This document shows, one piece after another, positions 1 through 64,000 of a stretch of DNA of 64,000 nt (positions within the stretch are counted from its first letter, which is position 1; each line of letters opens with the position of its first letter). Under the pieces are notes generated by a model, which worked only from the letters and a program-made list of their open reading frames with translations, ran no database searches and had not been told where the DNA came from. The stretch comes from Rhodanobacteraceae bacterium. GTDB lineage: Bacteria > Pseudomonadota > Gammaproteobacteria > Xanthomonadales > Rhodanobacteraceae. The position numbers were made by a program, and so were the translations under genes. The stretch lies in contig DASUJD010000058.1 of assembly GCA_036279455.1 (NCBI GenBank), forward strand, positions 3,548 to 67,547. Reading direction: 5' to 3'.

Positions 1-412
1 CGAGGCGGTCGCCGTCAGTGAACGTGAGGCCGCCGCAGCGGAAGAATACGCCGATACGCTGGTGACGTATGGCCTGGAACTCGGGCGCAGTGGTCCGCGT
101 CAGGTCACGGTACGCAGGATTCCCGCCCTGCTGGATGGCGCGGACGCGGCGCAACTCGCGCGCGACGTGCTGGCCGAACTGGCCGAGCACGGCAATTCGC
201 GGCGGCTGGAAACATTGCAGAACGAGTTGCTTTCAACTTTGGCCTGCCATGGATCGGTGCGCGCGCATCGACGGCTGACTGTTGCGGAAATGAACGCGCT
301 GCTGCGCGAGATGGAAGCCACCGACCGGTCCGGCCAATGCAACCATGGACGACCGACATGGACACAATTGCCGATCGCGGAATTGGACAAGCTGTTTCTG
401 CGAGGGAGATAG
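1..412 (+). CDS. mutL: DNA mismatch repair protein MutL, C-terminal fragment (5' end lies outside the window)
   Basis: Frame is open from the window edge to TAG at 410-412. Translation ...[44 protein letters not shown]... is the conserved MutL C-terminal region. Confidence 0.85.
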
Positions 413-414
413 CA

Positions 415-1263
415 ATGCCGGCATTGGATACGGGTCACGACTATCTGAAGGAAATCGAGGCATGGCACGCCGCGCGCATCGAATGCCTGACCGCGCCGGA
501 TGGCTGGCTGAGCCTGGTCGGCCTGGAATGGCTGAAGCCGGGCATGAACCGCATCGGCAGCGGTGCGGACAACGACATCGTGTTGCCGAAGGCACCGCCG
601 CATCTTGGAACGATTGACTGGTCCGACGACGGCACGTTGTCGATGACGTTCGATCCAGCCAGTGACGCGACCGTCGACGGCAAGTCCGCCGCGCACGCCC
701 TGCTTCTGGATGACAGCCATTCCGCGCCTGGCGTCGTCGCATTCGGCAGCGCGAATTTCATCGTGATTGACCGCGATGGGCGCAAGGCCCTGCGGGTGCG
801 CGACAGCGAAGCTGCAACGCGCACGGGCTTCGCGGGCATCGAGCGTTTTGTGGTCGATCCCCACTGGCGAATCGTCGCGGACTGGCAGCCTCTCGACCCA
901 CCGTTCCAGCTTGCAACCGGCACGGTGATCGGCACCATTGAAAACCATCCCGCGCCCGGCAAGGCGGTATTCGAGCGTGACGGGAGGCGGTTCGAACTGT
1001 ATCCGGTTCTGGAAATGCCGGGCGACAGGCAATTGTTCCTGGTCTTTGCCGATTTGACCTCGGGCAAGGAAACCTACGGTGCGGCGCGTTTTCTGTACGC
1101 CGACATGCCGCTGGAAGACAGGATCGTGCTGGATTTCAACAAAGCCTACAATCCGCCCTGCGCCTTCACACCCTATGCGACCTGTCCGCTTGCGCCACCG
1201 GAAAACCGGCTGGGTCTGCGGGTGACGGCGGGCGAGCTGAAGTACAGGAAACCCATCCGGTAA
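415..1263 (+). CDS. DUF1684 domain-containing protein
   Basis: ATG at 415 lies inside ORF 337-1263. The C-terminal ...DFNKAYNPPCAFTPYATCPLAPPENRL... is the DUF1684 signature. Confidence 0.75.
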   Translation: MPALDTGHDYLKEIEAWHAARIECLTAPDGWLSLVGLEWLKPGMNRIGSGADNDIVLPKAPPHLGTIDWSDDGTLSMTFDPASDATVDGKSAAHALLLDDSHSAPGVVAFGSANFIVIDRDGRKALRVRDSEAATRTGFAGIERFVVDPHWRIVADWQPLDPPFQLATGTVIGTIENHPAPGKAVFERDGRRFELYPVLEMPGDRQLFLVFADLTSGKETYGAARFLYADMPLEDRIVLDFNKAYNPPCAFTPYATCPLAPPENRLGLRVTAGELKYRKPIR

Positions 1264-1361
1264 ATCGGGAACCTTTCAATGCTTCGATGCTCAAAGTTCG
1301 GGACGTCGGATATACAACTGGAATCACTTCAGCGCAGAACCGGCAATGATATGGAATCGGC

Positions 1362-2090
1362 ATGAACAGGGTCGTCATCGTGATGGTGCTGATCGCGGGA
1401 GTCCTCTGGCCGCTCGATCGAGTGTTCGCGCAACCGCCGAAATCCTCGGCGACTCCAGCGACAAACAGCACGGAGCTTTCCTACGCGCTCGGGTATGAGG
1501 CCGGACTGGATCTTGGGCATCGCAAGCTCAACATCGACATCTCGACAGTGCTGCGTGGCGTGCAGGATGGCTACTCGCGGAAAAAACCCGAATACTCGCC
1601 ACAGGAGATGCAGCAGGTCATACAGGCGATGCAACACGAGATGATCGCCCAGGCGCGCGCGGCCTACGAAAGACTGGCTGCCGCAAATCTGAATAAGGCG
1701 AGTGCGTTTTTTGCAGAGAATGGAAAGAAGCGCGGCGTGGTGACGCTGCCTTCGGGCGTGCAGTACAAGGTGATCAAGGATGGCGACGGCGACAAGAGTC
1801 CCACCGCCGAAAGCGAGGTCATCTTGCAATACCGTGGCGAATTTCTGGACGGCACGGTGTTCAACAACACCGAAGACCGTGGCAAGCCGGTTGTGTTCCC
1901 GGTCAAGCAGATGATCCCAGGGTGGCGCCAGATCATCACCCGCATGCACGTCGGCGACCACTGGCAGGTGTTCGTCCCACCTGATCAAGCCTACGGCGTG
2001 CGCGGCGATTTGCCGCGCATCGGGCCCAACGAGGCGCTGATTTTCGACATACGTCTTTTGGGCGTCAAAACGCAGGATCCTCCTGAATGA
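1362..2090 (+). CDS. FKBP-type peptidyl-prolyl cis-trans isomerase (FkpA/Mip-like, secreted)
   Basis: 242 aa with an N-terminal signal-like segment. FKBP domain ...VILQYRGEFLDGTVFNNT...IPGWRQII..MHVGDHWQVFVPPDQAYG.... Confidence 0.85.
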   Translation: MNRVVIVMVLIAGVLWPLDRVFAQPPKSSATPATNSTELSYALGYEAGLDLGHRKLNIDISTVLRGVQDGYSRKKPEYSPQEMQQVIQAMQHEMIAQARAAYERLAAANLNKASAFFAENGKKRGVVTLPSGVQYKVIKDGDGDKSPTAESEVILQYRGEFLDGTVFNNTEDRGKPVVFPVKQMIPGWRQIITRMHVGDHWQVFVPPDQAYGVRGDLPRIGPNEALIFDIRLLGVKTQDPPE

Positions 2091-2216
2091 CTGCTGCGTT
2101 CGACCTGGGCAATGCCCGCGAACGCGCTGCCTTCCCCGTGCAGGTACCGGACATCGTGAAGCAGCTGAAACTCACCCGGACCATGGACCTGACGGGCCCC
2201 AAGCCAGGCTCGGCGC

Positions 2217-2417
2217 ATGTCGACCGAACCAACCACCGGTGATGACGCGGTGCCCGTCAGTCCGTGCATCGGCTTGTGCCGGATGGACGCCACCGGGTTG
2301 TGCAATGGTTGCCGACGCACGCTGGCGGAAATTGCCCACTGGCACGCGATGAGCAATGACGAGCGTCGGCGCTGGATACGCGAGGTGCAACCCTTGCGGC
2401 CGCCGCCACTGCCATGA
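2217..2417 (+). CDS. DUF1289 domain-containing small Cys-rich protein
   Basis: 66 aa with motif CIGLCRMDATGLCNGCRRTLAEIAHW. The stop overlaps the next start (ATGA). Confidence 0.7.
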   Translation: MSTEPTTGDDAVPVSPCIGLCRMDATGLCNGCRRTLAEIAHWHAMSNDERRRWIREVQPLRPPPLP

Positions 2418-3025
2418 CGGATTGGTTGGGAAATGTGAAGCGTGCGCTGCATCCACTGGATACGCCGCCCGAACCGCCCGGCTGGAATCACGATTTTCTC
2501 GCCGAGCTGCCCGGCGCCGCGCCACGCACCGGGGCGGCGGCGGCAGTACTCGTGCCGATTCGCGACACGCCGGAACCGCGCGTGGTGTTCACGCTGCGAC
2601 GCGACGACCTGGTGCGCCACGCGGGTCAGGTGAGCTTTCCCGGTGGACGCACGGACGCCAATGACTCGAATGCCGTCGAGACGGCGCTGCGCGAAAGCCG
2701 CGAAGAAATCGCGCTGGATCCTGCGGACGCCGAACCTCTGGGTTATCTTGATTGCCTGGAAACCGTCAGCGGGTTCTGCGTGAGGCCAGTGGTCGCACGC
2801 TTGTCGGCCGGGTCGATGTTGACGCCGGAACCCGGCGAAGTGGCGAAGATATTCGAAGTACCGCTTCCGTTTCTGCTCGATCCGGGGAACCTGCGGCAAT
2901 TCGACTACCATTCGCGCGGCGAACGTCGGCAGGTGTATGAATATGGAGGCGTCGAACCGCGCATCTGGGGCGCGACGGCTGCAATGCTGGTGAACCTGAT
3001 GCGACGGATGGAGTTGTTGCCATGA
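2414..3025 (+). CDS. NUDIX hydrolase, CoA pyrophosphatase family
   Basis: 203 aa with Nudix box GQVSFPGGRTDANDSNAVETALRESREEIAL. Confidence 0.8.
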   Translation: MTDWLGNVKRALHPLDTPPEPPGWNHDFLAELPGAAPRTGAAAAVLVPIRDTPEPRVVFTLRRDDLVRHAGQVSFPGGRTDANDSNAVETALRESREEIALDPADAEPLGYLDCLETVSGFCVRPVVARLSAGSMLTPEPGEVAKIFEVPLPFLLDPGNLRQFDYHSRGERRQVYEYGGVEPRIWGATAAMLVNLMRRMELLP

Positions 3026-3094
3026 AGACTCCAAAAAGCTGCTGCGCTACTCGCCACATCCCTGTGGCTCGCCCAGCGAGCCGCGTTCGGCATT

Positions 3095-3118
3095 CAAATC
3101 GGCAATCCTGCCGATTTG
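3095..3118. repeat. Perfect 10-bp hairpin CAAATCGGCA-ATCC-TGCCGATTTG, part of a ~90-bp repeat also present at 43757-43850
   Basis: Read directly from the sequence. Near-identical hairpin and flanks recur between nuoA and nuoB. Confidence 0.7.
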
Positions 3119-3172
3119 GTCGGCGTCACGCAATCTGCCACGGCTCGCGACGCTTTCGGGAGCTTTCAAATC

Positions 3173-4018
3173 ATGGCTGACGTACTGATCGATGCAAAAA
3201 CACTGGCCGCGCTGCCGCGGGAATCGGTGCTGGTCGCGGATTGCCGGTTTGCGCTAGCCGATCCCGGCAAGGGCGAGCGCGATTTTCGCGAAGCACACAT
3301 CCCGGGCGCGGTGTACGCCAGCCTTGATCGGGATCTTTCCGATTCGTCGAAAAAAGGATTGGGGCGGCATCCCTTGCCTGACGTGCAAGTGCTTGCACGA
3401 ACCCTGGCGCACTGGGGCTGGCATGAAGGCCAGCGCGTGATCGCCTACGACGATGCAGGCGGCGCGCTGGCCGCAGCACGCTTGTGGTGGATGCTGGATT
3501 GCGTCGGGATTGCCGCAAGCGTGCTGGATGGCGGCTGGCAGGCGTGGACGGCAGCCGGGTTGCCCGTCGAGCGCGGTGCGGTCACCCCGCGTGATGCCAC
3601 GCCGGCAGGGCTGCACCTTGATGCCGCACGCATCGTGTATTTCGATGAGCTGGAAAAGTTGCGCGGACAGCCATCCGCGCTGATGCTGGATGCGCGCGCG
3701 GCACCACGTTTCCGTGGCGAAGTCGAACCCATCGACCGCATCGCCGGCCACGTCCCTGGCGCGCGCAACAGGCCGTTCTCGCAGAACCTTGCGGGTGACG
3801 GACGCTTCAAGCCCGCGCAAGCATTGCGCGATGAATTCTCCAAGGTACTCGGCGCGCACGACCCAAGGCACGTCGTCCACATGTGCGGGTCAGGCGTCAC
3901 TGCCTGTCACAACCTGTTGGCGATGGAGGCAGCGGGTCTGCACGGGTCGCGCCTGTTCGCGCCGTCGTGGAGCGGGTGGGTCAGTGATCCGTCACGCCCG
4001 ATCGCGACCGGCGATTAG
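3173..4018 (+). CDS. Rhodanese-family sulfurtransferase (thiosulfate/3-mercaptopyruvate type)
   Basis: ATG at 3173 inside ORF 3116-4018. Two rhodanese-like halves, active-site loop MCGSGVTACH. Confidence 0.8.
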   Translation: MADVLIDAKTLAALPRESVLVADCRFALADPGKGERDFREAHIPGAVYASLDRDLSDSSKKGLGRHPLPDVQVLARTLAHWGWHEGQRVIAYDDAGGALAAARLWWMLDCVGIAASVLDGGWQAWTAAGLPVERGAVTPRDATPAGLHLDAARIVYFDELEKLRGQPSALMLDARAAPRFRGEVEPIDRIAGHVPGARNRPFSQNLAGDGRFKPAQALRDEFSKVLGAHDPRHVVHMCGSGVTACHNLLAMEAAGLHGSRLFAPSWSGWVSDPSRPIATGD

Positions 4019-4500
4019 AAATCCACGCCACCCAGCAGCATCGTCTCGCCAAGGTTTTTGCCGCCGCCAAGGATGTGGCCGTTGGAGACGTGCCGCAGCA
4101 TCACCACGAAATGACCGTCCTGCCAGCCGGCGCTTGTCATGAATTCGAACCGGCTGGACAGCGCGTCGGTGCGGGCGCTGGTGACGGCCAGTTGCTCGCC
4201 CACGAACCAGTGGCGGTTGGCCGCGACGATGCGCACGCCGCCAGCGGCAAGGAAAACCGGGTGATGCAGATCGTCCACACGGGTGCGGCGTGAATCCACC
4301 CAGCCGATGGTACCGATGGGATCGAAATGAGCGTGGCCGTCGGGGGGACTGTCGCGAAACGCGCTGATGAACGCCGCGCCGGTGGTTCGTCCCGACGACG
4401 TCATGCTGGGACCGACGGTGAAATCGAGGCCCGTGGCCAGCGCCGGCGCACATGCCGTGAGGCAAACTGCCACAATCAACCCGGAACCGATGCCTTTCAT
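4015..4500 (-). CDS. Acyloxyacyl hydrolase / PagL-like lipid A deacylase (lipoprotein-like signal)
   Basis: Start at MKGIGSGLIVAVCLTAC. C-terminal H-V-S-N-G...E motif resembles the PagL His/Ser/Glu site. Its stop overlaps the convergent sulfurtransferase stop. Confidence 0.6.
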   Translation of the reverse strand: MKGIGSGLIVAVCLTACAPALATGLDFTVGPSMTSSGRTTGAAFISAFRDSPPDGHAHFDPIGTIGWVDSRRTRVDDLHHPVFLAAGGVRIVAANRHWFVGEQLAVTSARTDALSSRFEFMTSAGWQDGHFVVMLRHVSNGHILGGGKNLGETMLLGGVDF

Positions 4501-4626
4501 GCGGTGCTCCTTGTTGCATTCGAATTGTGGATGCAAGAGGGTGCCATCCACCACGAACAAAGCCGTTCTGCTTGCCGAGATTATAATTGCCTTGACAATT
4601 AAAGCCAAGACAGTATCATCCTCGGC

Positions 4627-5100
4627 ATGAAGCGTTCAGAAACCACCCCGGACAGTTCGTTCCAGTTGTGCCGCCTGGTCGGCCGGCTGCGGGCGGAATT
4701 CGTGAGCGCCGTCGAGCACGAGATGGGGCGCCAGGGCGTCGAACTCAATTTCACCCAATTCCTCGCGCTCAAGCTGCTGGGGCATGAGGAACCGATGACG
4801 CCGGTGGAATTGGCGCGTGCGCTGCACTACAACCCCGGTGCATTGACGCGGTTGCTGGACAAGCTGGAACAACGCGGCTACCTGAAGCGCGTCCCGGATC
4901 TCGACGACAGGCGTGCCCTGCGGCTCGAACTGACGACGCAGGGCAGGGCATTGCGCAAACGGGTCATCGGTTACTGCGATGCCGTTGCCGGCCGCACCTT
5001 CGCTTGCACCAGCTCGCGTGAACGCGAGCAGCTGCAACGTGTATTGACCCGGGTGCTGGACGGCATCCGTGAGGCGCGCAAACGACACGAATCGGATTGA
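4627..5100 (+). CDS. MarR family transcriptional regulator
   Basis: 157 aa. Winged-helix region ...MTPVELARALHYNPGALTRLLDKLEQRGYLKRVPDLDDRRA.... Sits directly upstream of the efflux genes. Confidence 0.85.
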   Translation: MKRSETTPDSSFQLCRLVGRLRAEFVSAVEHEMGRQGVELNFTQFLALKLLGHEEPMTPVELARALHYNPGALTRLLDKLEQRGYLKRVPDLDDRRALRLELTTQGRALRKRVIGYCDAVAGRTFACTSSREREQLQRVLTRVLDGIREARKRHESD

Positions 5101-5148
5101 ATCCGTTTCCACCGACCCCATACTTCCTTTTTTCACTTGCCTGCTGTC

Positions 5149-6630
5149 ATGACCCTTCCGGTTTCCAGACACCGTCTCGGCATCGTTTTTGCGCTGACCA
5201 CCGCGGCTCTCGCTGGCTGCGCAAGCACCGGCGGGCTGCATTCGACCGCCACGCCGATCGTGCCGGACAGCCTGCACGCCGCGCGCAGCCTCGCCGGAGT
5301 GCAACTGGATGCATCGGCGTGGCCGCAAGCCGATTGGTGGAAGCAGATTGGCGATGCGCAACTCGACAAGTTGGTTGATGAGGCGCTGGCCGACAATCCC
5401 GACATGACGCTGGTGGACGCGCGGGTTCGCGAGGCCATGTCGGCGGCCAATGTGGCGGACGCCAGGCGCAAGCCGACCCTGAATGGCGGCGCAAGCATGG
5501 CCGGTGCGCGTGTGCCACCGATCCTGCCACCGCTCGCGAGCGGCCATTTCGGCGTCATCAGCTACGGTTATCTGAGCTTCAAATGGGATATCGACTTGTG
5601 GGGCGGCAAGCGCGCAGCGTGGCAGGCCGCTGTCGGCAAGGCGCGCGCGACGGAAGTCGATGCCCAAGCCGCGCGGCTGAAACTTTCGGCCGATGTGGTG
5701 CAGGCCTATTTCGATCTGGCCGGTGCGTACGCGCAACAAAAATTCGCGCGGGCGGAACTGCAGCGTGCGCAGGATTTCCTGAATCTGACGAAAAAGCGCG
5801 TCGCCAAGGGTATCGACAGCCGCTTCACGCTGGCACGGATCGATGGCGAAACCGCCACCGCGCGCGCGCATGTGGAGGCCGCCGACAATGCAGTCCGCAG
5901 CGGCGGCCTGACGCTTGCGGCCTTGCTGGGCAAGGGCCCGGATCGCGCGCTCTCGATCCAGCCGCCCAAATTGCCCGCGATTCCTTCCTTGGTATTGCCG
6001 AGTGACTTGCCGGCCAATCTGCTGGGACGCCGCCCCGACGTGGTTGCTGCGCGCTGGCGCGTGGAAGCGGCGAGCCGGGATATCAAGGTGGCGAAAGCGA
6101 AGTTCATGCCCAACCTCGGCATCAGTTCGCTGGCGGGTTTGCTCGCGCCGTCGGGCGTGAACCTGTTTTCCCTGCAGAACCGTTTTTACACCGTATCCCC
6201 GGCAATCAGCTTGCCGCTGTTCGAGGGAGGCGCCTTGCGCGCCAATCTCGCCGGCAAGGATGCAGCACGCGATGTCGCGGTTGCGCAATACAACCAGATC
6301 CTCGTGCACGCGATCAACCAGGTCGCGGCCCAGACGGATGATCTGCGTTCGCTCGCTGCCGAGGTGCGCGACGCGCGCACCGCGCGCAGCAGTGCGGCGG
6401 ATGCGTACAGGCTGGCGATGCAACGCTATCGTGCCGGCGTCGGCAACTACCTCGAAGCGCTCAGCGTGCGCCAGGAACTGATCACCGCCGAACAGCAACT
6501 GGCCAGGCTGGAAACCAGCCGCAGCGTGGCGTGGGCCACGCTCAATGAAGCCCTTGGCGGCGGCTTCCAACCCGCGAACGATGCACCGTCGCTCGTCAAC
6601 ACCAAAACCCAATCCAAGGCACGTCGATGA
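5149..6630 (+). CDS. Efflux transporter outer-membrane factor lipoprotein (NodT family)
   Basis: ATG at 5149 (ORF track starts at TTG 5137). Lipobox LAGCAS. Typical OMF repeats along the length. Confidence 0.85.
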   Translation: MTLPVSRHRLGIVFALTTAALAGCASTGGLHSTATPIVPDSLHAARSLAGVQLDASAWPQADWWKQIGDAQLDKLVDEALADNPDMTLVDARVREAMSAANVADARRKPTLNGGASMAGARVPPILPPLASGHFGVISYGYLSFKWDIDLWGGKRAAWQAAVGKARATEVDAQAARLKLSADVVQAYFDLAGAYAQQKFARAELQRAQDFLNLTKKRVAKGIDSRFTLARIDGETATARAHVEAADNAVRSGGLTLAALLGKGPDRALSIQPPKLPAIPSLVLPSDLPANLLGRRPDVVAARWRVEAASRDIKVAKAKFMPNLGISSLAGLLAPSGVNLFSLQNRFYTVSPAISLPLFEGGALRANLAGKDAARDVAVAQYNQILVHAINQVAAQTDDLRSLAAEVRDARTARSSAADAYRLAMQRYRAGVGNYLEALSVRQELITAEQQLARLETSRSVAWATLNEALGGGFQPANDAPSLVNTKTQSKARR

Positions 6631-7862
6631 CTTCTCCCATCAACCCCAATCCCGCCACCGAAGACGATCCGGCCGCGCGCCTGAAGGCGCAACGCTTGCG
6701 CAAGCGTCGCTGGTTGCTGCGTGGTTTGATCGGCGTGATCGTGATCGTCGCGATCGTGTGGGGGTTGTATTACTTCCTCGTCGCGCGTTGGTACGAAAAT
6801 ACCGATGATGCGTATGTCGGGGGCAACGTGGTGCAGATTACGCCGCAGATACCGGGCACGGTCGTCAGCATCGGCGCCGACGACAATGACTACGTGCACA
6901 AGGGTCAAACGCTGGTGAAACTGGATGGTTCCAATGCCGACGTGGCGTTGGCCGAAGCCGAGGCCAAACTGGCGCAGACGGTGCGCAAGGTGCGCGGTTT
7001 GTATTCGAGCGTGCACAGTTCCAGGGCTGATGTTGCCGTGCGCGAGGCGGCGGTCGAACAAGCCCGCGCCGACTACCGGCGCCGCAAGGGGCTGGCCGAT
7101 TCCGGCGCGGTTTCCACCGAGGAAGTGGCGCACGCGCGCGATGCGTTGACCACCGCCGAAAGCGCGTTGGCCGCGGCCAACGCGCAACTGGCCACCACCA
7201 CAGCCATGGTTTCCGACACCAGGATTACCTCGCACCCGGACGTGAAAGCCGCGGCGGCGGCGGTGCGCGCGGCATGGCTGGACGACCAGCGCACCACGCT
7301 GGTGGCGCCGGTGTCGGGTTATGTCGCCAAGCGCACCGTGCAGGTCGGCCAGCGCGTGCAACCGGGCATGCCGTTGATGGCGGTGGTGCCACTCGACCAG
7401 GTGTGGGTGGATGCCAACTTCAAGGAAACCCAACTGACGGACATGCGCATCGGCCAGCCGGTAACGCTGACTTCGGACGTGTACGGCGGTTCGGTGACTT
7501 ACCACGGGCACGTCGAGGGGCTGGGCATCGGCACCGGCAGCGCGTTCTCGCTGTTGCCGGCCCAGAATGCGTCCGGCAACTGGATCAAGATCGTGCAGCG
7601 CCTGCCGGTGCGCATCTCGCTCGATCCGAAAGAGCTCGAGAAACATCCGCTGCGGATCGGGCTGTCGATGGCCGTCGACGTCAACATGCACAACCAGAAA
7701 GGCCGGATGCTTTCGCAGCAGTCGCCGCAACGCGCCGTGTTCAGCACCGACGTCTATTCGCGCAACGAAAACCAGGTCGACGCGCTGATTGCAAAGATCA
7801 TCCAGGCCAACAGCGGCGGCGTTTCCGTCGCAGCATCCGGATCGGAGTCCGCCGGGCATTGA
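6627..7862 (+). CDS. emrA: HlyD/EmrA-family periplasmic adaptor of an MFS efflux pump
   Basis: 411 aa, ATGA overlap with the OMF gene. N-terminal TM segment, then coiled-coil and barrel-sandwich regions typical of EmrA. Confidence 0.85.
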   Translation: MTSPINPNPATEDDPAARLKAQRLRKRRWLLRGLIGVIVIVAIVWGLYYFLVARWYENTDDAYVGGNVVQITPQIPGTVVSIGADDNDYVHKGQTLVKLDGSNADVALAEAEAKLAQTVRKVRGLYSSVHSSRADVAVREAAVEQARADYRRRKGLADSGAVSTEEVAHARDALTTAESALAAANAQLATTTAMVSDTRITSHPDVKAAAAAVRAAWLDDQRTTLVAPVSGYVAKRTVQVGQRVQPGMPLMAVVPLDQVWVDANFKETQLTDMRIGQPVTLTSDVYGGSVTYHGHVEGLGIGTGSAFSLLPAQNASGNWIKIVQRLPVRISLDPKELEKHPLRIGLSMAVDVNMHNQKGRMLSQQSPQRAVFSTDVYSRNENQVDALIAKIIQANSGGVSVAASGSESAGH

Positions 7863-8047
7863 CGTGCGGTCGCTGTCTGGTTTTGCGATCGTCCGTGATC
7901 GCGGCCTCGACGAATAATGATGCGCAAGTGAGCTCGATCGGATCATCACAAGCACCAGAACGGCCTTAAAAGCCACCGTCCATGGCCAAGAGCTCCGTGG
8001 CCTGACTTTTCACAACAGCCGCTCCGTCTCGACATTTCAAGGGTTCC

Positions 8048-9595
8048 ATGGCTTCCACTGCTGCCACCGCGACCGGATTTGTCGGAGAATTCCGGCCTCC
8101 CAGTCACGGTCTTACGGTGGTCGGCTTGTCGCTGGCGACGTTCATGCAGGTGCTGGACCTCACCATCGCCAACGTGTCGCTGCCGACCATTGCGGGCAAC
8201 CTCGGCGCCAGTCAGGACCAATCCACCTGGGTGATCACCTCGTTCACGGTCTGCAATGCGATTGCGCTGCCGCTGACCGGGTTCCTCACGCGCCGCTTCG
8301 GCGAGGTCAAGCCGTTCATCGTCGCGACCCTGCTGTTTTCGCTGTTCTCGATGATGTGCGGATTCGCCACCAGCCTCGGCATGCTGGTGGTGTTTCGCGC
8401 GCTGCAGGGCGCGATGGCCGGGCCGATGTACCCGATCACGCAGAGCCTGATGGTGTCGCTGTATCCCGGACACAAGCGCGGTACCGCGCTGGCGATGCTG
8501 GCGATGATCGCGATCTGCGGGCCGATCATCGGGCCCATGCTGGGCGGCTGGATTACCGAGACCTATTCCTGGCACTGGATCTTCTTCATCAACGTACCGG
8601 TCGGCCTGTTCGCGGCCGCGGTGGTTGCGTCGCAGATGCGCGGTCGCCCCGAGCACATCGACAAACCGCGCGTCGACAAGGTCGGGCTGGTTACCTTGAT
8701 CCTCGGCGTCGGCGCGCTGCAGATTCTGCTCGACAAGGGCAACGAGCTCGACTGGTTCCATTCCACCACCATCGTGGTATTGGCGATCGTTGCTGCGATT
8801 TCATTGACGGTATTCCTGATCTGGGAATTCACCGACCATGAACCGATCGTGGACTTTCGCCTGTTCAAGCACCGCAACTTCGCGGCGGGTACGCTGGCGA
8901 TGGTGCTGGCGTACGCGATGTTCTTTTCCACCAGCCTGCTGATCCAGTTGTGGATGCAATCGACGCTCGGCTACACCTCGATCTGGGCCGGTATCGTGTC
9001 GGCGCCGATCGGCGTGTTTCCGTTGTTGCTGAGTTTCATCATCGGCAAATATGCAACGCGCTTCGACCTGCGCTGGTTCGCATCGTTCTCGTTCCTGGTG
9101 ATCGGACTGACCTGCTTCATGCGCGGCGGTTTCAATACCGATGTCGACGTCTACCACGTGGCCATGGTGCAGTTGATCCAGGGCCTCGGTGTCGCCTTCT
9201 TCTTCCTGCCGATCCTCACCATCCTGTTGTCCGACCTGAGTGGACGCGACGTGTCGGCGGGCTCGGGACTCGCAACCTTCCTGCGTTCGCTGGGCGGCAG
9301 CTTCGCCGTCTCCATCGTGACGTACCTGTGGGAACGCGGCAGCGCGATCAATCACGCCAATCTCGCCGAACACGTCAACGATTATTCCTCGCAGGTGCGG
9401 CACAGCATCGCAGCGACCGGCGGCCATGTTCGGCAATACGTCGCCGGCATCAACCACGAAGTTACCCGGCAGGCCGCACAGATTTCCTTCAATCATCTGT
9501 TCGTGGTGCTCGGCTTCATGTTCCTGGGCCTGATCGCCGTGGTGTGGTTTGCCAAGCCGCCGTTCATCAAAAAGAGTGCCCCCGCAGGGCACTGA
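8048..9595 (+). CDS. emrB: DHA2-family MFS drug efflux permease (EmrB/QacA type), copy 1
   Basis: 515 aa, 14-TM-type MFS. Motifs ...LDLTIANVSLPTIAGNLGAS.DQSTWVITSF... and ...GWITETYSWHWIFFINVPVG.... Confidence 0.9.
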   Translation: MASTAATATGFVGEFRPPSHGLTVVGLSLATFMQVLDLTIANVSLPTIAGNLGASQDQSTWVITSFTVCNAIALPLTGFLTRRFGEVKPFIVATLLFSLFSMMCGFATSLGMLVVFRALQGAMAGPMYPITQSLMVSLYPGHKRGTALAMLAMIAICGPIIGPMLGGWITETYSWHWIFFINVPVGLFAAAVVASQMRGRPEHIDKPRVDKVGLVTLILGVGALQILLDKGNELDWFHSTTIVVLAIVAAISLTVFLIWEFTDHEPIVDFRLFKHRNFAAGTLAMVLAYAMFFSTSLLIQLWMQSTLGYTSIWAGIVSAPIGVFPLLLSFIIGKYATRFDLRWFASFSFLVIGLTCFMRGGFNTDVDVYHVAMVQLIQGLGVAFFFLPILTILLSDLSGRDVSAGSGLATFLRSLGGSFAVSIVTYLWERGSAINHANLAEHVNDYSSQVRHSIAATGGHVRQYVAGINHEVTRQAAQISFNHLFVVLGFMFLGLIAVVWFAKPPFIKKSAPAGH

Positions 9596-9602
9596 GGGTT
9601 TC

Positions 9603-11207
9603 ATGACTTCCAAGGCTTCCACCGCACCCGAGGTCGACCAGGAATTGGCCGAGGGGCTGCGCGAGCGCGAGGCAGCCGCCGGTTTTGGCGAATTCCGCCC
9701 TGCCAGCCTGGCGATGGCGACGATCGGCTTGTCGCTTGGCACCTTCATGCAGGTGCTGGACATGACCATCGCCAACGTGTCGCTGCCGACGATCGCGGGC
9801 AACCTGGCTGCGAGCCAGGACCAATCGACCTGGGTGATTACCTCGTTCACGGTGGCCCAGGCGATCACGTTGCCGATGACGGGTTTCCTGTCGCGTCGCT
9901 TCGGCGAGGTGAAGGTGTTCATCTGGGCGGTGCTGCTGTTTTCGCTGTTCTCGATGGCTTGCGGTTTCGCCACCAGTCTGTCCATGCTGGTGTTTTTCCG
10001 CGCGCTGCAGGGCGCGGTGTGCGGACCGATGTATCCGATCACCCAGAGCCTGATGGTATCGATCTACCCGCGGGACAAGCGCGGCATGGCGCTGGCGATC
10101 ATCAGCATGATCACGGTGGTGGCGCCGATCGTCGGGCCGGTGGCGGGTGGCTGGATCACGGATTCGTATTCGTGGCGATGGATTTTCTTCATCAACGTGC
10201 CGATCGGTATCTTCGCCGGCGCGGTGGTGTTGGCGCAGATGGGCAAACGCGTCGAGAAACTGGTACGGGCGCGCATTGACTGGGTAGGGCTGATCACCTT
10301 GATCCTGGGCGTCGGTTCGTTGCAAGTCCTGTTGGACAAGGGCAACCAGCTGGACTGGTTCCATTCCGGCACCATCGTGACGCTGGCGATCATCGCGATA
10401 ATCTCGCTCACCGTGTGGGTGATCTGGGAGCTGACCGATGAAACACCGCTGGTCGACTTGCGCCTGTTCCGGCACCGCAATTTCGCGGCCGGCACGCTGG
10501 CGCTGGTGCTGGCCTTCGCGCTGTTCTTTTCGATCGCGCTGCTGCTGCCCCTGTGGTTGCAGAACACGCTCGGTTACACGGCGATATGGTCGGGATTGGC
10601 GGCTGCACCGATCGGCATCATTCCGATCCTGTTGACCTTCTGGGTGGGCAAATATGCCACCCGTTTCGACTTGCGCTGGTTGACCGCGTTTTCATTCGCG
10701 GTCATGGCATTCGTCTGTTTCCGTTTCGGCAGTTTCAATACCGACGTGGATTTCATGAGCGTGGCATTGACCGAGTTGATCCTGGGCCTGGGGATCGCGC
10801 TGTTCTTCATGCCGGTACTGACCATCCTGTTGTCGGACCTGGATGGTCCTGAAATTGCGGAAGGGTCCGGTTCGGCCACCTTCCTGCGCACGGTGGGCGC
10901 CAGTTTCGCCGTGTCCATCGTCACCTACCTGTGGTCGCGGGGAAGCGTGGCCAGCCATGCGAACCTCGCCGAGCACATCAACCCGTTCAATGGCGCGGTG
11001 CGCCACGGCATTGCCGCGATGGGCGGTCAGTTGCAGCAGTACGCCGAGGGCGTCAATCGCGTGATCACCCAGCAGGCCACGCAGATTTCCTTCAACCATC
11101 TGTTCGACGGTCTGGGTGTGGGCTTCCTGGTCCTGATTGCGGTGGTCTGGCTGGCCAAGCCGCCGTTCATTGCGCGCGGGCGCGGCCCCGCGCCTGGCGG
11201 GCATTAG
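9603..11207 (+). CDS. emrB: DHA2-family MFS drug efflux permease (EmrB/QacA type), tandem paralog
   Basis: ATG at 9603 inside ORF 9549-11207. Collinear with copy 1 over the full length, roughly 70% identity by eye. Confidence 0.85.
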   Translation: MTSKASTAPEVDQELAEGLREREAAAGFGEFRPASLAMATIGLSLGTFMQVLDMTIANVSLPTIAGNLAASQDQSTWVITSFTVAQAITLPMTGFLSRRFGEVKVFIWAVLLFSLFSMACGFATSLSMLVFFRALQGAVCGPMYPITQSLMVSIYPRDKRGMALAIISMITVVAPIVGPVAGGWITDSYSWRWIFFINVPIGIFAGAVVLAQMGKRVEKLVRARIDWVGLITLILGVGSLQVLLDKGNQLDWFHSGTIVTLAIIAIISLTVWVIWELTDETPLVDLRLFRHRNFAAGTLALVLAFALFFSIALLLPLWLQNTLGYTAIWSGLAAAPIGIIPILLTFWVGKYATRFDLRWLTAFSFAVMAFVCFRFGSFNTDVDFMSVALTELILGLGIALFFMPVLTILLSDLDGPEIAEGSGSATFLRTVGASFAVSIVTYLWSRGSVASHANLAEHINPFNGAVRHGIAAMGGQLQQYAEGVNRVITQQATQISFNHLFDGLGVGFLVLIAVVWLAKPPFIARGRGPAPGGH

Positions 11208-11479
11208 CTCCTGCTGGCCTGCGGACGCGGCATTGCAAGCAATCCGATGCAAGTCCGGTCGTATCGACGCCGGTCCGGCATATCGCAGGATTCGGGTGGG
11301 CAACCTTGACGATTCCCGCGCGGGATCGGCGATGGTCGAGGAGAACGGAACGCAGCGAGCCCCTGGCGACGGTGGCCTGGAAGCCGGGCGAGACGTCATC
11401 GAAGTGACTCGGGCGACTTGCATGCTGCAATGGCCACAGGCGCGGTCAAGGTCTTCGCGCAATCGAGGAGGACGCATCC

Positions 11480-12373
11480 ATGATGAAATGGTTTCTGGGC
11501 ATCCTGCTATTGAGCATGCTTTCCCCTGTCCACGCTGCACGACAAGAAGGCTTCACGCAGGGCGCGGACAAGGTGCGGATCCACTATCTGCAGTCGGGGC
11601 CTGCTCATGCCAGGCACACACTGCTGCTGATTCCCGGTTGGCGCATCAGCGCGTCGATCTGGTCACGGCAGCTTGAGCGTTTTGCTGCGCAGGGTGACCG
11701 GGTCGTGGCGATCGACCCGCGATCACAGGGCAAGTCGAGCATGGTGCCGGCCGGGAATGCGCCGGAGGATCGCGCAGCGGACATCCAGCGGGTCATTGCT
11801 TCGCTGCACTTGAGGCATGTGATCCTGGTGGGATGGTCGCAGGGCGCCCAGGACGTGGCCGCCTACGTCAACCGATTTGGCACGAATGCGGTGGATGCGC
11901 TGGTACTGGTCGACAGCCCCGTCAGCGCCGGCCCCGCCGACGTCGCGCTGAATCCCGGTTTCATCAAGGTCATCGCAGCGGGCATGGGCACCTATGCGAA
12001 AAGTCCGAGGGCGTATTCCGACGGAATGATGCGGGCGATCATGCACGCGCCGCCCCAAGGGTTGTCGTTCCAGTCCCTGGACGATACGGCGATGAAAACC
12101 CCAGTGGACACGGGTATCTCGATGCTGACGCAGGATCTGTTCACCACCGATCGCCGCCCTTACCTGAAAAAATTCGACAAGCCCACGCTGGTAATCGCCT
12201 CCGGCGAGAGCCCGCTGCTCGATGCCCAGCAGCAAATGGCCAGGCAACTGCCGCACGCGAGATTCCGGATCATCCGGAACGCATCGCACGCGGTGTTCGT
12301 CGATCAACCCGATGTTTTCGACAAGCTGATCATGGAATTCATCGATTCGCTTGATCCGAAGAGCGGCCAGTGA
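11480..12373 (+). CDS. Secreted alpha/beta-fold hydrolase
   Basis: 297 aa with a signal-like N-terminus. Nucleophile elbow GWSQG, C-terminal ...NASHAVFVDQP.... Confidence 0.75.
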   Translation: MMKWFLGILLLSMLSPVHAARQEGFTQGADKVRIHYLQSGPAHARHTLLLIPGWRISASIWSRQLERFAAQGDRVVAIDPRSQGKSSMVPAGNAPEDRAADIQRVIASLHLRHVILVGWSQGAQDVAAYVNRFGTNAVDALVLVDSPVSAGPADVALNPGFIKVIAAGMGTYAKSPRAYSDGMMRAIMHAPPQGLSFQSLDDTAMKTPVDTGISMLTQDLFTTDRRPYLKKFDKPTLVIASGESPLLDAQQQMARQLPHARFRIIRNASHAVFVDQPDVFDKLIMEFIDSLDPKSGQ

Positions 12374-12675
12374 GTGTTCATCGAGCCAAATGGCGTGCGT
12401 CTGTTCGCAACTGCGGGTTGTTGCGTAAAACAGGGCGCATGCGACGAGTGCGATGACGCCGTGCCCGAAGTTGCGACAACCGTCTGCGTGCATGTTTTCT
12501 TCACGGGCGTGATGGGACCATCTTGCCGTTTCCATTCCGATGGCAATCTGGATGAGCTTGGGATGATCTGATCAAACATCGGTTCCGTCACTCATGCGGA
12601 GGCGGCCCGTGTTTGCAGGGCTGCAAGCGCGAACGCCGCAATCAAGGTTTCACGAAGTACTGGAAGAGAACTTGC

Positions 12676-12978
12676 ATGTTTGCCGTGATCCGCGACACCA
12701 CTTATCCCGCCGACAAGCCGCTCGGTCAACAGCCGGAGTTCAAGGCTTTTCAGGGCAAACACGCCACGCAGCCCGGCTATCGCGGCACGGTCGTGACGCA
12801 TCTGGGAAACGGGAGGCACCTTACCGTGACCCTTTGGGACACCGCCGAGCACATGAATGCCGCGCGCGAGGCTATCGGTCCTGCGGTGAAGACGCTGATC
12901 GAGCCGATCATGACTGCGCCTGCAAAGCTGCTGGGAACCGGAGAAGTGGCTTATACGGATATTGGTTTCCGGGCGTGA
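12676..12978 (+). CDS. Small ABM/dimeric alpha-beta-barrel-like protein (hypothetical)
   Basis: ATG at 12676 inside ORF 12613-12978, ~100 aa. ...LTVTLWDTAEHMNAAREAI... resembles antibiotic-biosynthesis-monooxygenase-like folds. Weak call. Confidence 0.45.
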   Translation: MFAVIRDTTYPADKPLGQQPEFKAFQGKHATQPGYRGTVVTHLGNGRHLTVTLWDTAEHMNAAREAIGPAVKTLIEPIMTAPAKLLGTGEVAYTDIGFRA

Positions 12979-13324
12979 CGCACACGGGTACCGCATAGGT
13001 AGCGAAGCCAATTGTTACAAAGCGATTCGAGCGGCTCTACGTTTCGAGGCTGGGAGGGATGCACAAGAGAGCGGCGCCGTACGATCGCTCTTGTTCGCTC
13101 TGCCACGTCCAGGGATCGCAACGTGACTCATCCACCAAGCACTGTTGAAATTTCGGGTGAGCCTTTTCTGCGAGCTCTCTCGCCACGGATTTGACTTTGT
13201 TCGGCCCGCTTCCTCACCGAAACAACTGCTTCGCATTCGAAGAAATTGGACATTCCACGACAGGAAACGGACGGCCGGCATGCCCAAACCGGGCCGAACC
13301 ACCATCAGGATGGCATTTGCCCGC

Positions 13325-14095
13325 CTAATGTCCGGCAGGCTTCTTGCTGCGCAACCGTTCGACCAACGCGTGTAGCGTGGCCTGCGCTTCGGGTGCAAAC
13401 CAGCTGTCGAGGAAGGCTTCAACGGGCAGCACGGCGGGATCTTCGAACAAGCGCGCAAGATCATCGCGCGCCAGCGCGCGGGTGCTGAGCATGGCCTGGC
13501 GCGGCAGTTTCAGCAAAGGTTCCAGCCACGCAAGCGTGCGCGTGGCGACGTGATCGACATCTGTCAGCTCGTCGATCATGCCCGTATCGAGTGCATCTTC
13601 TGCATCCAGCATCGTGCCGGAGACCAGCATGCGTTCGGCGCGATACGATCCAACCAGGCGGCGCAGCGCGGCCTGGATGCAATCCGGCACCGTCAGGCCG
13701 ACCTGCACTTCGTTGAGGCCGATCCTGTATTCGCCGCGTGCCATCACCCGGTAATCGCAGAAGATCGCGAGTACCGCGCCACCTGCCGGACTGTGCCCGG
13801 TGATTGCGGCAGCGACCGGGATCGGTGATCGTGCCAGCGCTGCGCACACGCCGAAGAAGTCATTCCAGAACGCACGCATCGCGTCACGGTCGAGTTGCAG
13901 CAGTGCGGGGATGTCGAGCCCGGCCGAGAACAATCCCGGCGACCCTGAAAGCATCAAGGCCGCGGCACCATCGTGCGGCGCCTGTTCGATCGCTTGCTTG
14001 AGCGCCGCGATCAATTCCGGGTCCAGTGCGTTGACCGGCGGACGCGCGAGTTTCAGTTCGCGGATGCGGTGGTCGTGTTCGATGATGTCGAGCAT
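13325..14095 (-). CDS. Enoyl-CoA hydratase/isomerase family protein
   Basis: Start chosen at ATG 14095 (MLDIIEHDHRIRELKLARPPVNALD...) with GAGGA 4 nt upstream. The longer ORF to 14359 only translates the heptamer array. Crotonase-fold motifs ...LSGSPGLFSAGLDI.... Confidence 0.8.
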   Translation of the reverse strand: MLDIIEHDHRIRELKLARPPVNALDPELIAALKQAIEQAPHDGAAALMLSGSPGLFSAGLDIPALLQLDRDAMRAFWNDFFGVCAALARSPIPVAAAITGHSPAGGAVLAIFCDYRVMARGEYRIGLNEVQVGLTVPDCIQAALRRLVGSYRAERMLVSGTMLDAEDALDTGMIDELTDVDHVATRTLAWLEPLLKLPRQAMLSTRALARDDLARLFEDPAVLPVEAFLDSWFAPEAQATLHALVERLRSKKPAGH

Positions 14096-14163
14096 GTCCT
14101 CGTCAGCTCCCATTGAGGAAACGGATTGACCCGCGTTGTCCTGGGCACGTCCCCTCACCGCAT

Positions 14164-14202
14164 CCCTCTCCCCCAAACGATGAAGCCGTTCGGGGGAGAG
14201 GG
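14164..14202. repeat. Perfect 11-bp hairpin CCCTCTCCCCC-N17-GGGGGAGAGGG
   Basis: Read directly from the sequence. Lies between the heptamer array and the enoyl-CoA hydratase start. Confidence 0.7.
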
Positions 14203-14236
14203 AGTGCTCATCAAACGCCCGATGTTTTACGCTCCT

Positions 14237-14299
14237 CCCGAGTCCCGAGTCCCGAGTCCCGAGTCCCGAGTCCCGAGTCCCGAGTCCCGAGTCCCGAGT
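14237..14299. repeat. Nine exact tandem copies of CCCGAGT (G-rich GGGACTC on the minus/transcribed-sense strand)
   Basis: Counted directly: 63 nt, no mismatch. Begins 1 nt after the TGA of the DUF4139 gene. Confidence 0.95.
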
Positions 14300-14300
14300 C

Positions 14301-15749
14301 TCACAAGTCCTGGGCGGTCCAGTTGTAGCGCACGCTGTACGTGAGCGTGGTGCTGCCATTCGCCGGTACCGGTACGCGGAACTCCAGCAGTTGCGGCGTT
14401 TGCTTCGAGGGTTTGATGCTGGAAGACGTCACGCTCCACTCGCGCCAGCGGTTGGGGTGTTCGCGCACCGTCACCATCCGTGCGGAATCGCCGCCGTTGC
14501 TGAGCGTGACCTTGTACGACTCGTTCATCGTGTGTGCCTTGGCGTCGACGTGGAACGCGGTGCGTTCGTGGCTGGCACGCAGGTCGAAGCTCTGGCCGAG
14601 TTGCACGGCGACGCGCTGGCCCTTCGGTGTGTCGGCGACGTTGCCCTCGCCCAGCAGCGCCGGCGCGCCGGAATGATCGACTGTCCACGCGTGCAAGGTG
14701 CCGGCGGGCAGGGCATCAGGCGCGATGAAGGCGAGCGTGCTCGCGATCGGTCTGTCCTGATAATTTTGCGCGCCGTAATCATTGGTGTTCGGTTTGGGCG
14801 GATAACCCGAACCACCATCATCGACGATGTATTCGCGCTGGCAGGAAAGCTGCCGCTCCGGGTATAGCGGCGTCAGCGTCACGGTGCCATTGGGCAGATT
14901 CACCGCACCCTGCAGCGTGAAGCTGCGATAGTCGCCCAGCGATGCCTGCTCGGGCATCGCCGCGGCCGCCATCGGCGCAGGCGCCCTGGCCATGCTGTAC
15001 ATGCGCACGCGGTCGCCGAGGTTGGGTTGCCCTGCGACCAGTTTGATCGTGGCATCGTTGAAATCACGTCCGCTTCGGTTGGCGACGCTGGCTTCCGGTT
15101 TGAAATCCATACGGCAGGTGCGGCCGTTCGACAACGTCGCGGCGTAGGCGGCGCGCCAGCCGAGCCCCGACGTCATGTAGGTGAGGCGAGCCTTGCGCCG
15201 GCCCGTCGACTTTGCGTTCACGGTCAGACGCAGGCTGCTGCGGCCGATGACGGAACCTGTCGGCACCGTCATCGACGCGTACCGGTGCACGAAATGCACC
15301 TTGCCGTCCTGCGTGCGGATCAGTGCGCCACCGTCGCGCCCCCAGCCGAGCAGGGTGCCGTGCAAACTGCTTGCGCCCGCCCCGGCAGCGGTACCGCTGG
15401 TGAAGACGTCCACGCGCTGCCCGATCGCAGCCTCCAGCGGATGTATCACGCGCACCTGTTGCCCCTGCAGCACCACACCGGCAGCCGGATCCAATGTCAC
15501 GGTCATCGTCTCCGGGTCGGCGGCTGCCGGCAAGTCGCCGATCTGGAGCTCGTGGGTCCCGGCGGCGAGCTCCACTTGCCGCTGTTCACTCACCAGTGCG
15601 TGGCCGGCATTCAACGTGCCTGCGGAACTGGCTGAAAACAGCGCGTCGTTGTCGGCGTGGTAGATGGTCAGGCTGGGTGGCTCGGCGGCGAACATGACGG
15701 GGGTGGCCAGCAGCGCGACGAGCGCGGCACAAGGCAATCGGCGGGGCAT
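14301..15749 (-). CDS. DUF4139 domain-containing secreted protein
   Basis: Start at MPRRLPCAALVALLATPVMFA (signal-like). Beta-rich ~480 aa protein with the overall look of the DUF4139 family. Family call is moderate. Confidence 0.55.
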   Translation of the reverse strand: MPRRLPCAALVALLATPVMFAAEPPSLTIYHADNDALFSASSAGTLNAGHALVSEQRQVELAAGTHELQIGDLPAAADPETMTVTLDPAAGVVLQGQQVRVIHPLEAAIGQRVDVFTSGTAAGAGASSLHGTLLGWGRDGGALIRTQDGKVHFVHRYASMTVPTGSVIGRSSLRLTVNAKSTGRRKARLTYMTSGLGWRAAYAATLSNGRTCRMDFKPEASVANRSGRDFNDATIKLVAGQPNLGDRVRMYSMARAPAPMAAAAMPEQASLGDYRSFTLQGAVNLPNGTVTLTPLYPERQLSCQREYIVDDGGSGYPPKPNTNDYGAQNYQDRPIASTLAFIAPDALPAGTLHAWTVDHSGAPALLGEGNVADTPKGQRVAVQLGQSFDLRASHERTAFHVDAKAHTMNESYKVTLSNGGDSARMVTVREHPNRWREWSVTSSSIKPSKQTPQLLEFRVPVPANGSTTLTYSVRYNWTAQDL

Positions 15750-15830
15750 GGCGTGTCTCCCTGGTGGCGTTGCGTGCTGCCATCGATGATAACCGCTGCG
15801 CCTGAATCGAAGCGACGGCACAAGCCTCGT

Positions 15831-17567
15831 TCAAGTCGAGGATTGCACGCTGTCGAGCAGCGCCGTGATGGCCTCGCTGTCGCGTGCGCGCAGCAGGCGT
15901 GGGGCCAACGCACGCAGCGCCCGGTAGTCACAATGCGACAGCGCGTCGCGTTGCGCCAGGATGCGGTCCGGCAGCATGCTGAAATCTTCGAGGCCCAGCG
16001 CAACCAGCACCGACGCGAATGTGGTGTCCCCGGCGATTTCTCCGCACAGGCATACCTCCTTGCGGGCCATCCGCGAGCGTCCAATCACGTATGCCAGCAT
16101 TCGCAAGACGGCCGGGTGCGCCGGCCGGTAGAGCTTGCCCAGCTGATCGTTGTTGCGATCAGCTGCCAGCACGTATTGGGTCAGATCGTTGCTGCCGATC
16201 GCCAGAAAGTCGGCGACTTCCAGCAATGCGCGCACGTTGATGGCAGCGGCCGGCACCTCGACCATCGCACCCAGCTCGAACTGGTCGGGAATCTCGTGAC
16301 CGGCCGTGCGCAGGTCGCGCGCGCATTCTTCCAGCAACCGCCGTACTTCGACCAGTTCGGCTGCGTCGGTGATCATCGGCACCAGGATGCGCAGTGGTCC
16401 GTAACAGCTCGCCCGCAGGATGGCGCGCAGCTGCGTCACCAACACGTCCAGATGTCGCAGCGACAGGCGCACGCCGCGTATGCCGAGCGCCGGGTTCGGT
16501 TCGGATGCCACCTCCAGGCCTGCGGCATCGGCCTTGTCGGCGCCGAGGTCGAGCGTGCGGATCGTCACCGGAAGCCCGCCGGCGCTCAGCACGGCGTCGC
16601 GATAGGCGGCAAGCTGTTGTTCCTCGTCCGGCAATCCGTCATGTGAGAGAAACAGGAATTCGGTGCGGTACAGGCCGATGCCTGCAACGCCGAGTCCGCG
16701 CGCACGTTCGATGTCTTCGGGTCGTTCGGCGTTGGCGAACAGGCGCAGCTTGTGGCCGTCGCGGGTCAGGGTGCGGGTGCCGGCCAGTTGCGCGAGGCGC
16801 TGCCCCTCGCGCATGGTTTCGCGTTGCCAGTTGCGGTATTGGGCAAGATCCTGCGCGGCGGGATGGACGATGATTTCACCGCGCACGCCGTCGACCAGCG
16901 CGAGATCGCCGTCGCGCAGATCCTCGAGCACGCCTTCCACGTTCACCAACATGGGCAGGTGCAGGCTGCGCGCGAGGATCGAACTGTGCGAGTAGGGGCT
17001 GCCGGAGCCGGCCGCCACCGCGAGGATGCCGTGGCTGGCCATCTGTGCCAGTTCACCGGGTGCCACGCTCTCGGTCACCAGGATTTCGCCCACGCGGGTC
17101 GCGAGTTTTTTTTCCTCGTTGCTGGCCTGGCGTGTCAGTGCGCTCTGCACGCGAGCGATCACATGATCGACGTCTTCGCCGCGACTGCGCAGATAAGGGT
17201 CATCCATCTTGTCGAACACCGCGACCAGACGGTCGCGCTGGGCCTTCAGCGCCGCCGCGGCGCGGTAGTGGCCCTTGCGGATCATCGCGCGCAAGCCCTC
17301 GATCAGCTCGGGATCGTCCAGCAATTGGGCGTGCGCGTCGATGAATTCGCCGACCTCGCGTGCCAGCGCGCCATGCAGCTTGCGGCGCAACTCGACCATG
17401 TCCTCGCGGGCCAGCGCGAAGGCACGCTCCAACCGCGCGATTTCGTCCTCGATTTCCGAATCGGGCAGTGGCGTGAAGTCGATGCTGAAGCGTGCCGGAT
17501 GCTCAAGACGCACGCGTCCGAGCGCCATTCCGGGCGCGGCGGGATTGCCCGTGAAGACGCGCCTCAT
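15831..17567 (-). CDS. ptsI: Phosphoenolpyruvate-protein phosphotransferase (PTS Enzyme I, no GAF domain)
   Basis: 578 aa. ...GSPYSHSSILARSL... phospho-His region and ...IGSNDLTQY... PEP-utilising C-terminal domain. Confidence 0.9.
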   Translation of the reverse strand: MRRVFTGNPAAPGMALGRVRLEHPARFSIDFTPLPDSEIEDEIARLERAFALAREDMVELRRKLHGALAREVGEFIDAHAQLLDDPELIEGLRAMIRKGHYRAAAALKAQRDRLVAVFDKMDDPYLRSRGEDVDHVIARVQSALTRQASNEEKKLATRVGEILVTESVAPGELAQMASHGILAVAAGSGSPYSHSSILARSLHLPMLVNVEGVLEDLRDGDLALVDGVRGEIIVHPAAQDLAQYRNWQRETMREGQRLAQLAGTRTLTRDGHKLRLFANAERPEDIERARGLGVAGIGLYRTEFLFLSHDGLPDEEQQLAAYRDAVLSAGGLPVTIRTLDLGADKADAAGLEVASEPNPALGIRGVRLSLRHLDVLVTQLRAILRASCYGPLRILVPMITDAAELVEVRRLLEECARDLRTAGHEIPDQFELGAMVEVPAAAINVRALLEVADFLAIGSNDLTQYVLAADRNNDQLGKLYRPAHPAVLRMLAYVIGRSRMARKEVCLCGEIAGDTTFASVLVALGLEDFSMLPDRILAQRDALSHCDYRALRALAPRLLRARDSEAITALLDSVQSST

Positions 17568-17833
17568 GCGCCCTCGTCGAACTTGCGATCGAACAAACGG
17601 GCGACCGCATCCAGTGCTTCGGCTTCGTCCGGACCGTCCACGCGCAGCGTGAGCGGCGTTCCGATGCCGGCCGCCAGCATCATCACGCCCATGATGCTCT
17701 TGGCGTTGACTTCGCGACCGCCGCCGATCAGCCAGATCGTGGATTTGAAGCCCTGCACCAGCTGCACCAGTTTCGCCGAGGCGCGCGCGTGCAGGCCGAG
17801 CTTGTTGCTGACCACGATTTCCTTTTCGATCAT
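17564..17833 (-). CDS. HPr-family phosphocarrier protein
   Basis: Start at MIEKEIVVSNKLGLHARASAKLV (HPr His-15 context). Overlaps the EI start by 4 nt. Confidence 0.85.
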   Translation of the reverse strand: MIEKEIVVSNKLGLHARASAKLVQLVQGFKSTIWLIGGGREVNAKSIMGVMMLAAGIGTPLTLRVDGPDEAEALDAVARLFDRKFDEGA

Positions 17834-17884
17834 CGGGACGTTCCGGGGCGGGAGTGATGACATCCCGCTACGTTACCAAAAGAA

Positions 17885-18079
17885 GGGACCTGGGACTGGG
17901 GACCAGGGGCCAGTCGAAAAAGAGGGTGGGGCAAGATGCAGCCATGTGCGCACCGGGACCAGGACATTGCGTGCCAGCTCCCGGAATCTCGTTTTGCTTC
18001 ATCTGGCCTGCGCATCGGGCGCCGGGTGCGAAAACGCCAAGCAGGTTACGCTCTTCCGGTCCCCGGTCCCCGGTCCCGG
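17885..18079. repeat. Heptamer-armed inverted-repeat element (degenerate copy), MITE/REP-like, no ORF
   Basis: Left arm GGGACCT GGGACTG GGGACCA GGGGCC. Right arm CCGGTCC x3 + CGG. The core shares collinear blocks with the nuoF-nuoG element. Confidence 0.75.
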
Positions 18080-18085
18080 CTCTCG

Positions 18086-18541
18086 TCACACCTTGTCGAT
18101 GCAAATGCCGCCCCGTCCACCGCTGGCGGCGACTTCGGCCAGTTCGTCAAGCGGTTTGTCAGGGTAGTTGAGCACCCTGAGCAGCATCGGCAGGTTCAGT
18201 CCCGACACGCAGCGCGCACGCACGCCGAGACCGGCGAGCTGGTTGGCGATGTTGCAGGGCGTGGAGCCGTACAGATCCGAAAGCACCAGTACACCGCCGC
18301 CATGGTCGAGCGTGCGCGCTGCGCGGGCAGCGGCCGGCAGCACGGCGCCGGGGTCATCGTCGGCGCCCATTTCCATCGCGTCGAGCCGGCACGGCATGTG
18401 CGGCATCACATGCCGGGCGGCAGTGATGAGCGCGCGGCCGATCTCCTCGTGCGTCAGCAGCAAAATGCCCGCCGTCGCGGTGGTCTGGTCTTGACGGAGT
18501 GCGGAAACGTTGGTCATGGGTGGAGATGGGATGGCAGTCAT
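18086..18541 (-). CDS. PTS EIIA component, mannose/fructose family
   Basis: 151 aa. ...GILLLTHEEIGRAL... with the His in the EIIA(Man) position. The start may instead be the internal MTNV (18517). Confidence 0.75.
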   Translation of the reverse strand: MTAIPSPPMTNVSALRQDQTTATAGILLLTHEEIGRALITAARHVMPHMPCRLDAMEMGADDDPGAVLPAAARAARTLDHGGGVLVLSDLYGSTPCNIANQLAGLGVRARCVSGLNLPMLLRVLNYPDKPLDELAEVAASGGRGGICIDKV

Positions 18542-18582
18542 CGGGGGCGTGCAAGTTCCGGTCCAACCGGACCGGTCAACGC

Positions 18583-19470
18583 CTATTCCAGTTCGCGGTG
18601 AAAGGTGAGCACCTGATCGCGGCTGGCCCGGTAGTGCTCGGCGAGGCGTTCGGCGAGGTAAACCGAGCGGTGCCGGCCTCCGGTACAGCCAATGGCGACG
18701 GTCAGATAGCCCTTGTCTTCACTTTCGAAACGTGGCAGCCATGCGTCCAGGAATCGTTGGATGTCGGCCAGGTATTGTACTACCAAAGCCTGGCTGTCCA
18801 GGAATTCGCAAACAGGCGCATCCTGTCCGGAGAAAGGGCGCAAGCGCGGATCCCAATGGGGGTTGGGAAGACAGCGCGCATCGAACACGAAATCGCAATC
18901 AGGCGGCAACCCGCGGCCGTAGGCGAACGACTCGAACAACAGGGTCAGCCCGCCCCCGGCGCCGCCGTAATCGGTGGCGATGCGGCGGCGCAACTGGTGC
19001 ACGTTGGTGTCGCTGGTGTCGATCGAACGGTTGGCGATGGCCAGCAACGGATGCAGGCGGCGGCGTTCCTCCGCAAGCGCATCGATCAGGGAGCGGCCGT
19101 CGTCGGACAAGGGATGGCGGCGACGGGTGTAGGCGTAGCGTTTCAGCAGCACCGAGTCGCTGGATTCCAGAAACACCAACTCGGCGTCGGCGCCCGCTTC
19201 CGCGAGCCTGGAAAGCGCTTCCGGCATGCGATCGAGATCGCCCTGGCTGCGCACGTCCACGCCCACGGCGATGCCGGAAAGCGTGCCGCGGTCGCCGTCG
19301 GTCAGGGCGCGATAGAGCGACGGCAACAGCCCGGTCGGCAGGTTGTCCACGCAATAGAAGCCGAGATCCTCGAACGCACGCAGCGCGACGGTTTTGCCGG
19401 CTCCGGAGAGGCCGGTCAGTACCACCATGCGGGTGGCCAGGGGGTGCGAATCGGAATACGTGTCTGACAT
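18583..19470 (-). CDS. rapZ: RNase adapter protein RapZ (YhbJ)
   Basis: 295 aa. Walker A GLSGAGKT, C-terminal ...IGCTGGRHRSV.... Confidence 0.9.
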   Translation of the reverse strand: MSDTYSDSHPLATRMVVLTGLSGAGKTVALRAFEDLGFYCVDNLPTGLLPSLYRALTDGDRGTLSGIAVGVDVRSQGDLDRMPEALSRLAEAGADAELVFLESSDSVLLKRYAYTRRRHPLSDDGRSLIDALAEERRRLHPLLAIANRSIDTSDTNVHQLRRRIATDYGGAGGGLTLLFESFAYGRGLPPDCDFVFDARCLPNPHWDPRLRPFSGQDAPVCEFLDSQALVVQYLADIQRFLDAWLPRFESEDKGYLTVAIGCTGGRHRSVYLAERLAEHYRASRDQVLTFHRELE

Positions 19471-19474
19471 GCCG

Positions 19475-20419
19475 TCAACCGGGTTGGCGTTGCATGCGCG
19501 CGGCCTGCCGGTCCATGAAGATGCGGGCTTGATCGATACCCTGCGATTTCAACATGTGGCTGCGTACCGCGGCTTCGACCAGCACCGCGAGGTTGCGGCC
19601 GGGCGCGACCGGAATCGTGATCTGCGGAATCTTCACGTCCAGCACTTCGTGCACGCCAATATCGCCGGTAAGCCGCACCATCGCGTCCTCTGGCTCGTTG
19701 CCTGCAGGCTGCAGGCGTACGATCAGGCGCAAGTATTTCGATCGCTTGACCGCGGTGTGGCCGAACATCTCGCGCACGTTGAGCACCCCGAGCCCGCGCA
19801 CTTCCAGCAGGTCTCGCAGGATAGCCGGGCAGGCGCCGTCCAGCACGTCGGGGGCGATCAGCGTGAACTCGGGCGCGTCGTCGGCCACGAGCCGGTGTCC
19901 GCGCGTGATCAGTTCCAGGGCCAGCTCGCTCTTGCCGCTGCCGGGCGAACCGGTGATCATCACCCCGATCGAATGCACTTCCATGAATACGCCATGCAGG
20001 GTGATCTGCGGCGCCAGCGCCCGCGCCAGCTTGTATTGCAGGAAGGTCAGGATGTCGTGGCCGCGACGCGCACTGACCCACAACGGCGTTCCGGTTTCCT
20101 CGGCGGCGTCGCGTAGATCGACGGGTACGGCCTGATCCTTGGTAACGATCAACGCGACCGGCTCCTGTGCAAAAATTTTCTGCACGGTTTCCCAGCGCTG
20201 CCGTGAGTCAAGGCCGTCGAGATAGCCGAGCTCCTCGCCCCCGACGATTTGCAACTTGTTGGGGTAGATGATGTTGAGGTAGCCGATTTCCGAAGGACGC
20301 CGCTGCCCGGCACCGCCGGATTGCAGCGCACGCCCGGCGCCGGCCTTGCCCGCGACCCAGCGCAGGGCCATGCGTTCGCGGATGTCGTCGAAAAGGTCGC
20401 GTGCGCTGAGTCGGTTCAC
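19475..20419 (-). CDS. hprK: HPr(Ser) kinase/phosphorylase
   Basis: 314 aa, GTG start. P-loop [15 protein letters not shown]. Confidence 0.9.
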
Positions 20420-20726
20420 TTTTCATCCCCTGTCCATCGAGGCGATGGACGAGGAGCATTGTGCCAGCACGCAGGTGTTTTTGTGCGAACGTGATAACGG
20501 CATCACGCGAGTGCCTGCATCGCGCGGGCGAGCAAGGCATTTGACACGGATCAACGCGGCCTGTGCGGATTCTTTGCGTATCCGTGCAAACCCGTGTCCG
20601 TGGCTTTTGCATTCCGCGACGCCTCTCCGCAAGCGCCATCGCGTTGCGCAAAAAGCCAGCAGGTCGTACAAGCCGCGTAAGTGCCTGATCGGCGTTCGCG
20701 CGCAAGCGTTCGCGCCTTGATCCGCC

Positions 20727-21047
20727 TCACGCCAGGTTGCGGATGTCTTCCCTGCCGTGCGCGCGGCGCTTGTCCTTGTGCCGACGCACCTGGGCGTCGA
20801 GCTTGTCGAACAGCGCGTCGATCGCGGCGTACATGTCGCTGTCGACCGCGTCGGCGTGCAATACCTTGCCGGTGGCGGCCAGCGTACCCTCGGCGCGGTT
20901 GGCCAAGCGGTTCTTTTCCACCTCAAGCACCACGTTCAGCGAAGTCAGGTGATCGAAACGTCGCGCGAGTCGTTCGTGGCGGGCGTCAACATAATCGCGC
21001 AGGGCCGGAGTGATTTCGATCTGGTGCCCGCTGAGCTGGATTTGCAT
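20727..21047 (-). CDS. hpf: Ribosome hibernation promoting factor (short HPF/YhbH type)
   Basis: Start at MQIQLSGHQIEITPALRDYV, 106 aa. Canonical position downstream of rpoN. Confidence 0.9.
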   Translation of the reverse strand: MQIQLSGHQIEITPALRDYVDARHERLARRFDHLTSLNVVLEVEKNRLANRAEGTLAATGKVLHADAVDSDMYAAIDALFDKLDAQVRRHKDKRRAHGREDIRNLA

Positions 21048-21214
21048 GATTGGCTCCTGTGCATCAGGTGGTGGTGAAGACCGGGCCGATCCCCGGACCC
21101 GGCGTTTTGCAACGCCGGCTTTGAAGATTCCTGATCCGCACTCCTTGTGATCGTGGGTTATCGGGAAAGTTGCATGGCGCGCGCCGTCGTCCGCGCGTCT
21201 TTGTGGTTCATGTT

Positions 21215-22636
21215 TCATTGCGCCCGCAAGCGTTCACCCGAACTGGGGATACGCATCTGCTCGCGGTATTTGGCGACGGTTCGCCGCGCGACCCGGATGC
21301 CGCGACGGTTCAGCTCCGCGGTAAGGGTCTGGTCGGACAATGGCTTGCGCGGATCTTCCTCGTCCACCAGTTTGCGGATCATCGCCTGGATTGCCGTTGC
21401 CGATGCGCTGCCTCCATCCTCCGTGGCGATGCTCGAGGAAAAAAAGTGCTTGAACTCGAAGGTGCCGCGCGGCGTGTGCAGGTACTTGCGGGTGGTGACG
21501 CGAGAAATGGTGGATTCGTGCATGCCGAGTTCCTCGGCCAGTTCGCGCATCACCAGCGGTTTCATCGCTTCGGGGCCGAAGTCGAGAAATGCGCTTTGGG
21601 TACGCACGATTGCGCTTGCGACCTTGAACAGGGTGTCGGCGCGCGCCTCCAGGCTTTTCATCAGCCAGCGCGCCTCCTGCAGCTGTCCACGCAGCCAGCT
21701 GGCGTCGCTGCGTTGCGCCCGCGAAATCAGGCTGCAATAGTGTTGGTTGATGGAGAACCGCGGCTGGCAATCGGGCGACAACGACACCCGCCAGCGTCCG
21801 GCCGCCTTGATCGCGTAGGCGTCGGGAGCCACGTACTCGGCCGGCGCGGGGTCGAATGCCGAACCGGGCCGCGGGTCGAGTGCACGTATCAGGGCGGCGG
21901 CGAGGGTGACTTCGTCCTCGCTTGCGCCCAGTTTCCTTGCGAGCTTTCCGAAATCCCGTCTGGCCAGCAGGTCGAGTTCGCTTGCCACGATGCGTCGCGC
22001 GAGTTCGCGGCCTTGCGTGTCGGGGTCGAGTTGCTCCAGTTGCGCCGCAAGGCAGTCGCCCAGGTCCAGGCTTGCGACGCCGGTCGGATCGAAATGTCTT
22101 ATCCGCAGCCGCACGGTCTCGGCTTCTTCCTTGTCGGCGGGAGGGTCCAGCACGCGCAGCGCCGCCAATACCGGTTCGAGACCGTCGCGCAAGTAGCCGT
22201 CGTCGTCGAGCGCGTCGATGATCGCCGTCGCGATCGCGTGTTCCCGCGCGGAAAATCCATTCAGGTTGGCCTGCCACTGCAGGTGCTCGCGCAGCCCTTC
22301 GGGCGCGGCGTCCTGGTGTTCGAGCGTGTCGTCATCGAAGCCACGACTGGCTTGCGCCCACTCAGCCACCTGGGGTGAATGTTCGTCCCAGTATTCACTA
22401 TCTTCGCTCGCATCCGCCGACTCGTTGTTCGATGCGTCGGCCACCTCGTCCGTGGAACCGGAAACTTCTTCGTCGGTCTCCGCGCCATCGAGGTCGATCA
22501 GCGGGTTGGCTTCCGCAAGTTCGCGCAGCTCGGTCTGCAATTCGATCTGTGACAATTGCAGCAGCCTGATCGCCTGCTGCAACTGCGGCGTCAGGGACAA
22601 TTGCTGGGATTGGCGAAGCTGGATGCCGGGTTTCAT
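21215..22636 (-). CDS. rpoN: RNA polymerase sigma-54 factor
   Basis: 473 aa. N-terminal MKPGIQLRQSQQLSLTPQLQQAIRLLQLS and C-terminal RpoN box ARRTVAKYR. Confidence 0.95.
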   Translation of the reverse strand: MKPGIQLRQSQQLSLTPQLQQAIRLLQLSQIELQTELRELAEANPLIDLDGAETDEEVSGSTDEVADASNNESADASEDSEYWDEHSPQVAEWAQASRGFDDDTLEHQDAAPEGLREHLQWQANLNGFSAREHAIATAIIDALDDDGYLRDGLEPVLAALRVLDPPADKEEAETVRLRIRHFDPTGVASLDLGDCLAAQLEQLDPDTQGRELARRIVASELDLLARRDFGKLARKLGASEDEVTLAAALIRALDPRPGSAFDPAPAEYVAPDAYAIKAAGRWRVSLSPDCQPRFSINQHYCSLISRAQRSDASWLRGQLQEARWLMKSLEARADTLFKVASAIVRTQSAFLDFGPEAMKPLVMRELAEELGMHESTISRVTTRKYLHTPRGTFEFKHFFSSSIATEDGGSASATAIQAMIRKLVDEEDPRKPLSDQTLTAELNRRGIRVARRTVAKYREQMRIPSSGERLRAQ

Positions 22637-22717
22637 GACGACTTCAGTGCAGGGTCCGGCGCATCGTATACCACTGCAGGGCGCATGGATAGTGCATAGG
22701 CACGATTTTTGCTTGAA

Positions 22718-23437
22718 CTACATCCGGAATTCGTGACCCAGGTACACTTCGCGTACTTCACGGTGCGCGAGGATCTCGGCCGGCGTGCCTCGGGCGAGTA
22801 CCTTGCCCTCGTTGAGAATGTAGGCGTGCTCGCAGATGCCCAGCGCCTCGCGCACGTTGTGGTCGGTAATCAACACGCCGATGCCGCGGTCGCGCAGATG
22901 CCGCACGATGCGCTGGATTTCACCTACCGAAATCGGGTCGACGCCCGCGAACGGCTCATCCAGCAGCATGAAACGCGGATTGGCTGCCAGCGCGCGCGCG
23001 ATCTCCACGCGACGGCGTTCGCCGCCCGAAAGGCTGATGCCTTTCTGGTCGGCAATGTGGCTGATCTTGAGTTCGTCCAGCAATGCTTCCAGTTCGCCGC
23101 GGCGTTGGCCGGTCGCAAGATCGGTACGCAATTCCAGCACCGCCAGCACGTTGTCCGCGACAGAAAGGCGGCGGAACACGGAAGCTTCCTGCGGCAGATA
23201 GCCGATGCCCTTGCGGGCACGCAGGTGCATCGGCAATCCGGTGATGTCCTCGCCGTCCAGCGTGATGCGGCCGCCATCGGGCTCGATCAGCCCGACCACC
23301 ATGTAGAAGCAGGTGGTTTTGCCGGCGCCGTTGGGACCAAGCAAACCGACCACTTCGCCCTGGCGGATTTCGAATCCGCAATCCTGCACCACCTGGCGCG
23401 TGCGGAAACTTTTCTGCAGCCCCTGCGCGGTCAGCAT
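22718..23437 (-). CDS. lptB: LPS export ABC transporter ATP-binding protein LptB
   Basis: 239 aa. Walker [10 protein letters not shown], signature [15 protein letters not shown]. Confidence 0.95.
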
Positions 23438-23440
23438 GGA

Positions 23441-24070
23441 TCAATGGATTCCCGTGGTGGCAGGCGCCGCAGCGCCCGTCGAGGCCGACGGCACCGGCGG
23501 CGCAACCGTCGTGCCGGGAGATGCCGGCGCGCCGGTTGACGCGTTCTTCGCGGCCGGCGACTTGGGCTGGAACGTCATGTGTACTTGTCCGCCCGCACCA
23601 CCTTCACCGACGATTTGGCCGCTGTCCGTGTGGTAAGTGAGTTTCGCCCCGTGGAACTCGCCTCGACCTTGCTGCACGACCATGGCACTTCCGGTCAGAA
23701 TCACGGTGTTTTCGGCAACCATGTATTCGATCGTGTCGGCCGAACCATGCACCATGCTGCCGTTGTCCAGTTGTTGCTGGAACCTGGCAGGCGAGCCGGT
23801 CACGATGGCGTGATCCCACTCGTTTTCATTGTTCTCGTAACCGATGGCTTTGGCGCCTTCGATCAGCAAGGTGCCCTGGCTGATCTTCACGTGGCCGATC
23901 AGGATCACTTTGCCATTGCTGCCCATTGTCGCTTGCTGATGGTCGGCGGCAACCTGGATCAGTTGCGAACGATCCGACTTTTTCGCGCTGGCACTGCTGC
24001 ATGCCGCGAGGGCAACGGCAACCAGCAGCGCGCATTCAATCGTTTTTCCGGTTCGGCGTGAATGTGCCAT
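23441..24070 (-). CDS. lptA: LPS transport periplasmic protein LptA with Ala/Pro-rich C-terminal tail
   Basis: OstA-like beta-jellyroll region ...GHVKISQGTLLIEGAKA.... Position between lptC and lptB. Start is ATG 24070 or 24076. Confidence 0.8.
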   Translation of the reverse strand: MAHSRRTGKTIECALLVAVALAACSSASAKKSDRSQLIQVAADHQQATMGSNGKVILIGHVKISQGTLLIEGAKAIGYENNENEWDHAIVTGSPARFQQQLDNGSMVHGSADTIEYMVAENTVILTGSAMVVQQGRGEFHGAKLTYHTDSGQIVGEGGAGGQVHMTFQPKSPAAKNASTGAPASPGTTVAPPVPSASTGAAAPATTGIH

Positions 24071-24644
24071 GGACATTGGAGAGCAACTCCAGGGTTCGGG
24101 TGTTGAAATCGGCCTTCATGCCGACGCCGCGCAGTATAGAGCCGGGTTCCTGGATGACGCTCGGTGCGGCTGTCGCCATGCGCTTGTCCTGGGTCCACAC
24201 GGTCGCATCGGCGGTATGGATCTCGGCTGCGGCAATGTTCGCGGCGGGCGGCCTGCGCAAGTCGATCTTGCCGATCAATTTGACCAGGTTGTTGTCCGAA
24301 CTTATCCATGCGTATTGCGAAGTTCCGTACCAGTCGGAGCCGTCGCTGGCGACGAAAAAGTATTTCGGCGCGTTGACGTACAGCGCATCGCTGCCTTCGC
24401 GGCGTGCGAGGTGGGGTGCAGTCATCGTGAAGGCCAGCTTGCCATCCTGCCCGAATGCGTGCAGGGTGAAGTGGTCGAGCTCGTAACTCGCGCGCGGCGG
24501 GCCGACCATCGCGACCGGCTTGGGCGGCGGCTTCAGCCACCACACCAGCAATTGGGTGATTGCGGCGGCGATGGCCAGCACGACCAGCCAGACGAGGGTG
24601 CGACGATCCCTCACGTCGCCCGTGCCGCAAGGATCAGGTCGCAC
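24036..24644 (-). CDS. lptC: LPS export system protein LptC
   Basis: ~200 aa with a single N-terminal TM segment. Conserved position between kdsC and lptA. Exact start uncertain. Confidence 0.75.
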   Translation of the reverse strand: MRPDPCGTGDVRDRRTLVWLVVLAIAAAITQLLVWWLKPPPKPVAMVGPPRASYELDHFTLHAFGQDGKLAFTMTAPHLARREGSDALYVNAPKYFFVASDGSDWYGTSQYAWISSDNNLVKLIGKIDLRRPPAANIAAAEIHTADATVWTQDKRMATAAPSVIQEPGSILRGVGMKADFNTRTLELLSNVHGTFTPNRKND

Positions 24645-25126
24645 ACGTCGCGTGCGGCGCCGCGGCCGCCGTCGGCACGGGTTTGCCAGTGCGCGGCGCG
24701 CAGTATCTCGGGGCGCGCATCGGCGACCGCAACGCTCAGGCCGCAGATGGACATCGGTCCCAGGTCGGGTTCATCGTCGCCGACGTAGCAAGCCTGTTCG
24801 GCGCTCAACCCGGATCCGTGCAACACGTCCCGAAGGCAACCCAGCTTGTCGGTCTTGCCTTGATAGACATGGTCGATGCCGAGTTGTTCGGCGCGCAGTT
24901 CCACTGCGTGGCTGATGCGCGAGCTGATGAGGGCGACTTCGATGCCGTGCTTGCGCAGGCGCTTGATGCCGAGCCCGTCGTGCACGTGGAACGCCTTGAT
25001 CTCGCGGCCGTCTTCGGCGAACCACAGGCGTCCGTCGGTGAGCGTGCCGTCCACGTCGAACGCGACCAGCCGGATTCTGGCGGCGCGGGCGAGGATGTCG
25101 GCGGGGATGTTGGTTGGCTCGGGCAC
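24611..25126 (-). CDS. kdsC: 3-deoxy-D-manno-octulosonate 8-phosphate phosphatase KdsC
   Basis: HAD motif ...IRLVAFDVDGTLTDG... and ...YVGDDEPDL.... GTG 25126 is preferred over ATG 25297, whose extension only translates a REP-like spacer. Confidence 0.8.
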   Translation of the reverse strand: MPEPTNIPADILARAARIRLVAFDVDGTLTDGRLWFAEDGREIKAFHVHDGLGIKRLRKHGIEVALISSRISHAVELRAEQLGIDHVYQGKTDKLGCLRDVLHGSGLSAEQACYVGDDEPDLGPMSICGLSVAVADARPEILRAAHWQTRADGGRGAARDVCDLILAARAT

Positions 25127-25160
25127 GGTACGCTGGCCGACTTGAAAGCAATCGCGGATT

Positions 25161-25266
25161 GTAGAAGGGGCGAGGGATGCGTAGCGAGGGCGCGCGGATC
25201 GACTTCTCGCGGCGGCGGCGTCCGGTATTCGCCCGGACTCGTTGCTGCTCGCCCCTCGACCCTCGC
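25161..25266. repeat. GTAG-headed REP-like element in the kdsD-kdsC spacer
   Basis: GTAGAAGGGGCGAGGG (25161) and GTAGCGAGGGCG (25181), with an inverted C-rich partner CTCGCCCCTCGACCCTCGC (25248-25266). Abuts the kdsD stop. Confidence 0.5.
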
Positions 25267-25268
25267 TT

Positions 25269-26285
25269 TCAGACCACCCGCGCGCGCAACAGGTCATGAA
25301 TGTTCAACGCACCGACCACGCGCTGTGCATCGTCCACCACCAGCAGCGCGTGGATCTTGTAGGTTTCCATCAACTGCGCAGCTTCGGCGGCCAGCTTGTC
25401 CGGGCCGATGACCTTGGGGTGGCGACTCATGGCGCCGCCGACCGGGGTGGTACGCAGATCGACGCCGTGATCGTCGAGACTGCGGCGCAGGTCGCCGTCG
25501 GTGAATACGCCGAGCAGCCCCTGCGCGCTGTCCACGATCGCCGTCATTCCGAGGCCCTTGCGCGACATTTCCATCAGCGCTTCGGTCAGTGTGGCATCCG
25601 CCCGAACCATGGGCACGGCGTCGCCGGTATGCATCACGTCGGAAATCTTCAACAGCCGTCGACCCAGCGCGCCGGCGGGGTGCGAGCGCGCGAAGTCGTC
25701 GGCAGTGAATCCGCGAGCCTCCAGCAGAGCGATCGCCAGTGCATCGCCCAGCACCAGTGCCGCGGTGGTGCTGGCGGTGGGCGCGAGACCGAGCGGGCAG
25801 GCCTCGTTGGAGACGCTGGCGTCCAGATGCGCGTTGGCATCGCGCGCCAGTGACGAATCAGGATTGCCGGTCATCACGATCAGGGCGTTGCCTTGCCGTT
25901 TCAGGAACGGCACGATGGTGAGGATTTCCTCGGTTTCGCCGGAATTGGAAATCAGCAGCACCACGTCGTGCGGCGTGATCATGCCGATGTCACCGTGGCT
26001 GGCCTCGCCGGGGTGCACGAAGAATGCGGGTGTGCCGGTGGAAGCGAGGGTCGCGGCAATCTTGCGGGCGATGTGCCCGGACTTGCCCATGCCGGATACC
26101 ACCACCCGGCCGTCGCAGGCCAGGATCAGGCGGCAGGCCTGGCTGAAATCCCCGTCGATGCGCGCTTCGATGTCCGCGATGGCGCCGGACTCGATGCGGA
26201 TGACCTTGCGTGCGCTTGCCACCAGCGTGGCGCGCTCTTCAGCGTGCGGAACTCCGGGCGGGGGTACTGCAGTGCGCGCGTTCAT
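25269..26285 (-). CDS. kdsD: Arabinose-5-phosphate isomerase KdsD
   Basis: 338 aa. SIS domain ...GMGKSGHIARKIAATLASTGTPAFFVHP... plus tandem CBS domains. Confidence 0.95.
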   Translation of the reverse strand: MNARTAVPPPGVPHAEERATLVASARKVIRIESGAIADIEARIDGDFSQACRLILACDGRVVVSGMGKSGHIARKIAATLASTGTPAFFVHPGEASHGDIGMITPHDVVLLISNSGETEEILTIVPFLKRQGNALIVMTGNPDSSLARDANAHLDASVSNEACPLGLAPTASTTAALVLGDALAIALLEARGFTADDFARSHPAGALGRRLLKISDVMHTGDAVPMVRADATLTEALMEMSRKGLGMTAIVDSAQGLLGVFTDGDLRRSLDDHGVDLRTTPVGGAMSRHPKVIGPDKLAAEAAQLMETYKIHALLVVDDAQRVVGALNIHDLLRARVV

Positions 26286-26524
26286 GCGGGTGTGCTCCTG
26301 TCAGGGCCTGTCGATGTCACGTTGGGCAAACCGCATTGCTTTCGAAGTGGCTGCCGGGCAGACGCGCAGCTCGGCGCCGGGGTGGCTGCATGGCCGAAGC
26401 GTTCAGCCATCACGCAATTTCCAGTAACATCGCCGATTGCCATTGTACAGGCGGAGAACCGGCCTTCCGCGCATTTACCGGCGTGAGGCGGGTCACGCAC
26501 CGGCCATCGGTTCGAGTACGGTTC

Positions 26525-28020
<1,496 letters not shown>

Positions 28021-28054
28021 CACGCGCTCGCCGCGGGGTGGGATTCCGCGCCGG

Positions 28055-30955
28055 TCACGAGGAAAACACGGGCGCGTCGCCGCCAATCCAGACGTCGATC
28101 GGCTGCGCCTTGGAGTACAGGAAGCCCTGGCCGTGACGGCAGCCCATCTTGCGCAGCACGTCGCGTTGCAAGGTCGTTTCCACGCCTTCGGCAATCGCCG
28201 GTATCGAAAGCGTCTCGGCCATGGCCAGGATCGCGCGGATCATGGTCGTCCGGCCGCCCGTATCGTCCCTGGTGAGATCGGCGACGAAAGACCGGTCGAT
28301 CTTGAGCGTCTGCAGGGTGTACTGGTGCAGGTAGGACAGCGAGGAATAACCGGTTCCGAAGTCATCCAGCGAGATACCGATGCCGGCGTGACGGAATGCG
28401 TGGAAGATGCGCTTCACTTCGGGAGTGTTCTCCAGCAGCGCGCGCTCGGTGACCTCGACGCGCAGGCGTGATGCCGGAACACCGTATTCAGCCAACAGGC
28501 CCAGCAACCGCTGGTCGAGCTTGGGATCACGGAAGTGGTTGGCAGACAGGTTGATGCCCACGAAAATATCGTCTCTTCCGACCAACGCGTTGGCATCGCG
28601 GCACACTTGTTCGAAGATTTGCCAATCCATCGTTTCGGATAGCCCGGTCTCTTCCGCGACGGCAAGGAAGTCTCCGGGCAGCAAAATGCTGCGCCGCGGG
28701 TGGCGCCAGCGCATCAGCGCTTCGTATCCGATCACGCTGCCGTCGTCGAGGTTCACGATGGGCTGGTAATAGGGCACGAATTCATGGCGTTTCACGCCCC
28801 GTCGCAGGTCGTTTTCAACCTCCAGCAGCGATACCGCTTCCTTGCGCAGATCATCGCCGAACACCACCCAACGGTGGCGGCCTTCGGCCTTGGCGCGGTA
28901 CATGGCCGAGTCGGCGTCGCGCAGCAGCTCTTCGGGGCTCTGGTAATGCGGCGAAGCCAAGGTGACGCCGATCGACGTGGAGGTGAACAATTCCTTGGAG
29001 GCGAGCCGGAATGGCGCGTTGAGGTCGTCGATGATGCGAGCGGCGATGCGCCCGGCCTGGTCGGCGTCTGCGATGCCTTCCAGCAACACGCTGAATTCGT
29101 CTCCGCCCAGGCGCGCGACCATGTCATCGGGCTTGAGGCAGGCACCGATGCGTTTGCCCACCTGAAACAGCAGGTCGTCGCCGACCAGATGGCCGACCGA
29201 GTCGTTGATGACCTTGAAGCGGTCGAGATCCATGAACAGCACCGCGAAGCCCCGGGTCGGATCCGCGTGGTATCGCGCCAGCGCCTGCCCCAACCGCTGC
29301 ATCAGCAGCGCGCGGTTCGGCAGACCGGTCAGTGAGTCATGCAGGGTTTCGTGTTTCAGGCGCGCCTCGATGCGTTCGCGCTCGGTGATCTGGTCGCGCA
29401 GATTGCGGTTCACCAGCGCCAGCGCGCGGGTCCGCTCGTCGACGCGGGTTTCGAGCTGGGCATAGGCCTGCCGCAGGGATTCCTTGGCGCGCATGCGCTC
29501 AAGCGCATTCGCGATGTGGTAGGAAACAAAGGTCAGCAATTCCTGGTCGCGCTGCGTGTAGCGGTGTTCCGGCGAATAGCTCTGCACGGCCAACACGCCG
29601 ACCGTTCGTTCGGCACACGCCAGCGGCACGCCCAGCCAGCACACGGAATCATGGCCATGCTGCGTCACTTCGCCCGCGGCGCGCAGCCTGGCAATTTCGG
29701 AAGCGTCCGCGAGCAGGGCGCCGTGCCGCAGCGCGTATTCGGTGAGTCCGTCGCCCAGCTTTCGCGGCTGGCGGCTGTCGTCGTATTCATCCGCCAGGTA
29801 CGGGAAGGTCATTTCACTGCCATCTTCCGACGTCAGTGCAATGTAGAAGTTGCGCGCATAAAGCAGTCCACTTACCACCTGATGCACGGTGCCATAAAAG
29901 GCTTCGATACTGTCGGTGGTGTTGGTCAGTTCCGCGATACGGAACAATGCCTCCTGCAATCGCTCTCCCCGTTGACGCTCGAGCACCTGTTGTTGCAGCG
30001 CCTCGGTGCGTTCGCTGACGCGGCGTTCCAGTTCGACGCGTGCCAGGCGTCTTTCCAGTGCGGTCTGGATGTGCTGGGCCACGAAAATCAGCAGCGTCTT
30101 GTCCTGATCGGTGTAATGGTGCGCTTCGTCGTAGCTTTGAACCACTACGCAGCCGACGACTTTGCCATCGTGCAGCAGCGGTACGCCCAGCCAGTCCACC
30201 GGGTCCGAGCCCGAAAACTTGAACGGCCCGTCGACTTTTCGCACGTCCACTTGTCGCGCGATGGACTGCATCGAGCCCATCAGCGGCTTGCCTTCACGGA
30301 TCAGGTACCACGTGGGGCCATGCGGCAGGTCCGCCATCGACACGTCTCTGGTCGTGAAGGGCAGCTGTGTATCCTTGCTGTCGGCCCAGTACGAGAAGTG
30401 CACACTGTCGTGCTCCTCATCGTACATTGCGATGAAGAAGTTCTCCGCATACATCAATGTGCCGACTATGCCGTGCAGGGTGTGGAACATCGCGTCGACG
30501 TCGGCATTCACCGTGCTGGCCTGGTCGGCTATGGCATACAAGGCACGCTGCAGGCGCTCGGATCGACCGAGGTGCTCCACCGAATCCGCCAGCGCGATCT
30601 GCTTCCTGAGCGCTTCGACGCGCGCCTTGATCAATCTGGCAGCCGCCTGCAGCAATCCGTGGCAGTCATCCTCGCCGGGCGCGGTGATCAAGAGAAGTTC
30701 GCGTCTGGACAGCGGGATCTGCAATTGGGGCCCGAACGCGCGGGCGGTCACCTGCGTTCCGATGCCTCGGGCGCTGCGCTGCACCTTGGTTCCAGGTACC
30801 AGCTCATCGAGCAGCGCGCGGGCGGTGGCCACCACGGAGACCAGGTTGGTCGCAGACCAGAGTTCGCCACTGAGTTTCAGCAAGGCAGCCGCGCTGGGCG
30901 GCTGGCTGACCGCAGCGGGCGCCGGTAGGGTCTGGATGTTGCTGGCCATCAACAT
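28055..30955 (-). CDS. Multi-GAF sensor diguanylate cyclase/phosphodiesterase (GGDEF-EAL)
   Basis: ~965 aa. Two to three GAF-like repeats, GGDEF site (RLGGDEFSVLL), EAL domain (...YQPIV...EALMRW...). Start at 30955 or 30949 is uncertain. Confidence 0.85.
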   Translation of the reverse strand: MLMASNIQTLPAPAAVSQPPSAAALLKLSGELWSATNLVSVVATARALLDELVPGTKVQRSARGIGTQVTARAFGPQLQIPLSRRELLLITAPGEDDCHGLLQAAARLIKARVEALRKQIALADSVEHLGRSERLQRALYAIADQASTVNADVDAMFHTLHGIVGTLMYAENFFIAMYDEEHDSVHFSYWADSKDTQLPFTTRDVSMADLPHGPTWYLIREGKPLMGSMQSIARQVDVRKVDGPFKFSGSDPVDWLGVPLLHDGKVVGCVVVQSYDEAHHYTDQDKTLLIFVAQHIQTALERRLARVELERRVSERTEALQQQVLERQRGERLQEALFRIAELTNTTDSIEAFYGTVHQVVSGLLYARNFYIALTSEDGSEMTFPYLADEYDDSRQPRKLGDGLTEYALRHGALLADASEIARLRAAGEVTQHGHDSVCWLGVPLACAERTVGVLAVQSYSPEHRYTQRDQELLTFVSYHIANALERMRAKESLRQAYAQLETRVDERTRALALVNRNLRDQITERERIEARLKHETLHDSLTGLPNRALLMQRLGQALARYHADPTRGFAVLFMDLDRFKVINDSVGHLVGDDLLFQVGKRIGACLKPDDMVARLGGDEFSVLLEGIADADQAGRIAARIIDDLNAPFRLASKELFTSTSIGVTLASPHYQSPEELLRDADSAMYRAKAEGRHRWVVFGDDLRKEAVSLLEVENDLRRGVKRHEFVPYYQPIVNLDDGSVIGYEALMRWRHPRRSILLPGDFLAVAEETGLSETMDWQIFEQVCRDANALVGRDDIFVGINLSANHFRDPKLDQRLLGLLAEYGVPASRLRVEVTERALLENTPEVKRIFHAFRHAGIGISLDDFGTGYSSLSYLHQYTLQTLKIDRSFVADLTRDDTGGRTTMIRAILAMAETLSIPAIAEGVETTLQRDVLRKMGCRHGQGFLYSKAQPIDVWIGGDAPVFSS

Positions 30956-31328
30956 GCTCCTGTCTGCCGTAGCAGCCAAGCAAGAGCCGCGCCAAACGTG
31001 CGAACGCATTTCACAAATGCGCGGGATTCCGTGGTTTTTGGTTACGCCCATGGCGTCAGAGGCGCGATCCACCACGCGATTCACGTAGTGACAGCGTGGG
31101 AAATCACCGGTCGCCGTGCCTCGGTGCCGAAGCGGCAGCGAGACGGACTTCGCGGTTCATCTGGGCGGAATCTCGCATCCGGTGCGTGCGGTGCGCATTC
31201 GGACCGCCGCGGAACCAGCAGCCAGGTCGTTGCGTTTCGGGGATGCTTCACCATCGATGTCACCGGTCCGCCGGATTGCCGCGACGGCCGATCCGATCCT
31301 GCGTGAGCGATGGTTGCGCGATCACTGG

Positions 31329-32039
31329 TCAGGGTACGGACCAGCTCTCGAGTTCCAGCGAAAAATCACTCTTGCCGCGCTGGTCGATCTTGATCGGCGC
31401 AGGCAGCCTGGTCGGAGCGAACCACGCCTCGAAACCGTCGCCCCCGTCGGTTCTGCTGATGCGGACGGCATCGAAGGTGCCCGCCGGCACGCTCACGCTT
31501 TGGTTGCCGCCTGCGGCGTAATGCTGCGTCTCGATCCGATCGCGCACCGCAACAGGCAGCGCGAAGCTGGTCTGTCCGTATGCGAGCCCGGCTGCAAGTG
31601 CGAGCGGCACGGTGTGGCGTTCGAGAGCGCCCGGTGGCGCCGGAAAGCGATGCACGCCGTGGTCGTTCACTTCGATGGTGCGGGTGTTCCAGTCGAAACG
31701 CACGCTGCGGTGTTTGTCTTTCAGCGCCGATTTCATGCTGTAGTCGTAGCTGATTCCCTGCGGCAGGCGGTTGACCCAGTGGAAGGTGGATGTTTCATCG
31801 ATGCTCGCGCCCAGCAGCGAAGCCAGCCCCGCGGTGCCCTTGCTGCGGGTCGTGAAGGTCCAGGCAGCATCGCCCGTGCGAACGAGTGTCAGCGTGGCGG
31901 TACCGATCCGGGAGCCATTCCTCAGCAACCGGTAGTGCGCCGTGAACGCGGGCACCGGAGGCGCGGCCGTCGCGACGCCGCACGCTGCCGCGAGGATCAG
32001 CATCAGGCCGAATTTGCGAAAACGTTGCATGGCATTCAA
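31329..32039 (-). CDS. DUF3108 domain-containing protein (secreted)
   Basis: 236 aa with a signal peptide. ...FTAHYRLLRNGSRIGTATLTL... is typical of DUF3108, a family I recall as a common purN neighbour. Confidence 0.7.
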   Translation of the reverse strand: MNAMQRFRKFGLMLILAAACGVATAAPPVPAFTAHYRLLRNGSRIGTATLTLVRTGDAAWTFTTRSKGTAGLASLLGASIDETSTFHWVNRLPQGISYDYSMKSALKDKHRSVRFDWNTRTIEVNDHGVHRFPAPPGALERHTVPLALAAGLAYGQTSFALPVAVRDRIETQHYAAGGNQSVSVPAGTFDAVRISRTDGGDGFEAWFAPTRLPAPIKIDQRGKSDFSLELESWSVP

Positions 32040-32091
32040 TGCGCGGATGATTGGTGCCGTGAAGCCTGCCGCAGGCAGTCTGAACGCGGGC

Positions 32092-32772
32092 TCATGCGGC
32101 GGTCAGGCTCCCCGTGTCGTCCAGACGCAACGGGATTTCGATCGGGCGGTCGTGAAACCGGATCTTGCCGTCACGCTCGCACAACGCGTCGTGCGCAATC
32201 GCATCCACGCAGGCGACGAGCAAACGGTGCTCCTGCGGCAGCAGGCGTGCAGCCAGGGAATCTTCGGTATCGCCGGGGCGCAAGTCCATTCGCGTCTGCG
32301 CGATCACCGGGCCACCGTCAAGTTCGGAGCTGACGAAATGCACGCTGACACCATGTTCGCGATCGCCGGCTTCCAGCGCGCGCCGGTGGGTGTGCAGGCC
32401 GCGATATTTCGGCAACAGCGAAGGATGGATGTTGATCATGCGCCCTTGCCATTGTGCGGCAACGGCGGCATCGATGATGCGCATGTAACCGGCCAGCACC
32501 ACCAGTCGTGCGCCGCTGGCGGCGACGTTCGCAAACAAGGCCTCGTCGAATTCCCGCCGGGAGGCAAACGATTTCGGATCCAGCGCGAGCGTCGGGATGC
32601 CATGGGCTTCCGCGTTGCGCAGCGCGGGCGCATCGGCCCTGTCGCCCGCGACCAGGGCAAAATCGACCGGCAACTTGCCGGCTGCGCGGGCATCGATCAG
32701 TGCCGCGAGATTGCTGCCGCGACCAGAGGCGAGAACGGCGACGCGAAAGGCTTGTGAACCGGTGGGAGTCAT
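32092..32772 (-). CDS. purN: Phosphoribosylglycinamide formyltransferase
   Basis: Start at MTPTGSQAFRVAVLASGRGSNL. ...INIHPSLLPKYRGLHTHRRALEAGD.... Confidence 0.9.
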   Translation of the reverse strand: MTPTGSQAFRVAVLASGRGSNLAALIDARAAGKLPVDFALVAGDRADAPALRNAEAHGIPTLALDPKSFASRREFDEALFANVAASGARLVVLAGYMRIIDAAVAAQWQGRMINIHPSLLPKYRGLHTHRRALEAGDREHGVSVHFVSSELDGGPVIAQTRMDLRPGDTEDSLAARLLPQEHRLLVACVDAIAHDALCERDGKIRFHDRPIEIPLRLDDTGSLTAA

Positions 32773-32796
32773 CGCTTTCAACCGGGGATGGGGGAC

Positions 32797-32904
32797 GGGT
32801 AGTGGGGGCGTACTGACCCGACTTTTCCGCAACTTTGCAGGTCGCGAAAAGTTCGTTGTCCGGCACGCCGCCTCAAGGGTCCGGTGCTTGCGCCCCCGCT
32901 ACCC
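32797..32904. repeat. GTAG-headed inverted REP pair in the purM-purN spacer
   Basis: GGGTAGTGGGGGCG (32797-32810) versus CGCCCCCGCTACCC (32891-32904), 13 of 14 complementary. Inner imperfect hairpin CTTTTCCGC...GCGAAAAG. Confidence 0.65.
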
Positions 32905-32921
32905 ACTTCCAATTCCCATCT

Positions 32922-33980
32922 TCATGCAATCTGTACACGCGCATTGTTGCCGGCAACCACCACCTCGCCGATGGTCCAGCTTGCGAGGCCGGATTGCGCG
33001 AGCGCATCGCGTGCGGCGGTCACGTCACCGGGTGCGAGGATCAGGGTGAAGCCGATCCCGCAATTGAAGGTGCGCCACATTTCCGCGCGCGGCAGCTTGC
33101 CCTCGCGTTGCAACCAGTCGAACACGGCCGGCAGTTTCCATGTCGAGGAATCGATCGCGAGGCCGAGCCCGTCCGGCACCACCCGGATGATGTTTTCGCT
33201 GAGGCCGCCGCCGGTGATGTGGGCCATGCCGTGCACGACCGGGACCCGGGGCTCGGGACTCGGGACCCGCAAAAGCTCCAGGACGGGTTTGACGTAGATG
33301 GTCGTCGGCGCCATCAGGGCATCGGCCAGCGTCACGCCCCCGATATCCATGCCGAAGGGCGAACCCGCGCGTTCTACGATCTTGCGGATCAGCGAGTAAC
33401 CGTTCGAGTGTGGCCCGCTGGACGCGACGCCGAGAACCACGTCGCCTGCACGGATCGCACTGCCGTCGATCAGTTCCGATTTTTCCACTGCGCCGACGTT
33501 GAAGCCGGCGAGGTCGTATTCGCCGGGCGGATACATGTCGGGCATCTCGGCGGTTTCGCCGCCGATCAGCGCGCAACCGGCCAGTTCGCAGCCCTTGGCG
33601 ATGCCGCCCACCACCGCGACCGTGGTGTCCACGTCGAGCTTGCCGGTCGCGAAATAGTCGAGGAAGAACAGCGGCTCGGCGCCCTGCACCAACACGTCAT
33701 TGACGCACATGCCCACGAGGTCGATGCCGATGGTGTCGTGGCGGTTCAACTGCTGCGCGAGTTTCAACTTGGTGCCGACCCCGTCGGTGCCCGAAACCAG
33801 CACCGGTTCGCGGTATTTTTTCGAGAGATCGAACAGCGCACCGAACCCGCCGAGGCCGCCCATCACCTCGGGGCGCAAGGTTTTCGCGACCAGCGGCTTG
33901 ATGCGTTCGACCACCGCATTGCCGGCGTCGATGTCCACGCCCGCGGCGCGGTAGGAAAGGGCTTCGTCACGGGAGCTCAC
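32922..33980 (-). CDS. purM: Phosphoribosylformylglycinamidine cyclo-ligase (AIR synthetase)
   Basis: GTG 33980 gives [21 protein letters not shown]..., the usual PurM N-terminus. ...MAHITGGG.... The longer ORF to 34256 is not supported. Confidence 0.9.
33241..33268. repeat. Four degenerate heptamers (GGGACCC GGGGCTC GGGACTC GGGACCC) inside purM
   Basis: Read directly from the sequence. Translated in frame on the minus strand as ...[10 protein letters not shown].... Confidence 0.8.
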
Positions 33981-34080
33981 AGGTTTTCCGGCAAACGTTC
34001 GGTAACCGCGGAATCGGCAATGATAGACGCTGGGGCTGCGATTGGGCAGACTGGGGGTGTTAGAACGGAGGTCTGTGGTC

Positions 34081-34782
34081 ATGCTGCGAATTTCGGTGTC
34101 CCTGCTGCTGGTGCTGGGCGTGGCGGTGGCTGCATCGGCCCAGACTGCCTCGCCATCCCCGAACGCGAGCGCTGCGCCGCCGCCCGCTGCGGTTGCGCAG
34201 GCCAATCCATACTCTGCCACGGTGCCGGTTGCCGGTACCAGTGACGACCAGCGCAATACCGCAATCGCCGTCGCGCTGACAGACGTTTTGCAGAAGTTGT
34301 CGCCGGGTTTCGTGGCCAGTTCCGACGAGCTGTCCAGGGCGTCCGGCTATGTCCGGGATTTCCATTATCTCCGCGCGGCCACGAACAGCGGATTGGAGCT
34401 GCAAGTGGATTTCGACCCCGGTGCGATCGGACATCTGATTGCCGCGAACCCGGCAGCAAGCACGGTTGCGGGCGCGATGCCACCGGCGAGCGGTTCGAGC
34501 GCGGCGGCGGCAATGGCCCCGCGGAGCGGAAGCGCCACGCTGTGGGTCGGCGGCGTCGACAACAGTCGTGCGTTCGCCAGCCTGCTTGCCACCTTGCGGA
34601 ATGACACTTCGCTCCACGATGTCACACCGGTGGGCGCCGAGGACGATGGTGTGTTGCTGCACCTGAGTTTCGATCAGCCGTTGACGACGGTGCTGGCGGC
34701 GCTGGAGACCCCGGCAGACCACCTGACGCAGGCGCCGCGGCCACATCCTGGCGCCGATGCATCGTTGCACTGGGTGCCCTGA
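34081..34782 (+). CDS. DUF2066 domain-containing protein (secreted)
   Basis: Start at [20 protein letters not shown]. ...[32 protein letters not shown].... Divergent from purM, as I recall for this family. Confidence 0.65.
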
Positions 34783-34975
34783 TGCGATTGCCGAACCATG
34801 GCCTTGTGACGTCATGTCATGGGTCGCCGGGGATGTGCGTGCATCCTGGCGCAGGCGCCGCAGGGGCCGTCGTGGCCAGCCGCGGTTGGCGCTCGTCGGC
34901 AAGATGGATTCAGCGCAAGCCCTGCGCTGAACCATGACGGGTGTGATGGTGCTCACGGGGCCGACGCGGGAGACG

Positions 34976-35533
34976 ATGTTGCGGCATCTGCCCAACATGA
35001 TTTCCGTGCTGCGCATTGCGCTGGTGGCGCCGCTGATCGCGACGCTTCTGTTGGGACGTTACGACACCGCGCTGGCGATTGCCTGCGCAGCGGGCGTGTC
35101 GGACGGCGTGGATGGTTATCTGGCACGCCGTTTTCGCTGGCAGAGCCAACTGGGTTCGATCCTCGACCCGGTCGCCGACAAGCTGATGCTGGTGGGCTGC
35201 ATGCTCGCGCTCGGGTGGCTCGACGAGGTATCGCGCTGGCTGGTCGTCCTGGTGGTGGCTCGCGATGCAGTGATCGCGCTGGGCGTGCTGGCGTGGCATC
35301 GTGTGCTGCGCAACTTCCGGTCGCGCCCGAGCTGGTTGTCGAAGGCCACCACGGTCGCGCAGATCGGGTTCGTGCTGCTGGCCATCGCCATGCATGCATT
35401 CGACTGGCATGTGGGGATGGCGATTCCGGTGTGGATTGTTGCGGTCCTGACCGCGGCCAGCGGGTTGGATTACGTGGTGCGCTGGGGGTTGCTGGCGCGA
35501 CGTGAACTCAGTGGGGGCAAACGGTCGACATGA
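34976..35533 (+). CDS. CDP-alcohol phosphatidyltransferase family protein
   Basis: Motif ...SDGVDGYLARRF.WQS.LGSILDPVADKL... (D-G-x2-A-R-x8-G-x3-D-x3-D). Confidence 0.8.
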   Translation: MLRHLPNMISVLRIALVAPLIATLLLGRYDTALAIACAAGVSDGVDGYLARRFRWQSQLGSILDPVADKLMLVGCMLALGWLDEVSRWLVVLVVARDAVIALGVLAWHRVLRNFRSRPSWLSKATTVAQIGFVLLAIAMHAFDWHVGMAIPVWIVAVLTAASGLDYVVRWGLLARRELSGGKRST

Positions 35534-36675
35534 CAAACGCACAGCGCTGGCAGTGGTTGCTCATAGCCGCGGTGACCGGATGGCTGATCTGGCTGCTGTC
35601 GCCGATCCTGATGCCGTTCATGCTGGCGGGGGTGTTCGCCTATCTGGGCAATCCGCTGGTGGATCGCCTGGAACGCCTGCGCCTGGGCCGCGGGTTCGCG
35701 GCCAGCATCGTATTCCTGATCATGCTGCTGATCGTGGCGTTGATAGTGGTGTTGCTGGTGCCGCTGGTGCAACGCCAGGTTGCGCGCTTTGTCGCGGCGC
35801 TGCCTGCCTACGCGGCGTGGGTCACGCACACCGCGGTGCCATGGTTGGAACACCAGCTGGACATTCCCGCCAGCCAGTTCGATGCTTCCACCCTGATCGG
35901 GCGCGCGCGCGGACATCTCGGCACCGTCGGCGGCGTCGCCGCCACGCTGCTGCACTACGCCACCCGTTCGGGCCTGGCACTGATCGGCGTCGGGGTCGCG
36001 GTGGTGCTGGTGCCGGTCGTGACGTTTTACCTGCTGCGCGATTGGGACAAGCTGGTCACGCATATCGACATGTTGCTTCCTCGCGCGGCGCAGCCCGTGA
36101 TCCGCCGCCTCGCACGCGAAACCGACAACGTACTCGGCGCCTTCGTGCGTGGGCAGTTGCTGGTGATGCTGGGCCTTGCGATCTACTACGCGCTGGCGCT
36201 GTGGCTGGTCGGTGTGCAGGTCGGCCCGCTGATCGGCATGATCGCCGGCCTCGTCAGCTTCGTGCCGTACCTCGGCTTCATCATCGGCATCGTCGCCAGC
36301 ATCATCGCGGTACTGGTGCAGTTCCACGATGTGTTTCACCTGGTGCTGGTGCTGGTGGTGTTCGGCGTAGGCTCGGTGCTGGAAAGCTACATCCTGGTGC
36401 CCAAGCTGGTCGGCGATCGCATCGGGTTGCATCCGGTCGCAGTGATTTTCGCGGTGCTGGCGTTCGGTGAGCTGTTCGGCTTCATCGGCATCCTGCTGGC
36501 ATTGCCGATGGCTTCGATCGCGATGGTGCTGTTGCGGTTCCTGCGCGAACGCTATCAGGCGAGCCCGTTGTACGCGGGTTCGGGAGCGCGCGGGATGCTG
36601 TCGGGTTCGAGTGCCGCCACCGAGGATCAAGACGATCCATCGCCGGACGAGCGAAAACCGCCACCCCAGCCATGA
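35530..36675 (+). CDS. AI-2E family transporter (PerM-like permease)
   Basis: 381 aa multi-TM protein. 4-nt overlaps with both neighbours. Confidence 0.8.
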   Translation: MTNAQRWQWLLIAAVTGWLIWLLSPILMPFMLAGVFAYLGNPLVDRLERLRLGRGFAASIVFLIMLLIVALIVVLLVPLVQRQVARFVAALPAYAAWVTHTAVPWLEHQLDIPASQFDASTLIGRARGHLGTVGGVAATLLHYATRSGLALIGVGVAVVLVPVVTFYLLRDWDKLVTHIDMLLPRAAQPVIRRLARETDNVLGAFVRGQLLVMLGLAIYYALALWLVGVQVGPLIGMIAGLVSFVPYLGFIIGIVASIIAVLVQFHDVFHLVLVLVVFGVGSVLESYILVPKLVGDRIGLHPVAVIFAVLAFGELFGFIGILLALPMASIAMVLLRFLRERYQASPLYAGSGARGMLSGSSAATEDQDDPSPDERKPPPQP

Positions 36676-37370
36676 GTCGGCAAATTCCCCTGGACCTGCG
36701 CTGGCCGTCTCACCAGCGCCTGGATGCGTTCTGGCCCGGCGCCAGCAAGACCGCGCTGCAAGCGGTACTCGACGTCGCGAAGGGTGGCGACGCGTGGCTG
36801 TATCTGCGGGGCGCATCCGGCACCGGCAAAAGCCATCTGCTGATCGGCGCCTGTCGTGTCGCGCTTGAATCCGGTCGTGCCGCGCGTTACGTGTCGTTCG
36901 CGTCGGCGCCGGGGCAGCCGAGTCGATTGCTTGCCGGCATCGATGCGGACGGCCTGATCGCGATCGACGATGTGCAGGCCGTTGCCGGCGATGACCAAGC
37001 CGAGCGCACGTTGTTCGATCTCTACAACCGTGCACGGGCCGCGCATGCGCGGATGCTGTTTGCCGCCGACGCAGCGCCGGCGAAGCTCGGGCTCCGTCTT
37101 GCCGATCTGGTTTCGCGATTGGCCATGTGTTCGCAGTACGCACTGCGGCCGCTGGACGACGCCGGCCGACGTGCGATGTTGCGCCTGCTTGCCGGCCGGC
37201 TCGGTTTGCGCCTGGACGACGAAGTCCTGGACTGGTGGTTCGCACGCCAGCCACGTGAACCGGCGGCAATGGTCGCGTTGCTGCAACGGATCGATCGTGC
37301 ATCGCTGGCCTCGCAGCGGCGCATCACGATTCCGTTTTTGCGGGAGCTGCTTGGGGCGCCAGGGACATGA
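36672..37370 (+). CDS. hda: DnaA regulatory inactivator Hda
   Basis: 232 aa. MSRQIPLDL..., Walker A GASGTGKSHLL, ...IDDVQAVAGD.... Confidence 0.85.
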   Translation: MSRQIPLDLRWPSHQRLDAFWPGASKTALQAVLDVAKGGDAWLYLRGASGTGKSHLLIGACRVALESGRAARYVSFASAPGQPSRLLAGIDADGLIAIDDVQAVAGDDQAERTLFDLYNRARAAHARMLFAADAAPAKLGLRLADLVSRLAMCSQYALRPLDDAGRRAMLRLLAGRLGLRLDDEVLDWWFARQPREPAAMVALLQRIDRASLASQRRITIPFLRELLGAPGT

Positions 37371-37541
37371 ATCGTCATTGCCGCGCGCGGCGTGCGTGAG
37401 CGCGAGCCGTGCGGCGTTGCGGGTGCCGTCGGGAGCAATGGCTTCGATGCCGGGCATTGCCGCGGCAGCATGCAATCCGGCATGAACGGATCGCGATTCC
37501 CCATCTCCGCGTTCCACACGGTTCCGCTATTCTTGTTCCCT

Positions 37542-37567
37542 GGCGACGATACCCGGTCGCCTTTTTT
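37542..37567 (+). terminator. Intrinsic-terminator-like hairpin GGCGAC-N8-GTCGCC followed by T6, 18 nt upstream of the cysD ATG
   Basis: Read directly: stem 37542-47 / 37556-61, T-tract 37562-67. Confidence 0.6.
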
Positions 37568-37585
37568 CATCGCGAACCTTCCGAC

Positions 37586-38491
37586 ATGAGCGTGACCCGT
37601 TTGCATACCCATCTGGACAGGCTTGAAGCCGAAGCCATCCGCATCCTGCGCGAGACGGTGGCCGAATGCCGCAAGCCGGTGCTGCTGTATTCGATCGGCA
37701 AGGATTCCTCGGTGTTGCTGCACCTGCTGCTGAAGGCGTTTTATCCCGCCAGGCCTCCGTTGCCGATCATGCACGTCAATACGACGTGGAAGTTCCGGGA
37801 GATGATCGAGTTCCGCGATCGCACGGCGCGCGAAAAGAACGTCGACCTGATCGAGTACATCAACCAGGAAGGCGTGGGCCACACCGATCCGGTCCACGAC
37901 GCATCCCGGCACACCTACGTCATGAAAACGCAGGCCCTGCGCGCCGCGTTGGCCGAACACGGTTTCGACGCCGCGATCGGCGGCGCGCGTCGTGACGAGG
38001 ACCCCGCGCGCGCCAAGGAGCGCGTGTTCTCGCTGCGCGGCGCCGGCCAGCGCTGGGAACCGCGCAAGCAGCGACCGGAGCCCTGGGGTCTGTTCAACAC
38101 CCGACTCGAGCCGGATGAAACGCTGCGGGTGTTTCCGATCTCGGACTGGACCGAACTGGACGTGTGGCTGTACATCCGTCGCGAGAACATCGAGGTGGTG
38201 CCGCTGTACTTCGCCAAGGAACGGCCGACCTTCGTGCGCAACGGCGCGCTGCTGGTGCGCGACGACGAGCGCGTGTCGCTCGAGCCCGGTGAAAAACTGG
38301 TCCCGAAGATGGTGCGTTTCCGCACCCTCGGTTGTTGGCCCTTGACCGCGGCGGTCGAATCCGGCGCCGTCGACCTCGACGCGATCATCGCCGAGATGCT
38401 GGCGACCCGCGAATCCGAGCGCGCAGGCCGCATCATCGACCTCGATCCTTCCGATTCCATGGAGCGCAAGAAGCGTGAAGGCTACTTCTGA
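37586..38491 (+). CDS. cysD: Sulfate adenylyltransferase subunit 2
   Basis: 301 aa. [23 protein letters not shown]..., PAPS-reductase-like fold ...[13 protein letters not shown].... Confidence 0.95.
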
Positions 38492-40379
38492 CACGATGGC
38501 CGGTGCCGTGGAAGCGGCTGCTCCCGCGCTTGCCGGACGCCTGTCCGCGCTGGAAAACCGCGACACCCTGCGTTTCGCGATGTGCGGCAGCGTGGACGAC
38601 GGCAAGAGCACCTTGCTCGGGCGGCTGCTGGCCGAAGCCGGCATGGTTCCGGATGACCGCATGGCGCAGATGATCCGTGACAGCAGGAAGCACGGCACCT
38701 GTGGTGGCGCGCCGGACTACGCGCTGCTGCTGGACGGGCTCGAGGCCGAGCGCGAGCAGGGCATCACCATCGACGTCGCATGGCGCTATTTCGGCACCGA
38801 CCGGCGCGCCTTCATCGTCGCCGACTGCCCCGGCCACGCGCAGTACACCCGCAACATGGCGAGCGGTGCGTCGAACGCCGAACTCGGCGTGGTGCTGGTG
38901 GATGCGCGTGCGGGCGTGGTGACCCAGACCCGTCGCCACACCGCGATCCTTGCGATGTTCGGATTGCGCCATGTGTTGTTCGCGGTCAACAAACTCGATC
39001 TCATCGACTACAACCACGCGCGCTACCACGCGATCGAAGAGGAGTGCGCGAAACTCGCGCACGATCTCGGCATCGAAAACGCGGACGCAATCCCGGTGTC
39101 GGCGATCAACGCGGACAACCTGGTTGCGCGTTCACCGAATACGCCGTGGTTTACCGGCAAGCCGTTGCTCGAATACCTCGAATCGGTGCAGGTCGAACGC
39201 CCGGTGGAGGCTGCCTTTGCGCTGCCGGTGCAGTGGGTCAACCGGCCCGACCACGCGTTTCGCGGTTACGCAGGGACGATTGCGGGCGGACGCATTGCGC
39301 CGGGAAGTGAAGTGGTGGTGTTGCCCTCGGGGCAGCACTCGCGGGTTGTGAGCGTGCTGGGCGGAGACGCGGAGCTGGAAACCGCCGAAGCCGGGCAAGC
39401 GGTCACGCTGACGCTGGCCGACCAGATCGACGTGGCACGCGGCGACGTGATCGCCGATCCCGCACATCCGCCGGAAGTCGCCGCCCAGTTCGCCTGTCAC
39501 CTGCTGTGGCTGGACGATGCCGCATTGCTGCCGGGCCGCCGCTACCTGATGAAGCTGGCAACCCACGTTGCCGGCGCACAGGTCACCGAGATCAAGCACC
39601 GCGTCGATCCGGACACCCAGGCGCAGCTCGCGGCGACGCGCCTCACCGCCAACGAGATCGGCTACTGCAATCTGTCATTGGATGAGGACATCGCGTACCG
39701 GCCGTACAGGGACAGCCGGCGCCTGGGCGGCTTCATCCTCATCGATCGGGAGACCAATGCAACGGTCGGTTGCGGCACGCTGGATTTCGGGCTGCGTCGC
39801 GACCGCAACGTGCACTGGCAGCAGCTCGACGTGGATCGCGTGGCGCGTGCCAGGATCAAGGGCCAGACGCCGCGCTGTCTGTGGTTCACCGGTTTGTCCG
39901 GGGCCGGCAAGTCCACCATAGCCAATCTGGTCGAACGCCGGCTGCTCGCGGATGGTTTCCATACGATCCTGCTGGACGGTGACAACGTCCGCCACGGCTT
40001 GAATCGTGACCTCGGCTTCACCGACGCCGATCGCGTCGAGAACATCCGGCGGGTGGCGGAAGTCGCCAAGCTGATGATGGACGCCGGCCTGATCGTGCTG
40101 GTGTCATTCATTTCGCCATTCCGGGCCGAGCGCAGGCTTGCGCGTGACCTGATCGGTGGGTCCGGATTCATGGAAGTGTTCGTGGATGCGCCGCTGGCGG
40201 TATGCGAGGAACGCGACGTCAAGGGCCTGTATGCCAAGGCGCGTGCCGGCAAGATCGCCAACTTCACCGGCATCGGTTCCCCCTACGAATCGCCCGAGTC
40301 GCCCGAGATCCATCTGCATTCGGATCAGGAGTCGGCCGCTGATTCCGCATCGCGGGTGGTGAAGATCCTCGTAGACTGA
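38475..40379 (+). CDS. cysN: Bifunctional sulfate adenylyltransferase subunit 1 / adenylylsulfate kinase (CysN-CysC fusion)
   Basis: 634 aa. GTPase motifs GSVDDGKST and DCPGH, C-terminal APS kinase P-loop GLSGAGKST. Start is GTG 38475 or ATG 38496. Confidence 0.9.
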
Positions 40380-40406
40380 TCCGCGCGGCGATGCCGGCGT
40401 TGGCGT

Positions 40407-40579
40407 GTAGGTTGGGCTGAGCGCCGGGTTTTATCCGACGAGAAGCCCAACGCTCGCGCAATATGCATGTCGGGGTTCGCGAAACGCCGCCCACCCCAAC
40501 CTGCCCGCTGGGCGAACCCAGCATCGCGGCAAAAACCAGTTGGGCTTCCCGCGATAAAGCTGCGGTCAGCCCAACCTAC
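40407..40579. repeat. REP/BIME-like element with perfect 14-bp termini GTAGGTTGGGCTGA / TCAGCCCAACCTAC
   Basis: Read directly. Inner pair GAAGCCCAAC / GTTGGGCTTC. Same family as the nuoL-nuoM repeats. Fills the convergent cysNC/SDR spacer. Confidence 0.85.
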
Positions 40580-41388
40580 GGAGCTTGCACGCGGAAGGTT
40601 TTCGCGCGACGCGCGACCAGCGCAAGTGCAAGCCGGTCCGGCAGCAAGTCCATCAGCACCTTGATGCTGCGGTTGACGGGACCGGGTACGCATACCACAC
40701 GGCCGCGCTCGACTGCGTCGAGGCCTGCGCGGACGACTTCCGGCGCTTCCAGCCACATCCAGCGCGGCAATTTCGAAACCAGTTCGCGCGCCTGACTGAC
40801 GTCATGGAATTCGGAGCGCGTGAAACCGGGGCACAGCGCGCACACGTGGATGCCGTGCACGCGGTTTTCCAGAGCCAGCGCCTGCGAGACCCGCATCAGG
40901 AATGCCTTGGCTGGACCATACAGCGTGTTGCCGGGGGTGGCGGGGACAAGTCCGGCCAGCGAGGCGACATTGACGATGCGGCCAAACCCGCGTTCGCGCA
41001 TCGCGGGCAGCAGCAGATGGCAAAGTTGCAGCGGCGCCGTCACCAGCACCTGCATGAAGCGCGCGTGCGTATTCCAGTCCACCCGATCGTAGCGACCCGG
41101 CACGCCATAACCTGCGTTGTTGATCAGGATGTCGATGACGCGGCCGCCCCGGCTCGCATGTTCGACGATGTGCCCCGGCGCGGCGGGATCGCCGAGATCA
41201 TCGGCGATCACATGGACATCGATGCCGTGTGTCGTACGCAATTCGGAGGCAAGCACCTGCATGCGCTCCTCGCGCCGCGCAGTCAGCACCAGATCGCAAC
41301 CGCGCGCTGCCAGTTGCTGCGCAAACTCGGCGCCGATGCCTGCGGACGCGCCGGTGACGAGTGCGCGGTGACGTTGTGGAGTTGTCAT
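40576..41388 (-). CDS. SDR-family oxidoreductase
   Basis: Start at MTTPQRHRALVTGASAGIG (TGxxxGIG). NNAG, and Y-x3-K in ...YGPAKAF.... The longer ORF to 41766 translates a REP. Confidence 0.85.
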   Translation of the reverse strand: MTTPQRHRALVTGASAGIGAEFAQQLAARGCDLVLTARREERMQVLASELRTTHGIDVHVIADDLGDPAAPGHIVEHASRGGRVIDILINNAGYGVPGRYDRVDWNTHARFMQVLVTAPLQLCHLLLPAMRERGFGRIVNVASLAGLVPATPGNTLYGPAKAFLMRVSQALALENRVHGIHVCALCPGFTRSEFHDVSQARELVSKLPRWMWLEAPEVVRAGLDAVERGRVVCVPGPVNRSIKVLMDLLPDRLALALVARRAKTFRVQAP

Positions 41389-41490
41389 GGATGTATCCCC
41401 AGCACGAAACGATGGAAGCTGAATTCGAAATTCCCGTTTGTCCCCGGCTGAGAGCAGGCCGGAGCAGGCTCTGAGCATAGGCGTGCAGCG

Positions 41491-41576
41491 CCGAAGTCGA
41501 AGGACAAACGGTGCGGCGCTTCGACTTCGCGGCCTTCGGCCCCGTAGCCTGTCCTGAGCGAAGTCGAAGGGCTCAG
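41491..41576. repeat. REP-like hairpins built on the GAAGTCGAAGG motif (one with a GTAG head)
   Basis: CCGAAGTCGAAG (41491) pairs with CTTCGACTTCG (41519). GTAGCCTGTC-CTGAGC-GAAGTCGAAGG-GCTCAG (41544-41576). Confidence 0.65.
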
Positions 41577-41674
41577 CTCGAACGGCGAATTGAAGCATCA
41601 CCTTCGAAAGCGACAGTTTGATTCCGTGCCGCGGCCTTCTATCCTCGCTGGCTTGGATGAACATGGAGCGCGCC

Positions 41675-42421
41675 ATGCGCCGCAAGTGGATAGGTGGCAA
41701 CTGGAAAATGAACGGATCGCGCACGCTGGCATCGGCGCTGGCCGGCGCGATCGTCAAGGCGGACACCCAGACGGTGGACGTCGCGCTGTTTCCGCCATTT
41801 CCCTATCTGGGCGAGGTGTGCGCAGCCTGCGCCGGCTCGCACGTCGCGGTCGGCGGCCAGGACGTGAGCGAACACGAATCGGGCGCATTCACCGGCGAGG
41901 TGTCGGCGGCGATGTTGCGCGACGTTGGTTGCAGTGCGGTGCTTGCCGGTCATTCCGAACGCCGCCAGTACCACCACGAATCGGACGGGCAGGTTGCGAC
42001 CAAGGTCGCGCAGGCGCTCGCGCACGAACTCGTGCCCGTGTTGTGCGTGGGCGAAACGCTTGACGAGCGCGAAGCGGGGCAGACAGCCGAAGTGGTGTCG
42101 CGCCAGCTTGGCGTGGTGGTGGCACATTGCGGCATCGCCGCGTTCGAGCGCATCGTGGTGGCCTATGAACCGGTCTGGGCGATCGGCACCGGCCTTTGCG
42201 CCACACCCGCGCAGGCGCAGGAGGTCCATGCGCTCCTGCGTAGCCAGCTTGCCGGGGACGATGCTAGAATTGCCGGTTCGACCCGCATCGTATACGGCGG
42301 CAGCGTCAAACCCGGCAATGCCGCCGAGTTGTTCGCCCAAGCCGATATCGATGGCGGCCTGATCGGTGGAGCGGCCTTGCAGGCCACCGATTTCCTTTCG
42401 ATTTGCGCGGCGGCTGGCTGA
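41675..42421 (+). CDS. tpiA: Triose-phosphate isomerase
   Basis: MRRKWIGGNWKMNG..., ...AGHSERR..., ...AYEPVWAIGTG.... ATG 41663 is an alternative start. Confidence 0.95.
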   Translation: MRRKWIGGNWKMNGSRTLASALAGAIVKADTQTVDVALFPPFPYLGEVCAACAGSHVAVGGQDVSEHESGAFTGEVSAAMLRDVGCSAVLAGHSERRQYHHESDGQVATKVAQALAHELVPVLCVGETLDEREAGQTAEVVSRQLGVVVAHCGIAAFERIVVAYEPVWAIGTGLCATPAQAQEVHALLRSQLAGDDARIAGSTRIVYGGSVKPGNAAELFAQADIDGGLIGGAALQATDFLSICAAAG

Positions 42422-42448
42422 AGCTCGCGGCCGCGCGGGAATATCAAG

Positions 42449-42973
42449 ATGCTGTTCACGATATTCAGCGTGTTCTACGTGCTCATCGCCGCGGCGATGA
42501 TCGTGTTGATCCTGATGCAGCGCGGCGACGGCGCTAATGCCGGTGCCAGCTTCGGTGGCGGCGCATCGGGCACGGTGTTCGGCGCGCGTGGCTCGGCCAG
42601 TTTTCTCACCCGTACCACGGCCGCATTGGCGACGATATTTTTCATCTTGAGCCTGGGCATGGGTATTTATCTCAGCCATCACGGCGTCGCGCCCTCGCCC
42701 AAGCAGACGCTCGGCGTGATGGCCGGTGTGGTGACGCCCGCTTCATCTGCCTCGGCAGCGGCCGCCACTTCGCCGAACTTGCACCCGCTGGCAGCCAGTG
42801 CGCCGGCGGTCAGCAGCGCACCGGCATCATCCGTACCGGTGCAGCATTCGGAAGTGCCGGTCGCGCCGACTTCGGCAAACGCCGGGAAATCCGAAGTGCC
42901 AAGCGCGCCCGCGAAAACATCCGCGCCTGCGAGTTCCGCACCGGCCAGCAGCGCGCCAGCCAGTTCGCATTGA
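42449..42973 (+). CDS. secG: Preprotein translocase subunit SecG with long Ala/Ser/Pro-rich tail
   Basis: The N-terminal ~75 aa match SecG (...LILMQRGDGANAGASFGGGASGTVFGARGSASFLTR...). The conserved tpiA-secG-tRNA-Leu order supports the call. Confidence 0.9.
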   Translation: MLFTIFSVFYVLIAAAMIVLILMQRGDGANAGASFGGGASGTVFGARGSASFLTRTTAALATIFFILSLGMGIYLSHHGVAPSPKQTLGVMAGVVTPASSASAAAATSPNLHPLAASAPAVSSAPASSVPVQHSEVPVAPTSANAGKSEVPSAPAKTSAPASSAPASSAPASSH

Positions 42974-43046
42974 TCGAGGGGTTTTCGCTTTCGTGAAAAG
43001 TTCGGCACATGGATGTGCCGAGTGTTTCCCAGGGACGGGTCCCCCT

Positions 43047-43132
43047 GCCCAGGTGGCGGAATTTGGTAGACGCACTACCTTGAGGTGGTAGCGGGTAACT
43101 CCGTGGGGGTTCGAGTCCCCCCTTGGGCACCA
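43047..43132 (+). tRNA. tRNA-Leu (anticodon GAG), class II with long variable arm, CCA encoded
   Basis: Hand-folded. Acceptor GCCCAGG/CTTGGGC (one G-U pair), anticodon stem CTACC/GGTAG with loop TTGAGGT, T-arm GGGGG-TTCGAGT-CCCCC, discriminator A, CCA. Confidence 0.9.
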
Positions 43133-43140
43133 GTTGACCA

Positions 43141-43176
43141 ACGCGCGGCTGCGAGGCATTCGCACCGCGCGTTTTT
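43141..43176 (+). terminator. Rho-independent terminator after tRNA-Leu
   Basis: ACGCGCGG/CCGCGCGT 8-bp stem extended by TGCGA/TCGCA, followed by TTTTT (43172-76). Confidence 0.75.
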
Positions 43177-43296
43177 GGTTCATGGCCGGTGCGATTGCCG
43201 CGACACGGAATGCGCAAGGCGCGTGTGTTTGCAGAAGAGCGATTGCGACGTGCGCCAGCGCGTGCGAAAATCCTGCGGTTAAAGCGGATCGAACGC

Positions 43297-43653
43297 ATGC
43301 TGACTGGTTACTGGCCCATCCTCCTGTTCCTCATAGTTGCCGGCGCGATCGGCGTCGCGCTGATCGTGGTCGGCTGGATCGCGGGGCCGCGTCGTCCCAG
43401 CGCCGAAAAGTATTCGCCCTACGAATGCGGTTTCGAAGCGTTCGAGGACGCGCGCATGAAGTTCGACGTGCGCTATTACCTGATAGCGATCCTGTTCATC
43501 CTGTTCGATCTGGAAATTGCGTTCCTGTTTCCGTGGGCGACGGTGTTTTCGAAAATCGGCATCACCGCGTTGATCGAGATGTTCACGTTCCTGCTGCTGC
43601 TGGTGGTGGGCTATGTGTATGTCTGGAAGAAGGGTGCGCTCGAATGGGATTAG
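43297..43653 (+). CDS. nuoA: NADH-quinone oxidoreductase subunit A
   Basis: 118 aa, ...[39 protein letters not shown].... Confidence 0.95.
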
Positions 43654-43791
43654 CGGCGACATTCCGGTCTGCTGCGCTTGCCGGCTCGCGCGCCGGCGCT
43701 GCTCGCCATGCGCACGTACTGGCGTGTACGCTGCGCCGGCCGCGCTGCGGCATCACTCGATTCGCCTTCGCTACGCGCCACCTGCGGCGTT

Positions 43792-43815
43792 CAGATCGGC
43801 AATCCTGCCGATTTG
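43792..43815. repeat. Second copy of the AATCGGCA-ATCC-TGCCGATT hairpin repeat (nuoA-nuoB spacer)
   Basis: CAGATCGGCA-ATCC-TGCCGATTTG. Flanks ~43757-43850 align with 3043-3150. Confidence 0.7.
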
Positions 43816-43888
43816 GCCGCGACGACCGCAATGCCGCCGCGCATGGTAGTCCGATCACCCGTGCGCCTGAATATTTCGAGGTGTTTTG

Positions 43889-44443
43889 ATGGGCCTTATC
43901 TCCGCCGTCGACAAGGTGATGCACAACCCGGTACCGATCGGCAAGGTGGACGACATCCTGCGTCCGGAAGCCGACAACCCGATCATGCAGCGCGGCTTCG
44001 GCGTCACCACGGTGGACGCGCTGTTCAACTGGGCGCGCACCGGCTCGATGTGGCCGATGACGTTTGGCCTTGCCTGCTGTGCGGTGGAGATGATGCACGC
44101 AGGGGCGGCGCGTCTCGACCTGGACCGTTACGGCGTGATCTTCCGGCCCTCGCCGCGCCAGAGTGATGTGATGATCGTGGCCGGCACGCTGGTCAACAAG
44201 ATGGCGCCGGCGTTGCGCAAGGTCTACGACCAGATGCCCGAACCCAAGTGGGTGATCTCGATGGGCAGTTGCGCCAATGGCGGCGGTTATTACCACTATT
44301 CGTATTCGGTGGTGCGCGGCTGCGACCGCATCGTGCCGGTCGACGTGTACGTGCCGGGCTGTCCGCCGACCGCCGAGGCGCTGGTTTACGGGATTCTGCA
44401 ACTGCAGAAGAAAATCCGCCGCACCAACACGGTTGCCGGCTGA
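43889..44443 (+). CDS. nuoB: NADH-quinone oxidoreductase subunit B
   Basis: 184 aa. ...[11 protein letters not shown]... and ...[33 protein letters not shown].... Confidence 0.95.
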
Positions 44444-44446
44444 CCC

Positions 44447-45187
44447 ATGAGCCAGACGACCCCCGAACAGTTGGCCGAACAACTGCGTTCGCGCTTCGGC
44501 GATCGCATCGACAACGTCGATGTTTCGCATGCGCAGGCAACCATCGAAGTCACGCCGGCGCATCTGGTCGAAATCTGCACCGCGCTGCGCGACGGGGCGG
44601 AGTTCCGTTTCGCGCAATTGACCGACCTTTGCGGCGTCGATTTCCTCATGTTCGGTGAGGGCGAATGGGCGGGGTCGGACACCGCGACGTCGCAGGGCTT
44701 CGGTCGCGGCGTAACCGGCGCCGCCGGGCCGGGCCGTTTCGACTGGTCGTACCATCCGGAACACCCGCAATTCCTGCGCCGTTTCGCTTCGGTGGCGCAC
44801 CTGCTTTCGTTCGAATACAACATCCGCCTGAGGGTGCGCTGCTTTGCGCCCGAGGACGCATTGCCGGTGCTGCCGAGCTTGATCGGCGTGTGGCCGTCGG
44901 TGGATTGGTACGAGCGCGAGGCTTTCGATCTCTACGGCATCGTCTACGAAGGCCATCCGGATTTGCGCCGCATCCTCACCGACTACGGTTTCGTCGGACA
45001 TCCTTTCCGCAAGGATTTCCCGCTGATCGGCAACGTCGAGGTGCGCTACGACCCGGAAGCGCGGCGTGTCGTGTACGAACCCGTCACCTCGGTGACGCCG
45101 CGGGTGACCGTGGCGCGCGTGGTGCGCGAGGACTCGCGCTGGAAGACCGCGCACGAGGAAGCCGCCGACGACTGGAAGGACAATTGA
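44447..45187 (+). CDS. nuoC: NADH-quinone oxidoreductase subunit C
   Basis: 246 aa, ...[43 protein letters not shown].... Confidence 0.95.
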
Positions 45188-45188
45188 A

Positions 45189-46451
45189 ATGGCCGGTCCC
45201 GGCGAGATCCGCAGCTACACGATGAACTTCGGCCCCCAGCATCCGGCCGCGCACGGCGTGCTGCGGCTGGTGATGGAGATGGAAGGCGAAACCATCCTGC
45301 GCATCGACCCGCACATCGGGCTGCTGCACCGCGCCACCGAAAAACTCGCCGAGTCCAAACCGTTCAATCATTCGATCGGTTACATGGACCGGCTCGATTA
45401 CGTGTCGATGATGTGCAACGAGCACGCCTACGTGCGTGCGATCGAACAACTGGTCGGCATCGAGCCGCCCGAACGCGCGCTGTGGATCCGCACGCTGTTC
45501 GACGAAGTCACCCGCATCCTCAATCATCTGATGTGGGTAGGCTCCAATGCGCTCGACCTCGGCGCGATGGCGGTGTTCCTGTATGCGTTCCGCGAGCGCG
45601 AGGAACTGATGGACTGCTACGAGGCGGTGTCGGGCACGCGCATGCACGCGACCTACTATCGCCCCGGCGGCGTCTATCGCGACCTGCCGGGAAAGATGAT
45701 CCAGTACAAGGAATCACCCTGGCACAAGGGCAAGGACCTCGCGCGCATGAATGCATGGCGCGAGGGCTCGATGCTGGATTTCCTGGATGCGTTCAGCGCA
45801 GACTTCCAGCACAAGGTCGATGATTACGAAGAACTCTTGACCGACAACCGGATCTGGAAACAGCGCACGGTCGATATCGGCATCGTCAGCCCCGAGCAGG
45901 CGATGGCGTGGGGCATGAGCGGCCCCATGCTGCGTGCATCCGGCATTGAATGGGACTTGCGCAAGAAGCAGCCCTACGCCAAATACGCCGAGGTCGATTT
46001 CGACATCCCGGTCGGCACCCATGGCGATTGTTACGACCGCTATCTCGTGCGGGTGGCCGAAATGCGCCAGTCGGCGCTGATCATCCGCCAGTGCGTGGAT
46101 TGGCTGAAACGCAATCCCGGTCCGGTGATCGTCGAGAACTACAAGGTCGCGCCGCCCAAGCGCGAGGACATGAAGGAATCGATGGAAGCGCTGATCCACT
46201 GGTTCAAGCTGTTTACCGAGGGCTACAGCGTGCCGGCTGGCGAAACCTACGCCGCGGTGGAGGCGCCCAAGGGCGAATTCGGTTGCTATCTGGTTTCCGA
46301 CGGTGCGAACAAGCCGTTCCGGGTACACCTGCGCGCGCCCAGCTTTGCGCATTTGTCATCGATCAACGAAATTACCGCCGGCCACATGTTGCCCGATGTC
46401 GTAGCGATGGTCGGAACCTACGATCTGGTGTTCGGGGAGGTGGATCGATGA
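45189..46451 (+). CDS. nuoD: NADH-quinone oxidoreductase subunit D
   Basis: 420 aa, ...[15 protein letters not shown]... ...[10 protein letters not shown]. Confidence 0.95.
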
Positions 46452-46975
46452 AGGCCACCGGCAATTTCGACAAGGTAAAAGACGTCGATCCGATGCAGGT
46501 GTTGACGGCCGAAACGCGCGCGCATATCGATCATTGGGCCGCGAAGTTTCCGCCCGAGCGGAAGCGCTCGGCGCTGATCCAGGGCCTTATGGCGGCGCAG
46601 CAGCAGAACGGTGGCTGGATCACCGACGAATTGATGGCCGCCACGGCGAAATATCTCGAGTTGCCACCGCTGTGGGCTTACGAAGTCGCGACGTTTTACT
46701 CGATGTTCTCGACCGAGCCGGTCGGACGTCACAACGTCGCGGTATGCACCAACATTTCCTGCTGGTTGAACGGCGCCGACGGCATCGTGCGGCACTGCGA
46801 AGAGAAACTGGGCGTGAAGCTGGGCGAGAGCACCGCGGACGGGCGCTTCTATCTCAAGAAGGAAGAGGAATGTCTCGCGGCGTGTTGCGGCGCGCCGATG
46901 ATGGTGGTGGACGGCCATTATCACGAGCACCTCACGCCCGGGAAGGTCGATGAAATCCTGGACAAATTGAAATGA
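46448..46975 (+). CDS. nuoE: NADH-quinone oxidoreductase subunit E
   Basis: 175 aa, ATGA overlap with nuoD. 2Fe-2S Cys pattern ...[11 protein letters not shown]...[14 protein letters not shown].... Confidence 0.95.
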
Positions 46976-46981
46976 ACTGTT

Positions 46982-47063
46982 GTAGGGCGGGTCAGCCGCG
47001 CAGCGGCGTAGCCGCCGAAATCCAGACGGCGGGTTACGTGCCTTCGGCGCTGGCCCGCTCAAC
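46982..47063. repeat. GTAG-headed REP/BIME-like element in the nuoE-nuoF spacer
   Basis: GTAGGGCGGGTCAGC (46982) versus inverted GCTGGCCCGCTCAAC (47049). Inner pair GTAGCCGCCG (47008) / CGGCGGGTTAC (47027). Confidence 0.6.
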
Positions 47064-47074
47064 AAAGGCAACTC

Positions 47075-48388
47075 ATGGCATACGGTCCCGAGCCCGCTGA
47101 ACACCAGGTCGTCTACACCACGCTCCATTTCGACGAGCCGTGGACGATCGAGAATTACCGCAAGACCGGCGGCTGGCAGGCGTGGGAGAAGATCCTTGCC
47201 GAAAAGACCGATCCGGCCTCGATCGTGGACGAGCTGAAGAAGAGTTCGCTGCGCGGACGCGGCGGCGCCGGCTTCCCGACCGGCATGAAATGGTCGTTCA
47301 TGCCGCGCAACGCGCCGGGCCAGAAATACATCCTGTGCAATTCGGATGAATCCGAACCCGGCACCTGCAAGGACCGCGACATCCTGCGCTTCAATCCGCA
47401 CGCGGTGCTGGAAGGCATCGCGATCGCCTGTTACGCGACGGGTTCCACCGTGGCCTACAACTATTTGCGCGGCGAGTTCCACCACGAACCTTTCGAGCAC
47501 ATCGAGCAGGCTCTGCACGAAGCGGAAGCCGCCGGGCTCCTGGGCACGAACATCAAGGGCAGCGGCATCGACGTCACGATCCACAACGCATTGGGTGCGG
47601 GTGCCTACATCTGCGGCGAGGAAACCGCGTTGATGGAATCGCTGGAAGGCAAGAAGGGCTGGCCGCGCTACAAGCCGCCGTTCCCCGCCAACTTCGGCCT
47701 GTACGGCCGGCCCAGCACCATCAACAACACCGAAACCTATGCGTCGGTGCCGGCGATCCTGCGCAAGGGCGCCGACTGGTTCTTGAACTTGGGCAAGCCC
47801 AACAATGGCGGTCCCAAGATTTTTTCGGTTTCGGGTCACGTCAACAAGCCGGGCAACTACGAAGTCCCCCTCGGCCTCCCGTTCGCGGAACTGCTCGAAA
47901 TGGCGGGTGGCGTGCGCAACGGCCACAAGCTGAAGGCGGTGATCCCGGGCGGCTCGTCGATGAAGATCCTGAAGGCCGACAAGATGCTGGAATGCAACAT
48001 GGACTTCGACTCGCTGCGTGCCGCGGGATCGGGTCTGGGTTCGGGCGCCGTGATCGTGATGGACGAGACGACGTGCATGGTGCGCGCTTGCGAGCGCATC
48101 GCGCGCTTCTATCACATGGAATCCTGCGGCCAGTGCACACCGTGCCGCGAGGGCACCGGCTGGATGCACCGCGTGTTGACCCGCATCGTCCATGGCGGCG
48201 GCACACCGGAAGATCTGCATCGCCTGAAAGCCGTCGCCGGCCAGATCGAAGGCCACACCATTTGCGCCTTCGGTGAAGCGGCGGCGTGGCCGGTACAGGC
48301 CTTCCTCGCCAATTTCTGGGACGAGTTCGAGTACTACTGCAAGAACGGGCGTTCGATGGTGGATTCACGCGTGGAGATTGCGGCATGA
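47075..48388 (+). CDS. nuoF: NADH-quinone oxidoreductase subunit F
   Basis: 437 aa. ...GRGGAGFPTG.KWSF... (FMN/NADH site), ...ESCGQCTPCREG.... Confidence 0.95.
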   Translation: MAYGPEPAEHQVVYTTLHFDEPWTIENYRKTGGWQAWEKILAEKTDPASIVDELKKSSLRGRGGAGFPTGMKWSFMPRNAPGQKYILCNSDESEPGTCKDRDILRFNPHAVLEGIAIACYATGSTVAYNYLRGEFHHEPFEHIEQALHEAEAAGLLGTNIKGSGIDVTIHNALGAGAYICGEETALMESLEGKKGWPRYKPPFPANFGLYGRPSTINNTETYASVPAILRKGADWFLNLGKPNNGGPKIFSVSGHVNKPGNYEVPLGLPFAELLEMAGGVRNGHKLKAVIPGGSSMKILKADKMLECNMDFDSLRAAGSGLGSGAVIVMDETTCMVRACERIARFYHMESCGQCTPCREGTGWMHRVLTRIVHGGGTPEDLHRLKAVAGQIEGHTICAFGEAAAWPVQAFLANFWDEFEYYCKNGRSMVDSRVEIAA

Positions 48389-48397
48389 ATAACTTCA

Positions 48398-48540
48398 GGG
48401 ACCGGGGACCGGGGACCGGGGACCGGAGCTGCCGTGATGCGTACGCGCACTCGTGGTTGGTGCGCTTGATACATGGCATCAATAAAAAATCTGCCAGCTT
48501 GCGTGACTTTGCCGGTCCCCGGTCCCCGGTCCCCGGTCCC
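48398..48540. repeat. Heptamer-armed inverted-repeat element: (GGGACCG)4 - 87-nt core - (CGGTCCC)4, MITE/REP-like, no ORF
   Basis: Counted directly. Arms 48398-48425 and 48513-48540 are exact reverse complements (28 nt). Confidence 0.9.
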
Positions 48541-48551
48541 GGAGTTTTCGC

Positions 48552-50954
48552 ATGAGCGCCCAACCGAAAGACACCGCTCCGCCCGTGGAGATGGTCGAGT
48601 TCGAGATCGACGGCCATCCGGTCAGCGCGCCCAAGGGCTCGACGATCATCCAGGCCACCGATGCCGCGAAGATTCCGGTGCCACGTTTTTGCTATCACGA
48701 AAAGTTGCCGATCGCCGCCAATTGCAGGCAATGCATGGTGGAAGTGGAGATGGGTGGCAAGCCGGTGCCGAAGCCGCAGCCTGCCTGCGCGACTCCCGTC
48801 GCGGCGGGCATGAAGGTCTACACGCGCTCGCCGAATGCCATGAAGTGGCAGCGCAACACGATGGAGTTCCTGCTGATCAACCATCCGCTGGATTGCCCGA
48901 TCTGCGATCAGGGCGGCGAGTGCGAGCTGCAGGATGTTTCGATGGGTTATGGACGCTCGGTGACGCGCTTCACCGAGCGCAAGCGCAGCGTGACCGACGA
49001 AAACATTGGTCCGCTGGTTGCGACCGAGATGACCCGCTGCATCCACTGCACACGTTGCGTGCGTTTCGTGGGCGAGATCGCGGGCACCCATGAGCTTGGC
49101 GACATGAGCCGCGGCGACAGCCACGTGATCGGCACCTACATCGGCCGCACCATCAAGTCCGAGCTGTCCGGCAACGTGATTGACGTGTGTCCGGTCGGCG
49201 CGCTCACCGACAAGGTGTTCCAGTTCAAGGCGCGCGCGTGGGAACTGATCGCCAAGCCGTCGATCGGCTACCACGATGCGCTGGGTTCCAACCTGTGGCT
49301 GCATACCAAGTACGGGCAGACGCTGCGTGCCGTGCCGCGCGACAACGAAGCCATCAACGAATGCTGGTTGTCCGACCGCGACCGCTACAGCCACCAGGGT
49401 TTGTACGCGGAGGATCGCGCGCAGAGGCCGATGATCCGAAAGGGCGGCGAGCTGGTCGAAGTCGAATGGGATGAAGCCATCGCGTTCGTCGCGGACGGTT
49501 TGAAGAAGGTCGGCGGCGATGTGGCCGCGCTGGTCGCTTCGATGGCATCGTGCGAGGAAGGTGCGCTGCTTGCGCAATTGTTGCGCGGGCTCGGCAGCGG
49601 GCGCATCGACCATCGCCTGCGCGTGCAGGACTTCAGCGACGGTGGTCCGTCCGGTGCCGCATTCGAAATGCCGGTGGCGGACGTTGGCAAGGTATCGGCG
49701 GCACTGATCATCGGCTGCAATCCGCGCCATGAAATGCCGCTGCTTGGCCATCGGCTGCGCCACGCCAGCCGCCACGACGCGGCGAAGCATCCGGCATCGA
49801 ATCCGGCGCACTACGATATTTCCGCGGTGCAGGGCGCGAAGATCCATGCGATCAACCCCGTGCACTTCGATTTCAACTTCGACCTCGCCGGCGAAGTCGC
49901 GGTGGCGCCGCAACATCTGGTGGATGCTACGTTGCGGATGGCGAAGGGGTCGGGCGTGTCGCTGGACGAGCATGCGTTGGCCGATGCCGTCGCTGCGGCC
50001 CCTGATGACGCCGATGCGCGCTCGTGGGCAGATGCGTTGCGCAATGCGGCATCCTCGGTGGTAATCCTGGGCGACGCGGCCACCCAACATCCGCAGGCGT
50101 CATGGCTGCGCGTGCTGGCGCGCGGCATCGCCAGGGCCACCGGTAGTGCGTTCAACGAATTGCCGTCGGGCGCCAACGCCGTCGGCTTGGCACGTGTGGG
50201 TGCGCAGTCGCCCGGTGGGGCGAAAGCGATACTGGAAAATGCGCCGAAGGCGTTGATTACCTGGCAAACCGGCCCCCACGATGCGTTTTCGCCGGTCGCC
50301 TACGACAAGGCCAGCGAGGCTGCGGAGTTTTACGTCCACGCGGGCGCCTACGTCTGCGAAGGCGCCAGGCACACCGCCGATGCCGTGCTGCCACTGGGCT
50401 TGCCTCCGGAAATCGACGGCACCTACGTGAACGTCGATGGCGTCGTACAGGTAATCGCGGCGGGTTCGACCTTGCCGGGCGATGCGCGGCCGGGCTGGAA
50501 GGTATTGCGCGCGTTGGGGGCGGCGCTGGGCGTGAAAGGGTTCGACTTCTCTGACATCGGTGAGGTGCGTGACGCTGTGGGGGACGTGTCGGGACCGGGG
50601 ACCGGGGACCAGGAATCGGGGCAGCGATTGCCGACGCGTACATCGATACCGAATGGCATGGTGACGCGCGTCGCCACGGTCGGCATCTACCGCACCGATG
50701 CGGTGGTACGTCGCGCCAAGGCGCTGCAGGCGCACCCGCTGAATCGCGCGCCGGCCTTGCGCATCTGTGCGGACGATGCGCGTGCACTGGCGCTGCTGAG
50801 CGGCATCAAGGCCGACGTCAATGGCGTGCAATTGATGGTGGTTGTCGATGCCGCGGTGCCCAAAGGCTGCGCCTGGATCGAAGCGGGACACGCCGGCACC
50901 GGATCGCTGCCGCCGTACGGCGCGGCGCTGACCATCAAGGCAGTGGGCGCATGA
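48552..50954 (+). CDS. nuoG: NADH-quinone oxidoreductase subunit G
   Basis: 800 aa. N-terminal 2Fe-2S/4Fe-4S Cys clusters (...[19 protein letters not shown]..., ...[18 protein letters not shown]...). Confidence 0.95.
50591..50611. repeat. Three heptamers (GGGACCG GGGACCG GGGACCA) in frame inside nuoG
   Basis: Read directly: 21 nt translated as GPGTGDQ. Confidence 0.85.
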
Positions 50955-51973
50955 ACGACGCACTCATATTCGGGCTCACGCTGGGCAAGATCCTGGCCGT
51001 TGCCGTGCCGCTGATCATCGCGGTGGCGATGTACGTGTGGTGGGAACGCAAGGTGATCGGCTGGATGCACGTGCGCATGGGGCCGAACAAGATCGGTCCG
51101 TTCGGCCTGTTGCAGGCGTTTGCCGATGTGCTGAAGCTGCTGATCAAGGAAATCATCGTTCCGACCAACGCCAACCGCTTCCTGTTTTTCACGGCGCCGT
51201 TGCTGTCGGTGATCCCGGCGCTGGCGGTGTGGGCCGTGATCCCGTTCAACGGCGGCGGATTCGTGGTGTCGAACGCCAACGCCGCAGTCCTGTATGTGCT
51301 CGCGATGTCCTCGCTTGGCGTGTACGGGATCATCCTGGCGGGTTGGGCCTCCAATTCGCGCTACGCGCTGCTCGGTTCGATGCGTTCGGCCGCGCAGATG
51401 ATCTCCTATGAAATCTGCATCGGCATGGCGCTGGTGACGGTGCTGGTGCTGGCCGGCAGCCTCAACTTCACGGCCATCGTCGAGGCGCAGGCGGGAAGCA
51501 AGGGGCTGTTCGACTGGTTCTGGCTGCCGTTGTTGCCCATGTTCTTCGTCTTCTACATTTCCGGCGTGGCCGAAACCAATCGCCTGCCGTTCGACGTGGC
51601 CGAGGGTGAATCGGAAATCGTGGCCGGTTTCCATGTGGAGTATTCGGGTTCGGCGTTCGCGCTGTTTTTCCTCGCCGAATACGCCAACATGATCCTGATG
51701 TCGTTTCTGATCTCGCTCCTGTTCATGGGCGGCTGGCTCAGCCCGTTTCAGGGCTGGCATCTCGGCTGGTTCTCGCAGCCGGGATGGTGGTGGCTGTTCG
51801 CGAAGTTCTTCGTGTTCGCGACGTCACTCTTGTGGTTGCGCGCGACCTTCCCGCGCTACCGCTATGACCAGATCATGCGGCTGGGCTGGAAGGTGTTCAT
51901 CCCGATCTCGATCGCGTGGATTTTCGTGGCGGGCATCTTCCGTTTCTTCGGCGTGGTGACGATAGGGCACTGA
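50951..51973 (+). CDS. nuoH: NADH-quinone oxidoreductase subunit H
   Basis: 340 aa, ...[27 protein letters not shown].... Confidence 0.95.
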
Positions 51974-51974
51974 G

Positions 51975-52466
51975 ATGAAGCGAATCGTTGACTATCTCAA
52001 GAGCCTGTTGCTGCTGGAACTCGCGGCGGGTCTGTGGGTGACGCTGAAGTACCTGTTCAAGCCCAAGTACACGCTGCGTTTCCCGATGGAAACCATTCCG
52101 CGCTCGGTGCGCTTCCGCGGCCTGCACGCGCTACGCCGATATCCGAATGGCGAGGAGCGCTGCATCGCGTGCAAGCTGTGCGAGGCGGTGTGCCCGGCGC
52201 TCGCGATCACCATCGATTCCGCGCCACGCGCGTCCGATGGCCAGCGCCGCACCACGCGCTATGACATCGACCTCTTCAAATGCATCTACTGCGGCTTCTG
52301 CGAGGAAAGCTGCCCGGTCGATTCGATCGTGTTGACCGACATCCTGGAATACCACATGGAACGCCGCGGCGAAAACATCATCACCAAGCCGCAACTGCTC
52401 GCGATGGGCGATCGTTTCGAGAAGTCCATCGCGGCCAATCGCGCGCAAGACGCGGCATATCGCTGA
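51975..52466 (+). CDS. nuoI: NADH-quinone oxidoreductase subunit I
   Basis: 163 aa. Two 4Fe-4S motifs [12 protein letters not shown] and [12 protein letters not shown]. Confidence 0.95.
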
Positions 52467-52479
52467 TGGGCAGCCCCAC

Positions 52480-53115
52480 ATGAATCATTCGATCTTCCAG
52501 ATGGTCTGCTTCATCGCTTTCGCCGTGGTCGCGGTGGGTGCCGCACTGGCCGTGATATCGGTGAAGAACACCGTGCACGCGGTGCTGGCGCTGGTGCTGA
52601 CATTCTTCTCGACTGCCTGCCTGTGGATGCTGGCCGAGGCCGAATTCCTCGCGCTGGCGCTGGTGGTGGTGTACGTCGGTGCGGTGATGGTGCTGTTCCT
52701 GTTCGTGGTGATGATGCTGGACATCGATCTCGAACCGATCCGCGAAGGTTTCATCAAGTACCTGCCGGTCGGCATCGGCGCCGCGGTGATCATGCTGATC
52801 GAGATGCTTGGCATCATCGGCGTGAAGGCGTTCAACGTGCAGGCCGGGCCGAACCCCGCGGGCACGTCAAATATCGAGTGGCTGGGCCAGGCGCTGTTCA
52901 CGCGCTTCCTGCTGCCGTTCGAGATAGCGGCGGTGATCCTGACCGTCGGATTGGTCGCGGCGGTGGTGCTGGCGCTGCGCGTACGCAGTTTTTCCAAGCG
53001 CCAGAACCCGGCCGCGCAGTCCGCGGTGCGTGCGCCGGGTCGCGTGCGCATGGTCAAGATGAGCGCGGTGGCGCCGACCAAGCCGGCGCCGGCCAGGCAG
53101 GAGCCGCAGGCATGA
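52480..53115 (+). CDS. nuoJ: NADH-quinone oxidoreductase subunit J
   Basis: 211 aa membrane protein in the conserved operon position. Confidence 0.9.
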
Positions 53116-53420
53116 GCATTCCCCTTTCCTGGTACATCGTGTTCGCGACGGTGCTGTTTTGCATCTCGATCGCGGGAATCTTCATCAACCGCAAGAACGT
53201 GATCGTGTTGCTGATGTGCATCGAGCTGATGCTGCTTGCCGTCAATACCAACTTCGTCGCGTTCTCGCGCTTCCTCGGCAACCCCGGAGGGCAGGTGTTC
53301 GTGTTCTTCATCCTGACGGTGGCGGCGGCCGAATCGGCCATCGGGCTTGCCATCGTCGTATTGATGTTCCGCAACCGTCGCACGATCAACGTCGACGAAA
53401 TCGATTCGCTGCGCTATTAG
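53112..53420 (+). CDS. nuoK: NADH-quinone oxidoreductase subunit K
   Basis: 102 aa, ...[16 protein letters not shown]... ...[14 protein letters not shown].... ATGA overlap with nuoJ. Confidence 0.95.
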
Positions 53421-53507
53421 GGAGAGGCCGGTGCCAAATCGTTGCAAGCGATGCCGCGCCTCCCTCGGCGCGGCCAACCGGAGATTCATTGTGCATGAGG
53501 TGCAACC

Positions 53508-55514
53508 GTGATCAGCGAAAGCTTGCTGATGGTGCTGGCCGCCGCGCCACTGGTTGGCGCACTGGTCGCCGGGCTGCTGCGCAACCAGATCGGTCGTGCC
53601 GGTGCCGCCGGCATCGCGATCGCGTCGGTGGCCCTGTCGTTCGGATTGTCGTGCGTGGTGTTTTACCAGCTGGTGTGGGGCGGGGTGCCGGCTTTCAACC
53701 ACAACATCTATACCTGGCTCGAGGTCGGCAAGCTCAGCATCGGTATCGGTTTCCTGGTCGATCGCCTGACGGCATTGATGCTGGTGGTGGTGACCTTCGT
53801 GTCGCTGATGGTGCACATCTACACCATCGGCTACATGCGCGACGACCCCGGCTTCCAGCGCTTCTTCGCCTACATCGCATTGTTCACGTTCTCGATGCTG
53901 ACGCTGGTGCTGGCCAACAACTTTCTGCAGTTGTTCGTGGGCTGGGAGCTGGTGGGGCTGGTGTCGTATCTCCTGATCGGATTCTGGTTCGACCGGCCCA
54001 GCGCCAACTTCGCCGCATTGAAGGCGTTCCTGGTGAACCGCGTCGGCGATTTCGGCTTCATCCTTGGCATTGCAGCCGTGCTGTATGCGTTCCACACGCT
54101 GGATTACTCCGCCGTGTTCGCACAAGCGCCGACCCTGTCGGGCCGCACCATCGAGGTGGTCGCTGGCCATCCGTGGTCGATCGCCACGCTGATCTGCCTG
54201 CTGCTGTTCGTGGGCGCGATGGGCAAATCCGCGCAGGTGCCGTTGCACGTGTGGCTGCCCGATTCGATGGAAGGCCCCACCCCGATCTCGGCCCTGATCC
54301 ACGCCGCGACCATGGTCACCGCCGGCATCTTCATGGTGGCGCGGATGTCGCCGCTGTACGAGATGTCCACGACCGCGCTGTCGGTGGTGCTGATCGTGGG
54401 CGCGACCACCGCATTCTTCATGGGCCTGGTCGGCATCGTGCAGAACGACATCAAGCGCGTGATCGCGTATTCGACGCTGTCGCAGCTTGGCTACATGGTG
54501 GTGGCGCTGGGCGCATCGGCTTATGCCGCCGGCATCTTCCACCTGATGACCCACGCGTTCTTCAAGGCGCTGCTGTTCCTCGGTGCGGGTTCGGTGATCG
54601 TGGCCATGCACCACGAGCAGGACATGCGCCGGATGGGCGGGCTGCGCAAATACATGCCGGTCACCTACGCCACGATGTGGGTCGGCACGCTAGCGTTGTG
54701 CGCGGCGCCGGGTTTTTCGGGCTTCTTTTCCAAGGACCAGATCATCGACGCGGTAGGCGATGCGCACATCTTCGGTTCGACGTATGCGTACTGGTGCGTG
54801 CTGCTCGGCGTATTCGTGACGACGCTGTACAGCTTCCGTCTCTTGTACATGACCTTCCACGGCAAGGAGCGTTTCCGCGTCGAGCACGGCCACGACGGCG
54901 AACACCATCACCAGCCCGGTGTGCTCGAACATCCACCCAGGGAATCGCCGTGGGTGATCACCGTACCGCTGGTGCTGCTGGCGATCCCGTCGGTCATGAT
55001 CGGTTGGGTCGCGATCAAGCCGCTGCTGTACGGCGGCTGGTTCGGCAGCGCGATCAAGGTGCTGCCGGGCCACGACGTATTGGCGCACATGGCCGATGAA
55101 TTCCACGGCACCGTGCCGATGTTCTGGCACGCGTTCCTGAGCGCGCCGTTCTGGATCGCGGTGGCGGGGTTCCTGGTTGCGACTTACGTGTACCTTTTCA
55201 ATCCGTCCATCGCTGACCGCGCCGCGCGGACGTTCCTTCCGATATTCAAGATGCTCACCCGCAAGTATTGGGTGGACGAGGTCTATTACAACCTGTTCGC
55301 ACGCGGCGGCGTGAAGCTGGGCCGCGCATTCTGGAAGGGCGGCGACGCCGCGTTGATCGACGGCGCGATGGTCAATGGCTCGGCGTCGGTGGTCGAGCGA
55401 AGCTCGCGCGTGTTCCGCCGTTTGCAGACGGGATTCCTTTACCACTACGCATTCGCGATGATCGTGGGTTTGATCCTGCTGCTGGGCGGGCTGTGGTTCT
55501 GGGGGCTGCGATGA
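53508..55514 (+). CDS. nuoL: NADH-quinone oxidoreductase subunit L
   Basis: 668 aa, ...GWELVGLVSYLLIGFWF... ...KSAQVPLHVWLPDSMEGPTPISALIHAATMVTAG.... Confidence 0.95.
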   Translation: MISESLLMVLAAAPLVGALVAGLLRNQIGRAGAAGIAIASVALSFGLSCVVFYQLVWGGVPAFNHNIYTWLEVGKLSIGIGFLVDRLTALMLVVVTFVSLMVHIYTIGYMRDDPGFQRFFAYIALFTFSMLTLVLANNFLQLFVGWELVGLVSYLLIGFWFDRPSANFAALKAFLVNRVGDFGFILGIAAVLYAFHTLDYSAVFAQAPTLSGRTIEVVAGHPWSIATLICLLLFVGAMGKSAQVPLHVWLPDSMEGPTPISALIHAATMVTAGIFMVARMSPLYEMSTTALSVVLIVGATTAFFMGLVGIVQNDIKRVIAYSTLSQLGYMVVALGASAYAAGIFHLMTHAFFKALLFLGAGSVIVAMHHEQDMRRMGGLRKYMPVTYATMWVGTLALCAAPGFSGFFSKDQIIDAVGDAHIFGSTYAYWCVLLGVFVTTLYSFRLLYMTFHGKERFRVEHGHDGEHHHQPGVLEHPPRESPWVITVPLVLLAIPSVMIGWVAIKPLLYGGWFGSAIKVLPGHDVLAHMADEFHGTVPMFWHAFLSAPFWIAVAGFLVATYVYLFNPSIADRAARTFLPIFKMLTRKYWVDEVYYNLFARGGVKLGRAFWKGGDAALIDGAMVNGSASVVERSSRVFRRLQTGFLYHYAFAMIVGLILLLGGLWFWGLR

Positions 55515-55516
55515 GG

Positions 55517-55787
55517 CTGGCAATGAACGACGAGGCCCGCGAGACGTTTGCAGGTTGGGCTGATGCCGGGTTCCCCGGCGGAAGCCCAACACGTCCGTTC
55601 TCCCGTTGGGCTTCGCATGCAGCCGTTCAGCCCAACCTACGCGCGCTGGCAATGAACGACGAGGCCCGGGAGACGTTTGTAGGTTGGGCTGACGCCAGAT
55701 TCATCGGCGGAAGCCCAACATTCCCGTTGCGGCGTTGGGCTTCGCATGGAGCCGCTCAGCCCAATCTACGCGCTCAGCCCAACCTGC
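55517..55787. repeat. Two tandem ~129-bp units plus a partial third, each a GTAGGTTGGGCTGA...TCAGCCCAACCTAC REP/BIME-like palindrome
   Basis: Unit 1 starts at 55517, unit 2 at 55646 (period 129). Inner hairpins GAAGCCCAAC/GTTGGGCTTC. Extra terminal copy TCAGCCCAACCTGC at 55774-55787. Confidence 0.85.
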
Positions 55788-55799
55788 ATGCGTCGGGGT

Positions 55800-55827
55800 C
55801 CCGAGTCCCGAGTCTCGAGTCCCGGGA
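55800..55827. repeat. Heptamer array CCCGAGT CCCGAGT CTCGAGT CCCGGGA ending in the nuoM Shine-Dalgarno
   Basis: Read directly. GGGAG at 55824-55828, nuoM ATG at 55837. Confidence 0.8.
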
Positions 55828-55836
55828 GAACCACGC

Positions 55837-57351
55837 ATGACCACCTGGCCCATCCTCAGCATCCTGATCTGGCTGCCATGCGCCGGTGCGATCGTCGTGC
55901 TGCTGGCCGGAAACGCGCGCCCACGCCTGGCGCGTTGGCTGACGCTGGCGTTCACCGTCGTCACCTTCGCGTTGAGCCTGGTGATGCTGTCGGCATACCA
56001 CATTGGTCCCGGTGGTTTCCAGTTGCAGGAAAAACTGCGCTGGATTCCCGGCATCAGCACCAGTTACCACCTTGGTGTGGACGGCATTGCCGTTGCGCTG
56101 ATCGTGTTGACCACGTTCACTTCGATTCTGGTGATCGGCGGCGCATGGCAGGTGATCAAGGACAAGGTGCACCAGTACATGGCCGCGATGCTGGTGCTGG
56201 AAGGCCTGCTGATCGGGGTGTTCTGCGCGATGGATGCGCTGCTGTTCTACCTGTTCTTCGAGGCCATCCTGATTCCGATGTTCTTCCTGATCGGCATCTG
56301 GGGCGGTCCGCGGCGGGTTTACGCGACGCTCAAGTTCTTCATCTACACATTCTTCGGGTCGATCTTCTTCCTGATCGGTCTGCTGTACCTGTACCACCGT
56401 GCCGGCACCTTCGACCTGCAAACGTTGTGGGCACTGCCGCTGACGTCAAAGGAACAGGCGTGGCTGTTCTTCTCGTTCCTGATCGCGTTCGCGGTGAAGA
56501 CCCCGATGGTGCCGGTGCACACCTGGTTGCCGGACGCGCACGTCGAGGCGCCGACCGGCGGTTCGGTGATCCTGGCCGCGATCATGCTGAAGGTCGGCAC
56601 CTACGGTTTCATCCGCTTCTCGCTGCCGATCGTGCCGGACGCCTCGCAACATTTCGCGTGGCTGGTCATCGTGCTCAGTCTCGTCGCGATCATCTACATC
56701 GGCTACGTCGCGCTGGTGCAGCCGGACATGAAGAAACTGGTCGCGTATTCGTCGATAGCGCACATGGGCTTCGTCACCATCGGCCTGTTCATCGTCTATA
56801 TGCTGGCGCGCCACCAGCACGATATCCAGATGGCCGAACTGGGCGTGCAGGGCGCGGTGGTGCAGATGATCTCGCACGGCTTCGTGTCGGGCGCGTTGTT
56901 TACCTGCATCGGTGTGATGTACGACCGCCTGCACACGCGCGAGATTTCCGCCTACGGGGGACTCGCGAAAGTGATGCCGTGGTTCGCCGCGTTCTGGGTG
57001 CTGTTCGCGATGGCCAACTGCGGCCTGCCGGGCACGTCGGGTTTCGTCGGCGAGTTCATGGTGATCCTGTCCAGTTTCACCGCCAATCCGTGGATCGCAT
57101 TCTTCGCGGCATACTCGCTGATCATCGGCGCCGGCTACACGCTGTGGCTGATCAAGCGCATCGTGTGGGGCACCGCGCCGACGAAAGAGGCAGCGGCGAT
57201 GCCGGAGATCAATACCCGCGAAGGCCTGGTGCTGGGCGCGTTCGCGCTGGCGGTGCTGGCCATGGGCGTGGACCCTTGGCCGCTGATGCACCTGATGGAT
57301 TCCTCGGTCGCGCAACTCGTGACCCATTTGATGACCAGCAAGCTCGGATGA
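55837..57351 (+). CDS. nuoM: NADH-quinone oxidoreductase subunit M
   Basis: 504 aa from MTTWPILSILIWLP. The longer ORF from 55735 only translates repeats. Confidence 0.95.
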   Translation: MTTWPILSILIWLPCAGAIVVLLAGNARPRLARWLTLAFTVVTFALSLVMLSAYHIGPGGFQLQEKLRWIPGISTSYHLGVDGIAVALIVLTTFTSILVIGGAWQVIKDKVHQYMAAMLVLEGLLIGVFCAMDALLFYLFFEAILIPMFFLIGIWGGPRRVYATLKFFIYTFFGSIFFLIGLLYLYHRAGTFDLQTLWALPLTSKEQAWLFFSFLIAFAVKTPMVPVHTWLPDAHVEAPTGGSVILAAIMLKVGTYGFIRFSLPIVPDASQHFAWLVIVLSLVAIIYIGYVALVQPDMKKLVAYSSIAHMGFVTIGLFIVYMLARHQHDIQMAELGVQGAVVQMISHGFVSGALFTCIGVMYDRLHTREISAYGGLAKVMPWFAAFWVLFAMANCGLPGTSGFVGEFMVILSSFTANPWIAFFAAYSLIIGAGYTLWLIKRIVWGTAPTKEAAAMPEINTREGLVLGAFALAVLAMGVDPWPLMHLMDSSVAQLVTHLMTSKLG

Positions 57352-57361
57352 GGGCGCGCAC

Positions 57362-58807
57362 GTGATCTCCTTCCATGACCTCTACGTGTTGCTGCCCGAG
57401 TTGTACCTGACGGCCGCGGCGTGCCTGGTATTGCTGTTCGATGTATTCCTCGATGACCGGCACCGCGACCTGACCCATTGGGTGGCGATCATCGTGATGC
57501 TGGTCGCGATCTTCCTCGTGATCCACGGCCAGCCACCGCAAACCGCCCACGCGTTCGGCGGCATGTTCGTGCGCGACCGCATGGCGGAGATACTCAAGGT
57601 CACGGTGTTGATTGCCACCATCCTGATGTTCGTGATGGCGCGGCCCTGGCTCAAGGACCGCAAGCTCTTCATCGGAGAGTTTTACTCGTTGTCGATGTTC
57701 TCGGTGCTGGGCGTGATGTTGCTGGTGTCCGCCGGAAGCCTGATCACCGTTTACCTCGGACTCGAGCTTTTTTCATTGCCCGCGTTTGCGCTGGTTGCGT
57801 TGAACCGCGAATCAAAGCTCTCGTCGGAAGCCGCGATCAAGTTCTTCGTGCTCGGCGCATTGGCGTCCGGGCTGCTGCTGTTCGGCATGTCGCTGATCTA
57901 CGGCGCCACCGGCACGCTCGACCTGCACAGGATTTTCGCCTCAGTCGGTACCACCACGCACCTGCACCTGTTGCAGTTCGGGCTGGTGTTTCTGGTGGTC
58001 GGGATCGGCTTCGAATTCGGCGCGGTGCCGTTCCACATGTGGCTTCCCGATGTGTACGAGGGCGCGCCCACGCCGATCGCGATGTATATCAGCGCGGTGC
58101 CGAAACTGGCCGCGATCGGGCTGGCTTATCGACTGCTGCAAGTGGGCCTGGGGCCGCTCGCGCATGACTGGCGGATGATGCTGGCGATCATGGCCGCACT
58201 GTCGCTTCTTGTCGGCAACGTGGTCGCGATCGCGCAATCCAACTTCAAGCGCATGCTCGCGTATTCCACCATCTCGCACATGGGTTTCGTGTTCCTCGCG
58301 CTTTCCAATCCGAGCCCCGAAGGCTATTCGGCTGCATTGTTCTATGCGGTATGTTTCGCGCTGATGGAAACCGTGGCCTTCGGCGTGATCCTGGCGCTGG
58401 CGCGCAAGGGCTTCGAGTGCGAGATGATCGACGACCTGAAGGGGCTCAACCGGCGTTCACCGTGGTTCGCCGGCATGATGGCGATCGCGATGTTCTCGCT
58501 GGCCGGCATCCCGCCGCTGTGGGGCTTCGCCGCCAAGGTGCTGGTGCTGAAAGCCGCGATCGACGGCGGCATGCTGTGGCTGGCCATTGTCGCGATCGTC
58601 TGCGCGATCATCGGCCTGTTCTACTACCTGCGCGTGGTCTGGGTGATGTATTTCAGCGAGCCGGTCGAGGGTGCGGAGCCGCTTGCGCCCAAGCCGGACC
58701 TTGCATTGCGCTGGTTGCTGTCGATCAACGCGCTGGGCCTGATCGCGATGATCGGGTTTTCGGGTGTGTTGTACGCATGGTGCCAGGCGGCCTTCGGCCA
58801 TTTTTGA
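57362..58807 (+). CDS. nuoN: NADH-quinone oxidoreductase subunit N
   Basis: 481 aa, last gene of the operon. ...FHMWLPDVYEGAPTPI.... Confidence 0.95.
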   Translation: MISFHDLYVLLPELYLTAAACLVLLFDVFLDDRHRDLTHWVAIIVMLVAIFLVIHGQPPQTAHAFGGMFVRDRMAEILKVTVLIATILMFVMARPWLKDRKLFIGEFYSLSMFSVLGVMLLVSAGSLITVYLGLELFSLPAFALVALNRESKLSSEAAIKFFVLGALASGLLLFGMSLIYGATGTLDLHRIFASVGTTTHLHLLQFGLVFLVVGIGFEFGAVPFHMWLPDVYEGAPTPIAMYISAVPKLAAIGLAYRLLQVGLGPLAHDWRMMLAIMAALSLLVGNVVAIAQSNFKRMLAYSTISHMGFVFLALSNPSPEGYSAALFYAVCFALMETVAFGVILALARKGFECEMIDDLKGLNRRSPWFAGMMAIAMFSLAGIPPLWGFAAKVLVLKAAIDGGMLWLAIVAIVCAIIGLFYYLRVVWVMYFSEPVEGAEPLAPKPDLALRWLLSINALGLIAMIGFSGVLYAWCQAAFGHF

Positions 58808-58845
58808 GCGGTCGTCCCTGATCGCCCGCATGATTGCGTGCCTGT

Positions 58846-61800
58846 CTATCGGCCTTCTTCGGCCCACGTATCGGCCAGTAATTCCGCCTGTTCGATGACC
58901 TTCTCGGTGGCCTCGGGTTGCTTGTCCGGCGGGTATTTGTACTTGGCCAGCAGCACCTTGATCATCGCCATCATGCGCGCGCGCGAATCCTTGCGGTTCT
59001 GCCAGTTGATGGTGGCCGAGCGGCGCAGCTTGTCGGTGAGTTCCTGCGCCAGCGCGCGCAGCACCGGGTGGCCCATTTCGCGCACCGCCGATTCGTTCCT
59101 GCTCAGGGCCAGGTAGAACGCGAACTCTTCGTCACTCATGCCGTCGGGCGGACGCGCGGCATTGATTTCCTGCGCCAGCTTGATCAGTTCCTCGATCACC
59201 TGCGCCGTGGTCAGGCCGCGGTTCCGGTATTTCGCGATGGCTTCTTCGAGCTTCTGCGTGAACTCCTTGCCCTGGATCGCGTTCTTGCGGCCGCGTGACT
59301 TGATCTGGTCGGCCAGCAATCGCTCCAGCAGCTCGGCGGCGAGATTCCGGGTCGGCATCTCGCGAATCTGTTTCAGGAAATGCTCGTCCAGCAGCGAGAT
59401 GTCCGGTTTGCCCAGGCCCAGCGTGGCAAAGATGTCGTTGACGCCTTCGACCAGCACGCCCTTGGCCACCAGTTGGCGCAGCGCCGCTTCTTTCTCGAGC
59501 CGCGAGCGCCCGCTGCCGGCGCGGGTCAGCTTGATCAGCGACACGCGCACGGCCTGGAAGAACGCGATCTCCTCGCGCACCGACATGGCTTTCGGCTGCG
59601 TGCCGGCCAGCGCCTGCGCGGTGGTCAATTTGGCGACCTGATCCAGGTAGCTGCGCACGCCGAGGTTGCGGCCCTTGTCGTCGAGCTCGGGATTGACCTG
59701 CAGGATGTGCTCCATCGCCGGGCCCAGCAGCGCCAGCGCTTTCTTCGGATTGCCGAAACCTGCGTAGTCGAAGCCGTGGAAGAATTCCTTGCGGATCACG
59801 TCCAGCGTGTCCAGCAACACCTGCAATGCCGCGCCGGAAGTATCCACCGGCTCGCGTTCGGCGCCGGCATCCTTCGTGTACTGCTTGATGGCCTTCTTCA
59901 ATTCCTCGCCGATGCCGATGTAGTCGACGATCAGGCCGCCGGGCTTGTCCTTCCAGATGCGGTTGGTGCGCGCGATGGCCTGCATCAGCCCGTGGCCCTG
60001 CATCGGCTTGTCCACGTACAGCGTATGCACCGGTGGCGCGTCGAAACCGGTCAGCCACATGTCACGCACGATCACGACTTGCAGCGGATCGTCGGGGTCC
60101 TTGAAACGCTTCTCCAGCAACTTGCGCTGCGCCTTGTCGGTGCGGTGCGGCTGGAAATGCGCCGGGTCAGCCGAACTGCCGGTCATCACGATCTTGATTC
60201 GGCCTGCGTTGATGTCGTCGCTGTGCCAGTCCGGCCGCAATTTCACGATGGCGTCGTACAGGCGGATCGCCGCCTCGCGCGAAATCGCCACGATCATCGC
60301 CTTGCCCGCCACCGATTCGGTGCGCGCTTCCCAATGCGCCACCAGGTCGGCGGCCAGCGCGTCCAGCCGGCCCTCGGCCATCGCCAGCGCCTCCAGCCGG
60401 GTCAGCCGGCTTACGGTGCGATCCTGCTGGGTTTCGTCCTCGTCGTCGGTGACTTCCAGGAACTCATCCATCAGGGCCTGCTTCTCGGCCTCGTTGAAGC
60501 GCAGCTCGATGATGCGCGACTCGTAGCTGACCGGCACCACCGCGTGGTCGTCCTGCGCGGCGATCATGTCGTACACGTCGACATAGGTGCCGAACACCGC
60601 CTCGGTGTCGCGATCGTCCAGGCTCACCGGCGTGCCGGTCATGCCGAGATAGATTGCGTTCGGCAGCGCATCGCGCATGTACTTGGCCAGGCCGTAGCGG
60701 GTCTTGCCGGATTGCGTATCCAGGTCCGCCTTGAAACCGTACTGCGTGCGATGCGCCTCGTCGGCGATCACGAGGACGTTGGAACGCTCGCACAGCACCG
60801 GCGCCGTGGCCTGGCCCGGGTCCGGCGCGAACTTGTTGATGGTGGTGAAGATGATGCCGCCGGCCTGCACCTGCGAAAGCCTGTCGCGCAAGTCGTCGCG
60901 GCTTTGCGCCTGCTGCGGCGTGCCGCGCAGCGACCACGCGCAATCGGCGAACGTCTCGTACAACTGGCCGTCCAGGTCGTTGCGGTCGGTCACCAGCACC
61001 ACGGTCGGGTTGCGGAACGCCGGATGGTCGCGCAGCGCCATCACGTAGAACAGCGCCAGCAGCGACTTGCCCGAGCCCTGGGTGAACCAGATCACGCCGC
61101 CCTTGCCGTCCTTCTTGTGCAGCAAGGCATCGACGGCGCGCGCCACCGCCTTCTGCACGCCGTGGTACTGGTGCCACTGCGCGATGATCTTGAAACTGGC
61201 GCCGCCATCGGCGCCGCCGAACGCGACGAAGCTGCGGAACAACGTCAGCAGCGTGCGCGGTTCGAACAGGCCCAGCATCAGCACGTCCAGTTCCAGCCGT
61301 CCCTTCGCCACCTTCTCGCCGCCCAGCAGGCGCCAGCGCGAATAGCGCCCGAACTCCGCCGTCAGCGAACCGTAGCGCGCCACCGTGCCGTCGGAAATCA
61401 CGTTCAGCAGGTTGAACCAGAACAGTTGCGGGATATCCGCCTTGTAGGTCTGGATCTGGTTCCACGCCGCCTCGATGTCGGCGTTGAGATCGGCCGGATT
61501 CTTCAGCTCGATTACCACCAGCGGCAGGCCGTTGACGAACAGCACCATGTCCGGCCGGCGCACCTTCAATCCGTGCACGGTGAACTGTTGCACCGCCAGC
61601 AGATCGTTCGCACCGTCGAAGTCGATCACCCGCACGCGCAGCACCGTGCGCCGGCCATCGGGTTCGATGCGCTGCACCGGCACGCCATTGCGCAGCCAGT
61701 CGTAAACCTCCTTGTTGCCGTCCACCAGCGACTGCGCGCCGTAGCCGGCCAGCTTGTCCACCGCCTCGTCGATTTCCGACGCCGCCAGCCCGGGGTTCAG

Positions 61801-61962
61801 CCGTTGCACTGCCTCGCGCAATCGCGGCGCCAGCACCACGTCCGAATATCGGGCGCGGGCGCCTTGCGCTCCGCCCGGCGACACATCATCGCCGTGCACG
61901 CAGGTCCAGCCCAATTCACGCAGCCAGTCCAGGCAGGCGGATTCGAGGTGGTCTTCCTTCAA
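58846..61962 (-). CDS. hsdR: Type I restriction enzyme R subunit (HsdR), apparently intact, TTG start
   Basis: 1038 aa. N-terminal PD-(D/E)xK nuclease (...RPDMVLFVNGLPLVVIELK...), SF2 helicase motifs (QGSGKS, DEAH in VIADEAHRTQ), long C-terminal helical domain. Confidence 0.9.
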   Translation of the reverse strand: MKEDHLESACLDWLRELGWTCVHGDDVSPGGAQGARARYSDVVLAPRLREAVQRLNPGLAASEIDEAVDKLAGYGAQSLVDGNKEVYDWLRNGVPVQRIEPDGRRTVLRVRVIDFDGANDLLAVQQFTVHGLKVRRPDMVLFVNGLPLVVIELKNPADLNADIEAAWNQIQTYKADIPQLFWFNLLNVISDGTVARYGSLTAEFGRYSRWRLLGGEKVAKGRLELDVLMLGLFEPRTLLTLFRSFVAFGGADGGASFKIIAQWHQYHGVQKAVARAVDALLHKKDGKGGVIWFTQGSGKSLLALFYVMALRDHPAFRNPTVVLVTDRNDLDGQLYETFADCAWSLRGTPQQAQSRDDLRDRLSQVQAGGIIFTTINKFAPDPGQATAPVLCERSNVLVIADEAHRTQYGFKADLDTQSGKTRYGLAKYMRDALPNAIYLGMTGTPVSLDDRDTEAVFGTYVDVYDMIAAQDDHAVVPVSYESRIIELRFNEAEKQALMDEFLEVTDDEDETQQDRTVSRLTRLEALAMAEGRLDALAADLVAHWEARTESVAGKAMIVAISREAAIRLYDAIVKLRPDWHSDDINAGRIKIVMTGSSADPAHFQPHRTDKAQRKLLEKRFKDPDDPLQVVIVRDMWLTGFDAPPVHTLYVDKPMQGHGLMQAIARTNRIWKDKPGGLIVDYIGIGEELKKAIKQYTKDAGAEREPVDTSGAALQVLLDTLDVIRKEFFHGFDYAGFGNPKKALALLGPAMEHILQVNPELDDKGRNLGVRSYLDQVAKLTTAQALAGTQPKAMSVREEIAFFQAVRVSLIKLTRAGSGRSRLEKEAALRQLVAKGVLVEGVNDIFATLGLGKPDISLLDEHFLKQIREMPTRNLAAELLERLLADQIKSRGRKNAIQGKEFTQKLEEAIAKYRNRGLTTAQVIEELIKLAQEINAARPPDGMSDEEFAFYLALSRNESAVREMGHPVLRALAQELTDKLRRSATINWQNRKDSRARMMAMIKVLLAKYKYPPDKQPEATEKVIEQAELLADTWAEEGR

Positions 61963-62202
61963 GCTTGCCCCCTGTGGCGCCCCCGACCGGTTGTCCGGCC
62001 ACCGCCCGAGTTTACCGGCATGGCGGAATGCTCACCCAAAGTGACCGTTTCCGACGTTGGATAAACTGCTTGGCGCTGAGGTTCGGCTGCCGCCTAAACC
62101 GTTCTCCCATCGGGAGGAGGGGCAATTCGGCGGCCGCCGCGCTGAAGCCCCCGCTTTTGCTGACTCGCTTGCAGGAAAAGTAACTTGAGGGTTTTTGGCG
62201 TG

Positions 62203-62351
62203 ATGTCGACAAAATGGCGTTTTTGTGGACATGTGCATGGAACATGTCGATTTTGTCCTTACGTCCCCTGTAAATGTCGATTAATGCATTGCAAATCGAC
62301 ATATATTACTGTAATGTCGATACAATCAATGTATTCTTCGAACCTGTCGAT
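62203..62351. promoter_or_regulatory. Phased array of six ATGTCGAT boxes (five direct, one inverted) in an AT-rich hsdR-fic spacer; candidate operator/iteron set
   Basis: Boxes at 62203 (ATGTCGAC), 62244, 62274, 62295 (inverted ATCGACAT), 62314 and 62344 (CTGTCGAT). Direct-copy spacings are 41/30/40/30 bp. Confidence 0.6.
62289..62317 (+). promoter_or_regulatory. Candidate sigma-70 promoter for fic: TTGCAA - 17 nt - TAATGT
   Basis: Hexamers read by eye. Boxes 4 and 5 of the array overlap the spacer and the -10 hexamer. Confidence 0.35.
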
Positions 62352-62370
62352 TCCGCCGCCCTGACGACTC

Positions 62371-63501
62371 ATGAGCTTTGATCCACGCAGACCCTGGAAC
62401 GACCTGCCCGATCTGCCGCCCGCGGCCGATATCGAGAGCAAGCCCTTGCTGAAGGCCTGCATTGAGGCCCGCGCAGCCTTGGCCGAGTTGAAAAGCGCCG
62501 GCGACCTGATCCCCAACCAAGCCGTGCTCATCAACACCATCCCGCTGCTGGAAGCCCAAGCCAGCAGCGAGATCGAGAACATCGTAACTACCAGCGACGA
62601 GCTGTTCCGCTTTGCCCAACTGGAAAGCCAGGCCGTCGATCCGGCCACCAAAGAGGCGCTGCGCTACCGCAGCGCGCTGGCCGACGGTTATGCCTCGCTG
62701 CGCCAGCGACCGCTGGGCACCAACACTGCGGTCACAGTCTGCAGCCGCCTGAAGAATGCCGACATGCAGGTGCGGCGCACGCCCGGCACCGCGCTGGCGC
62801 ATGCCGGCAGTGGCGCCGTGATCTACACCCCACCCGAAGGCGAGGCGCTGCTGCGCGACAAACTGGCCAACTGGGAGCGCTTCGTCCACGACCAGACCGA
62901 CATCGACCCGCTGATCCGCATGGCCGTGGCGCATTACCAGTTCGAGGCGATCCATCCCTTCAGCGATGGCAACGGCCGCACCGGTCGCGTGCTCAACCTG
63001 CTGTTGCTGGTGGAGCAGGGCCTGCTGGACATGCCGGTGCTGTACCTGTCGCGCTACATCCTGCGTCATCGTGCCGACTACTACGGCGGCCTGCTGGCGG
63101 TCACCACCGATGCCGCTTGGGAAGCCTGGGTCGGCTTCATGCTGGCCGCCATTACCGACACGGCTCGCTGGACCACCGCCAAGATCCAGGCCATCCAGCA
63201 GTTGCATGCCAATGCGCTGGTCTTCGTCAAGGCACGCGCGCCCGGCATTTATTCGCGCGAGCTGGTCGACATGCTGTTCGTGCAGCCGTACTGCCGCATC
63301 CAGAATTTGATCGAGGCCGGCATCGCCAAGCGCCAGACCGCATCGGTATATCTCAAGCAACTGGCTGCGCTGGGCATGCTCAGCGAAAACAAGGTCGGCC
63401 GCGAGAAAGTATTCATCCACCCCAACTTCGTCCGCCTGCTCACCAGCGACGACCATCCCGTGCTGGCTTACGGCAGCACCGCCGTCGCCGGCACCAGGTG
63501 A
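62371..63501 (+). CDS. Fic-family protein (class II-like: N-terminal inhibitory motif, Fic core, C-terminal winged-helix-like domain)
   Basis: 376 aa. Fic motif HPFSDGNGRTGR. Upstream S-S-E-I-E-N fits [ST]xxxE[GN]. The C-terminal ...QTASVYLKQLAALGMLSENKVGREKVF... looks like a wHTH. Confidence 0.85.
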   Translation: MSFDPRRPWNDLPDLPPAADIESKPLLKACIEARAALAELKSAGDLIPNQAVLINTIPLLEAQASSEIENIVTTSDELFRFAQLESQAVDPATKEALRYRSALADGYASLRQRPLGTNTAVTVCSRLKNADMQVRRTPGTALAHAGSGAVIYTPPEGEALLRDKLANWERFVHDQTDIDPLIRMAVAHYQFEAIHPFSDGNGRTGRVLNLLLLVEQGLLDMPVLYLSRYILRHRADYYGGLLAVTTDAAWEAWVGFMLAAITDTARWTTAKIQAIQQLHANALVFVKARAPGIYSRELVDMLFVQPYCRIQNLIEAGIAKRQTASVYLKQLAALGMLSENKVGREKVFIHPNFVRLLTSDDHPVLAYGSTAVAGTR

Positions 63502-63579
63502 TCGACGACGCATGTTCCCGCTTGGCGTGGTCGTCCCAAAAGTGCACTCTGACCCGGGTTTCTAAGCATTCGCTCTTCT

Positions 63580-63602
63580 TCCCCCTTCCGAAGGAAGGGG
63601 GA
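63580..63602. terminator. Perfect 10-bp hairpin TCCCCCTTCC-GAA-GGAAGGGGGA downstream of fic (no clear U-tract)
   Basis: Read directly, 79 nt after the fic stop. Confidence 0.4.
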
Positions 63603-63721
63603 TCGAGGGGGATGGCTTTTCGACCAATGGAAGGGCGCACCGAAGCGAACGCGCGCCAAGCGCGATGAGCGGATGACTTTGGCGTACTAGGATGATCCGG
63701 GTCACCGTGACGCAAGGAAAC

Positions 63722-64000
63722 ATGCAAATGACGAAGCTGGCCATCGCCGTCCTTGTCATGGCGCTGCTGACGGGCGCCGCACACGCGCAGACCAACGCCG
63801 GCGAACAGAAAGCCGATCCCAACCTTCCCTTCAACATCACGAAGGTGGCCAGCTTCGATCTGCCCTGGCGCATCGCGTTCCTCCCCGACGGCCGCATGCT
63901 GGTGACCGAGAAGGTCGGCCGCGTCGACCTAGTCACCCCGCAGGGTGCCAAGACCGAACTCGGCGGCGTCCCGCCCAGCTACTACGAAGGCCAGAACGGC
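63722..64000 (+). CDS. PQQ-dependent (soluble) sugar dehydrogenase family protein, N-terminal fragment (continues beyond the window)
   Basis: My own translation: MQMTKLAIAVLVMALLTGAAHAQ... (signal peptide), then ...ASFDLPWRIAFLPDGRMLVTEKVGRVDLV..., typical of the YliI/sorbosone dehydrogenase beta-propeller family. Confidence 0.7.
   Translation, partial: MQMTKLAIAVLVMALLTGAAHAQTNAGEQKADPNLPFNITKVASFDLPWRIAFLPDGRMLVTEKVGRVDLVTPQGAKTELGGVPPSYYEGQNG

What the first reader, a model, noticed from the sequence alone, without database searches (positions are those of the whole stretch)
17885..18079. Second, decayed copy of the heptamer-armed element between PTS EIIA and HPr, in the same orientation relative to host transcription
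The left arm is GGGACCT GGGACTG GGGACCA GGGGCC and the right arm is CCGGTCC x3 + CGG, giving imperfect inverted arrays. The ~145-nt core shares collinear blocks with the reverse complement of the nuoF-nuoG core. GATGCAGCCATGTGCGCACC (17935-17954) matches the reverse complement of 48459-48480 (GATGCCATGTATCAAGCGCACC), and GCCAGCTCC (17973-17981) matches the reverse complement of 48426-48434 (GGCAGCTCC). This operon is on the minus strand and nuo is on the plus strand, so both copies have the same polarity relative to the mRNA that carries them. With only two copies this is weak, but it hints at RNA-level selection or oriented insertion. The right arm ends 6 nt from the EIIA stop codon.
Basis: partly seen in the sequence, partly recalled or inferred. 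Interest (0 to 1): 0.6.

Follow-up and report, generated by a model that had tools for sequence, protein, structure and literature searches.

The report
Heptamer-repeat hairpin between EIIA and HPr
The spacer between the PTS genes for EIIA and HPr holds two inverted runs of a G-rich 7-base repeat that can pair into a long hairpin; this repeat class was described in Xanthomonas in 2015, and the copy is not related through its middle part to the one between nuoF and nuoG.

Summary
The arms are real. 17885-17913 is an imperfect (GGGGACC)4 and 18056-18079 is a perfect (GGTCCCC)3. The right arm ends 6 nt from the EIIA stop codon.

The claimed core similarity to the nuoF-nuoG copy is no better than chance. 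So the "same polarity" argument has no basis.

The host is a Rhodanobacteraceae genome (2.38 Mb, 72% complete). It carries about 100 such arrays and 21 convergent inverted pairs, with no divergent pairs. Every core examined is unique, and there are no target-site duplications. Two pairs lie in frame inside the E2 and PolA linkers.

This matches the G-rich heptamer repeats and "inverted repeat pairs" of Xanthomonas (Rehm 2015). The unit here is a lineage-specific variant. The scan reached the same class for the nuoF-nuoG copy on this window.

New here: the EIIA-HPr spacer carries such a hairpin in over half of 47 relatives. At least six different repeat units are used, and the two arms co-vary. 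So this is an old hairpin site whose arms get rewritten, not a transposed copy.

Function is unproven. I favour DNA-level repeat dynamics, with a long stem in the transcript as a by-product or a mild modulator.

The parts
18056..18079 (-). 5' arm as read in the PTS mRNA (minus strand): GGGACC GGGGACC GGGGACC GG, three perfect units. It starts 6 nt after the EIIA stop codon.
18046..18055 (-). Sub-terminal motif AAGAGCGTAA, within GGAAGAGCGTAACC at 18044-18057, directly inside the 5' arm. The same motif follows many other arrays in this genome and the orthologous arrays in relatives.
   Evidence: It matches at 7/10 or better in 13 of 57 array flanks, against 2.4% of background 22-mers.
17914..18055 (.). 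Unique 142-nt core. It has no homologue in the genome, in orthologous spacers or in 40 same-genus genomes. It contains one repeat-like remnant, GGGACCAGGAC, at about 17956-17966.
17885..17913 (+). Imperfect arm. It is G-rich on the plus strand, which is the template strand for the PTS genes, and has four G-tracts (GGGACCT GGGACTG GGGACCA GGGGCC). In the mRNA it is the C-rich 3' arm. Its variant pattern CTGGTCCCCAGTCCC is shared with relative L023.
17864..17882 (-). Conserved leader TTTTGGTAACGTAGCGGG just upstream of HPr. It is present in all relatives, whether or not they have a hairpin. The 3' arm abuts its T-run.
18086..18541 (-). EIIA (mannose/fructose type) gene, upstream neighbour.
17564..17863 (-). 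HPr gene, downstream neighbour. The Pfam HPr match starts at residue 12 of this longest ORF, next to an in-frame ATG (MIEKE...).

Best explanation
The feature is the local member of a genome-wide family of G-rich heptamer microsatellites that occur as convergent inverted pairs. It is the Rhodanobacteraceae counterpart of the Xanthomonas GGGAATC repeats. It is not a transposed copy of the nuoF-nuoG element.

Shown: the EIIA-HPr spacer has carried a hairpin in many relatives, and the sequence of the arms has been replaced repeatedly while the two arms stayed complementary.

Inferred mechanism: each arm grows and shrinks by slipped-strand mispairing. New unit variants spread along an arm. The two arms are kept complementary by intramolecular template switching or repair within the hairpin or cruciform (quasi-palindrome correction). 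Arrays drift toward whichever unit is common in that genome, possibly through short-patch conversion between dispersed arrays.

Inferred consequence: the polycistronic transcript carries a 27-30-bp stem. It runs from just after the EIIA stop codon to the U-run about 17 nt before the upstream candidate ATG of the HPr ORF. The template DNA strand upstream of ptsH carries a four-tract quadruplex-capable array. Any effect on expression is probably mild, such as a barrier to RNA processing, stability or read-through.
For: Repeat family. There are 35 perfect period-7 arrays of at least 21 nt, against 0-9 for periods 5, 6, 8, 9 and 10. Two units dominate: GGGGACC (18) and GGGACTC (13).

Pairing. Of 23 neighbouring array pairs within 300 nt, 21 are convergent, 2 are tandem and none is divergent. 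Arm unit types match in 20 of 21.

Not a mobile unit. Cores are unique and there are no target-site duplications. In E2 the 'core' is the native subunit-binding domain, and in PolA the pair sits in a domain linker, both in frame. So arms can bracket native DNA.

Published class. The paper reports four-unit preference, location after stop codons on the sense strand or before ORFs on the antisense strand, and 70-75 convergent inverted pairs per Xanthomonas genome. This genome shows the same placement and a mode near four tracts.

Orthologous spacers. Of 47 relatives, 27 have arm duplexes of -33 kcal/mol or stronger. Units seen include GGGGACC, GGGACTC, GGGACCC, GGGAATC, GGGAGAC, GGGAGCA and GCGGTCA, and some loci have a plain palindrome. 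Matched arms pair at a mean of -36.0 kcal/mol against -26.3 for mismatched partners.

Covariation over 22 loci. 76% of cells are paired against 68.6% in shuffles (0 of 500 shuffles reach this). The true register is best. All 10 non-anchored pairs show changes on both sides.

Same core, different arms. L023 has GGGGACC-type arms and L031 has GGGACTC-type arms around the same core. PolA linkers in same-genus relatives encode GGGACTC-type arrays where this genome has GGGGACC-type.

Unit repertoire by genome (pattern matches). G000: GGGGACC 46, GGGACTC 32, GGGAATC 2. G031: 0, 43, 57. G053: 17, 53, 0. About half of 61 family genomes have none of the three.

Folding. The arms pair in the minimum-energy fold of either strand.
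Against: No step of the slippage, template-switch or conversion mechanism is observed directly. Local slippage alone does not explain why dispersed loci share one unit per genome. There is a counter-example: G067 is rich in GGGGACC arrays, but its PTS arm uses CTCACCC. About 12 of 47 relatives have a weak hairpin or none, so the stem is dispensable. In the orthologous set G.U pairs outnumber A.C mismatches 24 to 12 in the sense orientation. That leans weakly toward RNA-level tolerance and against a purely DNA-level view. Whole-spacer fold z-scores are modest (-1.4 and -2.0).
Confidence: 0.55

Rival explanations
1. Selected intercistronic RNA element. The long stem, followed by the U-run, would act in the hprK-rapZ-EIIA-HPr-EI transcript as a partial terminator, an RNase III site or a 3'-end protector. 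This would uncouple EIIA from HPr/EI expression.
For: A hairpin occupies this spacer in more than half of 47 relatives despite complete turnover of the arm sequence, and the arms co-vary. The stem base pairs the bases just after the stop codon with GGCTT at the start of the T-run. L010, L012 and L018 carry a plain 19-bp palindrome plus T-run that looks like a terminator. G.U pairs outnumber A.C mismatches 24 to 12 in the sense orientation.
Against: The T-run belongs to a leader that is conserved even where no hairpin exists (L002, L014, L028, L029, L032). The loop is 142 nt, and the consensus terminator scan finds nothing. Within this genome the arms fold better as antisense RNA in 12 of 15 pairs. 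The same paired arrays occur inside coding linkers, where RNA punctuation makes no sense. The hairpin has been lost in about a quarter of relatives.
Confidence: 0.25
2. Quadruplex-based regulation. The four-tract G-rich array on the template strand upstream of ptsH, or the G-rich RNA arm after EIIA, would fold into a G-quadruplex that modulates transcription or translation.
For: Arrays genome-wide drop sharply after four period-7 G-tracts: 3 tracts 58, 4 tracts 39, 5 tracts 5. The published class forms G4 in vitro and shows the same four-unit preference. The plus-strand arm at 17885-17913 has four G-tracts.
Against: The mRNA-sense arm has only three full tracts. Orthologous arms built from GCGGTCA or CTCACCC units, or from plain palindromes, cannot form canonical G4 yet keep the hairpin layout. 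What is conserved is arm complementarity, not G-tracts.
Confidence: 0.12
3. Miniature transposable element. Arms plus core would move as one unit, and the PTS copy would be an old, decayed insertion oriented relative to transcription.
For: There are terminal inverted arms, sizes of 55-290 nt and many copies. At two former ATGA overlap junctions the bases CATGA(G) are duplicated on both sides of the element (nuoF-G and C3:22929).
Against: No two cores are alike, even between copies with perfect arms. Flanking direct repeats average 2.6 nt, the same as the null. In E2 the core is a native protein domain. The PTS arms are orthologous to those of L023, including shared variant units. No transposase is associated: the three Y1_Tnp genes are flanked by GTAG-type REPs instead.
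Confidence: 0.06

Closest known systems
G-rich heptameric repeats of Xanthomonas and Nostoc (GGGAATC, GGGGA(C/T)T), including their 'inverted repeat pairs' (Rehm et al. 2015, PLoS One, PMC4692102)
   Same: A 7-nt unit with a G3-4 tract. Arrays centred on four units. Placement just after stop codons on the sense strand or just before ORFs on the antisense strand. Frequent convergent pairs. Same bacterial order. GGGAATC arrays themselves occur in sister genomes.
   Different: The unit here is GGGGACC, with GGGACTC as a second type, in Rhodanobacteraceae. The paper reports that pairs are usually preserved between two Xanthomonas species. The passages retrieved (the abstract and 12 of 19 keyword matches; the paper was not read in full) say nothing about unit replacement at orthologous sites, arm covariation or in-frame pairs in essential proteins.
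REPINs / BIMEs (REP doublets mobilised by RAYT transposases; Bertels & Rainey 2011, PMC3116915, abstract only seen)
   Same: Dispersed, lineage-specific short repeats that occur as inverted doublets forming long hairpins in intergenic DNA.
   Different: REP units are themselves palindromic with a GTAG head, and the cognate RAYT gene is flanked by its own REPs. Here the arms are tandem heptamers, and the genome's RAYT-like genes are flanked by other repeats.
TAACTGA heptamer direct repeats of Beggiatoaceae (PMC4679880, abstract only seen)
   Same: Abundant intergenic heptamer arrays for which a post-transcriptional role has been proposed. The Parabeggiatoa EIIA-HPr spacer (L054) also carries AT-rich inverted heptamer arrays.
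   Different: Different unit. Mostly direct arrays rather than inverted ones. A distant lineage.

Membership tests
G-rich heptameric SSRs (Rehm 2015 class) | Tandem 7-nt unit containing a G3-4 tract | tested here: met
G-rich heptameric SSRs (Rehm 2015 class) | Strong genome-wide enrichment with a preference for about four units | tested here: met
   35 perfect period-7 arrays against 0-9 for other periods. Tract counts are 58, 39 and 5 for 3, 4 and 5 tracts. This copy has 4 tracts in one arm and 3 in the other.
G-rich heptameric SSRs (Rehm 2015 class) | Located within about 50 nt after a stop codon (G-strand sense) or before an ORF (G-strand antisense) | tested here: met
   6 nt after the EIIA stop and about 20 nt before the HPr ORF. 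The same pattern holds genome-wide on a crude gene map.
G-rich heptameric SSRs (Rehm 2015 class) | Convergent inverted pairs | tested here: met
   21 convergent, 0 divergent
G-rich heptameric SSRs (Rehm 2015 class) | Consensus unit GGGNATC | tested here: not met
   The unit is GGGGACC or GGGACTC. GGGAATC gives only 2 pattern matches here but 57 in same-genus G031. This copy is therefore a unit variant of the class.
G-rich heptameric SSRs (Rehm 2015 class) | G-quadruplex formation in vitro | not testable with these tools
   Needs CD or melting experiments on (GGGGACC)4
MITE | Copies share internal sequence | tested here: not met
MITE | Target-site duplications | tested here: not met
   Mean flanking direct repeat is 2.6 nt, the same as the null. 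None at the PTS copy.
MITE | Terminal inverted repeats | tested here: met
REPIN/RAYT system | Cognate RAYT gene flanked by the same repeat | tested here: not met
   The three Y1_Tnp genes are flanked by GTAG-type or TGTAGGAGC-type REPs, not by heptamers.
Intrinsic terminator | GC-rich stem with a short loop, followed immediately by a U-run | tested here: inconclusive
   A stem and TTCTTTTGG are present. But the loop is 142 nt, the consensus scan finds no site, and the T-run is conserved without the stem in some relatives.
Rfam RNA families | Match to a curated covariance model | tested here: not met
   The only hits lie well below the gathering scores and inside the flanking genes, not in the spacer.

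The most novel reading that the evidence does not exclude
The dispersed heptamer arrays could be rewritten genome-wide by an active, lineage-specific process, such as a dedicated enzyme or a conversion system. That process would install matching inverted arrays around arbitrary native DNA, even in frame in the PolA and E2 linkers, and would periodically switch the unit at many orthologous sites at once.
Probability: 0.13. Interest if true: 0.75.

Novelty: new member of a known kind. Interest (0 to 1): 0.3.

Why it matters
On its own this copy is ordinary. It extends a repeat class described in 2015, whose function is still unknown, to another family of the same order, with a new unit.

The comparative picture gives that open question something testable. 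The same intergenic site keeps a hairpin while both arms switch repeat unit together. Sister genomes of one genus use different units genome-wide. That argues for a homogenising process acting on arm complementarity, rather than for transposition of a fixed element or for G-quadruplexes as the conserved feature.

Tried and rejected
1. Core homology between the PTS and nuo copies: at chance level.
2. Core homology to anything in the genome, to 64 related loci, to 11 orthologous cores or to 40 same-genus genomes: none. One marginal hit (L013, z = 3.3) does not survive multiple testing.
3. Mobile-element reading: no target-site duplications.
4. RAYT association: the Y1_Tnp genes are flanked by other REP families.
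5. Known RNA family: none.
6. Sigma-70 promoter or canonical terminator in the spacer: none.
7. Orientation test using the sub-terminal motif: no bias, and the nuo copy lacks the motif.
8. GCGGTCA arrays as a genome-wide family in the L040/L041 genomes: mostly confined to the PTS locus.
10. My reversed-genome control for tract counts was uninformative, because the pattern is symmetric under reversal.
11. My gene map is a crude codon-usage caller covering about 80% of the genome, with over-long ORF starts. Distances to start codons are therefore approximate.

Full report
**What is at the site.** The plus strand reads GGGACCT GGGACTG GGGACCA GGGGCC at 17885-17913 and CCGGTCC x3 CGG at 18056-18079. 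Tandem Repeats Finder reports period 7 for both: 4.3 copies at 73% matches, and 3.1 copies at 100%. A two-unit pattern with up to 2 mismatches occurs 12 times in the window against 0.78 expected. The element fills the spacer between an EIIA-man gene (18086-18541, minus strand) and HPr (17564-17863, minus strand). These lie in an hprK-rapZ-EIIA-HPr-EI cluster.

**The claimed core similarity.** The quoted blocks exist. However, the best local alignment of the 142-nt core to the reverse complement of the 85-nt nuoF-nuoG core scores 15. Dinucleotide shuffles average 15.4 (sd 2.3), and 597 of 1000 reach that score. The direct orientation scores 16. The core has no significant match elsewhere in its own genome, in 64 related loci or in 40 same-genus genomes. 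The nuo core is equally unique.

**Genome-wide census.** The window lies in a 2.38-Mb, 106-contig, 64% GC assembly that is 72% complete.
- It has 35 perfect period-7 arrays of at least 21 nt, against 0-9 for periods 5, 6, 8, 9 and 10. The units are GGGGACC (18) and GGGACTC (13).
- With looser matching there are 101 arrays. Of 23 neighbouring pairs within 300 nt, 21 are convergent, 2 are tandem and none is divergent. Arm types match in 20 of 21. Cores are 20-258 nt long, and 11 of the 21 fall between 81 and 105 nt.
- All 17 cores examined are unique.
- Flanking direct repeats are no longer than in a null pairing.
- On a crude gene map the arrays hug gene ends. The G-strand is sense 2-20 nt after stop codons, or antisense just before start codons.
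- Counts of period-7 G-tracts fall from 58 (three tracts) to 39 (four) to 5 (five).

**Arms can bracket native DNA.** Two pairs lie in frame inside essential genes. In the E2 acyltransferase the arms encode PGTGDRGP and GPRSPVPGP on either side of the native subunit-binding domain. In PolA the same peptides flank the linker between the 5'-nuclease and 3'-5'-exonuclease domains. Same-genus relatives carry arrays at the same positions, and more distant relatives do not. This rules out an arms-plus-core unit as the general explanation.

**What is known.** Rehm et al. 2015 (PMC4692102) describe GGGAATC repeats in Xanthomonas. The features they report are:
- preference for four units;
- quadruplex formation in vitro;
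- location within 50 bp after stop codons on the sense strand or before ORFs on the antisense strand;
- 70 and 75 cases of two repeat sites in convergent orientation, which they call inverted repeats able to form stem-loops or cruciforms, and which are usually preserved between species.

The host here is a Rhodanobacteraceae bacterium of the same order. The feature meets every sequence-level criterion of that class except the exact unit. An earlier follow-up in this scan reached the same class for the nuoF-nuoG copy. I read the paper and repeated the census independently.

**The orthologous spacer.** I extracted the EIIA-HPr spacer from 47 relatives.
- Its length ranges from 40 to 571 nt.
- All spacers end in the conserved leader TTTTGGTAACGTAGCGG before HPr.
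- Most begin, right after the stop codon, with a G-rich heptamer array followed by GGAAGAGCGTAAC-like bases. They end with the complementary C-rich array abutting the T-run.
- The units differ between genomes: GGGGACC, GGGACTC, GGGACCC, GGGAATC, GGGAGAC, GGGAGCA, GCGGTCA and CTCACCC. Three loci have a plain 19-bp palindrome.
- Within one genus the locus uses GGGGACC (this genome), GGGAATC (G031), GGGACTC (G069, G071) and CTCACCC (G067).
- Matched 5' and 3' segments pair at a mean of -36.0 kcal/mol, against -26.3 for mismatched partners. Of the 47 loci, 27 reach -33 or stronger, and about 12 have little or no stem.
- In an anchored alignment of 22 loci, 76% of cells pair against 68.6% in shuffles (0 of 500 reach this). 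The true register beats all slides. All ten non-anchored pairs show double changes. The tool warns that related sequences can inflate such scores.
- L023 and L031 share the same core but have GGGGACC-type and GGGACTC-type arms respectively. L023's arms match the window's arms down to the variant units CTGGTCCCCAGTCCC.

So the PTS copy is an old, orthologous hairpin site whose arms are rewritten, not a copy of the nuo element.

**Unit turnover.** Pattern counts for GGGGACC / GGGACTC / GGGAATC are 46/32/2 in this genome, 0/43/57 in same-genus G031 and 17/53/0 in G053. They are patchy or zero across 58 other family genomes. Dispersed arrays therefore change in concert within lineages. Local slippage alone does not explain this. 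G067 is a partial counter-example.

**Orientation and RNA-level selection.**
- The sub-terminal motif AAGAGCGTAA is enriched next to arrays: 13 of 57 flanks at 7/10 or better, against 2.4% of background. It shows no bias relative to transcription and is absent from the nuo copy.
- The arms pair in minimum-energy folds of both strands. Whole-spacer z-scores are -1.4 and -2.0.
- Within this genome, 12 of 15 pairs have a more stable arm duplex as antisense RNA.
- In the orthologous set, G.U pairs outnumber A.C mismatches 24 to 12 in the sense orientation.

These two results conflict and both come from small samples. There is no Rfam match and no consensus promoter or terminator. The three RAYT-like genes are flanked by other REP families.

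**Verdict.** This is a real, non-random structure and a new member, with a unit variant, of a known repeat class. The specific claims of core homology and shared polarity fail. I think the most likely mechanism is DNA-level repeat dynamics that preserve arm complementarity, with a long stem in the transcript as a by-product or mild modulator. A selected intercistronic RNA role remains a live rival.

Noticed in passing
G000:C34:28128-28352 and G000:C6:50909-51052 (outside the window): In-frame convergent heptamer pairs sit inside the E2 acyltransferase and PolA linkers. They encode PGTGDRGP ... GPRSPVPGP. In E2 they bracket the native subunit-binding domain. Same-genus relatives have arrays at the same places, some of the GGGACTC type (SRDSGLG ... 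ESRVPSP).
   Followed up: partly
genome-wide, e.g. G000:C92:3660-3790, C28:7298-7430, C5:10376-10500: A second dispersed nested-palindrome family, CGTCATTCCGGGGCC...GGAACCCGGAATCCA ... TGGATTCCGG...CCGGAATGACG, has many copies. It sits between the heptamer arms in many relatives' PTS spacers. The junction 'array-GGAAGAGCGTAACAA-N3-6-CGTCATTCCGG' recurs at six loci in this genome.
   Followed up: partly
window 48383-48388 and 48550-48555; also G000:C3:22929-23089: GCATGA is duplicated on both sides of the nuoF-nuoG element, and CATGAG on both sides of the C3 element. This looks like a former ATGA stop/start overlap that was duplicated so both genes stay intact.
   Followed up: partly
G000, 15 inverted pairs between co-directional genes: The arm duplex is more stable as antisense RNA than as sense RNA in 12 of 15 pairs. 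This may reflect a strand-asymmetric mutation bias. It is unexplained.
   Followed up: no
G000, 21 convergent pairs: Core lengths cluster at 81-105 nt (11 of 21, three of them exactly 81), although the core sequences are unrelated. This is unexplained.
   Followed up: no
window 14236-14300: The (TCCCGAG)9 array starts 1 nt after a stop codon. On its G-strand it is followed by GGGAGGAGCGTAAAAC, the same sub-terminal motif as in the PTS copy.
   Followed up: partly
G000:C30:16880-17503 and C80:47731-48315: Two RAYT-like Y1 transposase genes are flanked by GTAGGTTGGGGTGAGCG...CGAACCCCAAC-type REP arrays, which is a classical REP/RAYT arrangement.
   Followed up: partly
L054 (Candidatus Parabeggiatoa), EIIA-HPr spacer: The 723-nt AT-rich spacer carries inverted heptamer arrays (GGTTAAT ... 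ATTAACC) and a CGCTATT array at the same gene junction in a distant lineage.
   Followed up: no
L035 and L040: Both loci map to one genome handle (G001), yet they carry different PTS loci with different repeat units. That MAG is probably mixed, or it has two copies of the locus.
   Followed up: no

Follow-up and report, generated by a model that had tools for sequence, protein, structure and literature searches.

The window analysed here, a stretch of 64,000 nucleotides from an uncultured member of the Rhodanobacteraceae, contains on its minus strand (32922..33980) a purM gene for AIR synthetase (phosphoribosylformylglycinamidine cyclo-ligase), which starts with GTG and encodes a protein of 352 amino acids. 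The gene was identified from its open reading frame and translation, from the Pfam domains AIRS (PF00586, residues 60-165) and AIRS_C (PF02769, residues 177-344), and from a match to the E. coli PurM structures 1CLI and 9JZW with an E-value of 8e-131. This full-length purM match is unique in the host assembly, which is 72% complete, and the window PurM is the sole member of its 90% cluster in the protein collection. Inside the gene, at 33241..33268 on the plus strand, lies an array of four G-rich heptamers (GGGACCC, GGGGCTC, GGGACTC and GGGACCC), which is evident from the exact sequence and was also detected by Tandem Repeats Finder (TRF) at 33240-33266 with a period of 7, 3.9 copies and 85% matches. 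The G-rich strand of the array is the template strand of purM and the mRNA carries the C-rich strand. The array-containing segment, read on the minus strand, corresponds to PurM residues 235-259, and the codons for residues 238-247 (33240..33269, minus strand) specify the array-derived peptide, which makes this part of the protein 7 residues longer than the ancestral connection.

The purM array has company in the window. A degenerate pattern of two units, GGGRCYCGGGRCYC, searched with at most one mismatch, matched the window 15 times where 0.67 matches were expected; none of 100 shuffles reached 15, and a chance origin of these matches is excluded. Among the window's arrays of the GGGACTC type the longest, with 9.3 perfect copies, is intergenic (14236..14300, minus strand; TRF), and an intergenic inverted pair, (GGGACCG)4 and (CGGTCCC)4, lies between nuoF and nuoG (48398..48540; TRF). 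In the spacer between purM and purN, two decayed inverted G-rich arms, GGGGACGGGTAGTGGG at 32791-32806 and CCCACTTCCAATTCCC at 32902-32917, are 75% complementary and 95 nt apart; they are probably what is left of an old pair with heptamer arms that lay immediately downstream of purM. From a perfect (GAGTCCC)n array, such as that of the relative L017, the purM array itself differs by three point changes, two of them synonymous (CGA to CGG) and one replacing serine by proline (TCC to CCC), which is consistent with an ageing copy that would now be poorly suited to slippage.

Between the motifs YVKxxL and AHxTGGG the window PurM has a connection of 18 residues, compared to 11 in E. coli. Among the 71 Gammaproteobacterial loci at which this connection could be measured, it has 11 residues in 53, 13 residues in 11 and is longer in 7. 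A preliminary description made from the DNA sequence had proposed that a heptamer block is translated on the minus strand inside purM and that the segment is about 7 residues (21 nt) longer than in the E. coli enzyme, whose sequence it also gave. The exact sequence and the open frame bear out the first proposal, and HMMER alignment to 1CLI/9JZW confirms both the E. coli sequence given there and the difference in length. The same description had spoken of an insertion of three heptamers, which is right for the net gain of 21 nt and wrong for the array itself, which has four units (28 nt), the usual size of the family.

In order to place the insert in the PurM fold, the structure was predicted with AF2 from an alignment of 74 sequences (mean pLDDT 85, pTM 0.85); an earlier model from a shallow alignment of 30 sequences had a pLDDT of 52 and was discarded. 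The accepted model superposes on E. coli PurM (9jzw_C) with TM-scores of 0.91/0.95 and an rmsd of 1.8 A. In this model residues 238-248, which comprise the insert, form a coil between a helix (residues 230-237) and a strand (residues 249-254) of the AIRS_C domain, so that the loop position suggested in the preliminary description corresponds, in the superposed prediction, to a coil of the C-terminal domain. In the numbering of the 1CLI sequence the insert falls between E238 and K239-D241. The two blocks that contain the insert have mean pLDDT values of 89 and 86, compared to 93-97 for the blocks around them in the C-terminal domain. Together, the open frame and the similarity of the model to E. 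coli PurM describe an in-frame insertion in a conserved gene, and according to the prediction the PurM fold is preserved despite it. We infer that the insert takes no part in catalysis; its position just 3-7 residues ahead of the TGGG motif and the conserved H250/H254 nevertheless makes some influence on the enzyme conceivable.

The host is represented by a metagenome-assembled genome (MAG) of 2.38 Mb with 64% GC (G000; related genomes are also given by G numbers), and the closest homologues with a name come from MAGs labelled Rhodanobacteraceae. In a census of tandem arrays with at least 3 perfect copies, 42 arrays of period 7 were counted in this genome, compared to 0-7 for each of the periods 5, 6 and 8-11. 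The family to which the purM array belongs, GGGAC[CT]N, accounts for 74 arrays detected by TRF, which are spread over many contigs and are mostly intergenic. Their units are ACCGGGG (36), ACTCGGG (19), ACCAGGG (9) and minor variants, and 46 of the 74 arrays have about four copies. About 18 convergent inverted pairs of family arrays, with the arms 60-200 nt apart, are present in G000; the purM copy is solitary and not part of such a pair.

Coding arrays were called with our own codon log-odds model, trained on 318 long ORFs, and not from annotation. By this approach 13 of the 74 arrays, in ten genes, were found to occupy an open frame and to have coding signal in either flank. Besides purM, single translated arrays flanked on either side by Pfam domains occur in a gene for an aceE-type E1 (peptide GTGDRRPGT), in leuS (peptide RDSGLGARDSE) and in a gene for a lysA-type decarboxylase, and an array of the GGGACCG type is located in the window near the C-terminus of nuoG (50591..50621, plus strand), with a Pfam match on the upstream side only. 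In polA (contig C6, 50910-51048; Pfam domains on either side) a whole inverted pair together with its 28-residue core is translated, giving a peptide that begins with PGTGDRGP, and it lies in frame within the linker that joins the 5'-3' exonuclease domain to the 3'-5' exonuclease domain. In purL, too, the two arms of a pair are translated (contig C84, 35880-35944), again between Pfam domains. In sucB, the gene for the E2 component of 2-oxoglutarate dehydrogenase, the perfect arrays (GGGACCG)4 and (CGGTCCC)4 are in frame (contig C34, 28129-28351) and occupy the linkers before and after the E3-binding domain, which belongs to the host protein, with Pfam domains on either side; inverted pairs can thus surround coding sequence that is truly the host's. 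Two further arrays, apparently in frame, belong to ORFs of contig C16 (3644-3671, peptide AGTRDKGPGT) and contig C72 (5141-5169, peptide TGPGTGHRVP).

Since 7 is not a multiple of 3, each array yields one and the same peptide with a period of 7 residues in all three frames. Thus GGGACTC is read as GTRDSGL on one strand and, as GAGTCCC, as ESRVPSP on the other, and GGGACCG is read as GTGDRGP or, on the opposite strand, as RSPVPGP; neither strand of these two family units contains a stop codon. Peptides of this kind, rich in G, P, S, T, D and R and also containing V and E, suit flexible loops and linkers. As arrays of the family thus give a stop-free and loop-friendly peptide in every frame, they can settle in permissive loops of essential enzymes.

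Relatives of the host were compared at the same place in PurM. In 8 of 24 genomes of the genus an array or its remnant occupies the identical codon position, the connection then having 18-27 residues, and in the remaining 16 the connection has 11 or 13 residues. Perfect inserts are (GAGTCCC)5 in G003, (GAGTCCC)4 in G002 and (CGGTCCC)4 in G012, and the insert of G011 consists of GAGTCCC, GGGTCCC, GAGTCCC and GAGTCCC. The window's genome and G001 have degenerate four-unit arrays, and G007 and G008 retain decayed remnants. Among 120 metagenomic homologues the connection measures 13 residues in 53, 18 in 22, 11 in 18, 27 in 8, 23 in 7, 26 in 5 and other values in a few; the lengths 11, 13 and 18 make up 93 of the 120 and the others range from 15 to 41. 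The inserts of these homologues encode two types of peptide, SRVPSPE and SPVPGPR, with intermediates such as VPGPGSR. A Rhodanobacteraceae genome of a different genus (MAG SMAG_U16366, locus L031:3001-4077) has a connection of 25 residues with partly decayed heptamers of the CAGCCCT type at the PurM site, which suggests an independent filling of the slot. A hairpin or palindromic element in purM was considered as well and rejected: when the inserts of 8 species were folded, z-scores relative to shuffles ranged from -1.6 to +3.1 and that of the window insert was +0.9.

The distribution of carriers was examined on two trees. When the purM tree was built without the columns of the insert, the distribution of carriers required 5 changes, of which well-supported branches force at least 3, and in a tree of PurM and LeuS (1197 columns) it again required 5 changes, at least 4 of them forced in this way. 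A single clade of carriers was rejected by the AU test on the latter tree (p = 1e-38), and the purM tree is also against it. In one clade the insert is present in G011, G012 and G008, which branch off one after the other, and is missing from the innermost pair, G004 and G020, a pattern suggesting that the insert was first gained and later lost. The overall distribution may also fit one ancient gain if losses were numerous. Either way, the phylogenies indicate that slot occupancy would need at least 4-5 gains or losses and not one lineage-specific event. The preliminary description had raised the question of whether the PSPEPRV segment is lineage-specific; this holds insofar as the segment is absent from most Gammaproteobacteria and from 16 of the 24 congeners, and it does not hold in the sense of a single event, as carriers are scattered.

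Which unit fills the slot was then compared with the units found elsewhere in the same genome, counted as three-unit matches with at most one mismatch to GGGACTC or GGGACCG. G002 (237 GGGACTC and 10 GGGACCG) and G011 (116 and 0) have purM arrays of the ACTC type, G012 (15 and 26) has a perfect array of the ACCG type, G003 (356 and 287) a perfect ACTC array, G000 (32 and 53) a mixed array, and G008 (0 and 0) a decayed insert. In these eight related and therefore non-independent genomes, the purM unit thus largely tracks the dominant unit of its genome, the match being imperfect in that both units are present in G000 and G003. The inserts of the close relatives G011 and G012 are equally long and differ from each other at two fixed positions in each of their units (CCCGAGT versus CCCCGGT), a difference for which independent point mutation does not seem a plausible cause. 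Genomes rich in the family have perfect arrays in purM, and decayed ones are found in genomes that lack it. Taken together, the way in which the unit follows the genome and the pattern of perfect and decayed copies would point to homogenisation or replacement of slot content. Beyond the genus, heptamer units are patchily shared across families of the order: G037, which belongs to another family, has 230 three-unit matches to GGGACTC and 323 to GGGACCG, and most other families of the order have none.

A second slot is offered by leuS. Its loop AETFYR...W has 7-8 residues in most relatives and contains four-unit arrays in G000, G002, G003, G005, G006, G007 and G012, the units being perfect GGGACCG in G012, of the ACTC type in G002 and of the ACCC type in G005 and G006. 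Carriers of leuS arrays and carriers of purM arrays overlap only in part. The leuS slot thus behaves like the purM slot, which supports a model of refillable slots within the bounds of a small sample of related genomes.

From these data the purM block is best explained as a tolerated in-frame array of a genome-wide family of G-rich heptamers that resides in a permissive loop as a passenger and not as an adaptation, a reading to which we assign a probability of roughly 0.85. That the block is a tolerated in-frame member of such a family had already been proposed in the preliminary description, and the 74 family arrays, the open purM frame and the fold kept in the model uphold the proposal. According to this reading, an array of the dispersed GGGAC[CT]N family would have come to lie in purM at a connection between helix and strand that already varies in length among bacteria. 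With a net gain of 21 nt the frame would be kept, with it the fold of the enzyme, and the insert, presumably neutral, would persist as a passenger. The PurM loop would then act as a slot that appears and disappears within the genus, changes in length and is filled anew, and its content would be homogenised or replaced from the current pool of repeats in the genome. Candidate routes of refilling are slippage, which within the reading frame of purM would require steps of three units, ectopic copying or template switching from other arrays, and re-insertion.

How arrays arise in the first place may be connected with a protein-coding gene. Genes of the family PF05635 are present in 9 of the 24 genomes of the genus, and 15 of 23 PF05635 genes examined in the Lysobacterales are flanked on both sides by inverted arrays of 7-8-mers with about 3-5 copies or more. 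The flanking unit is GGGACTC in G003 (contig C16, L141 1432-1871) and G006 (contig C369), GGGACCG in G037, GGGAGCA in G012, GGGAGAC in G004 and G007, GGGAACG in G010 and in Rhodanobacter spathiphylli B39, and GGGAAT[CG], which includes the Xanthomonas unit GGGAATC, in Tahibacter sp. UC22_41. Further PF05635 loci between convergent heptamer arrays in the Lysobacterales are L138, L144, L146, L147 and L151-L159. The association between arrays and PF05635 genes across the Lysobacterales is strong. In G003 the array unit nearest to the PF05635 gene reads GGGAG and is located 7 nt before the apparent GTG start, and it may serve as a ribosome-binding site. PF05635 proteins resemble the Avd accessory protein of diversity-generating retroelements (PMC10053308). 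In the literature searched, no description of heptamer repeats flanking PF05635 genes was found.

It is possible, if doubtful, that the purM array and the other arrays were left behind as solo footprints by an active element or process with a PF05635 gene at its centre, a gene that codes for a four-helix-bundle protein similar to 23S-rRNA-IVS proteins and Avd and is located between convergent arrays. Such a system would seed or renew arrays at many sites, and among those in essential genes only arrays in permissive loops would survive; this proposal concerns origin and is compatible with a passenger array in the PurM loop. The flanking of 15 of the 23 genes by inverted arrays on both sides argues for it, as does the presence of the gene in all of the most array-rich genomes (G003, G002, G006 and G037), and the turnover of units between related species implies a process that acts between loci. 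On the other hand, the genome from which the window comes, 72% complete, gave no match to PF05635, and no such gene was detected in G011, with 116 arrays, or in G017, which has 43 arrays and is 99% complete. A one-to-one correspondence between the unit flanking PF05635 and the dominant counted unit of the genome was considered and rejected, as it is true for G003, G006 and G037 and fails for G012, G004 and G007. A classic MITE as explanation of the inverted pairs was rejected as well, because the cores of the 18 pairs in G000 are unlike each other and unlike full PF05635 cassettes and because the sucB pair flanks the host's E3-binding domain; transposase, target-site duplication and mobility signature were not seen. 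Should a PF05635-linked system be at work, the PurM and LeuS loops would be long-lived slots rewritten with the current unit of the genome, the G-rich heptamers of Xanthomonas would be tied to a protein-coding element, and the concerted switching of units between related species would be explained. The association of PF05635 with arrays, those of GGGAAT[CG] included, offers in any case a lead to the origin of repeats of the Xanthomonas type.

Other explanations would have the array kept for a function. A role at the level of nucleic acid, for instance modulation of transcription or replication by a G-quadruplex on the purM template strand, is conceivable from the 28-mer GGGACCCGGGGCTCGGGACTCGGGACCC, which has four G-tracts (GGG, GGGG, GGG and GGG) separated by loops of 3-4 nt, and from the preference of the family for four units, as in Xanthomonas, where G-quadruplex formation was demonstrated in vitro (PMC4692102). 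We consider such a role unlikely, since the orientation of coding copies is inconsistent, the G-rich strand being sense in 8 and antisense in 5 (the purM array among the latter), since most relatives have no array at the purM site, and since the insert is in decay in genomes without the family, such as G008. We judge it very unlikely that the extra loop is an adaptive feature which selection on the peptide preserves, for example as a proline-rich segment for docking or stabilisation. Peptides similar to RVPSPESRVP do recur across many homologues and the loop was modelled with fairly high confidence, but conservation is seen at the level of the DNA repeat, synonymous positions included, related species differ in the peptide (SRVPGPESRVP in one of them), and the connection varies from 18 to 27 residues among carriers and lacks the insert in 16 of 24 congeners. 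A contingency locus, in which slippage by one unit would switch purM off and on and cause phase-variable purine auxotrophy, has in its favour that heptamer arrays are in principle prone to slippage and that relatives hold 4-5 perfect copies, but it is highly improbable given that purM is a single-copy housekeeping gene, that the window copy consists of just four imperfect units, that all purM inserts in relatives are multiples of 3 nt, and that 40 of 40 full-length purM matches in relatives and 120 of 120 homologues are in frame and free of stops, with the bias of protein databases towards intact genes to be kept in mind.

The translated arrays show that a bacterial family of simple-sequence repeats that is usually treated as intergenic also shapes proteins of core metabolism. 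They mark, as a map drawn by nature, where PurM, LeuS, PolA, SucB and other proteins tolerate insertions, and they raise the question of which process homogenises repeat units across dispersed loci.

G-rich heptamers were described by Rehm et al. (2015; PLoS One, PMC4692102) with the units GGGAATC in Xanthomonas and GGGGA(C/T)T in Nostoc. The Xanthomonas repeats show a preference for four units, form 70-75 inverted pairs per genome and are mostly intergenic, 7-11% of them at least partly overlapping an ORF, and they form G-quadruplexes in vitro (PMC4692102). The family in G000 shares with them the 7-nt unit with a tract of three or four G and the bacterial order, the tandem arrangement with four units favoured (46 of 74 arrays here, and 3.9-4 copies in purM), the dispersed and mainly intergenic location with depletion in ORFs (13 of 74 arrays in frame here), and the frequent convergent inverted pairs (about 18 in G000). 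It differs in its units, which are GGGACTC, GGGACCG and GGGACCC. On these grounds the repeat family of G000 matches G-rich heptamers of the Xanthomonas type. Whether the repeats are translated is not a topic of Rehm et al. (2015), whose article does not contain the term 'in-frame', and the recurrent occupation of one loop, the switching of units between species and the flanking of PF05635 genes, all found here, are likewise not part of it (PMC4692102). In the literature searched nothing was found on translated heptamer arrays. What was already known is thus the family of G-rich heptamers (Rehm et al., 2015) and, from Rickettsia palindromic elements (RPEs), the presence of in-frame repeat DNA in housekeeping genes; enzyme loops that different members of a genus refill with different translated heptamer units, and the link to PF05635 in the Lysobacterales, appear to be undescribed in the literature searched.

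Two other kinds of repeat invite comparison with the heptamers of G000, one by its period and the other by its location. Heptanucleotide simple-sequence repeats are known as the STRR repeats of cyanobacteria, and long repeats of this kind in prokaryotes were reportedly the subject of a general survey by Mrazek and colleagues in 2007. As in G000, these are tandem repeats of period 7 that are over-represented in free-living bacteria of high GC content; we know of no description of refilled protein-loop slots in these surveys. RPEs, palindromic elements of 100-150 bp with a conserved sequence, are said to have been described by Ogata and colleagues in 2000 as selfish DNA inserted in frame in protein-coding genes. 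They resemble the heptamer arrays in that repeat DNA lies in frame in housekeeping genes and adds a peptide without destroying the protein. The purM insert differs from them in being a single tandem array of 28 nt with a hairpin potential not above that of shuffles, and the closest likeness to RPEs in G000 is found in polA and purL, where whole inverted pairs are carried in frame.

Follow-up and report, generated by a model that had tools for sequence, protein, structure and literature searches.

Introduction

In many bacteria, X. campestris among them, no long simple repeat is as strongly over-represented as the heptanucleotide, according to Mrazek 2007 as relayed in PMC4679880, and a survey of 2018 saw no clear clue to what the intergenic heptamer periodicity does (PMC6344855). 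The closest described class is that of the GGGAATC-type heptamers of Xanthomonas campestris and X. axonopodis, reported by Rehm, Wurmthaler, Li, Frickey & Hartig in PLoS One in 2015 (PMC4692102). Four units are preferred in these arrays, 89-93% of which are intergenic, mostly between co-oriented ORFs, and they abut the ORF ends next to stop and start codons; most of the arrays are transcribed, and GGGACTC units also occur within those of Xcc (PMC4692102). Convergent close pairs, with one array on each strand, were counted in 70 and 75 cases, and intragenic pairs in purL are given in the supplement of the same work (PMC4692102). The G strand of the GGGAATC and GGGGA(C/T)T oligonucleotides forms a G-quadruplex (G4) in vitro and the C strand an i-motif; no association with mobile-element genes and no regulatory role or function of the arrays were found (PMC4692102).

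Heptamer repeats in general have been known since 1990 and 2007, and the Xanthomonas class since 2015. The present analysis concerns a pair of inverted heptamer arrays between nuoF and nuoG in a 64-kb stretch of Rhodanobacteraceae DNA (the window). What is new here is the unit GGGACCG, the host family Rhodanobacteraceae, the location and the contrast of empty and filled sites, the class itself having been published in 2015.

Architecture of the nuoF-nuoG element

The junction of the two genes in the window is composed of the following features.

47075-48388, plus strand: nuoF coding sequence, 437 aa, an ORF with the TGA stop at 48386-48388
48383-48388, plus strand: left GCATGA copy of the duplicated junction, including the nuoF stop codon
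48389-48397, plus strand: left flank ATAACTTCA, in which AACUUC (48391-48396) pairs with GGAGUU (48541-48546) in both the MFE and the centroid structures
48398-48425, plus strand: left G-rich arm, (GGGACCG)4, seen in the sequence, by Tandem Repeats Finder, in the inverted-repeat search and in the regex scan
48426-48512, plus strand: unique 87-nt core with an AT-rich centre, the 3' end of which is CTTTGCC, the sub-terminal GCTYTT(C/G)C box common to other copies
48513-48540, plus strand: right C-rich arm, (CGGTCCC)4, identical to the reverse complement of the left arm
48541-48549, plus strand: right flank GGAGTTTTC, in which GGAG (48541-48544) is the nuoG Shine-Dalgarno sequence (SD), lying 7 nt ahead of the ATG and base-paired within the predicted stem
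48550-48555, plus strand: right GCATGA copy of the duplicated junction, including the nuoG ATG at 48552
48552-50954, plus strand: nuoG coding sequence, 800 aa, an ORF with the Pfam domains Fer2_4, NADH-G_4Fe-4S_3, Fer4_Nqo3 and Molybdopterin

The homologues of the upstream gene product are NuoF proteins with the Pfam domains Complex1_51K, SLBB and NADH_4Fe-4S, the top match being 92% identical. The G arm begins 9 nt past the nuoF stop, and the C arm ends 11 nt ahead of the nuoG ATG. Both arrays were reported by Tandem Repeats Finder with period 7, 4.1 copies and 100% match, and the inverted-repeat search returned 22-nt arms of 100% complementarity, as well as a longer inverted repeat of 43 nt (48384-48426 and 48512-48554) of 86% complementarity. 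With at most one mismatch allowed, the two-unit 14-mer GGGACCGGGGACCG has 10 occurrences in the window, where the shuffles give an expectation of 0.06, and none of 100 shuffles reaches 10. The inverted arrays at nuoF-nuoG are confirmed as real and non-random, far above chance. The first-pass annotation of this DNA, which had read four exact units in each arm and an 87-nt core from the letters, proved correct to the base; the anatomy that it had described, inverted tandem 7-mer arms around a unique core with no ORF, stands as well, the window ORF list containing no element-specific ORF in the pair.

The regex scan found eight GGGAC(C/T)N arrays across the 64-kb window, a second inverted pair among them; those outside the nuoF-nuoG spacer are given below.

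17885-18077, strand not assigned: second convergent inverted pair, with arms at 17885-17912 and 18057-18077 and a 144-nt core
14233-14302, minus strand: solo array on the coding strand, about 10 units of GGGACTC, directly next to the stop codon of a DUF4139 gene
55796-55823, minus strand: solo GGGACTC-type array on the non-coding strand, ending 14 nt upstream of the nuoM ATG (55838) and running into GGGAGA
50591-50625: array within the nuoG coding sequence
33241-33268: array within the purM coding sequence

The arms of the 17885-18077 pair consist of GGGACCT/GGGACTG/GGGACCA/GGGGCCA and (CGGTCCC)3, and the pair occupies the spacer between the genes of PTS EIIA-Man and HPr, both on the minus strand. 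Elsewhere, copies that precede start codons show a CCC-GGAG junction equivalent to that at nuoG. Separate REP-like elements are also located in the window, at 55516-55773.

Assignment to the Xanthomonas heptamer class

No named repeat family had been assignable in the earlier reading, which is contradicted by the match to the Xanthomonas heptamers (PMC4692102). The nuoF-nuoG copy consists of head-to-tail heptamers, in which positions 1-3 form the G-tract and position 4 is A, on both strands, at 100%; it has 4 + 4 units, forms a convergent pair and is placed between co-oriented ORFs, with the G strand no further than 50 bp from the neighbouring ORF end, past a stop on the coding strand or ahead of a start on the non-coding strand, and the same placement is seen in the arrays at 14233, 17885/18057 and 55796. 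It is thus alike to the Xanthomonas class in every architectural feature and differs in the unit sequence only: the rule of Rehm et al. demands at least one GGGAATC unit, the others being GGGANTN with T at position 6, whereas here GGGACCG has C at position 6, and this unit is absent from the tables of that work (PMC4692102). The GGGACTC arrays of the window do fit GGGANTN. Mixed arrays occur in relatives, combining GGGACTC with GGGAATC or GGGATTC (loci L030 and L016) and GGGAATC with GGGGACC (L164), and together with the GGGACTC units of the Xcc arrays they indicate that the unit types grade into one another. We therefore regard it as likely that the nuoF-nuoG feature belongs, as one copy, to the dispersed palindromes of G-rich heptamer repeats in Xanthomonadales, with arrays of about four GGGANNN units, the class of Rehm et al. 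2015 (PMC4692102), this judgement being a joint one with the insertion, the hairpin coupling and the near-neutrality discussed below.

The abundance of such arrays in related DNA was estimated in two ways. In the count of tandem periods, which covered 1.46 Mb (the first 85 loci and the window) and arrays of at least 3 copies, period 7 was the commonest, with 100 arrays versus 67 of period 6 and 51 of period 9, and nearly all of the period-7 arrays were GGGA(A/T/C)(T/C)N. In a regex census run separately on 1.40 Mb of DNA from related Rhodanobacteraceae, 114 arrays were counted, of which the modal one had four G-tract units (50/114); the arrays at most 300 nt apart gave 36 convergent pairs, in which either strand reads through the G-rich arm first, and 0 divergent ones, and the cores between the paired arrays ranged from 19 to 151 nt. 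In metagenome contigs, (GGGACCG)4 was found in at least 120, with a median G+C of 69% among the matches listed, where 45 convergent pairs stood against 1 divergent and solo arrays were common.

Besides the arms, the copies have in common short sub-terminal boxes, with G(G/T)A(A/G)AGC following the G arm and GCTYTT(C/A)C preceding the C arm; in the window nuoF-nuoG copy, the right box CTTTGCC alone is recognisable. The cores are another matter. Elements of the same contig (L017, L036, L013, L076 and the window) have nothing in common but the arms and some 8-17 nt of sub-terminal box, their cores being unrelated, and the pairwise core comparisons gave L017-L032 as the sole homologous pair. BLAST searches with the two window cores, run on 2.1 Mb of related loci, yielded nothing significant, and no exact match to a 27-nt central segment of the core was present in the metagenome contigs. 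The treatment of the window and L013 elements as orthologues was unsupported by the core comparison and was dropped. The two arms of one element are mostly of the same unit type, and the elements of one genome can differ from each other in this respect (L053, L051, L026).

Empty and filled nuoF-nuoG junctions

The nuoF-nuoG junctions were taken from 84 loci, 80 of them distinct. The window NuoF had no exact match in the protein collection; its best relatives, 92% identical, belong to uncultured Rhodanobacteraceae, and the named relatives by NuoF are Dokdonella, Rhodanobacter, Luteibacter and Dyella. In 49 of the 80 distinct relatives, nuoF and nuoG overlap by 4 nt (ATGA) or by 1 nt, and this state includes such near relatives, at 90-92% NuoF identity, as L001, L007, L009 and L012; the empty junction reads gc(c/g)GCATGAgcgc, with a single ATGA serving as both stop and start. 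An inverted heptamer pair of various unit types occupies the junction in 21 of the 80 relatives: the type is GGGAC(C/T)(C/G) in nine of them (L013, L017, L024, L026, L030, L032, L036, L045 and L083) and GGGAAT(C/G) or GGGATTC in the other twelve, eight of which share a spacer length of exactly 127 nt. A further 10/80 contain array-free palindromic inserts of other kinds, multiple or nested arrays were found in L026 and L030, and on the NuoF tree the junction states are interspersed. Among culturable relatives, Rhodanobacter sp. FW102-FHT14D07 (L041) and Dokdonella immobilis (L053) carry a pair at this junction, and Dokdonella fugitiva (L046) has the empty site. The relatives show the same kind of occupation at nuoD/E and nuoL/M.

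Compared with the empty sites, the window carries 167 extra bases, i.e., the 161-nt element (48389-48549) and the second GCATGA. The comparison shows the window copy to be, as read from the aligned junctions, a 161-nt insertion into a site at which nuoF and nuoG would ancestrally overlap as ATGA. The presence of GCATGA on both sides of the insert means that both reading frames survive. The existence of three junction states in close relatives indicates that the pairs arrive as insertions and do not grow from an existing spacer. The first-pass annotation had suspected further copies and had suggested a search for empty orthologous sites: the copies exist in the window and in the relatives, and the empty sites are those of the 49 overlapping junctions. 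It had also reasoned that a lack of other copies with an identical spacer in all relatives would mark a locus-specific structure; neither was found, and the other copies, together with the differing junctions of the relatives, argue for a dispersed, insertion-like element.

The extent of the duplication is less uniform. A perfect 9-nt duplication is present in L010 and L055, and one of 9 nt with one mismatch in L064. For a longer duplication (about 16-22 nt) including the SD, the comparison gave a mean identity of 11.3/22, which is approximately what GGAG, ATGA and chance would give. The signals of a duplication of about 16 nt including the SD and of selection for GGAG-N7-8-ATG are inseparable in these junctions. 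The GC ahead of the right-side ATGA is kept in 23 of the 30 filled junctions compared. There is no coding reason for this GC to be kept in the right-hand GCATGA copy.

In the orthologous 127-nt family, one clade has changed from GGGAATC/GATTCCC to GGGATTC/GAATCCC in all eight units, with every pair kept. These A-U to U-A changes of the stem are confined to the single clade and so count as one event; the switch is suggestive of selection for pairing, with which it fits, and is not proof of it.

Origin of the heptamer pairs

The inverted termini, small size, lack of an ORF, direct duplication and empty orthologous sites, along with the nested or multiple arrays of L026 and L030 and the full pairs in frame in purL, are all MITE-like. 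In a classical MITE, the arrays would be the terminal inverted repeats for a transposase encoded elsewhere, and GCATGA would be the target-site duplication. However, the common internal sequence expected of MITE copies is missing, since the cores are unrelated within one genome while the arms are perfect; unrelated cores with perfect arms would not be the product of a simple copy-and-paste element. The apparent duplication, represented here by GCATGA beside the inverted arms, differs in length between the events, at 4 to 9 nt or more, and the requirement for a stop, SD and start is a confounding factor; moreover, solo arrays are common, and the Xanthomonas arrays had no association with mobile-element genes (PMC4692102).

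The coding copies bear on the same point. The Lysobacteraceae contig L094 contains two complete pairs in frame inside purL, where, by comparison with the empty L206 (93% protein identity), they replaced short surface loops of 21-30 nt, and no clean target duplication was seen in this coding context; GGGAATC- and GGGATTC-type pairs are situated in the same two purL loops of X. hortorum and Pseudoxanthomonas. Insertion into purL without a clean duplication suggests that, at nuoF/G, selection for retaining the stop, SD and start may account for part of the duplication. A classical MITE is accordingly considered an unlikely origin.

Polymerase slippage, by which the arrays would have grown in place at both ends of a pre-existing spacer, as a locus-specific feature with nothing inserted as a unit, was considered as well. 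Heptanucleotide repeats are over-represented in bacteria, with slippage proposed as the cause (Mrazek 2007, as relayed in PMC4679880; PMC4692102), and the unit type changes in concert within the arrays. Array-free spacers exist at nuoF-nuoG in the relatives L006, L008, L010, L011 and L064, so that a two-step origin is possible. Yet the ancestral state is the ATGA overlap, without any spacer, and none of the array-free inserts at the junctions of the relatives is homologous to the window core; slippage alone also fails on the strictly convergent orientation (36:0) and on the matched arm types within an element. Growth in place by slippage is thus very improbable.

The element behaves like an insertion and yet is not a textbook MITE, as judged from the unique cores, variable duplication and common solo arms. 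A tentative proposal, which we hold to be doubtful, is that the heptamer pairs make up a true insertional class, with G4-capable arms on both strands, a short AAAGC...GCTTT box and an arbitrary core, written into DNA by dedicated machinery. Such pairs would land on the stop-start junctions (nuoD/E, nuoF/G, nuoL/M) or in frame in the purL loops and would survive because the hairpin restores the coupling or adds a harmless loop. If true, the existence of this class would explain why heptamers are the most abundant intergenic tandem period in many bacteria.

Predicted RNA fold and translational coupling

The RNA of 48380-48560 folds at -113.3 kcal/mol, versus -71.4 +/- 4.4 for the dinucleotide shuffles (z = -9.45), a prediction that agrees with the long GC-rich stem on the nuo transcript anticipated in the first-pass annotation. 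The predicted helix is of about 35 bp, with the AACUUC:GGAGUU and CAUG:CAUG pairs at the stem base. The GGAG had been noted directly after the right arm, against the stem; it is indeed there, and the predicted fold even puts it inside the stem. The pairing of AACUUC with GGAGUU predicts an anti-Shine-Dalgarno role for AACUUC, and the basal pairs of the predicted fold sequester the nuoG SD and AUG directly opposite the nuoF stop codon. A local CUCC...GGAG hairpin also encloses the SD of the 127-nt GGGAWT family.

A terminating ribosome holds roughly a dozen nt downstream of its A site single-stranded. In the proposed mechanism, the arms would zip into the helix of about 35 bp on the nuo mRNA with the core looped out, setting the nuoG Shine-Dalgarno and AUG opposite the nuoF stop codon, and a ribosome that ends nuoF translation at 48386-48388, 9 nt ahead of the arm, would open the stem base and free the nuoG ribosome-binding site. 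Since the ribosome-binding site and start of nuoG are buried opposite the nuoF stop in the predicted hairpin, the translation of nuoG probably stays coupled to nuoF termination, and the coupling once given by the 4-nt overlap would now be preserved through RNA structure. The perfect helix of at least 28 bp may also be a substrate of RNase III or a barrier to 3' exonucleases, by which the transcript would be cut or stabilised at this point. We infer both the coupling and the RNase III steps from the predicted fold and the general geometry of the ribosome.

The stem is followed by UUCGCAUG, which does not supply the U-tract that follows the GC-rich hairpin of an intrinsic terminator or attenuator. 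The scan of 48000-48900 revealed no promoter-like or terminator-like site in or beside the element, and the reading as an intrinsic terminator was therefore dropped.

G-quadruplex and protein-binding potential

The arm is a canonical G3-N4 x4 G-quadruplex motif, and a G4-based role was proposed by Rehm et al. for the Xanthomonas class (PMC4692102). Applied to the present copy, the left-arm G-tracts, as RNA or as a displaced DNA strand, would fold as a G4 / i-motif switch, compete with the hairpin and tune transcription or nuoG translation. The related GGGAATC and GGGGA(C/T)T oligonucleotides do form G4 in vitro and their complements i-motifs (PMC4692102), and the G-rich arm is the first one on both DNA strands, at 36:0 in the census and 45:1 among the metagenome matches listed. 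The best argument for a G4 role is the array size, four units being both the mode (in the 1.40-Mb census and in PMC4692102) and the G4 minimum: the strong preference for four is exactly as the G4 requirement predicts, and the hairpin model has no obvious account of it.

Against this, G4-aware RNAfold, as far as its energy model goes, selected no G4, whether given the arm by itself, the transcript up to the C arm or the complete element; by itself, the arm folds best as a CCGG-based hairpin (-15.7 kcal/mol), and in the complete element the stem of -113 kcal/mol is favoured, the complementary C-rich arm being 87 nt away in the same transcript. No regulatory role was found by Rehm et al. either (PMC4692102). 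The formal G4 / i-motif pattern pointed out in the first-pass annotation is valid, whereas the folding favours the hairpin for arm and element alike, and a G4 switch at this locus is judged improbable.

A further reading treats the inverted GGGAC heptamers as a protein-binding array, either DNA sites for an operator or nucleoid protein or RNA sites for a GGA-recognising RsmA/CsrA-like protein. The core GGGA is conserved over the unit types while positions 5-7 vary, and each unit holds a GGA. But no candidate protein for the heptamer arrays is known, the arrays lie within operons and even within coding sequences, the arm types co-vary for complementarity and not to one fixed motif, and the predicted RNA fold leaves no GGA motif unpaired; there is very little chance that such binding is the basis of the arrays. 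Under the preferred reading, as a hairpin-forming member of the heptamer class, the element is most likely selfish or near-neutral DNA tolerated for its palindromic form and not a dedicated regulator of nuoG.

Significance and comparison with known systems

The class is extended here to Rhodanobacteraceae and to the unit GGGACCG. The nuoF/G junction of the essential nuo operon represents a clean natural experiment, in which close relatives carry the overlap, heptamer pairs of several types or unrelated palindromes, and it provides a testable model of operon tolerance, with the hairpin keeping the translation of nuoG coupled to nuoF termination. As the GGGACCG arms are fully complementary and should favour the hairpin over G4, they offer a useful contrast for the G4-based explanations.

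The enterobacterial nuoG RNA motif of Weinberg et al. 2010 is reportedly a conserved hairpin in the nuoF-nuoG spacer upstream of nuoG; the present element has the same spacer position and no similarity to it. No Rfam family was found at the locus at the gathering threshold, and cmscan of 48300-48650 at E <= 10 returned chance microRNA-hairpin matches alone, far below the gathering scores. The REP/BIME/REPIN sequences are RAYT-mobilised dispersed extragenic palindromes located inside operons and at the 3' ends of genes, and the inverted REP doublets form long mRNA hairpins that can stabilise the upstream transcripts and are present or absent between relatives. Unlike a REP or REPIN, an imperfect palindrome of 20-40 nt with a GTAG head, the nuoF-nuoG element has neither a GTAG-type head nor a single imperfect palindrome, being made of tandem 7-mer arms and a long unique loop, and the earlier distinction of it from GTAG-headed REPs is sound. 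The Rickettsia palindromic elements (RPE) of Ogata et al. 2000 are said to be whole palindromes in frame in housekeeping genes, translated as surface loops. The heptamer family resembles them in its in-frame occurrence in purL (L094, X. hortorum and Pseudoxanthomonas); in contrast, the nuoF-nuoG copy is intergenic, and RPE are conserved over the full length, whereas here only the arms and the short sub-terminal box are.

Heptanucleotide repeats of the STRR type were reportedly described in Calothrix by Mazel et al. 1990. The GGGGA(C/T)T repeats of Nostoc PCC 7120 are intergenic, lie close to the ORF ends and can form G4 (PMC4692102). A tandem of the Nostoc GGGGACT reads as (GGGACTG)n, one base off the GGGACTC and GGGACCG of the window, but inverted pairs are rare there, the arrays are much longer (39-179 nt), and the G+C is low and the phylum another one. 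Compared with the class of Rehm et al., to which the element is assigned, the arms are here perfectly complementary and partly self-complementary through CCGG, and the host is of Rhodanobacteraceae and not Xanthomonas. No nuo genes appear by name in the supplements of that work, and the empty sites, the junction duplication and the hot spots in the nuo operon, unreported there (PMC4692102), are what the present junctions add to the class.

Recurrent insertion in the nuo operon

Heptamer pairs, that is, convergent inverted tandem arrays of a 7-mer around a core, recurrently land in the nuo operon. Besides the nuoF/nuoG spacer, such pairs occupy the nuoD/nuoE junction (~9100-9460) in ten of the related loci compared with the window (L030, L036, L041, L043, L044, L045, L053, L054, L066 and L076), where the empty junction is an ATGA or GTGA overlap, as in L002, and the nuoL/nuoM junction (~18450-18810) in L010, L026, L036 and L045, with the arm blocks duplicated in some of the pairs. 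Upstream of the operon lies the only Rfam match at gathering threshold within the window:

43047-43129, tRNA gene

At the nuoF/nuoG junction itself, inserts of the GGGAWT type with conserved flanks were found at 12 loci belonging to three separate NuoF clades, and in one clade GGGAATC has become GGGATTC in all units of both arms.

Spacer lengths of the GGGAWT-type inserts at nuoF/nuoG
Exactly 127 nt (8 of the 12 loci): L002, L041, L043, L051, L054, L055, L067, L076
133 nt: L053, L077
148 nt: L040, L058

Since the family is present in three NuoF clades while close sisters of the filled loci are empty (L070 beside L055, L037 beside L058), it is implied that inserts either were lost precisely, re-forming the ATGA overlap, or spread by recombination. 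The same junction also holds unrelated palindromic inserts of 94-220 nt in L003, L006, L008, L010, L011, L019, L033, L042, L049 and L064, among them a dispersed GTCATTCCGGC...GCCGGAATCC element (L010, L019, L033, L042) and an element with the CGCAAAGAA repeat (L003, L010). In L006, L008 and L011 the first ~20 nt of nuoG are repeated 3' of the nuoF stop codon, which suggests long duplications at these junctions.

Other intergenic copies in the window

A second inverted pair, with rapZ upstream of it, occupies the spacer between two genes of the PTS:

17564-17863, minus, HPr gene
17885-18077, inverted heptamer pair; arms of a degenerate GGGACC type, unique core of 144 nt
18086-18541, minus, PTS EIIA-Man gene

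Its G arm starts 8 nt past the stop codon and its other arm ends 21 nt short of the start codon, the same geometry as that of the nuoF/nuoG copy of the window. The longest of the window arrays is a solo one, with TTTTACGCTCC ahead of it on the plus strand:

14233-14302, minus, solo array of ~10 GGGACTC units, abutting the stop codon of the next gene
14301-15821, minus, DUF4139/DUF4140 gene

The nuoL-nuoM spacer of the window is filled by units of another kind, each with palindromes around GTTGGGCT...AGCCCAAC and the head (G/T)TAGGTTGGGCTGA, and adjoined by a solo heptamer array (55796-55823):

55516-55773, tandem duplicate of a REP-like unit (129 bp, 86% identity between the copies)

Arrays within coding sequences

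Arrays are also translated within two genes of the window:

50591-50625, GGGACCG array of three units, in frame within nuoG
32925-34256, minus, purM-like AIR synthase gene
33241-33268, heptamer array with GCAAAAGC box on the non-coding strand of the purM-like gene

The first is translated in the hypervariable linker of NuoG; L013 (NuoF identity 89%) carries a four-unit array at the equivalent position (4297-4324), and none is present there in L007, L008 and L010, which are closer relatives than L013. The second is translated immediately ahead of a conserved motif and, box included, has the appearance of half an element whose insertion kept the reading frame.

The large purL gene of the Lysobacteraceae contig L094 contains two complete inverted pairs (11644-11771 and 12361-12499), both in frame and translated as loops of 43-47 residues of the form 11 residues...PASPGSRVPGPGSR. 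In the PurL comparison (proteins P0190, P0172 and P0131), both of these positions are taken in the enzymes of X. hortorum and Pseudoxanthomonas by loops encoded by GGGAATC or GGGATTC (GNGESGIGN..., IPDSRLPIPG); L206, the closest empty relative, has ordinary short loops there. In being in frame and translated as loops, the purL pairs resemble the Rickettsia palindromic elements.

Follow-up and report, generated by a model that had tools for sequence, protein, structure and literature searches.

Results

The fic locus and its product

The stretch of DNA analysed here (64 kb, below referred to as the window) contains the divergently oriented genes hsdR and fic, and an array of six short boxes is located in the region between them (Table 1). 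The product of hsdR bears six type I restriction R-subunit domains. In the product of fic, the Pfam domains Fic_N, Fic and SoFic-like_C were found (3e-25, 8e-15 and 7e-32, respectively), and the protein matched the PADLOC SoFic model at 2e-116 and the SoFic structures deposited in PDB at 1e-143. SoFic constitutes a widespread single-gene anti-phage abortive-infection system, and the enzyme is toxic even at the level of leaky expression. In the translation of the window gene, residues 65-70 correspond to SSEIEN, the inhibitory motif of class II, and residues 195-206 to the catalytic Fic motif HPFSDGNGRTGR. In the AlphaFold2 model of the protein (pLDDT 83) a canonical winged helix is present at the C-terminus, composed of helices at residues 296-301 and 310-315, a strand at 307-309, the recognition helix at 321-333, and the wing strands at 338-342 and 345-349.

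Sofic of E. coli is toxic as a dimer and is accompanied by a small downstream antitoxin, AS1, of 47 amino acids (PMC12249575). No counterpart of AS1 was visible in the window, and no small open reading frame was found between fic and the hairpin at 63581-63601.

Table 1. Features of the hsdR-fic region (coordinates of the window; positions with a minus sign are relative to the fic ATG)
Feature	Coordinates	Strand	Description
hsdR	58846-61962	-	divergent from fic
Box 1, ATGTCGAC	62203-62210	+	half-site; left arm of the distal long inverted repeat; position -167 in the family numbering
Degenerate half-site, GTGGACAT (reverse complement ATGTCCAC)	62225-62232	-	partner of box 1
Box 2, ATGTCGAT	62244-62251	+	position -126
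Long inverted repeat	62274-62302		box 3, ATGTCGAT (62274-62281), N13, box 4, ATCGACAT (62295-62302); family positions -96/-75
Alternative candidate promoter, TTGCAA-17-TAATGT	62289-62317	+	TTGCAA at 62289-62294, TAATGT at 62312-62317
Candidate sigma-70 promoter of the family type	62309-62337	+	-35 CTGTAA at 62309-62314; 17-bp spacer formed by the short inverted repeat; -10 TATTCT at 62332-62337
Short inverted repeat	62314-62331		box 5, ATGTCGAT (62314-62321), and degenerate right arm TCAATG (62326-62331); family positions -56/-45
Box 6, CTGTCGAT	62344-62351	+	position -26; left arm of the proximal long inverted repeat
fic	62371-63501	+	class II Fic AMP-transferase of the SoFic type; putative box-binding protein
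Recognition-helix codons	63331-63369	+	residues 321-333, RQTASVYLKQLAA; helix in the AlphaFold2 model; residues 322, 323 and 326 covary with the box

Arrangement of the boxes in the window

When the sequence between 61900 and 62600 was re-read, all six boxes were found exactly where the initial annotation had placed them. The spacings that it gave for the direct copies (41, 30, 40 and 30 bp) and the AT-rich island between the two divergent genes were confirmed as well, the GC content being 0.39 at 62200-62349 and 0.60-0.70 on both flanks. None of 5000 dinucleotide-preserving shuffles of the segment 62190-62370 gave any 6-mer six copies (reverse complements counted), whereas TGTCGA/TCGACA is observed there seven times, including one match that is box 1, a palindrome, read on the opposite strand. 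As an exact 8-mer, ATGTCGAT occurs nine times in the window, compared with 2.9 +/- 1.6 times in shuffled sequences, and four of the nine copies fall inside 80 bp. A comparable cluster of TGTCGA was sought across the whole window, and none was found outside the array. Three cores at 8658-8735 are embedded in GC-rich, coding-looking sequence and are devoid of A/T box flanks; they look like a chance occurrence.

It was initially proposed that the boxes fall on roughly one face of the helix. This could not be upheld for the array as a whole, as the cumulative offsets of the direct copies (0, 41, 71, 111 and 141 bp) correspond to 0, 3.9, 6.8, 10.6 and 13.4 turns, and the phase drifts by approximately half a turn along the array. 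It is the inverted pairs that are in phase, with arm spacings of 11 bp or 21 bp, approximately one and two helical turns.

Boxes 3 and 4 form the sole intact long inverted repeat in the window, whose arms are conserved and whose loop has diverged in relatives. The palindrome with the N13 spacer described previously for these two boxes is real, but it is not centred on AATGCATT, which lies 1.5 bp off the centre. Partners of the remaining boxes are less well preserved. Box 1, which contains TGTCGACA, itself palindromic, and is unchanged in 95%-identical relatives, was paired in a repeat search with the degenerate copy downstream of it, the two cores being 22 bp apart as in the long type of repeat; the degenerate half-site is kept as TGGGCA in locus L174. 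Box 2 corresponds to the left arm of an upstream short inverted repeat that is present in other loci (at -126/-115 in locus L076), and whose other arm has been lost here, leaving the box solitary. The right arm of box 5 reads TCGATG in L174, TCGACA in L178 and TCGACG in L001. In the family, the proximal long inverted repeat covers the 5' UTR and the ribosome-binding site (RBS) and ends at the ATG. The right arm of box 6 in the window is represented by a weak remnant, ACGACT, at 62364-62369 (-7 to -2); its assignment as the proximal right arm is doubtful, given a spacing of 19 bp rather than 21 bp and its further decay in L174.

Candidate promoters of fic

Two positions of the fic promoter may be considered. 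In the one indicated by the initial annotation, TTGCAA-17-TAATGT, box 4 lies inside the spacer and box 5 overlaps the -10 element. A sequence of the form TTG[C/A/G]AA-17-TA[A/G]TGT is common to the window and loci L174, L178 and L179, and in this respect the proposal agrees with the four closest relatives, which keep this promoter; such conservation is not independent evidence, however, because this promoter overlaps the conserved flanks of the boxes. The promoter position that prevails throughout the family is one step downstream, and its -35 hexamer in the window is a poor match. A scan of 61800-62500 for sigma-70 and terminator consensus sequences revealed no promoter at the threshold of 9/12 matches, and nothing promoter-like for hsdR, so that the assignment of the promoter is derived solely from the family consensus. 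Boxes 4 and 5 overlap both candidates.

Conservation of the array upstream of fic

The initial annotation suggested a search of other loci encoding Fic proteins with a winged helix. We sampled 80 fic loci, with relatives at 57-75% identity, belonging to Proteobacteria, Cyanobacteria, Planctomycetota, Gemmatimonadota, Acidobacteriota, Verrucomicrobiota, Deinococcota and other phyla; start codons outside the window were assigned heuristically. Within the 206 nt that precede fic, TGTCG/CGACA cores reached a density of 22.5 per kb, versus 2.7 per kb elsewhere in the 80 loci, and at least three cores were present upstream of the gene in 67 of them, compared with 2.1% of control windows. Positions of the cores relative to the fic ATG peaked at -126, -96, -75, -56, -45, -26 and -5. 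The strand pattern in the family is alternating, with boxes of the plus strand at -126, -96, -56 and -26, and boxes of the minus strand at -115, -75, -45 and -5; the array in the window occupies -167, -126, -96, -75 (inverted), -56 and -26. No clear boxes were found in the Xanthomonas loci L003 and L004.

A consensus was built from 46 loci, anchored on the short inverted repeat, and reads ..TGTCGAtAAAA...aaaaaT.TCGACAT-N7-TTGACG / TGTCGAT-N3-ATCGACA / TAtnCT ...TGTCGAAAAAA......aaCATG. The order of elements in the family is thus a long inverted repeat with an arm spacing of 21 bp and a centre rich in A/T, the -35 hexamer, a short inverted repeat with an arm spacing of 11 bp, the -10 hexamer, and a second long inverted repeat extending to the ATG. 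The short repeat exactly fills the 17-bp promoter spacer between TTGACG and TAnnCT. The logo of the half-site, derived from 208 sites, is A-Y-R-TGTCGA-T. In loci L028 and L065 a unit of approximately 70 bp is tandemly repeated, and up to 11 half-sites per locus were found.

In the closest relatives (95%, 84%, 83% and 75% protein identity) the boxes are kept and the spacers between them have diverged. Neighbours of fic in these relatives are genes for PadR, PEPCK, TetR, a methyltransferase and other unrelated products, and hsdR is not among them. When open reading frames within 2.5 kb of fic were clustered for the 80 loci, no family was present in more than six of them, and the commonest families were subunits of type I restriction-modification systems (in about 4-6 of the 80 loci); hence, apart from fic itself, no regulator gene is co-inherited. 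As far as the sequences tell, fic moves as a unit together with its upstream DNA.

Covariation of the box with the recognition helix

The boxes vary between loci and agree within a locus; the variants comprise TGTCGA, TGTCG[C/T], TGTCAC, TGTTCA, ATGGTC[G/A] and ATGG[T/A][G/A]C. When mutual information with the box type (TGTCGA versus TGTCG[C/T]) was calculated for approximately 440 alignment columns, residues 326 and 323 were the most informative, and residue 320 ranked fourth. All three belong to the first two turns, or the N-cap, of the modelled helix 321-333. In the counts pooled over 133 loci, which are not corrected for phylogeny, TGTCG[C/T] was the dominant box in 68 of the 70 loci with A323 and R326, while TGTCGA dominated in 40 of the 43 loci without R326. 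The Fic of the window, with K320, Q322, T323 and V326 and with TGTCGA boxes, represents the majority pairing (40 of the 43 Q322 loci that lack R326).

Residue 322 corresponds to another part of the box. In the same uncorrected counts, Q322 was associated with TGTCG (119 loci), R322 with TGTCA (7/7), V322 with TGTTC (2/2 loci) and H322 with ATGG (2/2 loci). At least three TGTCA cores were present in all seven R322 loci and in none of the 119 Q322 loci (Fisher test, 1e-11, a value uncorrected for shared ancestry). The helices of L048 (R322, TGTCAC) and L057 (Q322, TGTCGC) differ in residue 322 alone. Among 120 homologues retrieved with the full-length L048 protein, R322 was found in 12, scattered among Q322 proteins. 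The correspondence was also used for prediction: four of the seven R322 loci were added only afterwards, as a test, and these had TGTCAC/GTGACA half-sites, whereas two Q322 controls had none. R322 loci contain a mixture of TGTCA and TGTCG half-sites, and there are exceptions to the pairing, namely L068, L072 and L077, in which a Q/T helix occurs with degenerate TGTTTA, TGTCTA or TGTTGA boxes.

A scan of metagenomes with a 57-residue peptide of the winged helix returned only proteins with Q322, A323 and R326, and served as a replication of the TGTCGC class. It yielded approximately 47 usable loci, all with the helix sequence xRQAASRYLK, and TGTCGC was the top box in most of them. In more distant relatives of the protein, encoded on viral contigs (31-51% identity), the layout of the array is kept with yet other boxes, namely GAATGTTCA, TGTCAA, ATGTAAAG, TGGAATA and GGTAAAT.

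Comparison with known systems

The fic product of the window is orthologous to SoFic of Shewanella oneidensis (SO_4266, mloA; E = 1e-143), and the two proteins do not differ in the recognition helix, AKRQTASVYLKQL. According to a recent preprint, which has not been peer reviewed (July 2026), SoFic AMPylates EF-Tu, and the dimeric protein elutes together with the 300 bp that precede its own gene, in contrast to the monomeric L31D variant; binding was strongest on the proximal 100 bp (fragment F1), a random fragment of matched composition was negative, and the assay consisted of co-elution in size-exclusion chromatography at 25 uM protein (bioRxiv 10.64898/2026.07.09.737422). The preprint demonstrates binding and contains no motif, footprint or transcriptional effect. 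We analysed the S. oneidensis promoter as given in Table S2 of the preprint over 298 of the 300 nt, so that positions in it are approximate. It contains TTTACA-ATGTCGAT-TGA-ATCGACAT-AAGCT, a proximal long repeat, ATGTCGATAAAA...TTTAAAC[ATG], and two more units upstream. Thus, the same boxes are present there as in the window, in the same order of long inverted repeat, -35, short inverted repeat, -10, long inverted repeat and ATG. The two promoters differ in that S. oneidensis has a good -35 hexamer, TTTACA, and a perfect short repeat, whereas the window has a poor -35 hexamer and several degenerate partner arms; moreover, the window has one extra distal unit, and the distance from the -10 element to the last long repeat is shorter by approximately 11 bp.

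CbFic2 of Coxiella burnetii shares the Fic_N-Fic-wHTH architecture, binds DNA through its HTH domain and dimerizes via an N-terminal helix, but its DNA binding was reported to be largely non-specific and to stimulate the enzyme rather than to regulate a promoter, and no operator is known for it (PMC10628234). A precedent for autorepression is provided by CccR of Yersinia pseudotuberculosis, which represses its own promoter through AGATAATCAT-N26-ATGATAATCT, as demonstrated by EMSA, footprinting, ITC and lacZ fusions (PMC9755527). CccR likewise belongs to class II of the Fic toxins and has its HTH at the C-terminus; it is a dimer and acts at inverted repeats near -35 and -10, and its regulatory function can be separated from its toxicity (PMC9755527). 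On the other hand, it is a T6SS effector targeting FtsZ and only a distant relative, with 29% identity to SoFic over 45% coverage (PMC9755527). The array described here resembles the CccR operator in kind, while the box, the spacing and the multiplicity are different: CccR uses two half-sites approximately 36 bp apart, and the array here has 6-9 half-sites with arms spaced by 11 and 21 bp. The CccR operator had no match in the intergenic region, and the one match with a single mismatch in the whole window (at 35112) equals the chance expectation.

In type II toxin-antitoxin systems such as Phd/Doc, in which Doc has the Fido fold, negative feedback is exerted through palindromic operators overlapping the promoter. 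There, it is the separate antitoxin that has the DNA-binding domain, whereas here the toxin itself has one. We considered a type II toxin-antitoxin operon at the fic locus and rejected it, since no antitoxin gene is co-conserved and no family of open reading frames occurs in more than six of the 80 loci.

Discussion

Taken together, these results lead us to consider it likely that the boxes constitute a multi-site negative autoregulatory operator, read by the downstream SoFic-type Fic protein acting as a dimer. According to the initial annotation, the boxes would be an operator to which the neighbouring Fic protein binds by its C-terminal winged helix in order to regulate its own gene, and this core idea gains strong support from several sides. 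The boxes occupy fixed positions in orthologous loci, no other gene is co-conserved with fic, and the box sequence covaries with the recognition helix. Furthermore, the promoter bound by SoFic in S. oneidensis bears the same boxes, and the helix expected to read them is identical.

According to the mechanism that we propose, the half-sites A-Y-R-TGTCGA-T would be recognised by the helix of the C-terminal winged-helix domain of dimeric Fic. They are organised as alternating inverted repeats of the long (21 bp, with an A/T-rich centre) and the short (11 bp) type. Of these, one short pair is placed between the -35 and -10 elements of the fic promoter and one long pair just 5' of it, and the other long pair covers the RBS and the ATG as well as the start of transcription. 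Fic dimers bound to such an array, probably in a cooperative manner, would block access of RNA polymerase, and the outcome would be a tight negative feedback on a gene encoding a toxic, EF-Tu-AMPylating defence enzyme. That the Fic protein of the window binds the DNA of the window is what we infer from the sequence features described above; binding would presumably repress rather than activate fic, and the stoichiometry and cooperativity ascribed to it are likewise presumptive. With one intact repeat, degenerate partners of boxes 1, 5 and 6, and a solitary box 2, the operator in the window is probably weaker than that of S. oneidensis.

Some of the same observations could be accommodated by a different role of the Fic-DNA complex. 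The array might serve as a DNA scaffold on which SoFic dimers or oligomers assemble and which gates the dimer-dependent AMPylation, so that the toxin would be stored or activated on DNA, repression being then a by-product or a second function. Indeed, the dimer is needed for both AMPylation and DNA binding by SoFic, DNA was shown to induce dimerization of CbFic2 and to stimulate its (de)AMPylation activity (PMC10628234), and the number of half-sites, particularly where the units are in tandem as in L028 and L065, exceeds what occlusion of a promoter requires. We nevertheless consider this role unlikely, as the short repeat is always found in the promoter spacer and the long one over the start region, which is the layout of a repressor site, and a single array per genome would be confronted with many protein molecules. 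Less probable still is that the array controls also (as was allowed for in the initial annotation), or mainly, the divergent hsdR gene. The two genes share the intergenic region, boxes 1 and 2 reach toward hsdR, and both genes belong to defence; however, hsdR starts approximately 240 bp from box 1, the array, including its distal boxes, is kept in relatives devoid of an adjacent hsdR, type I restriction-modification genes are as rare near fic as reported above, and the consensus scan offered no candidate promoter for hsdR.

Readings in which Fic is not the protein that recognises the boxes fare worse. Nucleoid proteins are often drawn to AT-rich islands, and such a protein, or a host regulator, could bind the boxes, with fic being merely the regulated gene. 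We find this very improbable, because the boxes accompany fic in at least ten phyla, in unrelated neighbourhoods and with no co-conserved gene, and because the box changes together with the recognition-helix residues of Fic, and SoFic binds equivalent DNA in vitro. Hardly more can be said for the reading, to which we assign a marginal probability, that the inverted boxes act as RNA, with a hairpin or attenuator in the 5' UTR that hides the RBS and the ATG, or else form cruciforms in the DNA. The proximal long repeat does flank the RBS and end at the ATG in many loci, and both arms of every repeat match; against this, all boxes of a locus have one sequence in common, whereas independent stems would differ, the majority of the boxes lie 5' of the promoter, and the 3' arms are degenerate in the window. 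Folding of the putative 5' UTR (62324-62400) was worse than that of shuffled sequences (z = +1.3), the whole 201 nt gave z = -1.6, and an Rfam search returned no matches at E <= 1. Finally, short, regularly spaced repeats in an AT-rich island are reminiscent of replicon iterons, which the initial annotation had named as a possibility, or of protein-binding repeats at the ends of mobile elements. The comparative data effectively refute this reading, whose probability we regard as negligible: the units are half-sites of 8-10 bp in alternating orientation, form inverted repeats overlapping a promoter and are fixed to the nucleotide with respect to the fic ATG, the contexts are chromosomal, and rep, transposase and integrase genes are not co-conserved. 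Plasmid iterons or an origin would need direct repeats of about 17-22 bp in the same orientation and a rep gene, neither of which is present. Transposon ends and hsdS recognition sites were discarded on similar grounds, as the genes that would accompany them are absent and the distance to the fic ATG is fixed.

The mechanism of negative autoregulation through Fic is, in kind, already known from CccR, a Fic-HTH toxin that represses its own gene, and it is not a new principle. The statement in the initial annotation that no described regulator with this box was known has to be amended accordingly, since both autorepression by a Fic-wHTH protein, CccR (PMC9755527), and promoter binding by SoFic (bioRxiv 10.64898/2026.07.09.737422) were reported. 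As for the box itself, no papers defining it were found, and a text search for ATGTCGAT together with ATCGACAT gave only primers and unrelated sequences. There seems to be no earlier description of the operator motif, of the alternation of 11- and 21-bp repeats embedded in the promoter, of the conservation across phyla or of the residue-to-base correspondence. In the restraint of SoFic level and activity, the array would supply the missing cis element. Its stereotyped layout is conserved from Proteobacteria to Cyanobacteria, Planctomycetota and Gemmatimonadota, and the correspondence seems to follow a simple code, with Q, R, V or H at residue 322 and R at residue 326. Autoregulation by the winged helix thus becomes directly testable, also in the S. 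oneidensis system.

A more far-reaching view, to which we would give only a small chance, is that the array is a programmable and fast-diversifying recognition module, in which single residues at helix position 322 or 326 re-target the box, co-resident or incoming SoFic paralogues are kept orthogonal to one another, and toxin dimers tethered to DNA gate AMPylation of EF-Tu. If this were true, perturbation of the chromosome by a phage would release SoFic, and the array would be part of an infection sensor, beyond its function as a feedback operator. Natural orthogonal pairs of repressor and operator could also be of use in engineering.

Putative self-operator layout in distant relatives of SoFic

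Predicted viral contigs from IMG/VR (L084-L092) encode Fic-wHTH relatives with 31-51% identity, and upstream of these genes the layout is that of the SoFic loci, while the boxes themselves are unrelated (for example GAATGTTCA, TGTCAA/TTGACA, ATGTAAAG, TGGAATA and GGTAAAT). Since the layout is kept with unrelated boxes, the putative self-operator design reaches well beyond SoFic proper. The TGTCG boxes are absent upstream of the Xanthomonas fic orthologues (L003, L004), whose Fic helix reads TRQTAARHLK; in their place there are different inverted repeats (ACGCGTTaaaaaaaatggatttttaGAACGCGT; CATGTTCG...CAACATG), which may represent a further specificity class.

Gene setting of the box array

The hsdR gene lies between nuoN, whose end is at 58807, and fic, and neither hsdM nor hsdS adjoins it in the window. 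The hsdR-fic pair has the appearance of a defence islet of two genes, placed between the nuo operon and a gene for a putative secreted protein, the product of which, when compared by eye, resembles a PQQ-dependent sugar dehydrogenase. A GC-rich hairpin downstream of fic is probably a terminator. No small ORF similar to AS1, the 47-aa antitoxin encoded downstream of E. coli Sofic (PMC12249575), was seen between fic and the next gene of the window. Upstream of the box array lies a GC-rich stretch (~62090-62190), kept also in the 95%-identical relatives L174-L177, and this segment seems to move together with fic.

Features of the window surrounding fic and its box array
Feature	Position	Strand	Remark
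hsdR	58846-61962	-	full-length type I restriction R subunit (HsdR)
Inverted repeat	62084-62097 / 62126-62139		in GC-rich segment
Hairpin CCCCCTTCC-GAA-GGAAGGGGG	63581-63601		80 nt past fic stop codon
Putative secreted-protein gene	start ~63729		signal-peptide-like N-terminus

Distal and repeated elements

Three loci encoding Fic with Arg at recognition-helix residue 322 (L181, L182, L184) carry, besides proximal boxes of the TGTCAC type, a distal upstream array of the TGTCGA type, between about -230 and -130 relative to fic. This array may be what is left of a switch in specificity; alternatively, it could serve as a cross-regulation site for a second SoFic paralogue.

A second repeated element, TCTATACA(C/T)GT (variant TGTATAGATA), precedes the box arrays of several gamma- and betaproteobacterial loci (L052, L053, L062, L066, L073) at about -180 to -150, and occurs in the S. 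oneidensis promoter fragment F3 (sequence from Table S2 of bioRxiv 10.64898/2026.07.09.737422); the window lacks it. At L028 and L065, a promoter-plus-operator unit of ~70 bp is present in 2-3 tandem copies upstream of fic, which brings the half-sites to as many as 11.
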